Positions 1 through 64,000 of a stretch of 64,000 nucleotides of DNA are shown here, piece by piece. This stretch comes from Trichosphaerium sp. ATCC 40318. Lineage: Eukaryota; Protista; Tubulinea. How positions within the stretch are numbered: the stretch's first letter is position 1; every line of letters starts with the position of its first letter. The notes under the pieces were generated by a model. It was not told where the DNA came from. It was given only the letters and a program-made list of their open reading frames with translations, and did no database searches. The stretch lies in contig JALMLS010000124.1 of the NCBI GenBank assembly GCA_038496445.1, forward strand, positions 62,001 to 126,000, read 5' to 3'. The translations under genes were made by a program, and so were the position numbers.

Positions 1-1
1 T

Positions 2-127
2 AAGATTGTGACATTGACTGATTCTGAAAAGCAAAGACACGAAGGTATTGAGAGGCGTAAGAGAGAGAGAGAACAGCGACAAAAGGAAAGGGAGGAAAGA
101 AGACTACGATGGAGAAGATACGGTTGA
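2..127 (+). CDS. Possible 3' end of a charged coiled-coil protein, part of the duplicated unit
   Basis: Frame KIVTLTDSEKQRHEGIERRKREREQRQKEREERRLRWRRYG* stays open with the same stop in the inverted copy at ~53242-53400. Confidence 0.35.
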   Translation, partial: KIVTLTDSEKQRHEGIERRKREREQRQKEREERRLRWRRYG

Positions 128-573
128 TTTACGATCTGCAACACTGACTTGTAAAATGCAAACGTATGATGCCAACAGATCCACATGGTGTATTAGATTT
201 AATACTAAGCCATTGTGGACCTTTATCACATCACAATAATTGCATAGTGGAACACATTGTAACAAATAAACTGAACGTTTATAGTATCCCTCTATTTAAA
301 GTTAGCATGTGATGTATAAACCTTTAACAGTGTATTCTGTGGTGATAGCGTCGCTCTATAGCACACACCACCAGCTATCCGTCCACAATGTCGTTCTAGG
401 GTGCACATTGTCACCTACTAATTTTTCATTCTTCGAAATCACGTTGTTAGTACTTGTATGCCAGCGTAATAAAATAAGTGTTCTTTTTGAGTACATGAGT
501 TGTAAAATATAAGTGTTTTATTTTGTTCTGGATATGTTGTAAACATGCAACATCAAAGTTACATATTGTATTT

Positions 574-2460
574 TTACGATGCTTCATCCAAGCTCATTCT
601 TTCACCATGTTTATTCCACTTTTTGTATTCTGCTACTTTTTTGCCTTTGATGTAGGCACATTGTATCATTAATCGCCCACTCCAATACCACTCATTATAT
701 TCTCCTTCAAACTCACCATTGATGTAGTTACAATGGCATCGTAATTGTCCATTCAAATGCCACTTTTTATATTCTCCTTCAAACTCACCATTGATGTAGG
801 TACATTGGACCTTTAACTTGGAATAATAAGACTTGTACCGTCGCCCTTTTTGAAACCACTTCTTGTATTCTCCATGTTCTTTACCATTGATGTAGGCACA
901 TTGGATCCTCAATTGCCCACTTTCATACCACTCGCTATATCCTCCTTCAAACTCACCATTGATGTAGGCACATTGGATCTTTGATTGTCCACTTTCATAC
1001 CACTCGTTATATTCTCCTTCTTTTTTACCTTTGACATAGTGACAATGGATCTTTGATTTGCCATTTTTGTACCACTCGTTATATTCTCCTTCAAAGTCAC
1101 CATTGATGTAGGTACATTGGATCGCTAATTGTCCATTTTTGTACCACTCGCTATATTCTCCTTCAAACTCACCATTGATGTAGTTACAATGGCATCGTAA
1201 TTGTCCATTCAAATGCCACTTTTTATATTCTCCTTCAAACTTACCATTGATGTAGGCACATTGGATCATTGATTGTCCACTTTCATACCACTTTTTATAT
1301 TCTCCTTCAAACTCACCATTGATGTAGTTACATTGGATCATTGATTGTCCACTTTCATACCACTTCTTAGATTCTCCTTCTTTTTTACCATTGATGTAAT
1401 TATACTTGTGCCGCAGCCTTCCATTTTCATACCACTTCTTATCTTCTCCTTCAAACTCACCATTGATGTAGTTACATTGGAACTGTAATTGGCCATTTTG
1501 AAACCACTTTTTATATTCTCCGTCTAGTGTACCATTGATGTAATTATACTTGTGCCGCAGCCTTCTATTTTCATACCACTTCTTATCTTCTCCTTCAAAC
1601 TCACCATTGATGTAATGACACTGGATCTCTAATTGGCCATTTTCAAACCACTCCTTAGATTCTCCTTCTTGCTTGTCATTGATATAGTCCCAATGTCTAG
1701 CCAGTTTTCCGTTTTTATGCCATTCCTTATATTCTCCTTCCTTTTTACCCTTGACATAAGTACCTTGGTACAGCAATTCCCCAGTTCTGTACCACCCCTT
1801 GTATTCCCCTTGTTCCTCACCATTAACATAAGTACACTGACTCTTCAATTCACTAATTCCCTTGGTTTTTTTCTCTTGCTTATATTCTTCTTTCAAAAAG
1901 ATGTAATACCAATCCTTAGATTCACCTTCTTTTTTACCGTTTATGTACATACACTGATTCTGCAATTGTCCATTATTATACCACTCCTTATATTCGCCTT
2001 CTTTTTTACCCTTGATGTAATTACACTGGATACGCAATTGGCTTTCATCCTCGTTTTCTTTCTCTTGTTCATTGAATCCATAAAAACCACGTGCGTTATT
2101 GAAACTTGGGTAAAAGCCTTCCTCGAAGGGATTAAACTGTCTTTCACTACTCCAATCATACCACTCTTTATATTCTCCTTCTATCTCACCATCAACGTAA
2201 GTATATTGCTTATACAATTGACCATTGGAGCACCAACGAGTATACTCTCCATGTTTTAGACCATGTTTCCAATACTCTTGCTCTACAACTTTGTTCTTGA
2301 CTCTTCGAACCCATTTTCCGTGCTTCTTCATCTCGCCATCAAACCTCATTGTCGTTGCTGCCTGTTTCGAAAGAAGTGGCCAATTTAAATACGCAGACCA
2401 GTCCAAATCGATAATATCGAGCTGAAGCTCAACTGGAAGGTGTAATAGGTGGTGATCATC
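574..2460 (-). CDS. MORN-variant (YwqK-like) 24-aa repeat protein with N-terminal F-box-like motif, long copy
   Basis: Over 20 repeats of EGEYKEWYxNGQLxxQCxYING; in-frame DDHHLLHLPVELQLDIIDL upstream of the ORF-track start; true start exon unresolved. Confidence 0.85.
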   Translation of the reverse strand, partial: DDHHLLHLPVELQLDIIDLDWSAYLNWPLLSKQAATTMRFDGEMKKHGKWVRRVKNKVVEQEYWKHGLKHGEYTRWCSNGQLYKQYTYVDGEIEGEYKEWYDWSSERQFNPFEEGFYPSFNNARGFYGFNEQEKENEDESQLRIQCNYIKGKKEGEYKEWYNNGQLQNQCMYINGKKEGESKDWYYIFLKEEYKQEKKTKGISELKSQCTYVNGEEQGEYKGWYRTGELLYQGTYVKGKKEGEYKEWHKNGKLARHWDYINDKQEGESKEWFENGQLEIQCHYINGEFEGEDKKWYENRRLRHKYNYINGTLDGEYKKWFQNGQLQFQCNYINGEFEGEDKKWYENGRLRHKYNYINGKKEGESKKWYESGQSMIQCNYINGEFEGEYKKWYESGQSMIQCAYINGKFEGEYKKWHLNGQLRCHCNYINGEFEGEYSEWYKNGQLAIQCTYINGDFEGEYNEWYKNGKSKIHCHYVKGKKEGEYNEWYESGQSKIQCAYINGEFEGGYSEWYESGQLRIQCAYINGKEHGEYKKWFQKGRRYKSYYSKLKVQCTYINGEFEGEYKKWHLNGQLRCHCNYINGEFEGEYNEWYWSGRLMIQCAYIKGKKVAEYKKWNKHGERMSLDEAS

Positions 2461-2829
2461 TGATTGTACAGTAAATCCCTATTTGCGCGTTGTTAGATAC
2501 TACGTTTACGATTAAAAGGATTACGGTACGTTGGATAGGATAATTTTGGGAGATTTGAGCATTCTGACTGATGAAATAACGCAAAGGTGTGCGTAGGTTC
2601 CTTTTTTTTTTGCGCTATTCTGTTCTTAAGTTTACGGACCAGCAACTTTTTTATTTATTTTGGCTCAGAAGTCTTCCGCAGTTTTTTGCAAATTTTAAAT
2701 TTCTACGAAATAAAGCCAAGAGTCGTGTAAGAAGTCGTGTAAAGGAAAGATAAGCGACCGGACTTGTGTAGTAATAGACTAAATGTTTTATTTACGTACA
2801 TTCAGAGAACACTTATTAATAACCTTTGA

Positions 2830-5800
2830 TTAACGATGTAGTTAATAACAGTCATTGAATGAGAGTACTAACAGGCTTTGAGCATTACAACTTATTGCGC
2901 CTAACGAACGATATTTTTGCATTGTATTCAGAACCAACATCTCGGATATGAGGCTGTTTGGTAGGGTATTTTTTCGAGCACAATATCTCCATGCGCTGAA
3001 TAGTCGCCAGTCTTAGAAATTGGTCTAAAACTTGTCTAAACCTGCTCTCCACACCCAGGCGACTATGTTAACTGGTCCATAGCGCTCCTATTTTCGTACA
3101 CAATCTTAAACAAATTTGAGCAGCATCCGCAGCGTTTTTTTCGTGTTCACAGAAACCATATTTTATTTTCGGACAATGTTACACGTCCAACACACTTTCC
3201 ATATTGGGTACCCATGTACAAAGGGCTCCAACGAGTATGTAAATATACAATTACACTTAAAACAATACATAAATACACCCATCTTCGGCATCATCTTAAT
3301 TAGCGTGTCAAAATTGCTTTTTTAGCAGCCATAAAAATAGTGCCTTCAAAAGCCTTGGAGCTTCTTTGGATGCAGTAGGCGTCTTTGGTGTAGTTTATTT
3401 ATTTGAAGCCAAGTATCAGTTGTAGATGCATCTGTACAAGGTACCTCAGCAGTTGATGAAGCACTTGAAGGTACTATTGTAGTTGCCTCCGTAAATAAAG
3501 TTAGTTCTAGAAAGTAAAGTAGGAAGTACCATTTATTGAGCCTTTGTAGTTGGAGATTTAGTAGGAGCTTCAGTTGTAGGAGCATCTGTAATTGGTGCTA
3601 CTGTGGTTGGCACATCTGTTGTTGGAGCTTCGGTTGCTGGTTCTAATACTGTTAAGTTGAAAAAGATGATAGTAATGTCCAATTAATCACTCAAGTACCA
3701 TTGTAGTTGAGGCTTCCGTTGTAAGAGCTACTATAGTTGGTGCTCACTTGTAGGAGCTTCAGTTGTAGGAACCTCTGTGGTTGGAGCCTCTGTTGTTGGT
3801 GCTTGTAGGCGATTCTGTAGTTGGTGCATCTACAAAGAAAGTTAGTTGCTTTAGAAAGTAAAATATAAAGTACCACTTGTTGGTGCTACAGTTGTAGGTG
3901 CTTCAGTAGTTGGAGCTTCAGTCGTAGGCGCATCTGTTGTAGGTGGTTCAGTTGTTGGAGCCTCAGTAGTTGGCGATTCGGTGGTTGGAGCATCTGTAGT
4001 TGGTGCTACGGTTGTTGGTGCTTCAGTAGTATGTGCATCTGTGGTTGGAGCTTCAGTTGTTGGCACTTCAGTTGTTGGTGCTACAGTTGTAGGAGCCTCT
4101 GTAGTTGGAGCGTCAGTTGTAGGAGCTACAGTTGTAGGGGGTTGCAGTGGTAGGAGCTTCAGTTGTTGGTGCTGCTGTTGTAGGAGTAGCTGTAGTTGGT
4201 GACTCTGTTGTTGGTGCATCAGTTGTAGGCGATTCTGTAGTAGGGGCTTCTGTAGTTGCTTCGGTTGTTGGCGCAACAGTTGTTGGGGCTTCTGTTGTTG
4301 GAGCTGCTGTAGTAGGTGCTACAGTTGTTGGTGCTTCAGTTGTTGGTGCCTCAGTGGTTGGCGCTTCTGTAGTTGGAGTCTCCGTTGTTGGAGCGTTTGT
4401 AGTTGGAGCTTCAGTGGTTGGCGCTTCAGTTGTTGGAGCTTCAGTTGTTGGTGCTTCAGTTGGCTTCTGTAGTTGGTGCCTCCGTTGTTGGTGGTTGTGT
4501 CGTAGGCGCTTCAGTTGTAGGAGCATCTACAAAGAAAGTTAGTTGCTTTAGAATAAAATACAAAGTACCACTTGTTGGTGCTACAGTTGTAGGTGCTTCT
4601 GTAGTTGGAGCCTCAGTCGTTGGTGCTTCTGTTGTTGGAGCTTCAGTTGTTGGGGCTTCAGTTGTTGATGCATCTGTAGTAGGCGCTACAGTGCTTGGAG
4701 CCTCAGTTGTTGGTGCCTCAGTTGTAGGTGCATCTGTGGTTGAGCTTCAGTCGTACGACTCATGGGAACCTCCGTAGTAGGCGCCAATGTAGTAGGTGCT
4801 ACAGTTGTAGGAGCTTCAGTGGTAGGCGCTACAGTTGTAGGTGCTTCAGTTGTTGGTGCCTCTGTCGTTGGCGCCAATGCTGTTGGAACCTCTGTAGTTG
4901 GTGCTTCTGTTGTTGGAGCTTCGGTTGTAGGTGCATCCGTGGTAGGAGCAGCAGTAGTTGGAGCTTCAGTCTTTGGGGCTTCAGTTGTTGGCGCCTCAGT
5001 TGTAGGAGCCTCTGTGGTAGGAGCTTCGGTTGTAGGCTCCTGTAGTTGGAGCCTCCGTAGTAGGGGCTTCAGTAGTAGGCGCTACAGTTGTAGGAGCTTC
5101 AGTGGTAGGTGCATCAGTAGTTGGTGCTTCTGTAGTTGGAGCGTCAGTAGTAGGTGCTACAGTTGTAGGAGCCTCAGTTGTTGGAGCCTCAGTAGTAGGC
5201 ACTGCAGTTGTAGGAGCCTCCGTTGTTGGCGCATCAGTGGTAGGGGTTGCAGTTGTTGGTGCATCTATTACTGTTAGATGGAAAAAGACAACAATATATA
5301 TAAATCAAGTACCAGTTGTTGGTGCCTCAGTAGTTGGAGTTTCAGTTGTAGGTGCTTCTGTAGTTGGTGGAGGCGTCATTGGTGGCATTGTAGTTGGATT
5401 TGGCACTTCTGTTGTTGGCGCAGCAGTTGTAGGAACCTCTGTGGTTGGAGCCTCCGTTGTTGGCGCTACAGTTGTAGGTGCTTCTGTAGTTGGAGCATCA
5501 GTAGTTGGAGCCTCAGTTGTTGGTGTCTCTGTGGTAGGCGCCACTGTAGTTGGCGCTTCTGTAGTTGGTGGAGATGTCATTGGTTGCATTGTAGTTGGAT
5601 GCTGTGTTGTTGGTGCCGCGGTAGTTGGAGGTTCCGTAGTAGGTGCCTCTGTAGTAGGAGCCTCAGTTGTTGGTGCTTCTGTCGTTGGCGCTTCAGTTGT
5701 TGGAGCCTCAGTAGTTGGTGCTTCTGTTGTTGGCACATCTGTTGTTGGTGCTTCAGTTGTTGGAGCTCTGTTGTAGGTGCAGCAGTTGTAGGTGCATCTG

Positions 5801-6900
5801 TAGTTGGTGCTACTGTAGTTGGTGCATCTATCACTGTTAGGAGAAAGGTAAAAATTATATCGATCGAGTACCAGTTGTAGGAGCCTCAGTTGTTGGTGCT
5901 TCTGTTGTTGGCGCATCTGTAGTAGGCGCATATGTAGTTGGTGCTTCTGTTGTTGGCACTTCAGTTGTTGGTGCTTCAGTAGAGCTTCAGTGGTAGGAGC
6001 CTCTGTCGTTGGAGCTTCGGTTGTAGGCGCATCCGTGGTAGGAGCTTCAGTCGTTGGTGCCTCTGTGGTAGCAGTTGTAAGTGCATATGTAGTTGGAGCC
6101 TCTGTTGTTGGTGCTTCTGTAGTAGGCGCTACAGTTGTAGGAGCCTCAGTTGTTGGGGCTTCGGTGGTTGGTGCATCTGTAGTAGGTGTTACTGTGGTTG
6201 GTGCAGCTTTTGTTGGCCCCTTGGTTGTTGGAGTGCCAGTAGTTGGCGCTTTCGCTGTAGCCTCTGCTGTCAGTGCATCAGTGGTTGGAGCATCTATAGT
6301 TTATTGTCTCAGTCGTTGGTGCGTCTGTAGTAGGTGCCACAGTGGTAGGAGCATCAGTTATAGGGGCCTTTGTGTTGGTGCTTTTGTTGTTGGAGCTTCA
6401 GTCGTAGGTACATTGGTTATTGGAGCTGGGTTTTGGTGATAGGAGCATCTGTAGTTGAAGCTGTTGTTAGCGGTTCTATTGTTGGAGTACTTGCAGTAGG
6501 AGCATCAGTTGTTGGTGTGGCTGTGGTAGGGGCTGCAGTTGTAGGTGTAGTTGGCGCATCTATCACAGTTAGAAAGAAAGCTAAAAAATATCAAGCAAGT
6601 ACCAGTTAGGTGCATCTGTTGTGTGCAGCAATAGTTGGAGCATCCGTTGTTGGTGCAACAGTTGGCTGTGAAGCAGTGGTTGATGAGCTTGTAGAAGGTG
6701 TTTCTGTGACAGAAGTTAAGACAACGTATCATCAACAGTAATCCTTCTGTCTTGAACCTTCTTTTGTTGGCCTTTGTACTTGGTGCCTCAGTTTTAACAG
6801 TGTACGTTGTACAACAAGCCTTGGAAGTTTAGTTGGCCCTTTTATAGTTGTAGTTATAGGTGTTTCAGATATTGGAAATTTGTTTGCCAATGAGCGGTGT
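2830..6900 (-). pseudogene. Multi-exon mucin-like (APTTE/APTTV/APTTD)n surface protein, frameshifted
   Basis: Long 15-bp tandem repeat arrays split by short GT-AG introns; many frame switches; degenerate hydrophobic tail near 2830-2890; ends approximate. Confidence 0.7.
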
Positions 6901-6984
6901 CTTTTTAACAAGTACAAGATAACTTTTTGTTAAAACCTATTGTTGGTCAGAAAAACAAGATGTGAGGTTTAAAAAATAGATTAC

Positions 6985-8244
6985 TTACCTACAGCATTCC
7001 CACACAAAACACCTACAAGAACCCTTTTTTGTGTTTACTGTTGCTTCAAGAAGCCACTTGTGATTGCCATTTTTGTTTCTTTCTGCTTCTGTCGCTGTTT
7101 GTTTGTTCAATATTTGAACAATTTGAACACCTGCATTTGGCCCAACAGATTCTATATTCTGTGGCAATTCCATTTGATTGAAGTAAATGCCAACTCAACA
7201 CTATTGCCAGACACATCTGATTGAATACTCCCGTCACTATCAGCGTCACTATCAGCGTCACTGAAGATATAGTCACTGTTTGATGTTAGTAAAGCAATGG
7301 AACAACATTTACATACCTGAAACTGTCACTTTCACTTATCAGGTCAATTTGTATTACTTGCCTCTCTGGGCGCAATTTGTACAGTTCTTTACATGATACA
7401 GTGTGTTGTGATCCTCTGTAAACAACCACCTGTATTTCCCACATATTATTGTGGGCCCTAGAGGCATTCCCTTTCAATGTGTTAGTTAAAGGCTTTGAAT
7501 ATAGCGTACAAGGATTAGATTCCATGTCATACAATCAATAAACCACCAAGTTCCATTGTTATTCACATATGTAGTGAAATGTGGATGCGGTTTAGGCTGC
7601 CACATCAAAATGTACGCTGCCTCCCAAGTTCTGCTTATGTTAGTGCAAACGCTAACTGTCTTTACATACCTTCCATGGAGTTTAAAGTCCAAGGTAGTTT
7701 GGCCATGTCCTGAACAACATTGGGATTTGGATACACTGTAATCAAAGCCAGTAATGTCACACTCTTTATCAAATTAGGTTGTTTTCAAAATAATATAAAG
7801 TTACATACCTCAACAGCCTTAAACCCTCCCTCACTGCAAGTCAGACAGTTGTTTGAAACTGAAAGACGTTTAATGAGCCAGTTGAATATTTTTGCTTCAA
7901 TATCTTGCTCCAAAAATACACAACTGATGCGACACTCTGTAATCTGGATGTGTCAGAAGCATGGATGGCAATAGTTTATTATGCTCACCTTCACATTTGC
8001 AACCGCTGTTATAGTTAGAAAATGCATGAAATGAAACACAAACACTTCTAACATAGCTGTGAATTTCAAGGACACTAAAATCAGGGCTATATTTTCCACA
8101 GCGATGCTCCTCATAGTTATGTTCTATTTCCTTCCTCCTCTTTGGATATTTTGTGTAGCAATGCTGTAAAAACAACTGAATAAATGTGTTTCTACTTCCA
8201 TCTATGTTGTTAGATGTGAGTACTGTCGGGTTGTTGGGAATCAC
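6985..8244 (-). pseudogene. Decayed intron-containing coding relic with C-terminal Cys clusters; possibly transposase-derived
   Basis: GTATGT..AG introns near 7765-7808 and 7631-7669; in-frame stops; CWAKCRCSNCSN and SCRCFVWECC motifs; acidic SDADSDADSD stretch. Confidence 0.35.
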
Positions 8245-9037
8245 CTAAACTTTCTTAGTACTTGTGTATAGAACAACACATACGCAAATATCACTAACAG
8301 ACTGTAAACCAGTGAAAACAGCATCCCAGGGACAGCTGTGATTATTCCAACATGCGTGGGGTTTCAAGTTTCCTACAACTACATTAGCATGTTTGGGTTT
8401 CTGCAAACAGAAAATCACGTGATTGAAATTGAAGAAAAAAAAAGAGTTCTAGCCACGACAAGAGCTTGTCTTGCTGTGCACAGATATCAAATCTACACTA
8501 CGCACACCATTTGCGTATGCTTCTTCTATTTAACCTGTGTTGGGCGAAAAAACTATCGCAAATAAATACAACAGCACTATTAACGCCTGGTAGGTGCTTT
8601 TAAAGCAGGTTGAGGCTGTACTTAATTATTGCTGTATTAAAACATACCGTAAGTATCGTAGCGTGCGCTCATTGCCAAAGATGTAATAATTACTCGTTCG
8701 CGTGGAGAATTATGTTATTTACTCTACAGTGCACAAAAAAAATATGAGTTTTCGGACTTTTACAGAAAACCCTACAACACAATGTGGCCATCTGTTTAAC
8801 CTCAAACCGTTCTGTATAGCATCACATTGTGTAAAAATATTCATTGAGACAGTGTGGGGCTCATAAAAAGGACTTGTAGCCTATTCAGCGCACAGAGATA
8901 TTTTTCTCTCGAAAAAGTAATAATTATTGTTTTGTAATCAAAAAGGCAAAACTGGTTGTAGTGTCATTACACTGCATTTTGTTTTTTATTTCGAACAAAA
9001 ACTATGTTACAAGATGGATACTGTTTTCCTTTTCAGT

Positions 9038-11643
9038 TTAGTATGAAGTGAATTGACGTGCATAGCTCATAATGGCAAATAATGCTGCTGCAATACCTCC
9101 TGATACAGGCAATGTCACAATCCAAGAAAACAATATTTTACCAAGAATTCTCCAATCAATACCTCTAGCGCCTTCAAGCAGCCCAACAGCAGTAACAGCA
9201 CCAACCTGAAGAAAAAAAAATAATGATAAGAATAAAGTAAGAAAAACAATAGGCCAAGTGGTAGACGTACTTGACAATGTGTTGTAGAGACTGGCATGCC
9301 TATTCTTGAAGCTACAATAACAGTAATAATAGGTCCTATTTCCATTGTAAAACCTCTAGAAGGCGTAATTTTAGCCAAGTCTTCACCAACAGCTTTTTTA
9401 CAACAAAACAGTTAGTACAAAAGAGACATTAAGTAAGAACTTGCGACATGACGATTAAGAGCTTAGAAATAACTTCAAAAGCAAAAATGAATGGCAGTAA
9501 TTTCAGGAAACAGTTGCTAAAGGTGATAGATAATATTATCGTAACATTCTGTACCTGATATAATCTTGTAGCCAAGACAAGCTAGCCCTATTACAATTCC
9601 AAAACCGCCTAGAGCTAAAATCCACCAATCAACATCAGCTTTTTCACTAACCTCTCCAGATAAATAAATACCATAAATAGCAGCGAAAGGAGCAATAGAG
9701 TTTGCAACCTATTAAAAAAAAATTAACAAAACTCAGTCAGTCGATTAAAGTTTTCAAAAAACGTTATCACAATGACTTGCGCTATTTTTTTTAACGTCTT
9801 AAAATAGAAGAATAACCTCAAAGAACTCATTTCTCAGTATATGTAGTTTTACATCCAGAATTTGAAGGAGAAGTTGATAGGCTAGATTTTGAAGGAAAAA
9901 AACTAAACAAACAAATGTACGTACATCGTTTGCTCCATGAGAGAATGAGTCTAGAGTTGCCGTGAAAATCTGTAAAAATCCAAACAACTGCTCAGCATCT
10001 TCATCAAAAACTTCAGCTTGAGCATGTATACGTTGTCTTCTAAGTGTTTCAACAGGTGTATTTGTTTCCAAAGAAACAACATCAGCATCACTCCGCGTTA
10101 ATGCTACACTATCCTTATCAACCAAGCTAGTCTTTTCTTTTGGTTCTTCTCTACCCCAAAACTTATCCCAAAAACTTCTCTCCCTCTTATCATACGACTG
10201 AACATCCTCAGGATCTGGAAAAAACAAACAAAGTTAAAAGTAACTTTTTTCTGAAAAAAAGCTTGAAAGCTGTAAAATGACAACACGTGATGGTTGTCAC
10301 GTTGGTTTTCTGAAAATAGAATTTTTTGTCTTATATAATCGTACTTTTACTACTTTTTTCGTAAACCCGTTTAACAATGCATGGAAGAATAAGGAAACGC
10401 ATAACAAGAACAGTTACAATGCCAACACCAAGTGAAATAAGTATGGCTTGCCACCAATTAAATAGCTTATCAAGAGCTAGAGAAGGACTCCCTAATTAAA
10501 CTATGAATACTCCAATCACAAATGCACCCAATGTACCTTTGTATATAATAAAGAAGCAAAGCAGGCACATCATAAACCCGTACAAATAAGGCAAGAAAAA
10601 AAGACCTCTTTTGACCGGATGTTCAGCTCGTAAGATGAATCTCCTGACAAGCCAGAACAAAATCACAGATGTCAACCCAGCTATAAGCTACGAAATAAGA
10701 AGAAATAAGTACTTAATTGGTAAGTAGAAAGTACGTACAGGGCTTGACGCCCATGAGATAACAACGAATAATATTTCTATCCAGTCAACTCCTTTTTTGG
10801 AATACACCAAGGAGAACCCAACAATGGCACCCACAATACTATGAGTGGTTGATACAGGCGCCTTTAGGAAGTTAAGTGAGTTAGTACGTCACTTTGAAAC
10901 GATACATCCACAACAAAACACACGTGATATCACGTGTGATTGCATTTTTATGAAAACAAAAAAGTGAACTAACCTTGCATAGCGTTGCAATTAGAAGCCA
11001 TAATCCAGCTGCTATGAGTGCGCATAACATGCCCACAATAAGCATTTGAGGATCATCTTTATATATCTCAGTATTTACTATACCTTTTCTGATAGTATCT
11101 AGACACGTGTCACGAAGAAAACCCGAAAAAAAAAAAAACAAAGCACAAAATTGCTTTCAGTTAAAAAATACCTGCAACATGCGAACCAAGAAGCAATGCA
11201 CCTGAAAACTCAAAGACAGCTGCAATAGCAATAGCTTGACGAAGTGTCAACACTTTGGAACCTACAGAAGTAGCAAACTACGTTTGTGTTATCTAATAGT
11301 CATATTCTACGCCATCATACCGCATTTGCGACCTGTGGGAGCACGTTAGAGACTTGGAGACTTTAGAAATGTCACAAAAAAATGTAAAACTCTCTTTGGT
11401 TCTTTTAAGCGCTGTTTACGCCTACAACCAACAACTTACATCGTTTGCGCCTATTCCAAAAGCCTAAGATAAAATAGTCATGTCAAAATGCAGAAAACCG
11501 ACTAAAAATGCGCCAAGTGGCGTTGTATATGCACGTAAACGTACAGTAAAGAATGCAGCGAAACCTGCAACTACAACTATCATTGTAAAGTTTTCAATCC
11601 TCCCGGGAGACGTAGGGACATCTGTGGTTGTAGCCAATGACAT
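9038..11643 (-). CDS. PiT/SLC20 (PHO4 family) sodium-phosphate symporter, multi-exon
   Basis: Spliced motifs GIGANDVANAFATSVGS, FEFSGALLLG, DTIRKGIV, PVSTTH, SHGANDVANSIAP, ITPSRGFTME, SWIVTLP. Confidence 0.95.
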
Positions 11644-12797
11644 TGGTTCGACGTCTAGCCTGCAGTGAAGTTGCTTTTTTGAGTATATGAGTTTTCATGT
11701 CAAACTGTTGTGCACAAAGGTTAAGCGTCTTCTTATCTACTGAAGTCAGAAGTCATGTTGGTCTATTTGTTCCTGAAAAAGATGTTTGCACGTGATGGCG
11801 TAACTTTCAAACACGTGGGTTTAGTCGTAAAGAATATTTCAGGTACCTTGTAGCAGCACGTGACGAATATTCCCTTATCAGTTTTATTGAAATCCATTTG
11901 GTTATTTTAAGAGCAATGTTTGAGTGTACGAATGAGATACAACATCACTGTTGTGTTTGAATATTTCTTGACCTTAGTGATACGTCATATTTGCTAACAG
12001 TTATCATGTACCACCAATCACAATCTAACAACTAAGCAGTCATTAAAAAAAAAAAAGATCGATATCAGAGCAAAAACGAAAACCGCATTTTTGATGTTGT
12101 ACAGCGGTGGGAAATGAGAAAGTCCCAATAATCAAATTACAACCGTAACGATTATGTCTTTATTATCGTTTATTAAACGTGTTTCTTGTTTGTGTGGTTT
12201 TCGCAACAACACAGGAAAAAAACCGTTTCAAAAATAAAATTTTGGTGCTTACTGTTGAGCTCCTTTTGTAGCTTTGATAAATTGATGTATTAAGTACATT
12301 TGTGATTACGTAGACAATGTGGTGGGAAATATATATGTACCAGTTCAGTAAGGCGTACAAGGCTTAATACATAATAGCGAAAAGCTTTTCAAAATGTCAA
12401 CAACAATCACAACAAAAACGACACCCACTTTCTCCTTCCGTGCAGTAATTGGTGTCTCCACTACAATTACTTCGCTCTACGGGCTCTAATAACTGACCTT
12501 TATATCATCAACGCTGGCAAGCTCTTAGTAGGAGCAGTCAGTGTTTTTCAACTGAAAATCTTTTTACGCATTGGCCTAGAAATTACGACATCATCCACGT
12601 GCGTACGAAAAAATACCTTTCGAATTCAAAAAAACTACTCGTTGTAGCGATATAGTGCGTGAGTACCGTATTCGCTTTCACTACCTCCCTATTCCACACT
12701 GCTTAAACTTCCTTTCTTCTAGAATCAAAAGGGTATATCGACACGTACACTCAAAACTCAAAGGTTTTTTTGACTAGTATACTGAAATATCAAACAA

Positions 12798-15132
12798 ATG
12801 GAACTAGCGCGGAATACAGTCTTCTGTCTTATATTGTTGATTTTTATCCCACATACCCGCAGTATGGGTGGTATGGCAGATGAAGAGTGTCTATGGAACC
12901 CACTTTTATATAGAATATACGATGGAGGAGACAACTGTGACGGCACACAACAATTCTTTTCACTCTATTTTTTTTTCCGCTGTTCTCCGAAAAACTTTGT
13001 CTTACGGATACGTTTTAGATGAAGACCTGACAGTTGACCTATATCTAGCTTCCTTAACAATAACTTATCCGGTAAGTACTAGCGTTTTTTGAAAATACAC
13101 AACCTCCCGCGCCGTAAAAACAATTAACCCCAAAAAAACACGTGTTTTACAACAAAAACTGAAAATAATGGTTGAAATAGTATGCGATAAAACTTGAAAT
13201 CTCTGGGACAACTACACTCAGATGGGTTAGAGATAATAGTATTGTTTCGAATGCACTATTATCTAGAGATGCAGCAATAAATGGAATAGCATCTGGATCT
13301 GCAGTTCTTAAAAATGGGGTACTTGTGATTTGTTTTTGTTGTGTATTAAGTTCCGTTTCTCCCTCCCTAGCTGATTTACGGTACTAATGATGCTACGCAT
13401 ACCATGTGTGGTGTTACAGGACACGAAGGTCATACAAATCATGATTTTTGTTTCCCTGATTTCGCCAGTAGTTGTAGCGGTGCAGGAAGGTTTCAAGGTA
13501 CAATCCATACAAACACTGAATTCGAGTTAACCAACCACGAAAGGACATTGCTATAAAATTTTACCAAATACTGCTGTCACGTGGATGCAAGCCCAAGGTA
13601 ATAACAATATGTCAGTTTCTCTTTAATGTAACATTGTCGTAGGATTATGTTTGAAAGACGGCGGGTACTTGGCTACTATTACATCAGGCATTGAGTTTGA
13701 TCACATTAAGAACAACTTTGACCTGAATAATAAAGTACTTTGGACAGGATTAGCAAGTGGTAATGGAAATCAACTCGCTTATAAATGGGTACTTAATACT
13801 ACGTTATAAACACTTTTCGGAAGACCATATAATTTTTAAGTTTGCTTGCGTTCACAACCTTTTTTCTTCTGAGTCATCAAATCTGGCTTTCACGTGCTTA
13901 TTCTTTCTTCCAAGCATGCTACAAATGAACCTTTTGCTTACGGTAATACGTTCAATGAATACCCTTGGGCTACGACTGAGCCATCCAGGGATAGATTAAG
14001 ACAAACCACAAAAGATTGTGTTGGCATGTAAGTTCACTACCCAATGACTCTTTTTCAAACTAACGGTTTTACAGAGTAGATGGTAGATGGGAGGCTTTTT
14101 ATTGTTTTAAAACAAGTTCTCACGGAAATTTACCTCACAGACCGCTATGCGAGTATATAACGACACCTCTCCCAAATTACCCAACAGCTCCACCAACAAG
14201 AGTACCAACAACACGTGCACCAACAAGACCACCAACTACACGTTCACCAACAAGACCTCCAACGACAGCACCACCCACGCCCCCAACACAACCTATAGCG
14301 CCCACACAAACTCCAACAAGCCCACCAACTGTCCCGATAGGACTTCCACCAAGTAAAGCGTAATAGTAATCGTTGGTCATCCACTAACTCTTTGCATAGT
14401 TGTTTGCACAGAAAGCGATTGTCTTGATTGTGAAAGCAATGACACGTGCGTTTTCGGGTCTGTGACGAACTTAGGGAGTTTGCGAATAAAACGATCCATT
14501 ATAATCAAGGGTGACTTCTCGACTGTTCAAACAACTATCATTGACCCGTATACAGTAATAGTTGTTGAAGGTAATATGAGATGCTTTTTTATTTCTTGCC
14601 TGATGTTGACATTTTTAATTAAGGCTGCTTGCGCACCTCAAACTCCTCTACTATTATCAACCTTGCAGGAATCGGTACTACACAACAAGAGGTTCTCACT
14701 CCTCTGGAGTACGAATGTATTGAAGGAAATGTGACTGTAATTGCGGATAAATGTGCTCATGTCGAGGTTACTCAAAGAACAAAAAGGTATAGCATGTTGT
14801 CCAACTTATCTCCTTACTTTTACTCAGTTTGTCAGTCATAGTCACTCCGACGGACGCATGTACTCCCTCTAGCAATGTTATACCAATCGCTATAGGAGCA
14901 GCTCTTGGAGGTTGTGTCTTGGTAAGCTCTTTTTTTTTTCCATTTTTATTCTGACTTGTGGTATTGTTAGACGGTCGTTGTATTCCTCCTTCTTGCCATT
15001 TTTGTTCCAAAAATAAGAAATGTTATTGCCCCGTGGTCTATCCGAGCGAAATTTACCCTCGATGTACAAGCTGAAAAAGAAGCCGGTTATGCGGCTCAAC
15101 CACAAGCACATGGACCAACAGCACACACATAA
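12798..15132 (+). CDS. Type I membrane protein with C-type lectin domain and Pro/Thr stalk
   Basis: Signal peptide; FQGHCYKI..TWMQAQGYC..GGYLATI..LWTGL..YKW..WATTEPS..DCV..GRWEAFYC; PTAPPTRVPTT stalk; TM segment VIPIAIGAALGG; 3' end uncertain. Confidence 0.8.
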
Positions 15133-15468
15133 ATCACATACAAATAAGAGGGTCGACTGTCAACAATGGATGGATTATACAATGTATTTTAGTAAAAAAA
15201 AAGAAAGTAGCATACTTAATTACTGCCACAGTTTTCTGTTGTTCACCACATTTTACTCACCAATACTACCTCCTCTCAATAAGAGTTAAATAGAACTTTT
15301 TTGCTCAAAACGGCATGAGCACACGTCGAAAATAAAACAAAACTTTTTTTGAAATTACAGATATATTACAACAACCAACGTGATAAATCACGTGATTTCT
15401 CTTTAAAAACCATTACACCACAATTAAGGATACTAACAACCCTTACACTAGAAGTGCATAAACCGAAA

Positions 15469-17607
15469 TTTATACAGGTGTAGGCTGTGTGTTAGTCAAA
15501 GCAAACAAGCGTTGATGATAATCGTCAATGTTAGCTTCCAACTCATCAAACTTTTCAGACAATAAACGCATTTGCTCATCATGCTCACGTCTTAGATTCT
15601 CAGTCTAATAAACAAGGTGAGTAATTTGAAGTAGAAGAGATAAGCAGTCACTATTTACCTTAATATCACATTCATTCATACGCATTTCATTCTTTGTAAT
15701 AATCTGTTTCATTTCACTCAAATCACGATCTGCTTTTGTTTTCTCACTTTGTAGAGATTTAAGTTGCTTTTGGTTTGCTTCATGCACATGGCCATGTGCT
15801 TCTTCTAAGCGTTCATGTTTCTCTTCAAGACCACGAACCTTCTTACTCATAATCTACATTCACAAAATGTCAGACAAAAGGAAAACAATACGCAAAAAAG
15901 AAAAAAGAAAAAAAAAATAACGCACAGAAATTAAACCCTCAAGCTCTTTGTTATGATTCTCAGCATTATGAATATTATCTTTAGCTGTCCTTGAATCATC
16001 TTTCACTTCAGATAACTTATCACGATACGCTTCAATCTCTTCAAGGATTTTAATCAATTTCTTTACCCTCTAGAAGAAAAATACGTAAGAAAGTGATCGT
16101 GCATTGACATTCCAAACAAAAAAAAAAGTTTGATACGAAAAACCACGTTTATCGTGCACGTGAGCGTGTATGTACCTTTTCAGCCTTTTCGGTGTTATCA
16201 TTGCGAATCTTGTATTGCCTTTGCTTTCTTTGTTGATTTTGGACTTCCTAACATATCATTAGTAAGCTGTGACACGCCAACAAATAAACAGAAAAATATA
16301 AGAAAATAATCGAATCAAACGTACTGCTTGCTCTCGGGCTAGCTTCTCACGCATAGCAATAATTTCTCCTTTAACGCGATCAGGAGAGCGTAGAATACGT
16401 CTTTCGTAATCATTACACTCTTGAAGGAGTTGAGCATTTTGTTGTTCAACAGATTGCTAAAACAGGAAATCAGAAAACTCCGAAAAAAACATAGCCAACA
16501 AAAAAAAAAGAAAAGAAAGACGGCTGAACTCAAGAGAGCCTCCTGAACAGTGCTAGCACAATATGGCTACCATCGCAAAAAATACAACAAAGATGTTTAT
16601 AAACACGTACGATTTCCTCCTCGATGCCACCATTTAATACCTTAAGATTGTCTTTTTTTTTATATAAGTCAGCTTGAAGGTTATTAAGATGCCAAACACC
16701 CTCCTTCATTTCCTGCTGAGCACGTTTTGCTTCTTCAATAGGTTCTTGCTCAGTCTCAATCTCAGCTCTATGTTAAAAACAAGTTAATAAACGAACTACA
16801 AGTGCGTCACGTGACACGGACATTTTTCGTGTTTTTTTTTGAAATAAAACGTTTATATTTAAACTCAGTGGGATTTAATAATCATAAAATCATTGGAAAC
16901 CTGTGTTATTCTATCATCGCTTATGATAAACCGTTTTGTTCGCAAAGAAAAGAAAAAAGCGTCAAAGTTAAAAATACGTACTCAAGAGCAGCCAATTCAG
17001 CTTTAGCTTCTCTACAACTAGCTAGACGCTCTTCAGAGACTCTCATGTAGTTATCCTAGCGTACACAGTGAGCACAAAGACAAGATAATCGTTTATTTTA
17101 TAAAAACTCTGTATAACTAAACGTACTACTTCTTCCATGCGTTCTTGACATTGTGCAAGGCCAGCTTGGCGAAACTTTGCAAAATTGATTATTCCACTCA
17201 ATATACGCTTTGTTCGCGATGCTTGTGGCTGTATAATGTCCTTGAAGTCGAAATCATGTACAACAGCGATATTGAGTAGCTTTTCTCTGATGTTTTACGT
17301 CAGTTGTCGGTTAAAAAGTGAGTTTTGAACAAATACCAACGTACAGTTTTTTTAGCGTGTTAACGCGTCCTACGGATACATCGTGTAGTTCTGGGTACTC
17401 TAATAGATCAAGAGCAGAAAGCTTTGGTTGATCTAGTTCTTCCGCAGATGTACCGAGTAGCATGCATACTAGGCTTTTGTATATAGGATAAAACACTTCA
17501 AAGGTTGGTTGGTTTAAATCACTTTCTTGAACTGTAAAACCAATCTCAGCGAGACAATCTATAATCTCAGCGCCTGAGTATATCGGAAACGTGCCACCTG
17601 TTGCCAT
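15469..17607 (-). CDS. NUF2: Kinetochore Ndc80-complex subunit Nuf2
   Basis: FPIYSGAEIIDCL..DLNQP..LEYPELHD..DFDFKDIIQP..RTKRILSGIINFAKFR followed by long coiled coil. Confidence 0.92.
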
Positions 17608-18470
17608 TTGTAAAGTTGGCGGGAATATTTTTGGTTTAAGGCACAAAAACGAGACAATCGCGTATTTGACCGTGAGAGACCACTTGAAGCTGTTGCGATG
17701 CTCAGTAGCTATATTAGAACGGTGTACGCCATGGTAGAAGAACCAATAAACCAGTTAAAAAACATTCAAACTTCCACTTTTCCAAATAAACCTACAAACC
17801 TCCTCAACGTTATGATATCGATTCGGCGTACCAATCGAGTAGTAAAAGCACATTTGGTGTTATAACAGCCAAATTTAACGCAGGAATGCAGTTAACTAAC
17901 GGAAGTTTCAAAGACAGGGCGCCTTCCCAGCGTACATTGAACCTCATCGCTTTGTTTTGGAGAACCGTTGGTTTGGGTTTGTTGTTCACAATACTCCAGT
18001 GCTCCGCGTTTTATTGAGTCACCTGGAAATTTCGGGCCGTTGAGTGTTTAAAAAGCGTTATTTGACGAGATAGTCGTTTTAAGCTTGCTGTTTATACTAG
18101 CGGCGATTGTAAACAAACCAACGTACATATGCAACCCAGCAATGTACTAGTAAGGGTATTTAGGCGAAGGGGTCATTAAGTTGTCTCAAAAAAACTCAAC
18201 AAAAAAAAAAAACTCTATTGATACTCTCAATTACCGCTCCTGCACGTGGTGCTTGACGTCGTACATACATAAACCCCAGTAAGAGGTACGTTGTATCGTA
18301 ACTTTTTTTTTGTTACCTCCGCTTGTAATTATAAAACGCTATTATTTCCTGTCCTGGGATAACGCAGTGTAAATGGGAAGCGTTATTTCGAAGCCTGAAA
18401 TTTAGACTGTGTCGCAAGCTAAAGTTGTAATAAATATTTGTAGAGGCTTTTGCAATTAATTGCCTCCCAG

Positions 18471-20501
18471 ATGGGTTGCGACCACTCAGTAATCAAACCG
18501 TCGAAGGAGAGCAAGGCAATAGATAATGACTTGAAAAATGAGAAAAAGAACCCTGAAATCAAACTTCTACTGCTTGGTATGTTGCTATTGAGCTGTTTTG
18601 TGAGTTTTTTGTAAAATTATTAACCAACTAACTCACGATTAGGTACGGGCGACTCTGGCAAATCCACATTTACCAAACAAATGAAAATATTGCACAAGCA
18701 TGGGTTTACTAAAACGGAGCAAAAGCAGTATTCGGACGTTTTGAAAGAAAACACCCTATCGTCTGTGCAATCGCTTATACGAGAAGCAGATCAACGCGCT
18801 ATGCCATTAAAAAAGCAAGTTGATGAGGTACGCCAAATTAAAAAAACACTAAATCACCAAACCTTTTTAATAAAAACTGATCGTCTTTTACTTATAAAAA
18901 CGACCATTACGAGTACATTAGATCAAAAGAAATCCTAATTATGCAGTTTTTGTTGTCTTCTGACATTGTTTATAATTTAAACAAATTGCCTTTTTGATGC
19001 ATTTACCTAATCCCAAAAGCTTCCGTAACCCAATGACAGTACTCATCTATTACTAGGCAAACATAAGATTAGTTACCGAAGCTATGGCGCTTACTACTGA
19101 GCTTGCAGAGGCAGTAAAGTTAGTTTGGAATAGTAAAATTATACAAAAGTTATGGAAGGATCGGAGCTCGTTTCAAGTGCCTCAAGCAACAGAATAGTAC
19201 GTCTTTTTTTCATTGATTTACAATAACAAAAAAATAATTTTGTTGAAAAAAAAAAACCTTTTAAAATTCGGGCGATTCTCCCTCATCTCTCCTCTCTTTG
19301 CTCTCCTCGCTTCGTATTTCTGTCATAAAAAATACGATACGCTCAATAGTAGTACAAAGAGCGGTATTGAAGATGTTGTTGTTTAGGCGATTGTAAGCTA
19401 ACCGGCGTTTTTATTTTAGCTACCTACAGAATCTTGAGCGGATAGCGAAAGACGATTTTGTACCTACGGATGAAGATATACTCCGAGCGAAGCTTAAAAC
19501 AACAGGTGTATGGGAGATGAAGTTTGATGCTTTTGGGAAACACTTTCTGCTTGTACGCTGCCGGTTAAACAAAGTTTGCTTTTCTTTTTCTTTATTTTCA
19601 AAAAAATTGACTTACTCAGGTTGATGTTGGCGGACAAAGAAGTGAGAGACGTAAATGGGTCCATTGCTTTGACGTACGTATTTTTAAATGATATTTAATG
19701 ATATTATGTGCCATTAAAAGGCGAAATTATGTTTTTTTCGAACAAAGTTCGAAAAACTGATTGTATGTCCTTAGAATATTGATGCAATAATTTATTTGGC
19801 TGCTATTGATGAGTGTACGTGTTATTAACAGGTTTTTTGTATGAAAAAATCAAAAATTGCCAAAAAAACCAAAAAAAAAACTTTGGATGGTTTGTGTTTG
19901 GTATTGTAGGCTATTATTTTATTTATGAAGTATTTTTTATCTTATGTACACGTGTGATTTAACTGATTTTGTTACTATTTCCGACCGATTTTTTTGTGGT
20001 TGGTCAAGAAACCGTTTTTTTATTTTTTTCTGTTTTGATTTTCTGTTTTATTGGTTAGACCCTTTTTTTTTCGTACTGTTGTGGCTTTGACGTTTTAATT
20101 TTTTTGTTCTAGTTGACATGCGTCTACAAGAAAATAATCTCACTCACAGAATGGACGAGTCTTTCGAGCTGTTTACTGAACTGGTCAGCTCTAATTTTTT
20201 AAGCAACAGGAGATGGATTCTTTTTTTGAATAAGGTCGATCTGTTTAAAGAAAAATTCGAAAATGACTTTAGGGCATTTAAGAAATACTATAGTGAATAT
20301 ACAGGAGAAAAAGACTGGAAGGTTGCTATAAAGTACATAGAGAGTGAGTTTAAAAAGAGGTTTGCTCAAGCTAGAGGAGATGATCAGATTCTCTATGTCT
20401 ATGTGACGTGTGCTATTGATACTACTAATGTTGAGAAGGTATTCGCTACTCTTAAACATTCTGTAATGATGCAGTCTTTGGAAAAGAGCTTCATTGTGTA
20501 A
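18471..20501 (+). CDS. Heterotrimeric G protein alpha subunit
   Basis: MGC N-terminus; KLLLLGTGDSGKST; DVGGQRSERRKW; LFLNKVD; TCAID. Confidence 0.97.
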
Positions 20502-20754
20502 CAATAACAGTGTAAGATAAAGAAATTAGCACGTTTGTAACAAAAAGAACGCGAGCGCCTGGTTTTGTTTGCAACTTTTTTTTTTTGATTTTTTCGATTT
20601 GCTGTGGCTTTTTTTAGTGATGGGGTCGCTATTGCGTAATAGGGTATATGTATTAATTGCTTAGGGGTATTTTAATCTATTTTGGTAGACCAGGTTTCGA
20701 AAAAAGGAAGGTGAACTTTTTTTAGAATAGACCTTCATTTTTGCTCTTAGGATC

Positions 20755-22311
20755 ATGTTTGATCAGGAAGAAGGTTCGGGCAATTGTTCCGGTGCTTTTT
20801 TACTGTCCTTACCATATTTAGTTTTTTCTGTACTTAACAGACGTCACTACAAGCACATGGGCGCAATACTCTCTTCTTACTTTTATGGTGCATTGTATCA
20901 TGCCACTACTGTTCTATTATTCGCTCTACGCGGTACACTAACGAACAGGTACAAAAAAAACCGTTTCCGTTACAGAAACGCTGCAAAAGGCGTGTATTGA
21001 GCCATTTACGATGTATAAAATGTTAACGTGGTGTTTTGAGGTATCACCCAACAACTACAACAGAAATACATTATAAAGGTTTGTAAAATACTCTCTTTAG
21101 ATGTTTACAGGCGTAGGGTATAGTGTTGTGGTAATACCGGCGTTATTGGATAATTATATGTACTTAATAATCGATAAACGCACTAAAGCGGCTATTGTGA
21201 TAGATCCAGTCGATCCTGGTCGCGTAAATAAGGTGTCAAGTTGAATTACGTTCTAAACCAGCGCTAGGTTGCCTCTGAGGCATCAAAACGTGGTTGTAAA
21301 CTATCTGCTGTACTCAATACACACCATCATTGGGATCACTCTGGTGGAAACTTAGAAATGTACAAAACGAGTGTCAACACCTTTGATCCGTACTAAGCTA
21401 TCTAAAAAAGGCGTTTACGCTTTGGTTTTTCAAAATTACCTGTTTATGGCAGTATAATAGACAAAGAACGTATTCCGTACATTACCCGCCACTTGAGCGA
21501 TAAAGAAACCTTCCAAGTACGTATCAACAATTACCACTTGATGGTCCGCTTTGTGTTTAATCAGTCTCGCAAAAGAAAAACGTGCATTCCACGTGATGGA
21601 ATGGTAGTCGCTGTTTAACCTGTTAAAAAGCATACGGTTGCATTTTTTTCTTTTCGTTTTTCTATCGATTGTCACGTGTTTTTCACGTGATTTAATAATT
21701 ATTTTAGATTGGAAACATGGTATTCACGGCCATAATGACACCGTGTCATACCAGAGGTAATGTCTTTTTGTGATACAGTTAGGGACTTTTTTTTGATGTT
21801 GCCAAAAACAATAAGTGTCAGCTGTCATTCTAGTTTTTTGTTTTCATTTTGCTTAGGTCACTGCGTGTACCTACTCAATGTTGATGGAGATTCTCCTTCA
21901 TTATTTACCGGTGATACTTTATTCTTGGCAGGTTGTGGTAGGTTCTTTGAAGGCGAGGCTGGCGAGATGTTTTCAAGTTTTCAAAAAATCAAGGCTCTAC
22001 CACCGGATACACAACTCTTTTTTGGTCACGAGTACGCTATTAAGAACCTATCTTTTGCTTCAACAGTAGATGAAGGAAACAAAGAAATAGAAGATAAGCT
22101 TGAATGGTCAAAAGACAGAATAAAGAAAAAGATACCAACGGTTCCAGTTTCTCTTGAAGAAGAACTGAAGTATAACCCATTTCTGCGTGTAGGACATAGT
22201 ATTGGAAACGTTGATACACCAAATAAGGAAGATATAGATACATTAAGACGTTACAGATCATTAAGAGATGTGTACAGTATGCCTAAAATGACTATTGACA
22301 AAACGACTTAA
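20755..22311 (+). CDS. Hydroxyacylglutathione hydrolase (glyoxalase II / PNKD-like) with N-terminal hydrophobic extension
   Basis: [57 protein letters not shown]; start uncertain (20755 or 20857). Confidence 0.9.
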
Positions 22312-22603
22312 ATAGTAAATAAATTGTTTTTGAAAACAAGAGTTCATTAAACTGCGATCAAAAGAATAGGTAACAAGAAACATGCACGTGTTGTACTGTA
22401 GGAAATATTGTGGTGAAGGGCTTGAACGTCAACATCCTAAACATACCAAGTAGTATGGAGCAAACATTCTCAAAGCAAATTGCGAGCACAAGTATTGTAG
22501 TACATAATGTCTTGCTAAGTCAACACTTAATCGAATTTCAATTGTTGTGGTAATGGCTAAAGCGTATGCTTTTGCACGCTACACAGCTTTTCGTTTTACT
22601 GAA

Positions 22604-23884
22604 ATGATACCAACAGAGCTCATTATTGACGTTTTTGAGTATACTCGAAATAAAACGCGATATTCGATTGCTCAGACGTGCTGGCTATTCTACGACATTA
22701 TTCATAGACACGTTGGTTACGGTGAAATCGTTATCAGGTCTTCAGAGTCCATTAAGCGTTTAAGCGATCAGAAATTGCTTTTAAACAATACATTTGTATC
22801 AATTCGGGAGTACAGCGCCACAGACGAGGAAATATGTTCTTTGGCTGGTGTTAAGAAATTATCAATGATGGGTTTTAAATTGAGTGATAAGTGCCTTGAG
22901 GTACTTGCCGGTGTTAAAGAAATACATGTGCACAGGTGTCCTAATATCACAGATGAAGGTATTCAATTCTTGTCAGGTGTACATACGATAGATGTAAGCT
23001 TGATGAGGCAGTTGACAGATAAGTCATTGGAAGCTATTTCAGGTGCTTACAAAGTAAATATTTCGCAATGTAGTAGGATAACTGATGAAGGATTAAAATC
23101 ACTTGCTGGTGTTCATTGGATAAGTATGAGATATTGCAAAGTCACAGACAATGGATTAAAATCACTTGCTGGAGCTCACACAATAATAATGTCGAGTTGT
23201 GATTATATTGATGGATCTTGTTTTGCGCACTTGGTTAAAGCTAAAAACACAAACGGCGAAATGTGTCTTCATGTCATTGATATTTCTGATTGTGAGGGTG
23301 TTATTCTTGATCACGTGAAACAATTGTCTGGTGTACACGAAATCAGTTTACATGGTTTGATGGTTAAAGATGAAGATATCATACCTCTTGCTGGTGTACA
23401 CAAACTTGGCTTGAATGAGTGTACAAAACTAACTGCAGCATCAATGTCATCTTTTTCTGGTATTCACACCATTTATTTGGAATGCATAGAATTAAACGAC
23501 TTGTGGCTAGAACCTTTATCAGGGGTTCATACAATATACCTGAGCTATTGTAGAGGTATAACCGTTAATGGATTGAAATCACTTGCAGGAGTGCATACTA
23601 TTCACTTGAATGCTTCTAGTGATATCACAGATGAAGGTGTCATTCATCTTGCTGGTGTACATGAGATAATGTTGGATTTCTGTAGCAAGATAACAGATAG
23701 AGGTGTTAAAGCTCTTGCAGGTGTTCATACAATAAGTCTAAAAGCTTGTCCTCTTGTAACAGATGAAGGGATATCATCTCTTCAAGGAGTTTCTAGAATA
23801 ATTGCATTCAACACTAAGTGTACACAAGCTATTGTACACGTGATGCATTTTGTGCAGAATGTAGTTCAACGAGATGGTTTGTGA
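22604..23884 (+). CDS. Intronless F-box + cysteine-containing LRR protein
   Basis: MIPTELIIDVFEY..IAQTCWLFYDII F-box; ~21-22-aa repeats of the form ITDEGLKSLAGVHTIxLxxC. Confidence 0.88.
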   Translation: MIPTELIIDVFEYTRNKTRYSIAQTCWLFYDIIHRHVGYGEIVIRSSESIKRLSDQKLLLNNTFVSIREYSATDEEICSLAGVKKLSMMGFKLSDKCLEVLAGVKEIHVHRCPNITDEGIQFLSGVHTIDVSLMRQLTDKSLEAISGAYKVNISQCSRITDEGLKSLAGVHWISMRYCKVTDNGLKSLAGAHTIIMSSCDYIDGSCFAHLVKAKNTNGEMCLHVIDISDCEGVILDHVKQLSGVHEISLHGLMVKDEDIIPLAGVHKLGLNECTKLTAASMSSFSGIHTIYLECIELNDLWLEPLSGVHTIYLSYCRGITVNGLKSLAGVHTIHLNASSDITDEGVIHLAGVHEIMLDFCSKITDRGVKALAGVHTISLKACPLVTDEGISSLQGVSRIIAFNTKCTQAIVHVMHFVQNVVQRDGL

Positions 23885-24178
23885 ACACAGGGTACCCAGT
23901 GAGACTTTACAAGCTTTTTCATTGAAGCATCCTTATGTAACACTTTATAGTGAAGAAAAGAGCAGAAGGTCACGTGCTACTAATCGGTGTAACGTTTTTG
24001 AAAAGTATACTTTCCTTTAAATTAAAGCATCACCTCCCGAGAAGTTGCTATTGATAGAACACGTGGCTATGGTTTGTCTAAACAAGAAAACCCTTTTGTT
24101 TGTTTTTTGAATCATTTGAAATCTATTGACTGCGTACGTCATCTCGAATAGTCCAAATTGTAAAGTTAATACTACACA

Positions 24179-24999
24179 ATGGCCAACCAATCCGCTAAGA
24201 GGATTGTTAAGGAAAACAAAGTTACACTGATGTATATGCAAGTTGAAATGGCATTATTCATGGTAAACGGCCGTTTATTAGTATTTTGAACGCTTTAATT
24301 GATGATTGTACAGGTTTTGTACTTGCTTTTGCGTGTTTGGTATTTTAGCAGCACATATACCACTGTTCACATGCTTGGTACCGCTGTTATCGTACTTGTT
24401 AACTTATACGTCCTTTGGTTTATGAGATCACACGCCCACGCGGAATTTACGCCTACAGGTACACTAAGCCTACGTGTGCGCGTCTGAAGAATGTTTTAGG
24501 TGATATTAAATCCCCAGGTGCAGACTTATGCGGAAAAGGCATCATAGAGTACGTACAGTATACAGTACATTCGTTGCACTATTAAATAGGTTATCACAGC
24601 TTTTTGTGTTTATATTACCAACAATACCGTTATACGCTCTCTAAATTCATCTAGATACCATTGGGATGCTTTATATATTACTTGGTTTGTACAACTTGCT
24701 TGTAACCTTTCAAGCTACTTCTGGTTCATATTCCTTATCGTACGCTCAAACACAATATTTTATCTACCGCTACAAGCAATAGAAACGCCAAAACAAAAAG
24801 ATGTCATGAGCGCTTAAATCTCATTTTTCCCAGATTCCTCTTTTTGGCATTTACAAGCTTTGGGTTGACTTTATTGGTCCTGCTTTGGCAATGAGGAGTG
24901 GCATGGTATGTGTCATCACTATGTACTAAATGGTTCCTTTCTAATCGCCTCGTAGGCTCAAAGACAAGAATACCAAGAAGGGAGACGTGGTATGCGTAA
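24179..24999 (+). CDS. TMEM208: TMEM208/SND2 family ER targeting protein
   Basis: MANQSAKRIVKEN; PGADL..GIIEYHWDALYITWFVQL..YFWFIFLIIPLFGIYKLW. Confidence 0.88.
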
Positions 25000-25415
25000 A
25001 AAGGAACGTAAAGCACTTAAAAAAGCAAACAGAGCAAAGAGATAAAAAAAGAAAACTCTTCTCATGTTACATTTTTTGAAAAAAAGCCCAAATAAACTAG
25101 TTTTATCACGTGCAACAAATGTAACGGTTAGACAAAAAACCCTCGCTTCACTGGTGTTGTTGGGCGGCTGATTCAAGATGTACCAAGTGCTTCAACTGTT
25201 AACTATAATTGACAACAGTACTAAGAAAAAAGAACCTAAAGCAGAGTCTCATTCACGTAACAGTTCTCTTTTCTGTAACTTAAGGGCGTCGACGTCGCCC
25301 TTAATAAACAGGCAGCTTATTAGTAACAAGGGGTAAGAGAAGGGTGGAAAACAAACTTACTGTTAACCTTGATTTCTCTATCACCTCAACACGTAGTTAA
25401 AGTAGCGAATCCAAC

Positions 25416-25563
25416 AAGAATGGACAACTCAAGTGTCACTATATGTACATTGATGGTGCAAAAAATGATAATCTGCTACAACGAAACGGTGAATAAGCCT
25501 AAAAGGTGGCACAATAAAGGAATTAACTCATGGCGACGTATATGTACGTTGGTACAAAAATGA
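25416..25563 (+). pseudogene. Degenerate MORN-repeat relic
   Basis: Fragments KNGQLKCHYMYIDGAKN, KRWHN and HGDVYVRWYKN in shifting frames with stops. Confidence 0.5.
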
Positions 25564-25791
25564 ACTGGTGGTAAAGGTCACTTCCTTCCAACAACTGTTT
25601 ATTGTCTTGCAGATTCCAGACAAACTGTAACTGACACTTGTTAGTTAGTTGCTCCTAAACTGCTGCAAGAGAATCAAGAACATCTTGTCTTTAAGACAAT
25701 GGTATGGCGACCCAGAAATCATCCTTACCGAAATTTCTTTCAGGCGTTTCATTGAAAACTAACTAAGCCCCAAAATCCCACAAACAAGGCA

Positions 25792-28277
25792 ATGGGTCAA
25801 AAGCAAAGCGCTGAAACGAATACAACAGAAAAACTATCAAATGTATTGAATGTAGAAGAGATAAAACAGCTGTCTGCGGTATTTTCGCTTCTTGCTCAGC
25901 AAAGTCAGGAGATAGAGCGCCAGGTTACTGTTACGTCATTTCAGGTGCGTAAACGCGGTGTTAGGCGTACTTTCGATCGAATTCCGCTTGCAAAGTTAAC
26001 AGTATTTTTAGGCATTCCTGGAGCTACCAACACCGCTAGCGGCATTCGGATTTCGATTATCACAATATTTGGGTAAAGTTGCAGAGAATGGCGAAAATAG
26101 TCCTTCATTTTGTCTCAATCACCTCATTGGCGCGTGTGAACAAACATATAAATCTAGCGGAGTCTCAGGACAAATTTCAATGCTAGTCGAACTTTACGCC
26201 GACGTGGATAATAAAATACCACTGTACGCCCTTATACAAGCACTATTATACATTTTAAACAAAAAGTAAATCAAAAACGTTGTTGTTCTCCTTTTATCCT
26301 TCGATTCCATTTTCTCATATCTGTATCTACGGAAAACACTTCTTAAACTATTTTTTTAACGACACTAGCCCGTAAAATCTTAAAACGAACATTTTGATTT
26401 TTTGACAACAAAAAATGTCAACTTTTTTTTACTCCTTGTGCGATCGTAAGTAATATTTTGATTGGTTTATATGATTAAGCATTTACCCTTTAATCTTGCC
26501 TATACTATTGCATTGTTATCGTTGCCGCAAGGAATAAGCATTCGATGATTTTTTAACTGGAAGAAAAAAAAATCAAAAAAAAATTTCGTAACTTTTTTGA
26601 TTTTAAAGTGCTTGTTTGTTTGACACCTTACTTACATTATTTTTTTTATAGAGCTGATGTAAAAAATATGGTTAAAGATGCAATGTTATTATCGTATTAT
26701 AATCTATTATATGAGAAGTTTGCGAAACAAGGGCTAGAGAACATTAAAATTAATAACACTTTGATTGATGGTATTGCTTCTGCTTGTTGTGGTGGAAAGG
26801 ATTCTGCGACTAAAACAGAAGTTATTGATTGGATAGTAGATAAACTACCATCTTTCACAAGGTACCCAATTTTTTGTTTATCTGGATGACACGTGATCGA
26901 ACTGGATTAAATTTTTTTGACGGAAAAAAAAAAACTGTATTTTCAAAAACTTTGCACAAAATGTCATTAGACTGATGAACTAATTTGATGTATAGAGGTA
27001 TTCAACAATTTTTTTACTTGAGGTTATTAACGAGCAGAGAACAAAGAGGAGAGCATGAAATAGCTTGGGTATGCAACGCAATAGAAATCCAAAAAAAAAA
27101 AAAAAAAAATCTTTTACTTTTTTTTGTTCGCTGGTGGGGTGTTATTGACACGGTTTTTATTATAGCTTCCGCCTATCATAAACGGGGAAAAGACAAAGTT
27201 ATTCTCACCTACAATAGTTTGGGCACTATCGAGTTCACTTTATACAAAGGTTGAGAGATGGAAGATGTTGTATTCAACTCATGTTCATGGTTCTAGTCTT
27301 AATAGGCTAAGTAAGCAAGTTGTTGATTATGATGGTCCTTCTGTTGTTATAGTAAGAGATGAAGATCATCATACATTCGGAGCATACTTAACACAAAGTA
27401 CGTCAAAAGCAGAACTTGAAAAACTTTTCTTGGTTTTTTTTTTGCGTTTTCCACATTACGAAGTTTGTTTATTAATTAGTCCCTCTTAGAATGGAAGGCA
27501 TCGAGCGATTTCTATGGTGCTTCTGATAACTTTTTATTCTCGTTATCGCCTACATTTAATATACACCATGCTGTTGAAACTGGCCAAGATAACTATGTTT
27601 ACTTACATAACAACAAAAAATCATTCAGTGGTCATCCTCTCGGTTTAGGCTTTGGTGGAAGTGTTAAATGGTTTAGGTACGCTATTCATCAACTCCCACA
27701 TTATCAATACTTTAATGCACAGCTGAACGCAAAATATTATCACGTGGGTTGTCAGTTGAGCTCTAGAGGAAATCTTCATAAAAAACATGCCTTTTTTTTT
27801 TTGTTTTCCGTTTTGCTGATTAACCAACACACGTGTTCCTTACCGATTTAATTTTTTGTTAATTTATTGATTTATAGGCTATTCTTTGATGACGATCTTG
27901 AAAATGGAATAAATCACGACGTATGTACGACTTACACAAAAGGAATGATGGCAAAAGAAGAAAAGTTTAAAGTAGCTGTCCTTGAAGTATGGGGTTGTGG
28001 TGGAGATGCTGCTGAAGCTACACAAGCTTATCAAAGAGGACTTAAAAAGAAGACAGCAGAACGTGCAAAGAGAGTGAATAAAAAGGCTTTGAACGGTAAC
28101 GGAGACTGGATGAACGGCGGGGATATGTACGCTATTACCTCGTATGATGTAAAAAAAACTGACTTTTTCCTTTACAGGTGGTTGATGGATCTTGTCGGTC
28201 GTACTGGTGGTGCTGAAGCAGCTGGAATAATAGATGAAGAGAGATCAAGGAGAGCAAGAGCGAATGAAGATACATAA
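25792..28277 (+). CDS. Myristoylated TLDc-domain protein (TLDC1/MEAK7-like)
   Basis: MGQ N-terminus; LYSTHVHGSSLNRL..YDGPSVVIVRD..FGAY..FYG..FLFSLSP..NYVYL..GLGFGG..LEVWGCG. Confidence 0.88.
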
Positions 28278-29084
28278 ATGAAACGCTCACTACCACAGTG
28301 CGCATTCTAGCACAATACCTCTAATGTATTTTTTTTGTAAAGTTGCCGAAATTTTAGTACTTTTACGCTAGCCCCTTTACAATGCATCTTTATTCTCTAC
28401 GCTAATACCAACGTTTGAGCTGTAATACCATATTTACTACCTGCTAGTAATTCATTAACTTTGACGTGAAGCACGTGTTGCCAACGTAAGCGCTCTAGTA
28501 CTACAGCACCGGTTCCAAGAAGTAGAACAGTGTGGGCAATTGAAAAATGTTAAGTGAAAATGTGGTACGTATTAGTTATTCGGTTTCGGAATCCTTGTAG
28601 AAAGTGATGTGTTTTGAATTGTTTTTCGGGTTTGCAAACCATGAGAGCTCGAATATCTTTGACTTGATTAAAGCTCCTTCACTGAAAAGTAGTCTTTGCG
28701 TAATACGTCATGATTGTGTACCAACTGAGAATATGGTTCTGTAAGAACGCACCACCTTATGAACAACGTTCAGAATCACCTTATCCTGATTTTCCAATAT
28801 GGAAGACAAGCACTCTCCAAAAAATGTCAAAAAAAAAAAGACAATTATCCGCAACACAACTGTGATTATTATCTGTTTACCAATTCATTCTCAACATAAT
28901 GAACCAATAACATGATGATTTTACGTTTTCGTAAAACAAAAGACCATTACTAATTCTTTAAGGCGGGGTTGTCTCATTCAAAGAAAGGATCAAAGGGATT
29001 TACTCCTTACGAAAATCGAAAAAGAAAACAAGTACAACAACTGATACACAACATCACCTACAAACGTTTCATAACTCATATAAA

Positions 29085-31006
29085 ATGCTTACAACGCTCC
29101 TACATCTCCTCACAGTTGCAATTGTTCTTACGAACATTAACGGACTACCACGTATGTGTGTGACGACCTGTTCAACTTGGTGTACACTAAGTCAGCTCGT
29201 TTTTCGAATATTAGTGAACATTGCCTCCACTAGAACTCATTTTCTTGTTTATAGTTGAGGGTGATACTCTAACGTTCATAACATCGGATATACCATATTA
29301 CGGTGGTACCCAGGAACTTCTATTAGAAAGAAACCTCACAGTATCAAACGAAGTACATCCTACAAGATGTGAAGGAAGAAGATCTACGGCAACAGAGCTT
29401 TTCTGTATCGATATAGATACGACAGGTATTCGCCTACAAATGTATAGATGGCAAGGCACAAATGGTCTTGATACATTTGATTTTATAGTCCAGTTCGATA
29501 GAGCTGATGTCTTCGAACCAAACAGTACGTATCAACAAAAAAAAAACAAAGACAAGTTTCGAACTTTATCTTTTTTTGGTCCTTGTAAGCAACCTCTAAT
29601 TACCTTTATTAGCCCTCACACTAGGAACAACAAACCACAGTAACGCTGGTGGAAACACAGTTTCAAACACTGCAAATAGAGTTGAGTACGATAACTTTAT
29701 TTTTCAATGGTAAAGGTGCTGATTTCTTATTTTCTTAGAATTCGTGCAAATCTGCTATTTGGTGCAAATTCTAGATTATACGTTATGTATATAGACTATC
29801 CAACTCCGCCAACAACTCTTCCACCTACAACATTACCTCCAACTACGTTACCTCCAACGACACTACCTCCAACAACACTTCCACCTACAACATTGCCTCC
29901 AACTACGTTACCTCCCACAACACTTCCACCGACTACTGCCCCTCCAACAACCTTACCTCCAACAACACTTCCACCGACAACGTTACCTCCAACTACGCTA
30001 CCTCCGACAACTCTTCCACCTACAACATTACCTCCAACTACGTTACCTCCAACGACACTACCTCCAACAACTCTTCCACCTACAACATTGCCTCCTACTA
30101 CGTTACCTCCCACAACACTTCCACCGACTACTGTGCCTCCAACAACTCTTCCACCTACAACATTGCCTCCTACAACACTTCCACCTACTACTTTGCCGCC
30201 AACGCTTGCACCTACAACGTTACCTCCAAATACTCCTCCAACCACGGCACATCCAACTACTGCTCCTCCAACTACAGGTGCTCCTACCACAGGTACCTCC
30301 AACAACTCAAGCCCCTACAACAGCGCCTACAACTCTTTCTCCAACTGAACAATCCACCACTACTCTTTCGCCCACCACATCACAACCTACAGTTGTTACT
30401 TCGCCACCAACTCGAGTAACTACTAATCCTCCTACAATCAATCAACCAACAACCGAGGCACCAACACCAACACTCTCTTCAACACAGCCACCTCAAGTAG
30501 GCACAACATCTCCTCCAACACAAGAAAGTACACCAACACAATCAAACCCTACTACAGTCGCACCTACAGTATCAACATTAAATCCAAACGGGACAACAAT
30601 CTCACCCACTGCAAGCGTGTCAACAAGCACAACATACAAAATGACATTGAGTAGAAAACTGACTGAAGAAGAAATTGAACAACTTGCATCTGCGTTACAA
30701 AAGCTTGTCAACTCTGTCAACCCTCCAACCATCGAGGAAGTTCCAAGTTCAAGCAAAAGAAGTATTGAGCAAACTGTAACTTATGCTGCTGTATTTGCTG
30801 GTCAAGACGCTCAACAAGCAAAGCTGTTCTCTGATACACCAAATGCCAATGTTGACATTCAACAAAACATGCAATCTGAAGGTATCACTGCATCTGTTGT
30901 TTCTTTTGAATCAGAAACAACAACAACAAATAACAATACAAGCAATGCTAATAACTTATTGATTTCTATATTGATGATTATCGTTTGTGTACTGACAATG
31001 ATATAA
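29085..31006 (+). CDS. Secreted, probably GPI-anchored mucin-like protein with (PTTLP)n stalk; one frameshift near 30292
   Basis: Signal peptide MLTTLLHLLTVAIVLTNING; about 28 PTTLP repeats; C-terminal domain with KR site and hydrophobic tail LLISILMIIVCVLTMI. Confidence 0.75.
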
Positions 31007-31751
31007 AACGAACCAAACATCGAAATAAAATAAAACTGTATTTAAAGTACAATGTCTCCAGACCGTTACCTATTACTGTTATCGCAAAAGCCTTTTTGCT
31101 TTCATCAATTGTTACTTGAGCGAGTCTCCCAGCTTTTTATGAAAAGACAAAACTGTTGCTATGGAGTAGAGCTATACCGATTGCTTAGTAAGTAGGTGGA
31201 ATAACACAACGTCTGGTAAAAATAAGTAAGCCTGACACGAACTAACCTTTCCTTTCACATTAGTAATTCAAGCACGTGCATGGCGAAGGGCCGCTGGGGT
31301 GGTGATCGAGCCTGTTCTGGTACTTCAATTCATCGTAATGCTTGAATATTTCGCTGTTCAACAACTACAACAACCTAATGGGATGCAGTCTTCTGTCTAC
31401 GAGTTTCGTATTCTTGTGAACAATTCAATATAACAGCAAGACTTACATGTATTCGTATTCCATCTGACCACTTTATAGCTTCTTTCGTTAGTTCTTACGT
31501 TGGTACTTGCTAGCGGACAGTACTTCGCGGAAGATAACGTAGCTTACAAAGAACTAAAGAAGCATCTTAAAAACCTTAACATTCCTGACGATGAAGACGA
31601 AATACACAACGGCAGTCATTCAAACTCTTCTTGCTGTACATCGTTATTTACTAGTTCTCTTTTATTGACAATGTACATGCTAATTGTAGTGATTTTTTTA
31701 TGTATTCTATGGTTACATGTTTGTACAGTGACTAGAAGAAATTATTGTCTA

Positions 31752-33337
31752 AAACGCATGTGACACTTTGTCAAGAAAATTGTGTACAACTAACAGTTTA
31801 ACCATAGGAATAAATATAGTCTGTATCTGAACTTCTAGGTAATGGTATCCCATTGGTATATCTAAGATCTGAGGAAGATGGATACGAAGACACATCTGTA
31901 AATAAAAATTACCAAGGTTAACTCATAGACACACGTGGACAAGAAAAAAAATATTGAAAGTAAAAAAAAAAAACTAAAAATACTTACCTGCTGATGGGAC
32001 ATCTTTATGTCGTGACCACAATCCTTGAGCGAATATAACAGCATTGATTAATGGGAATATCAAGTGAGGTAGAGATTGAATGACACGATAAGCAAAAGGC
32101 TAAAAAAACCAAAATCAATACAAGGGATCAAAAAAACTTTTCTTGAAATGTTTGTTCGTACAAGCGTGTATTCCTCTGCTTTTAGTACATTGGAGTGTAT
32201 TAAGACATATACGAATACTGCACCTGATCCTACATAACTTAATAGGAACGCAATAGGATATCCTACGAGCTTGAAAACAAGAGGTACAATAACTGTTTTG
32301 CTTATATTGACATTCATCCCTTGCTAAATTGGCATCAACACACTACTTGTTTCTAAAAGTACTTTCTTATTGGCTTAAATATCTGTACCAGAACAAGAGT
32401 AATCAACTTATTAAAGAAATCTGTACCCTGAAGTTTATCACCCAGAATAAATGATAAAAAGATAAAAAGTTGAGTATAAGAACTACAATGAAACTGATAG
32501 AGAAAGGAATTATAGACACAAGCCCGAAGAACCTAAGAAAATCACCCTTTGAGTGAGTAGAAAACAAGTTATTATAATTGAAACGAACATTTTGTCAGCA
32601 GTTGCCAACTCTTCCTTCCTGTGCTTCATGAAGCACCTTTTAAAATCAATATGCGTCAAAAACAGTACGCCTGAAATAATTAATTACGTACCCACCTGAA
32701 GGCTCTCTTCCGTATGTCCGCGTTGAATAGGGTAGAGTTGCCAATACCAACGGTAAAACAAATACGAATACCAAGATTTGAAACTCAACAGAAGCTAAAC
32801 TTTTTCTGTTTTTCAAAAAGACAATTAACACGTGATTTTTTTTAAAAGTGTTCCAAAAAAACGTTGTAGTTACGTACCCGAACTTTAGGCGATAGAATAA
32901 ACTAGACGAAATAACCATCATAAACAAAAAAACAGACACATGCGTAAAAGCCATCAAGAAGCCAGCAAGAGAACAAAGCACTTCTAAAACAAACGATTAA
33001 ACTACACACAAAACGATTTTCAAAAAAAAAAACAATTCCAAAATAACAGACTGTTGATGGCCAACAACCTCCTTACTGAGGAAATGATAATTCTAAGCGT
33101 ACTTATATTATGTAAAGAGGAAATTCCGAATATTATTTCAGTTAGCGATACATTCCAGTCTATGATAGACAAATAAAGAAGTAATCGCGTCGAGAATACT
33201 TTCAAGTCGCGATAAATATAAATACAAAGAAACATCCAAGTTGACGCTATCAAAGCAACCATTGCAATAACAACAGTACTACAGTGTAGTAATTCATTCT
33301 TTGTAAGTTCTCTTTTGAATAGATCACCACTGTACAT
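31752..33337 (-). CDS. cAMP-receptor-like (cAR/Git3 family) GPCR
   Basis: TRLLLYLSIID, LCSLAGFL, LPLVLATLPYSTRTYG..GGWCF, KLVGYPIAFLLSY; 3' end uncertain. Confidence 0.78.
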
Positions 33338-34124
33338 CGTAAACGAGAAAACAATCAAAAAAACTTAAGTGACTTTTCGAAAACTTTTTTGGTCACGTGT
33401 TTGTGCTTTATTCTTTTTCAACAATTTTACTGAGAATTACATGTACAACTTAGCAGTTGATCACTTAAAGGTATTTATTGTTGTTCATTGGTGTGTCTAA
33501 ATGAACAAAGAAAAGTATCTACAGTGTTGACAATTTTATGGTTTTTTTCGAAGACAGGTAGTTTGCCTAGGTAACAAAAACTACCAGTGTGGCGTTGCAC
33601 CCAGCGCAATTACAGCAGCTTGTGTACACTTCGTGTTGAATACAATTATTCTAAAACGTTTAGCGATACGTATACAACGTTATCATGGCGCCCGTTAACG
33701 TTTCATCGACATTGGTAGTCTGCTTAGCTAAGTTGCTACAAGCTAATTCAACTATTCAGTGAATCTACACATTCTCGTTACTTAGACCAATTATTTCAGC
33801 TTTAAATTGGTGTGGGTTACCACCATTGGTGGAAGTTGAAACATTTAAAATTTCTAGTTCGTGTTTGCCTGAATCACTACATTCTTTCAAACAATTAATG
33901 GTTTTATTTCTCAATGTACAATTGTGGTTTTTAAAGCAGAACGAAAAAAAAAAGGCACTGTAGAGTAGAAGAGTGTATGCAAGATCCTGTTCAAATAGCA
34001 TCCAAACGATGACTGCGTTCTGCAAGCTCTTATTACTACACAGAGGCCTCTTTTTTTTCTTTTGTTTTTTTTCAAAAGAAGTTATTCCAAAACACGACGG
34101 ATGGATAACTCTTTTTCAAGTGTT

Positions 34125-37100
34125 TTACAATGGAACAAGTATTGTTGTGTCCAATTGGTTCGATGATATACCTCCCCGTGGTGGATACATATTTAACACA
34201 ACATCTGGAACTGCATCTGGAGCGAACCTATTCAAACACAATTAAAAATCATAAACAATACAAACAGTTTTGGTAAGGGCGTACTGGTCGGGGTGAAAGT
34301 TCTCTAAGAGTAATCCTATCTGTTCCTTGGTAATACCAGGGAATATATCATTCATAACATCATCTGAAGCAAAGATAGACTTGTCTACAAGCAAAAAATA
34401 AGCAAAACATTCATACAACAAACAGAAGCATTTAAAACAAAATGCGCCAGCTTACCAATCACTAGTACGTTAGCTGCTTGACTGCATAAATCAAATCCAC
34501 GTCTAGGAGTAAAGTAAATAAAGATAAGATAAGATAACACGTGTATAAATAAGTACCTGACGTATGGTACAAGCTTTGCATTGCATTTAGCTGCCCATTC
34601 TTCTAATTGAGACATAGCCATCTTAATTGCAAAACCAACACCTGCAGTGCATACTACTTGACCCTAGTAATAAAAAAATAAATAAAACCATAACCGAAAA
34701 CACAAGGGAGACTCTTGAGGAAAGAAAGGAAAAAAAAACAACCAACTCAAAGGTTATCACAAAGTGGCATTTTGGGAAGATGATGGTCTCTTGTACTTAC
34801 CCTGATGAGTGCGTTGAAGACGTTTACGTTTACACCGTAAACTACTTGAGCCATGATATGAAGGACAATACAATTAGGTAGTTGCAGACTCATGAGAGTC
34901 TTATGGATTGATGTGAGGTCATTCAATAAATCTTTAAGTTGGAACTTATCCTTTGATGCCTCTCCCAATTGAGCACTGAATATAGCGTTACTAATACTAT
35001 CACTACCCTTTTGTAAACTACGGAATGCAGCATCACATAGATGAGCATATATAGCATTAATATGAGCTGAAAGTACAGTCAAGAAAGCTCCATTCTCAAG
35101 TGTCCAACTAAGCAAGAAAAATAAGTTTTCGAAAACCTTGAAAAAAAAACCAAGTCGTACGCTTCCTTGTTTTTGGCGTCTACTGAAGACTCGAATAGTA
35201 GCTTAATGCCTTTCTTAGATATAGCATCATGAGGATCAGTCACAGCGCTATCATGAACATCAATAAGCCAAGACAATAAGCGAGCGATTATAGAAACACT
35301 TTGTGTACTAGCATTCTAAAAACCATAAGATCCAAAAACCAAAACAAACCAAAAACCGTACAGCATAAACGTATTGTAGAGACGCGAAAAAGTGAGCAAT
35401 GTGAGGGTTCGAAATAGATGGATTATCTGCAATACATTGAACCAAGACAGGTCTATCACGAGACATAGCCATGAGCTCTCTGTCAACAGCAGATGTAGTC
35501 TCAGTATCCTATTTAAAAAATCAACTTTTCTTGTTAAAACACAAAAACAAACTTACGGAAAGCTGAGCTTTTAGTTTTTTTAGCTCTTGAGATGCTCCTT
35601 CAGCAGCCATCTTTCTATGACGTCTCTCTGCAGCTTCTAGCCCTTCTTTCATATACGAAGCTTGATCTCTAGCCTCTTCAAGGTCCTTCTTCAAAGCAGC
35701 TTCGGACTTGTCTTTTGTTTTCAATTGTCTAGTCAAAGATAGAATGATGCTATCCTTCTCTTCCAAATTAACATTAAGGTTCCTTGCGCTCTGCTTTGAT
35801 ACGCTAACACTATGTAACTCTTTCTTTGCATCAGTAAGCTTATGTGTAAGTAGCTTATTCTCCAACTGTGCTGCTCGTAATTCATCTTTTACTTCAGTAA
35901 GTTGAGCTTGAACTTTAGATACTTTTGTTTTCGTTGAACTCTTATCATTAAGCTGGCTTTGTAGCTTCTTAATATTCTCCTTTTGTTCTTCAATATACTT
36001 AGCATCGCCAGCAGTTTGTATCTGGGCTAATTTAAGCTCTGAATTCTTCGTTTTAAGAGCTTCTTCAAGCACAGCAAGTTTTCTTTGTAGTCGACTTTTA
36101 TCATCCTTAACACGTGTTATTTCTTCTGCAAGACTTCCTACACTTTCACTGTCTACAACCCTAAAGAATAATATAAGATACTTGATGATAATTACCAATA
36201 AAATTAGTTCGATTAAGAACTTACGCTGAGCGAGCGGTAAGACCACCAGAAGTCTCCATTTCATTGATTTCTGGCATATGATTAGCTTCATCCTCTTCTG
36301 AGAGGTACAAATCCTCTTCAACGTTTATATCGACATCAGAATTTGTAATTTCAGTTTCGGAGAAACCTACGCAAAAAAAACACCTGTAAGAAAAAAAACC
36401 TCCAACTCAATCGAAAGTATAGTACCATCTATTTCAGTTACAAGATGATAATCTTCACCATCTATCTGAAACCCATCAGTGACAGTATTCTCAGACATTT
36501 CTTCTTCCTACACAACGTTGAGTACCCACAATCGAGAAAATACTGCACGTCTATCACAATCCCACAAAAAAAAAAAAAAGCAAACAGTGCACAAGTTAAA
36601 AACTGCTCAGGTATAAAAGTACACGTACTGTGTTACCACCTGTTGAATGTCTCGACTTTCTTGGTTTCTTTTTTGGTTTATCACCTTTAAAGTCAGGATT
36701 CTCATCAAAAGGGTTTGTAGAATCTCCTGCGTCTACAAGAGATATAGAAGGAACAGAGGGATCTTTTTTAACGTCATCGTCAGCAACGGATTCCGTAACT
36801 TTACTACGCCTCTTATGCTTCTTGTGGCCTCTTAATAGTGGCGTAAGCGACGTTTAAAAATTCGTGAAAAGGGAACAACGCTATTTAGTTGTAGCGCATC
36901 AAAAAACGCTGTAGTACGTACTTTACGACTTTTTTACCGCCAACTGAGCGCCATTCAGCCTCTATTTTAAAACTAAGCTTTGGTCCGTCCTTTCCACGCT
37001 TCGTTTGCAAAAATATACTCTGTTCTGTATTAAATTCACCAGGTTTAGAGAATTTAGCGAGGTCTAGGAGATGTTATTTTAGCTGAAGGTTTTTTTTTTG

Positions 37101-37589
37101 ATTTTGAATAAAAAACTACAAATAGAATCAATCTGTCAGTAGGAATTAGATACACTACAGTAGATTTTTTTTAAGCGTTTATGAGGGTTTTTTTTTTTTT
37201 TTTCAAAACAGTTACCTATTGGTTTTAACCCTACAACCACCTCCTTTTTGCCTTTTATGTTCTCCTATGGTTGTTTAGATGACATTGGCGTTATTTGGCG
37301 TTGAACGTACCGCAACGACAGACACAACAAGTAGTTTTGATTTAAACTCATGGTGTTTTTCTTGCTTCAGGCGAGCTGTGAAGCGTAGTACGCTGTTTTC
37401 AAATAAAGTTGGAGCGTCACCCGCTATAACTGTTACTGCTTCTGAATCGCCTTTAACAAGCGGTTTCCATCCTCCTTGCCACCTTACTTTCACCGGATGA
37501 TCCTTCACAGCCTTTGGTAGTCTTTCGACGCTCTTGAAGGTTATCGTATAACCAACCTTTACTTTCTTATGCCGCCGTGGAAGGTGCAT
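34125..37589 (-). CDS. NT-C2 + coiled-coil + DIL (Dilute) domain protein
   Basis: N-terminal basic beta-rich segment (VKVRWQGG..KLLVVSV); coiled coil; QVVYGVNVNVFNALI, GFAIKMAMSQLEEW, SQAANVLVI, LLENFHPDQF. Confidence 0.8.
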
Positions 37590-38130
37590 CAGGCTGTTTA
37601 ATGCTAAGTATGGTGTAAGATAGTGCTATCACTTAGCTTAATCACTTGACGATTCTCTATCTATGGAGAATATAGAAGCGACGCGGAAAACAGTATTCTG
37701 AAGACTTGGTTTTGTTTTATCAGTTTTTGGTTGTTTTCCCGTTTTACGAACATTCAAAGTTGTTATTATATGCACGTACATGATCCTCGGCTTCTTCTCT
37801 TCATGCTTTGATCACTTGTTCTAAAAAAGGCGTTGTTATTTTTGAACAGTCTTCAAACTGAACCGACACAAAGGCGGTTCACCTTGCAAATACTATAAAA
37901 CATAGCATGCGTTTGTGTCTAGCCACAGTGCGTACCTTCTACTGGTTCATAACCTTTAAGTTACCAAACAAGGCTATTTAATGTTTAATGTATGCAACTA
38001 GAATGATGTTGCAACTATGCTAGAACTACAAACTTCATGGCGCTATTAAGCGTGGGAAGACTTAAAATAGTTGTTTTCTGAAGTGCAACGTGTCGGCATG
38101 TTAGTCTAAATTGGCTAAGGCTATTGTAAA

Positions 38131-41100
38131 ATGGAAAAGAGCAACGAAACAAATGTATGCGGTTTAAAAAGCTTCATTCCGTTTATTTTATTTTTTAAGG
38201 CACCTCCAACGCTCGTAGAAGACTTGCTTCCGTATATAGAGGACGATTTGAGCTCAGAAAACTTGTTAGAATCGTTGCAATCTCAAATTGATGACACAAA
38301 GGTGCGACGTCAACCAACAGAATATAGGGTTCGTTAAAAACATATTTCCTAGTCTCAAATATACAAAACTGTTAATGCGCACTACAACCAATTCTTTGGC
38401 ACTCTAGAATGGATCTCAAACGTAGACAGCGATATCACAAGCATTTGCCAGCAGCTCCAAACAGTAGTAACTCAAGCAGGCACAAATGACGTACGACGCC
38501 CTAAAAAGATACGTACCTAACGTTGATATCATAATTAGGGCGGTATCATAAAATCAGCACTTGACGCGACAGAAAAACGCCAAGCGCTTCTAGAACAGTC
38601 TAAATCCAAGCAACATCTAATATCTTGTTTAAAGGGATTAGAAAAGGTACTATTTAACCACGTGGCACGCCAAAAAACCGTTTTCTAAAAAGTTTTAGGT
38701 TGACAAGGCTTTAAACGGTTTTGAAGACGCCTTGAGCCGTGATTACTTCTCAAAGGCTACTAATCACCTTGCAGAAGCTGGTGCGCAACTTAGAAACATA
38801 GAGACGTTGCTACCTGGGAAGAAACCAAAGATCTTTAGGATGCTTTCAGTAAGTTTTTAATGTTTTGATTCGTTAGCTCATAGTGACTGATTAAAATTGT
38901 TTTACTTCTTGGAAACTACTTTTCGTGATGCATTATGTATGTTTATCAAGGGTTATTAAGAGTTCCTTAGGGTAGATTCAATAAAAAGAAAGAAAAAGTG
39001 AGAGTAAGATTATTCAAAATATTCAAAGCAAGCGTTGACTTTTCAGCAAAAGGAGTTGTTGTTAAGAAGCTTATAAAAGGTATTATATTATTATTAGCAT
39101 GTCATTACTTTACCTTACTCAATAATTATTAGACGTTGGATATCAAGGCATCAGATTGAAGTTACTTTGTAAAGTAATGAAGGAGGTACGGGTTAACAAT
39201 TTTTCCGTCACTGTGTTCAATAAAATGAACACAAACTGTGTTACAACGCTCCAAAAAATGTTTTATAAATTAAGATTACGAACAAAGACATTTTAACGCC
39301 TTGCACGTGCTGCTTTTTTAACATCTTGAATTGCAAGTCAAGTGTCAAAACAATAAAATTTCATTTTGTTTTTTGGAACAAAAAACAAGTGTAACTTACT
39401 TCCATGTGTTATTTACTTATATCAATCGCTCAGGTTGGTATTATAAATGAAGCCATAGAAAAGCTAGCTGCGACATGTTTGGAGTTTATTAGTGTTGCAA
39501 TTCCAACGCTTAGTGAAACATCAAAAGCAGTTACAAAAGTTGGTGTAGATACAGCAAATCTTGGTTTTAAAAAGCTAACAAAACCTCCTGACACACCACC
39601 TTCACGTTCTGGTATGCACATACTTAATTCAACTCAATTCAAATATTTTGTATGGAACCTAAAATGAACTAAATGAATTGTTGTAGGTGCTGTGTTTAAG
39701 AACATTCTAACATTTTTGCGCTTTATTGTTGATAATGTCTTTGACAATGATCAAGCGCTATTAGCAATTCTGGTAGATAAATTAGAGAAAGACCTACACA
39801 ACACACTTATACAAGGTAAACTAGCGCTCTGTGACTGCACAATATCAAACCGTATTTAATACTATTTTTTTTTAAACACTTTTTTTTTCTTCACTAAACT
39901 AACTCTGGTTAGGTTGTCTCGAAAAATTTATTCCCAACCATTGTAGCCAACTGAAAGATTACCAAGCGATTGCGAAACTTGCTATAAAATTCGAGGCTGA
40001 CCTAAGCACAGCAGGTAACGATATTTCCATCATTTACATGAACGTAATATACTAACTTAACATAGGTATTAAGCTAGCTAATCCAGTTGCACTCTCGACG
40101 TATGCTAAAAACGTTGACACTCACTTTGCTGAAAAAAAGACAAATGGTATACTGGAGAGAGCCAGGGCTCTTTCACTTCAAGAAGACCTCTCAACACAGA
40201 CTTTCTCTGCAGCTACAATTCATGGTATACACATTAACTTTTTGTTGTTGAAGTTGACTTATTTTTTCTTTAGAGCCAGTTATAAATGCCCCAAAGACGT
40301 CTTTACGACATGGACGGTTATCTTCGAGAAGCTTCTTTGCTACTCAAGATTGGGTGGTATCTACACGTGCTATAGACCTAATAAAACTTGCCGAAGAAAC
40401 ACTTGAGGAGGCAACAGAGGTAAGGTTTTCGTCTAATACTCTTCATTGTTGACAGTATGTTAGGCAACTGAAGAATGTGCTACGAAAATGTATGAAAGTA
40501 TAAGAGACGCATTAGATATGTTCAGAGCTGTAATGCCGGTATGGCTCAGCACTGTGACGGAATGAACTAACTCGTGGTTTTTTTCCAGGTTTTTCATGGG
40601 TATAACCTTGAAAACAGCGCCAGAGTCCCTGTCATTTTTCATAATGACTGTATGTATATTTCCCACTTTCTCATAACTCTAGGACATAAATATGCTCCCA
40701 GGTACACCAACATAAAGCGTTTAAAACAAACAAAAGAAATAACTCATTTTTTTTTAGACTTCCAGGCACACTTTTTGATAGAGCAACTTTTATTGATATG
40801 GCACCCATCTTCAGGGATCTAGGACAAAGTCATTTGACAGCACAACTAGTATGTCTATACTAGGAAGTTATACTTAAGTATTTGGTGAATTTGAACAAAA
40901 ATACTTGCAAACTTCTAGAATTCCAGTTTTTTACTGATAGTACTTTTCTTTTTTCTCAAAACAGAGATTTACTTATGTTATACTTAGATGAAGCGTAAAA
41001 AAGATCACTTGGATTGGCTTCGTGAGTGTAACTCATTACGGGATACACATCGTAAGAATTGCTTTGTACGGGCTGAAAACGCTATAGAAAAGATAAGACT

Positions 41101-41722
41101 ACAATTCATACATCTACACAAGTCTTGGATGGTACTAAGGACAACTTTTTTTTCAAGTTTCGCGAGCTTTTTTAGTTATTTGTCCTCAATTTCCTTGACT
41201 CTGTTTTAGGATATCTTGCCACAAGAAATATTTTATAAAGCACTAGGGTCTGTAGTCGATAGTGCATTAGAGAGGTACACTAGAAAGAAAAAAACAAACC
41301 CGAAAGTCCAAGAACAAAAAGTTCGATGAAGTTTTTTAACTTTTTTCTTTTGTTTCATCATTTTCTTGTCTCCCTTTTGCTCTTACTCACAATGATTTTC
41401 CTTTAGAATGATTTTAGATGTTGAGACTTTAACGGCCATATCAGAGGCTGAAACAAAGTACCTCAATCGGTTATTTAAGATGCTTTTTGATATTGAGAAT
41501 CTATTTAATTATCACGATGAAAGTCACGTGAATGATCACGTGAAACTTTGGATAAAGTATAATCAGATAACACATATTTTCGATGCTAAGATGGTTGAGA
41601 TTGTTAATAATTGGAGGAATGGGAAGTTAAAGGATTTCAAAAGAGATGAAGTTGAGAGTTTGATAAAGGCTATTTTTGATGATTCTGAGTTTCGACGAAA
41701 TCAAATAAATCTCCTCAAGTGA
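38131..41722 (+). CDS. ZW10: Centromere/kinetochore protein ZW10 (Dsl1-like tether)
   Basis: IFHNDCMYISHFL, TFIDMAPIFRDLG, WRNGKL..FKRDEVESLIKAIFDDSEFRR. Confidence 0.88.
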
Positions 41723-43016
41723 CATAGGTTTTTTGGTTTCGTTAATTTGTTTGTGTAGATTATATATACAACCTATTTTCCTGATGCTTTTTGAGAAGCT
41801 TAGTCAGTCAGGTACGTCGTTGTCGCTTGAGTTTTTTTTTGTTTTTTTTTGTGTACTGAGACAGGGAAAAATTGTTGCACTGTTTATTCGGCATGAGTGT
41901 CTACGAATTGAGCGACGGTTGTTTTTAATGACTAGTTCCTTTGTTAACCATGTAGAGTTTCACATTTTAAAATCTGTTCATTTCGTACCAAGCAAGAGTT
42001 CGATAAATGACATACCGATCTTGTGGAGGAAAAAAGTATCAAATCTTATTTAAGAACTATTGAACCTAAATGACGCTCTTACACTTTTGCTATGTTTACT
42101 TTAGACAAGGCAGCTAATACACGATTACTTTGTTTACTATTGAGAACCCTGAGTTCTATATTTGACCATACAAAATTGCGCTAGTGTTTTTTACATAATT
42201 TTTTCCCATTTTGAAACACCAAATGATGAACAGATTACACCCATTTCATATCGGTTGCGCGAAACTCGTAAGATACGAGGCTTGAGGTTGCCTGTACATC
42301 AAGCAAAAGGCACCGTTACTGTTTGTATGTACATTTATTCAGTGCTTCACCAAACATGTGAATTCTCTTTGTTCATCCTGCAAATACCAGTAGCATCTAT
42401 CCAACCTCTACGAACATAACTTCTTTGATATGGTATTAAACAGAAGTTCTCCGACATTGCTAAGGTAACCTAAATAAAGAAGTATAGGAGCAAACTTGTT
42501 TCAAAACTTCTATTTTCAAATTCTAAAGAATTTGTTTTTTGTTGTTGCCTTTAAAACCTTTCTCCGATAATGTTTGTTAACTGCAGTCATGAACAGTATC
42601 TGAATGGAGAATTGATAATAACAAATCTTATTGTTGCGTTCTTCTACAACACCGTTGCGTGCATAGACTACCTATCAAATCAAAGCCAGAAAGCGCGAAA
42701 AGAGGTCATTTACCCAACTCGTTTAAAAAAAACACCGAAAAAAAATTGTGCGAGTATCACTTTAAACATCATTTTTATCGCTTAAAAACAATTATACCGT
42801 ACATTGATTGCGTCACATCCTTTTCTTGTGGAAAAACTTTCGAAAAGTCCGAAAATACAAAAAACTTGGTACTTCACTTTCATCGCTTTTCCGAACGTAT
42901 AAAGTTCCGCCACGCATTTCATAGGCTCTTCAGAACCCGTATGAGGTAATACTCAAAAAGGAACGTAGCCGCTGAAATTAGACAAAAAACTCCAAACACA
43001 ACACTCAACGCAACGC

Positions 43017-45158
43017 ATGCGCACCTCACAATCACTAGCGGCCTTATTAGTCGTATGTGTGCTATATGCAACACTCTCACAAGCAAAAACTGTAGGAGAT
43101 GGTGAGTTATAAGCTTATTTATACGTAGACCGAAAACTAACTTGATATTTCTAGTATACAAAAGACCTGCTTGTTCACCACACGAAGTCCAGAAACTTTC
43201 TCTCCAAATCATTACCCAAATGAATTGTATGCGTCCTGGTACCCTAAAATCATTCGAGGGTGTAGGACGTCTTCATTGGGACCCTAAGAAGCTTAATCCG
43301 TAAGTATTTGAGACTATCCTTTGCTTGCACACAAAAGAATTGCAAAAAATCCAAAAAAAAACCTAAAAGCGATACAAGATCCCAAGTGCTGATTTTTCTC
43401 TCTCCCTTTGTAGATACCTCCAATATAAGGCTACAGATCAACTTATAAATATCGTTGTCAACAGTATAATGGACCCTGACAAGGAGGCTTTGGATATTGA
43501 TATCATGAGCGCTATTAGAACTATTCCTGAGCAGTTCTTGATATATAAGTGGATAAATGATGATTCAAGCGCCGCATCTTGTCTTAGAAGGCACTACCCA
43601 CCAAGTACGTCAAAAAGTCGACTTTTTTTTTCGTTTTCCGTTTTCGTTTTTTTGTTTTCGAGTGAACTGTGCAACAAAGTTGCAGTTGCAACCTCTTTGT
43701 TTGGAGCGATTTGGTTTTTTTTCTTACGAATTTTGCGTTTAGGCACAATAAACCGCGGGGATGGCCTTGATATTGATATTGTTCAAACCAGTAACGCGTT
43801 TAGACGCAGAATGTACAGTTTTGGCTTTAATTCGGTCGCTGTCAATCGATTTACCGGAAGAGTATCAAAACTCTCTGAGAAACATCACTATCGCTTCCGC
43901 GGTGGCGAGGACATTGGCGATCTTGATGTTCGCGCATTCCAAACGTACGTTTCCGCCTTTTTTTATCCCAACGACTCGCACTTAACCACATATAACTGAC
44001 TTAAAAATAGGCTATGGAACATGAACAACCCAAAGTCTAAGCACATCCCAGAAAAGTCTATGGGTAAATTTGATGGCATAACACAAGCGAGGATGCTTAA
44101 CTCCCCAGCTGATGGGTTCAAAAAGGGTTGGCAATGCGCTAACCAGAAGATAGAAAGCGAAGAAGAATTTTTCGAAAAGTTCCTTGGTGAGACAGCACCA
44201 CCAACAACAAAACCTCCAAAACCAAACCAATGGCAAGAAAAACCAACAAAGAAGCCTTTCTTCCCAACATTGTGGCCTAAAAAAACAACACCAAAGCCAC
44301 CTACACCAAAGCCTACATCTGCACCAACAGCAGCTCCATCAAGACCAGTTGTTGTACCTACATCAAAGATGACTCTTGGAAGACTTGGACTTCGTCTTAT
44401 CAAAACTTTTGAAGGGTTCAGAGCAAACTTTTACTACGACTCTGCTGGTATTAGAACTATTGGTTATGGTCACGCATGTCATGTACATGACTGTAACAAT
44501 ATCAAAGGACTAAGAGAGGATGGTTCTGTACGTTGAAACCACTTTCAATCTTTTTTTTTTTTGTTTGTTCGAGCTTGGTTTGCTGACTCTTTATTTTGCA
44601 GGTTTATCAAGCCCACCCTCCTTTGTCCGGCGCTGAAGGACAAGATGTATTCCGCCATGATCTTAAGTACAGCAAATATGTTAAGGCTGTTCAACAAAAT
44701 GTTAAAGTGCAGCTAAAGCAATACCAGTTTGACGCTTTGGTTTCTTTTACGTTCAACCTCGGTCCAAATATCTTTGCAGGATCTGATCTTTTGAGGATAA
44801 TAAACAGAGGTGGTAGCGCAGCTGAAGTCACAGCCGAATTGATGCTATTCGTCAATGTCTTCCATGCTAATGGTAGAAAAGAAAGAATACAAGGTCTGGT
44901 AAACAGACGTGCTGCTGAAGCTAACTTATACACAGTACGTTCAAAACTTACTTTATCACTGTATTCTTTATGTTTTTGTTGACGTGTTTGTTTTAGACTG
45001 GTGAATTCGGTCGTGTCAGTCTCAGTTCATGTGTTGTTGATAACGCTCATGGGCGGAAAAACGCACCAGGTCTTTGCGTGGACACAGCTGATTGCGGTGG
45101 TAGATCATACCGTGGTTTCTGCCCTGGAGCAGCTAATATTAGATGTTGCATTGAGTAA
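43017..45158 (+). CDS. Secreted modular lysozyme: degenerate M15-like peptidase + PG-binding-like domain + Pro/Thr linker + GH24 muramidase + Cys-rich C-terminal module
   Basis: Signal MRTSQSLAALLVVCVLYATLSQA; SAIRTIPEQFLIYKW; AFQTLWNMNNP; FEGFRANFYYDSAGIRTIGYGH (E-D-T triad); QFDALVSFTFNLG; GLVNRRAAE; GFCPGAANIRCC; 7 exons in frame. Confidence 0.9.
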
Positions 45159-45392
45159 AAAAAAACAACAACAAAAAAGAGCACGCACGTGCTCACAAAC
45201 TCCAAAAAATATTTAACGGTCAAAAAAACCCCAACCTTTAGTATCAAATTATAAATTATGTATTCTCTTCGTGAACAAAATGGAAAACATCCCATTATAT
45301 CTAATCCCCACTTTATCCAAAATCCTTGTAATTAAATCCAAAAAATAATAAATAATCAAAATGTCAAAACTATCAAAAAAATGTATTTCGTG

Positions 45393-45861
45393 TTATTCTC
45401 TCTCTGTTCCTTCACTTTGAACGTTACATTCCTCTTGTATCTTACTTGGCGCGAAACCAAGCCATGCGCGTGGTCCAGGGGAGGCTAGACCGATATATGA
45501 AGCGTAAGCAGCCAGAATTGCGAAAAGAGTGACGTCAATGCGAAAACACATGTAAGCAGTTGTATCGTATGATTGGGTAAACGCTAAGGACAAAAGAGCG
45601 CATAATCCAACTATAATTGCGCAAACAGGCGCTACAACGAGCGGTAGTAAAGAAAGCGCTATGAATGGGCTATTTGAACCCTTTAAATCAGTTCTAATTC
45701 GTTTAAAGATCAACGAAGGTAACACAAGACCTAAAAGCTGTTATTTGTACTGCTATCGCTGATAGCGAACCAAATAAGCCAAACAGTAACCCTGAGACGG
45801 CCCAAAACAGAACTGAAAGCAATCCACTGCCAAAACTTATGAACAGCGATATCAAGTCCAT
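45393..45861 (-). CDS. Small multi-pass membrane protein of unknown function
   Basis: Two exons give ~140 aa with three to four hydrophobic segments; donor site weak. Confidence 0.5.
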
Positions 45862-46703
45862 CGTTGGCTCTGCGTTGATTGCTAAACACTCGTTAAGCTA
45901 CTTTTGTTGAACGAAATGCCCAACAAAAAAAACGACGAAGAATAGTGTACAAGGGAACTCAAAATGCTACAAGGTTCACGTTATAAGTCTTTGCTCTACT
46001 AGAGGCCATTAATTGTTTGAGTTAAAGTTAGTGATACATGGGTACGAACAGACAAAAATGACACGCTGTAAGATCACGTGATTTATATGTATGTAATCAG
46101 TCAATGGTACATTCAAAACAAACTACTTCAAAGTAGCTTATTACGAGTGAACCTTGGTTATGCTAGCACCCATCACGTGGTTGGTATTTAACATTGAATT
46201 AGCCTATGGCATTTTGTTGTTTGATGAAACGCATGCGAAATGTTTAAGAACTGCGTAAATGATTGTTGTACTTCGTAAACCAAATACTAAACAATTTGTT
46301 CAGAAAGATTAGCAAAGAAGGTCGTAGCTCCGGAGAAACCATGTTTAAATCTGTTTGCTTGCAACTTGCAAATCCAATGAATGTTATAATAATACACATA
46401 CATTATTCATGTACATTCGTGTGAAAAAGCGAGTCATAACTTTAGATACCTGGCCATACTAAACTTAAGGCCTTTTTTTTTTTTTTTTTGAATTCACGTT
46501 TTAATCTCGGTCACGTGAAAAGCAATCAAGCTTGACTGTATCAAAGTAGTAGTAAGCAGATACTCGCTTTGAGCCCCATGCAATCTATAAAAGTTCAAAG
46601 AAGATACATCACGGAATAACCTAAACCTATTGTTTTATTGAACCATGAGATGATCACGTGAAAATGAAAATAAAAACATACAACATAAAATAAAAGTTGT
46701 ACA

Positions 46704-48076
46704 ATGGCAACAACAGTTCTATATCTCTTTGCTCTCATCTTCGTGTCTGTCAACGCTTCTCAAGTAGACCCGTTTACAGCATTCGGATACACTGAGGCAT
46801 CTCAAACTACACCGCTATTTACAAGCACAGTATTGGATCCTTCTATCGCAGGAGGTCGAGATATGACAGCAAACAGACTTTCGGGAAACTCTGATTTTTT
46901 AGTTACTCGTGTACTGTTGCAGGTACTAGTTTCACTATGGCAAATGATGTTAGTGTCACTGGTAATTGCTCAGCGGTATACTCTGGCGTAGATGAAGATG
47001 GTATTGAACCACCTTTGGACTTAACTCAAAATGGATGCAGTAAGTTTTTCCTTCATGATTGATCTCTGGCATTTAATTTGTTAATATTTCTAAATTAGGT
47101 TGTTATAACTTTCGTGTCATGGGTTCTGACGCAGATATTGAAGTATCAACTCACCTACAAAACTCGTTTTCTCAGTCAACAACATCTTTAAGTGTGGTTT
47201 TGCAAGATGTTAACTCAGCTGTTGATGTCTGTTTGCCATACGGAAGCGCCATTACTGACCTGTATTCTGTTGATCGAGTTGAGTATGTATTGGATGGAGC
47301 CAATGTTGCATCAGGTGATATTGCTATTCAATATGCTTGTTGTCAGCCATCTGTTTCTTGTTGGTAAGTGTTGTTAAATCTCAAGGAGAACTAAACTCAT
47401 GACATTTGTTTGTAGGCATACTCTCAGTCCTGTCGGATCTGCTAACATGTCCGATTTGAGAGTTGGTGACGATATTAGTGTTGAGGTTACTTGTGAGAAC
47501 TATGAGAGGCTTCCAGCGCTCGCTTCAGAGACAATCTCAGGTTATCTCAGTTTTGATAGCTCTATTGGTACTATTGATGATGCATCTCTTTCTTGTACTG
47601 GAACGTCATCATCAAGTGTTGCAAATAATATTGCTCAGTTTGTTGCCACTTTGACTCCAAATCAACAAGCCTCATGCACCTTCACTATTGAATTGACAGG
47701 AACTGGTCAACTTGATGATATTGGCGCTGTAGTAACAACATCTGCTGGTGAGCTAACACCAATTCGTTCAAATGAAGGATATTCATTGTACGCTTTTTGA
47801 TTAGATTTCTTTGTGTTCTTACTTTGTTCTTGTAGGCAAGGTACAGCTGATTTCTGCAACCCTCCAACACTGTCTTCTATCACGGTCTCTGATGGGAACA
47901 CACAGACAATAGTCCGATGTAGTGGTAGACCATTGAGATGTTTTCTATTGACATTGAATAACCCTTGTGTATTCGCATCAAATTGCATTGATGGAACTTG
48001 TGATGTGTTTTGTTACAACACACCAGAATGTCATGCTGATCCTATTTGTTCATCGTTTTGGGATCAAAGCAACTAA
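46704..48076 (+). CDS. Secreted beta-rich protein with Ig/DUF11-like domain and Cys-rich tail; frameshift near 46910
   Basis: Signal peptide; SIAGGRDM..YSGVDEDG..LDLTQNGC; GDDISVEVTCEN..TLTPNQQASCTFTI; GT-AG introns. Confidence 0.7.
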
Positions 48077-48187
48077 ATAAATAAAGCTCTCCCGGCTACC
48101 ATTACTTCTAGAATGTTTCTTCACTAGCTTCGTGCTAGTTAACGTATCAACAGTTCTTCACTTTTTAGACATTCTGTATATATCCAT

Positions 48188-48430
48188 ATGTTAGCAGAAT
48201 CGACTGGACTGAGAGCCTACAAACAAATGCCATGAGTTTAGTTCTCCTTGAGATTTAACAACACTTACCAACAAGAAACAGATGGCTGACAGCAAGCATA
48301 TTGAATAGCAATATCACCTGATGCAACATTGGCTCCATCCAATACATATTCAACTCGATCAACAGAATACAGGTCGGTAATGGCGCTTCTGTATGGCAAA
48401 CAGACATCAACAGCTGAGTTAACATCTTGC
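48188..48430 (-). repeat. Inverted partial duplicate of 47202-47448 (exon + intron + start of next exon)
   Basis: Near-identical reverse complement, including the intron gtaagtg...tttgtag. Confidence 0.95.
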
Positions 48431-49018
48431 TTTGGATTCAAATTATCTGATAGGTAATTGTACACGTGACAGTTTTTTAATCACTTGAAAAAAAAAACCG
48501 CCTGTTGGATCTGAACCACATTGTGTTTAACAGTGAGTGTAAACCTTTTGTCGTAGCGTCATAGCCGTATTGTGATTTATGGCAAGAATGAGTAACCAAT
48601 TTGGAGAGTAATTCCAAGCGGTGGCCGGAGTTTCATTTTGTAGGTTTTCCAAAAAAGGTCACATTGGTGAACATACATTACGACATACAGCAAAAAGATT
48701 GCTTTTTACTTTAGAAATCACATTTTATTGTTCAAAGGTACATAGGTGATGTGGAGAATCTTATTATTTATTCGGTGGCTTATTCATACATGATTCGTAT
48801 TTGTCTTTGAAAAGCCAGAAATCTAGACAACAAAAATGTTTCGCCAACGCATTTGCACACTGTTCACATGCAAGATAAGGCTCACGGTTGTAAATACAAG
48901 GCGCCTATATCAAAGGTATAAGAAAAGTTGTTTACCTACGCTTGACGTACCCAAAATCCAGCGTCTACAGAGTATAAGAGAGTTGAAGCGACAACAATAA
49001 TGAGGAGAACTGAGAAGC

Positions 49019-49671
49019 TGCGCATGTGAGTTGATATTTATGTTTTTTGATGTTTAGTTTTGTTGTGAGTCAAAAACATGGTTCTAGTTTTCTTTAATCA
49101 CGTGATAATTTATCATATTTTAAACAATACAATATACGACAATAGAGATGTCTAGATATCTCAGATATCTAGATATTCTAAGTTATCTAGTTATTTGTGA
49201 ATTATCTACGTTTTGCGAAATAATCCAGATTATCTATATCGTAGATTTCTAAACATCTCTAGTGGATTAAAAATTGGAAAAGTGGGGAAATGGAAGAATC
49301 ACTAAAGATTAGCTCACAATAGCGAGTCTAGTGAACGATTTTACTCTTGCGCGTCACCACTTGCGGTTGTTTTAGAACAACGTAGGAATATTCGCCAAGT
49401 ACTATACACCGTCACCATTTGCGCTTGTGAGTTGATGTTTATGGTTTTGATGTTTTGTTTTGTTGTGAGTCAACAACATAGTTCTAGTTTTCTTTAATCA
49501 CGTGATACTTTATCATGCTATAAGCAATACGGACAATAGAGTAAAAAATAGGGAAACGGAGAATCACTAGAGATTAGCTCACAATGGTGAGTCTAGTGAA
49601 CGATTTTACACTCGCGTGTCACCACTTGCGGTTGTTTTAGAACAACGCAGGAACATTTGCCAAGTACTATA
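49019..49671. repeat. Tandem duplication of a ~250 bp unit (49019-49406 with insert; 49420-49671)
   Basis: Shared blocks gttctagttttctttaatcacgtgata and gtcaccacttgcggttgttttagaacaacg. Confidence 0.9.
49145..49259. mobile_element. 115-bp MITE-like insertion with TA target-site duplication
   Basis: TA-gagatgtctagatatct...agatttctaaacatctc-TA; absent from the sister tandem copy. Confidence 0.65.
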
Positions 49672-50251
49672 GCCGACTTTTGGGTTTTTTTTTCTAGTTA
49701 AATTTTTTGTCTTCTTGTTCTCCAAATACTCCTTTTACGGTTTTTTCCTATCCACAATGATCATATTCACGGGATGGATATAGCATTTTTTTACAAGAAT
49801 ATCATGTGTGACAAAGTGACACGAAAAAATAAAATAGTCTTTAGTTTTTTTCAAGGTTTCTTTCTCCTTCGGCTTCCTTTTTCATTTCCACGTGATAAAA
49901 TTGTTTGCAGTGTTTTTTCATGGAGATTTAAAAAAACTCAAAACAAACATGGATTTCATAGCGCCACTTAGTTTTGTGATGGAACAACAACAAATCTACA
50001 AAAACTCCGTGTTTTTTTTATTAAAATTCTGTGTTTCTTAGCGTTCTTACTTACATGACTTCTTATTTTCATTCTTTATCACCCCTAATCCTCGCGCCAT
50101 GACGAATAAAACCAGAGCACAAAAAAAAAAAAAAAGAACAAGTTTGGGAAAGAATTGGGGCAAAACTGTAACACATTTTCAATGTGAAAAGTGTGTATAT
50201 TTCTACCATTTACAAAGAATTCGTACTACATCAACCACCTCTCTGATAAAC

Positions 50252-50791
50252 ATGGACAACGTCATTCTACTTCTCGTGATTATGTGTATTGCTGTTAGCT
50301 ACTGCAACCAATGCTATGGCTACTGTACTACTGCTATCGTCTCTGGAACATGTGCAAATCCAAATTGTAATTGCGACTGGGCTGCTTGCCTCCGTTTATG
50401 CAATACTGGCGGCTTTTGGGTATGAATAGAGTTAACACCTACAGCTCACTTATTTCTTATAGGAGCCAAGAAGTGTAAAAGGCGCAAAGTGCACAGCTTG
50501 GTATCTATCAGACCAGCGACCATCAACACCTTGGCAAAAGCTTCAGAAGTGCTATAATGCACACAGGGTACTACTATAATTATTCTCGTGTAACCCACCA
50601 TTTGTACTTACGCTAAACAAGGCACACCCAAACCCGTCATCTGCTGCTGATATTGTAAGTCAAACGTTTCTTACTGTTGCTTTTTTTTTTTTTTTTGACA
50701 TTGGTGTTTTTAGCAAGCATGCGCAAATATGTGTCCAAATGACGGAGATTACGGAAGTACAATTTGCTTAGAAAACTGTAATTACTTTTGA
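50252..50791 (+). CDS. Small secreted cysteine-rich protein (~127 aa, 4 exons)
   Basis: Signal MDNVILLLVIMCIAVSYC; three phase-0 introns join exons in frame to QACANMCPNDGDYGSTICLENCNYF*. Confidence 0.8.
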
Positions 50792-51515
50792 AATAAACAT
50801 GTAGTTTCACATCCTTTATAAAAAGGTCTAGTTTTTTTGGTGTTATTTTTCACACAAGTTCGAAAAAAGATCAAAAAAAATGTGTTTGTTGGGACAACGA
50901 ATGCAAGCGATTAGAAGGCTCTGTTTGCTTTGAGTCAGGCCCATCAGTTACCTTGGGGCCCATCGCTTAGCTAGTTCGCTCACAAAAGTAAGCCATTGCT
51001 TCTCAGTTCTCCTCATTGTTGTTGTCGCTTCAACTCTCTTATGCTCTGTAGACGCTTGATTTTGGGTACAACGTAACGTTATAAACAGCATTCCTTAACG
51101 TTTGATATAGGTACCTTGTAGTTATGACCATAACCTTGCTGATGCATGTGAAGCTTGTCCAACAGCACAAGCGAAGGAAATATGCTGCAGGGAGTTTTTC
51201 GTTGCTTTCCCTGATAAAGTCTGTGTATGAATGAAAGAAAAAAGTCTCCATATCACATCTATGTACCGTTGAACAATAAAATGTGATTTCTAAAGTACCA
51301 GGCGGCAGTCTTTTTGCTGACCCGTTTTGGGAAAAAACCGCACAAAATTCCGACAAAATTGGACAGTACTGTCCGAAGACATTCTTGCCATAATCACAAC
51401 ATGGGTAAGCTATCAAGTATTCTTAACTAGGGCCAACACAATGTTTTAAAAAAAACCAACGTGGCTCAGATCCAACAAGCGGTTTTTTTACTCACGTGAT
51501 TAAAAAACTTTGTTA

Positions 51516-64000: not shown

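Follow-up and report, generated by a model that had tools for sequence, protein, structure and literature searches.

A predicted amoebal protein joining a phage-type GH24 lysozyme to a divergent relative of VanY-type peptidases

VanY/LdcB-type LD-/DD-carboxypeptidases (M15B, PF02557) are recognized by four sequence blocks, SgYRsyeeQ, SEHqtGlAiD, yGF, and EPWHyRYVG. Replacement of a zinc-ligand histidine abolishes the activity of LAS/M15 enzymes, VanX and LdcB among them. An M15-like fold has been kept in eukaryotes for binding and not for cleavage in the N-terminal signaling domain of Hedgehog, which has the LAS/DD-peptidase fold. The phage and bacterial GH24 endolysins of the T4-lysozyme family (for example, PDB 8app, 6et6, and 2anv) carry the Phage_lysozyme domain PF00959 with catalytic Glu, Asp, and Thr. 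Among eukaryotes, the GH24 muramidase of the fungus Trichophaea saccata (PDB 8b2s) bears a cell-wall-binding SH3-like domain of 73 amino acids (PMC10394673). Bivalve GH24 lysozymes are reported to have been acquired by horizontal transfer, and there too a phage-type lysozyme resides in a eukaryotic genome, as it does in the amoeba considered here (PMC5303276).

The locus analyzed in this work lies in a 64,000-nucleotide stretch of contig JALMLS010000124.1 of Trichosphaerium sp. ATCC 40318 (hereafter the window, to which all positions refer). The encoded protein has the complete PF00959 domain with Glu, Asp, and Thr in common with the endolysins, and the stretch GYGH-x-C-x4-C in common with the T. 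saccata enzyme. It would likewise be a secreted eukaryotic GH24 enzyme with an extra non-catalytic module, these properties being predicted on the amoebal side. The accessory part of the fungal protein is the SH3-like domain, whereas those of the amoebal protein are an N-terminal degenerate peptidase domain (domain 1) and a six-cysteine tail. Domain 1 shares the block order and spacing of the VanY/LdcB-type enzymes and differs from them in being eukaryotic, split by introns, and fused to a lysozyme. The Hedgehog domain offers a precedent for it, with no sequence relation and in another biological context.

Gene structure and protein layout

Seven exons on the forward strand (43,017–43,101, 43,155–43,299, 43,414–43,604, 43,743–43,944, 44,011–44,527, 44,602–44,934, and 44,997–45,158) were joined in frame, and translation of the spliced exons yielded a protein of 544 amino acids. 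All six introns (53, 114, 138, 66, 74, and 62 nt) have GT..AG boundaries, and the spliced coding sequence of 1,635 nt contains no frame breaks and a single stop codon at its end. These data agree with the original prediction of seven in-frame exons, and all peptide strings quoted in it were found in the translation. The gene is host-like in composition, with GC3 of 0.35 compared to 0.29–0.40 for the neighboring open reading frames, which include MORN-repeat and F-box/LRR-domain ones. The original view of the gene as intronized is likewise supported. An exact-product look-up with the open reading frame of exon 5 gave no match. Splicing and expression of the gene are presumed from the genomic sequence.

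Intron 3 (43,605–43,742, forward strand, 138 nt, phase 1; boundaries taken from the spliced translation) is free of in-frame stops, and exon 3, intron 3, and exon 4 can be translated without interruption (43,415–43,942). A transcript retaining this intron would therefore gain 46 residues within the peptidase-like domain. Exon 5 is open throughout and encodes the last part of domain 1, the complete linker, and the beginning of the GH24 domain with its catalytic residues; since it spans both sides of the junction, the fusion of domain 1 to GH24 is written in one exon.

The protein consists of a signal-peptide-like start, the 243-residue domain 1, a linker rich in Pro, Thr, and Lys, the GH24 domain, and a tail of 53 residues with six cysteines. 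The N-terminus (amino acids 1–23, positions 43,017–43,085 including the start codon), read by eye, has a short polar start, a hydrophobic run, and a final small-residue motif, SQA; the protein presumably enters the secretory pathway. In the linker (amino acids 267–333, positions 44,186–44,386), Pro, Thr, and Lys account for 60% of the computed composition, and 12 basic residues face 2 acidic ones.

The GH24 domain and the six-cysteine tail

The lysozyme domain (amino acids 334–491, positions 44,387–44,934, forward strand) is split by intron 5 (44,528–44,601). The end of exon 5 matched positions 1–30 of the PF00959 profile (27.2 bits, E = 5e-6) and exon 6 matched positions 35–125 (76.3 bits, E = 3e-21), both above the gathering cut-off of 22.3 bits. 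The second match continues the first across intron 5, in support of this splice. The catalytic motif E-x8-D-x5-T is represented by Glu342 (44,411–44,413), Asp351 (44,438–44,440), and Thr357 (44,456–44,458), and this stretch aligns with its counterpart in GH24 chains of solved structure, among them T4 lysozyme and the fungal 8b2s. Comparison with endolysins in PDB gave E values down to 1.3e-14, and identity to phage endolysins was 40%–48%. The GH24 domain, proposed earlier to have intact E-x8-D-x5-T, is thus complete with its catalytic residues in place and is apparently a working muramidase.

Exon 7 (44,997–45,158, forward strand) encodes the tail (amino acids 492–544) and the stop codon, and a phase-0 intron sits exactly at the boundary between the GH24 domain and the tail. 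The cysteines follow the spacing C-x14-C-x5-C-x8-C-x7-CC. Searches with the tail in Pfam, NCBIfam, PHROGs, PDB sequences, and the ESM Atlas found no match. A single-sequence AlphaFold model of it is all-beta with pLDDT of 73.7. Foldseek retrieved nothing for this model at E ≤ 0.001, and an exhaustive structure search (VIA) yielded only six chains with Z ≥ 2; five of them were beta-defensins or a defensin-fold anemone toxin, at Z of only 2.0–2.5. An Atlas search by shape gave no further pointer. The beta-defensin-like (trans-defensin) class is defined by a three-stranded sheet and the pattern C-x(4-8)-C-x(3-5)-C-x(9-13)-C-x(4-7)-CC, relative to which the first loop of the tail exceeds the permitted length and its x8 loop falls one residue short of the usual range. 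A beta-defensin-like fold of the tail is thus a weak lead from modeling.

Domain 1 and its relation to VanY-type peptidases

Domain 1 (amino acids 24–266, positions 43,086–44,185, forward strand) is encoded by exons 1–5 and split by introns 1–4. It comprises a divergent VanY-type (M15B) peptidase-like part and about 60 C-terminal residues outside that part. It was compared with known proteins by phmmer, by hhalign, and with a custom reference profile of 85 bacterial VanY proteins. In HMMER, domain 1 scored 6.4 bits against this profile, a value reached by 3 of 5,000 shuffled sequences. The hhalign comparison gave P = 1e-4 over 73 columns, and its score of 36.1 stood about 8.6 standard deviations above the shuffles (mean 13.4, SD 2.6, maximum 23.7). 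The N-terminal half of the profile, which is independent of the motif used for collecting the VanY set, was significant alone (p about 0.0016); the C-terminal half alone was weak, with 285 of 5,000 shuffles reaching the score (p = 0.057). The top non-self phmmer matches were all VanY proteins. In a background of 892 open reading frame segments, the score of domain 1 was reached only by true VanY proteins and by five phage proteins with the PG_binding motif, two of which carry the canonical SxHxxGxAxD. Pairwise comparison with Ply500 was marginal (p = 0.03) and in register, and a word search that started from Ply500 brought up nothing but near-identical proteins of Listeria.

The suggested M15-like nature of domain 1 is thus supported at the profile level. 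With the T5-endolysin-type M15_4 profile there was no signal, the score of −1.1 bits being attained by 28% of shuffles, and pairwise alignment with T5 Lys did not reach significance. Queries with single exons and with the stop-free piece 43,415–43,942 recovered no family of Pfam, NCBIfam, or PHROGs at E ≤ 10, and the domain scored below every curated threshold for M15B/PF02557. A PDB sequence search produced nothing but one chance match to a ribosomal protein. A word-index protein search returned none, its length filter putting full-length relatives of 300–950 amino acids out of reach, and there were zero matches among 1.84 billion representatives for a query that contained the 46 intron-encoded residues, with an E-value bar of about 50 bits. 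Searches by tblastn against phages, metagenome scans for exons 4 and 6, and ESM Atlas feature searches with domain 1 likewise gave nothing. The single-sequence AlphaFold model of 43,415–43,942, which includes the residues encoded by intron 3, had a pLDDT of 42.7, too low for fold reading, and in alignment with the VanY set the intron-encoded insert shifts the SxH strand out of place. Because curated models and searches miss the domain, its kinship rests on hypothesis-driven tests with p of about 1e-3 to 1e-5. We consider with moderate confidence that domain 1 is a very divergent relative of VanY-type (M15B) peptidases.

Four motif blocks follow one another in the VanY order and spacing. The first, SAIRTIPEQ (amino acids 109–117, positions 43,508–43,534), corresponds to SgYRsyeeQ and keeps Arg112 (43,517–43,519) and Gln117. 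INRGDGLDID (amino acids 143–152, positions 43,748–43,777) takes the place of SEHqtGlAiD: Arg145 (43,754–43,756) stands for the first zinc-ligand His, Ile143 for Ser, and Asp150 for Ala, with Gly148 and the zinc ligand Asp152 retained. The columns replaced are 100% invariant across the 85 bacterial VanY proteins, that of Arg145 being 100% His. EKHHYRFRG (amino acids 186–194, positions 43,877–43,903), located by the C-terminal half of the profile, global hhalign, and MAFFT --add, matches EPWHyRYVG and preserves, in invariant columns, the catalytic Glu186 and the zinc ligand His189. Domain 1 therefore shares with VanY/LdcB-type enzymes the Arg, Gln, Asp ligand, catalytic Glu, and second His ligand, that is, two of the three zinc ligands, and differs by the His to Arg, Ser to Ile, and Ala to Asp replacements.

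HMMER, hhalign, and MAFFT --add independently converged on the same register, which is also that of the original prediction, so that its equation of INRGDGLDID with SxHxxGxAxD and the loss of the zinc-ligand His stand. A placement of the SxH motif two residues earlier (S-T-I...), made by eye, was dropped since the three aligners favor the other register. Domain 1 most likely no longer cleaves peptide bonds, and it may reasonably be taken as putatively catalytically dead and as having a putative peptidoglycan-targeting role.

The PG-binding module that had also been proposed for this region was not recovered. Pfam did not detect PG_binding_1 (PF01471) in exon 5, and a custom profile built from 120 viral sequences scored 0.8 bits on domain 1, with six residues aligned and 206 of 5,000 shuffles reaching this value. 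In hhalign, PG_binding_1 had a probability of 8% over 6 columns. The candidate stretch crosses an exon junction.

Proposed function and alternative readings

We propose, with a probability of about 0.6, that the locus is a nuclear gene for a wall-degrading enzyme in which a working GH24 domain is combined with a non-cleaving VanY-type domain serving as a binding or structural module. The protein of this bacterivorous amoeba would pass through the secretory pathway, being exported or directed to the phagosome, and would degrade bacterial cell walls. The GH24 muramidase would be the working part that cuts the glycan strand of peptidoglycan. Domain 1, tied upstream of it by the long Pro/Thr/Lys linker, may have been retained for binding the stem peptide of peptidoglycan or for a structural role, and could hold the lysozyme on its substrate. 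The six-cysteine tail, added via a phase-0 exon, may supply further envelope binding.

A more detailed scenario, which we put forward only tentatively, is that an ancestral bacterial or phage fusion of a VanY-type peptidase with GH24 was duplicated in the amoeba and that the copies then decayed in opposite halves. In the copy described here, the lysozyme would have been kept, the peptidase would have become a non-catalytic binder of the stem peptide, and a beta-defensin-like tail would have been gained by exon addition.

Domain 1 could instead be a still active peptidase and the protein a two-blade lysin; Asp150, Asp152, and His189 would then make up a rebuilt metal site, and Glu186 would act as the base. 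Glu186, His189, Asp152, Arg112, and Gln117 are all retained, and the preservation of so many active-site residues despite strong divergence hints at constraint. Moreover, the new Asp150, two residues ahead of the ligand Asp152, should lie on the same face of the strand as that ligand, and in principle a metal site could be restored in this way. However, Arg145 is bulky and cationic and likely occupies the metal site, SxHxxGxAxD has lost its invariant Ser and Ala as well, and we know of no M15 enzyme with a ligand set of this type. We regard such activity as unlikely.

We give an equally low rating to the possibility that domain 1 is a decaying remnant, capable of neither binding nor catalysis and at most a spacer or folding aid for a useful lysozyme. 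Its extreme divergence, the lack of any library match, and the loss of three invariant positions could be explained in this way, but 243 codons distributed over four exons stay open with correct splice sites, and five functional positions and the family hydrophobic pattern are kept well enough for profile detection. Furthermore, domain 1 has four cysteines, which could form disulfide bonds if the domain is exported.

It is improbable that domain 1 is unrelated to M15 and has some other fold with chance motif matches. Such an origin would account for the failure of both curated models and database searches, the absence of signal with the T5-type profile, and the non-significant C-terminal half of the VanY profile, but it does not fit four motif blocks in the correct order and spacing, an hhalign score of 36 against a shuffle maximum of 24, and a register shared by three aligners. 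A silent or mis-modeled locus, either a pseudogene or two transcripts instead of one, is very improbable, since the stop-free intron 3, where the exon structure depends on splice signals and the family alignment, is outweighed by 1,635 nt without a frame break, six canonical introns, a Pfam match running contiguously over intron 5, and the meeting of both halves inside one exon.

A secreted GH24 lysozyme is by itself expected biology for an amoeba. Bacterivorous amoebae digest their prey with wall-degrading enzymes borrowed from bacteria and phages. Under the reading that we favor, a lysozyme with a non-cleaving VanY-type module, the gene shows the remodeling of a fused enzyme after transfer: one catalytic half retired with its substrate-facing residues kept, introns inserted throughout, and a cysteine module placed at an exon boundary. 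If the tail is indeed defensin-like, the protein would be a natural parallel to engineered lysin-peptide fusions and would show a defensin-type fold outside animals. Should the opposite pattern hold in paralogues, the family would illustrate in compact natural form the subfunctionalization of a two-domain enzyme and would provide natural designs for peptidoglycan-targeted lysozymes.

Gene structure and domain layout

The gene at 43017-45158 on the forward strand was rebuilt by script from the region 42600-45600. The predicted seven-exon structure was confirmed: exons 43017-43101, 43155-43299, 43414-43604, 43743-43944, 44011-44527, 44602-44934 and 44997-45158 join into an open frame of 1635 nt (544 codons) with a single stop at its end, and its translation contains all peptide strings listed in the original prediction. 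The six introns (53, 114, 138, 66, 74 and 62 nt) are all of the GT..AG type, and four of them have a GTACGT donor. Intron 3 (43605-43742, 138 nt, phase 1) lacks in-frame stops, and its retention would add 46 mostly hydrophobic residues inside the peptidase-like domain with the frame intact. A tblastn search with the product revealed no second copy of the gene in the window.

The protein starts with a hydrophobic stretch ending in SQA (residues 1-23), which, judged by eye, resembles a signal peptide. It is followed by a peptidase-like domain with four cysteines (domain 1, residues 24-266), a linker in which proline, threonine and lysine make up 60% of the residues (267-333), a GH24 domain (334-491), and a six-cysteine tail (492-544) encoded by its own exon, with a phase-0 intron exactly at the domain border. 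The junction between domain 1 and GH24 does not coincide with any intron. Exon 5, which is uninterrupted, runs from the last part of domain 1 through the complete linker into GH24, of which it covers the first 47 residues and with them the catalytic ones; since the junction is written within a single exon, the fusion is not an artefact of two joined genes.

The GH24 lysozyme half

Pfam family PF00959 matched with profile positions 1-30 in exon 5 (E 5e-6) and 35-125 in exon 6 (E 3e-21), both above the gathering score, and the two matches are contiguous across intron 5. Exon 6 also matched solved endolysins (best E 1.3e-14), and identity to phage endolysins was 40-48%. The catalytic stretch aligned with solved GH24 chains, including T4 lysozyme rows, the best being the fungal muramidase of Trichophaea saccata (8b2s), and Glu342, Asp351 and Thr357 are spaced as in the GH24 family. 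The PF00959 match and the aligned catalytic stretch thus bear out the claim of an intact E-x8-D-x5-T motif, and this half can be regarded from its sequence as a complete and probably active muramidase. Like 8b2s, the amoeba enzyme carries a C-x4-C stretch straight after GYGH (44470-44495; ACHVHDC versus LCKTKGC in 8b2s), which is missing in 8app and 9kbt, the other two matches compared residue by residue. This stretch may reflect common descent, or else an adaptation for disulfide bonding in secreted eukaryotic GH24 enzymes.

In a 235-aa phage protein encoded on a viral contig (L173, IMGVR_UViG_3300037466_000928), a PG_binding_1 motif occurs together with a GH24 domain sharing 36% identity with that of the amoeba over about 137 residues (E 4e-20); a binding module joined to GH24 is therefore a layout common in phages.

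Domain 1 and its kinship with VanY peptidases

Domain 1 is an orphan at the sequence level. It was not recognised by Pfam, NCBIfam or PHROGs, either exon by exon or on 43415-43942, which could be used as one stop-free query because intron 3 is open in frame. No relatives were found among PDB sequences, by word search or exhaustive search of 1.84 billion representatives, or by tblastn against phages, two metagenome scans or the Atlas; the protein libraries seem to lack the proteins of the Trichosphaerium genome. The single-sequence AlphaFold model of 43415-43942 had a pLDDT of 43, too low for use, and a narrow profile of the T5-endolysin-type M15_4 family gave no signal on domain 1.

Since EKHHYRFRG resembles by eye the EPWHxRYVG block of VanY (M15B) peptidases, 120 bacterial loci with a block of this type were collected, and the 85 proteins that also had SxHxxGxAxD were used to build a VanY HMM. 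Spliced domain 1 scored 6.4 bits, a value reached by 3 of 5000 composition-preserving shuffles, and hhalign aligned it with the VanY profile across 73 columns (P 1e-4; score 36.1, where 160 shuffles averaged 13.4 with an sd of 2.6 and did not exceed 23.7). Taken on its own, the profile's N-terminal half, which excludes the block used for collecting the set, was significant (8/5000 shuffles); the C-terminal half was not (285/5000), with the register as expected. MAFFT --add arrived independently at the same register, and a phmmer search of about 1100 mixed local sequences had only VanY proteins as its top non-self matches. Of the 892 ORF segments used as background, none but genuine VanY proteins and five phage proteins with a PG_binding_1 motif scored as high as domain 1. 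Taken together, these comparisons provide moderate support for kinship with VanY (p roughly 1e-3 to 1e-5, allowing for three or four profiles), which appears coherent across four motif blocks.

These blocks are SAIRTIPEQ (residues 109-117; SgYRsyeeQ in VanY), with Arg112 and Gln117 retained, INRGDGLDID (143-152; SEHqtGlAiD), FGF (167-169; yGF) and EKHHYRFRG (186-194; EPWHyRYVG). The ligands Asp152 and His189 and the catalytic Glu186 are retained, the first zinc-ligand histidine is replaced by Arg145, the invariant serine by Ile143 and the invariant alanine by Asp150. The alignment thus gives the register and conclusion originally proposed, an M15-like domain that appears to have lost a zinc-ligand histidine, with Arg145 in its column. 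Asp150 is expected to lie on the same face as Asp152 and might in principle help to form a restored site. In LAS/M15 enzymes, such as VanX and LdcB, losing a histidine ligand abolishes catalysis, and therefore an inactive peptidase is, by analogy, the likeliest reading of domain 1.

A peptidoglycan-binding module, also proposed within domain 1, was not supported. A PG_binding_1 profile, built from 120 segments of viral contigs picked by the DGxFGxxT..AVxxFQ signature, gave 0.8 bits on residues 186-275, a value that 206 of 5000 shuffles also attained, and the only aligned string, the six-residue VRAFQT, belongs to the selection signature. Moreover, in global hhalign the stretch after EKHHYRFRG overlies the C-terminal helix of the VanY family itself. 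Residues from about 205 to 266 are thereby left without a domain assignment.

The five phage proteins mentioned above, from viral contigs (L207, L194, L133, L196 and L162), scored 8-18 bits on the VanY profile. They look like PG_binding + M15 endolysins, a layout that the original prediction cited for bacteria; two have the canonical SxHxxGxAxD, and the remaining three may also be M15 relatives.

The cysteine tail, genomic context and origin

The tail (44997-45155) had no sequence relatives in Pfam, NCBIfam, PHROGs, PDB sequences or the Atlas. Its single-sequence AlphaFold model, small and all beta, was unexpectedly confident (pLDDT 73.7). Foldseek returned no match at E<=0.001, and exhaustive comparison with 48,161 chains gave Z>=2 for six only. 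Five of these have a defensin fold, namely the beta-defensins of crocodile, duck and human (1 and 2) and an anemone toxin; they cover 33-43 residues at 2.2-3.2 A, at a low Z of 2.0-2.5. The cysteine pattern C-x14-C-x5-C-x8-C-x7-CC resembles that of beta-defensins, except for a longer first loop, and the charge is near neutral (6 basic and 5 acidic residues). A defensin-like fold, suggested by the model, is a lead only.

The GC3 of the gene (0.35) falls within the range of neighbouring ORFs (0.29-0.40), and its introns have 34% GC. Other long ORFs of the window encode MORN repeats (MORN_2 at 574-2406 on the reverse strand, E 5e-38, and at 51926-52762 on the forward strand, E 7e-12) and F-box/LRR domains (22547-23884). 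Considering its GC3, intron composition and these neighbours, the gene is genome-resident and compositionally adapted rather than a contaminant. Elsewhere in the window, at 3877-6171, a 15-nt unit, TTGTTGGAGCTTCAG, is repeated about 154 times in an array (66% matches), where the local GC is 0.50 and GC skew and AT skew are both strong. The array would encode a pentapeptide repeat, either VVGAS when read on the forward strand or a unit rich in Thr and Pro when read on the reverse strand, and is possibly a coding region of mucin-like or low-complexity type.

Both modules are of bacterial or phage type. Transfer of phage-type lysozymes to bivalves has been described (PMC5303276), and in fungi GH24 enzymes are known that carry a wall-binding domain of SH3-like type (PMC10394673). 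A full-text literature search of incomplete coverage found no paper on a eukaryotic M15-GH24 fusion. Overall, the original observation is confirmed and its interpretation partly supported. On sequence grounds, the gene is best described as encoding a divergent fused wall-degrading enzyme of the amoeba, in which the lysozyme half seems functional and the peptidase-like half, of VanY type and lacking one zinc ligand, has probably lost its activity.
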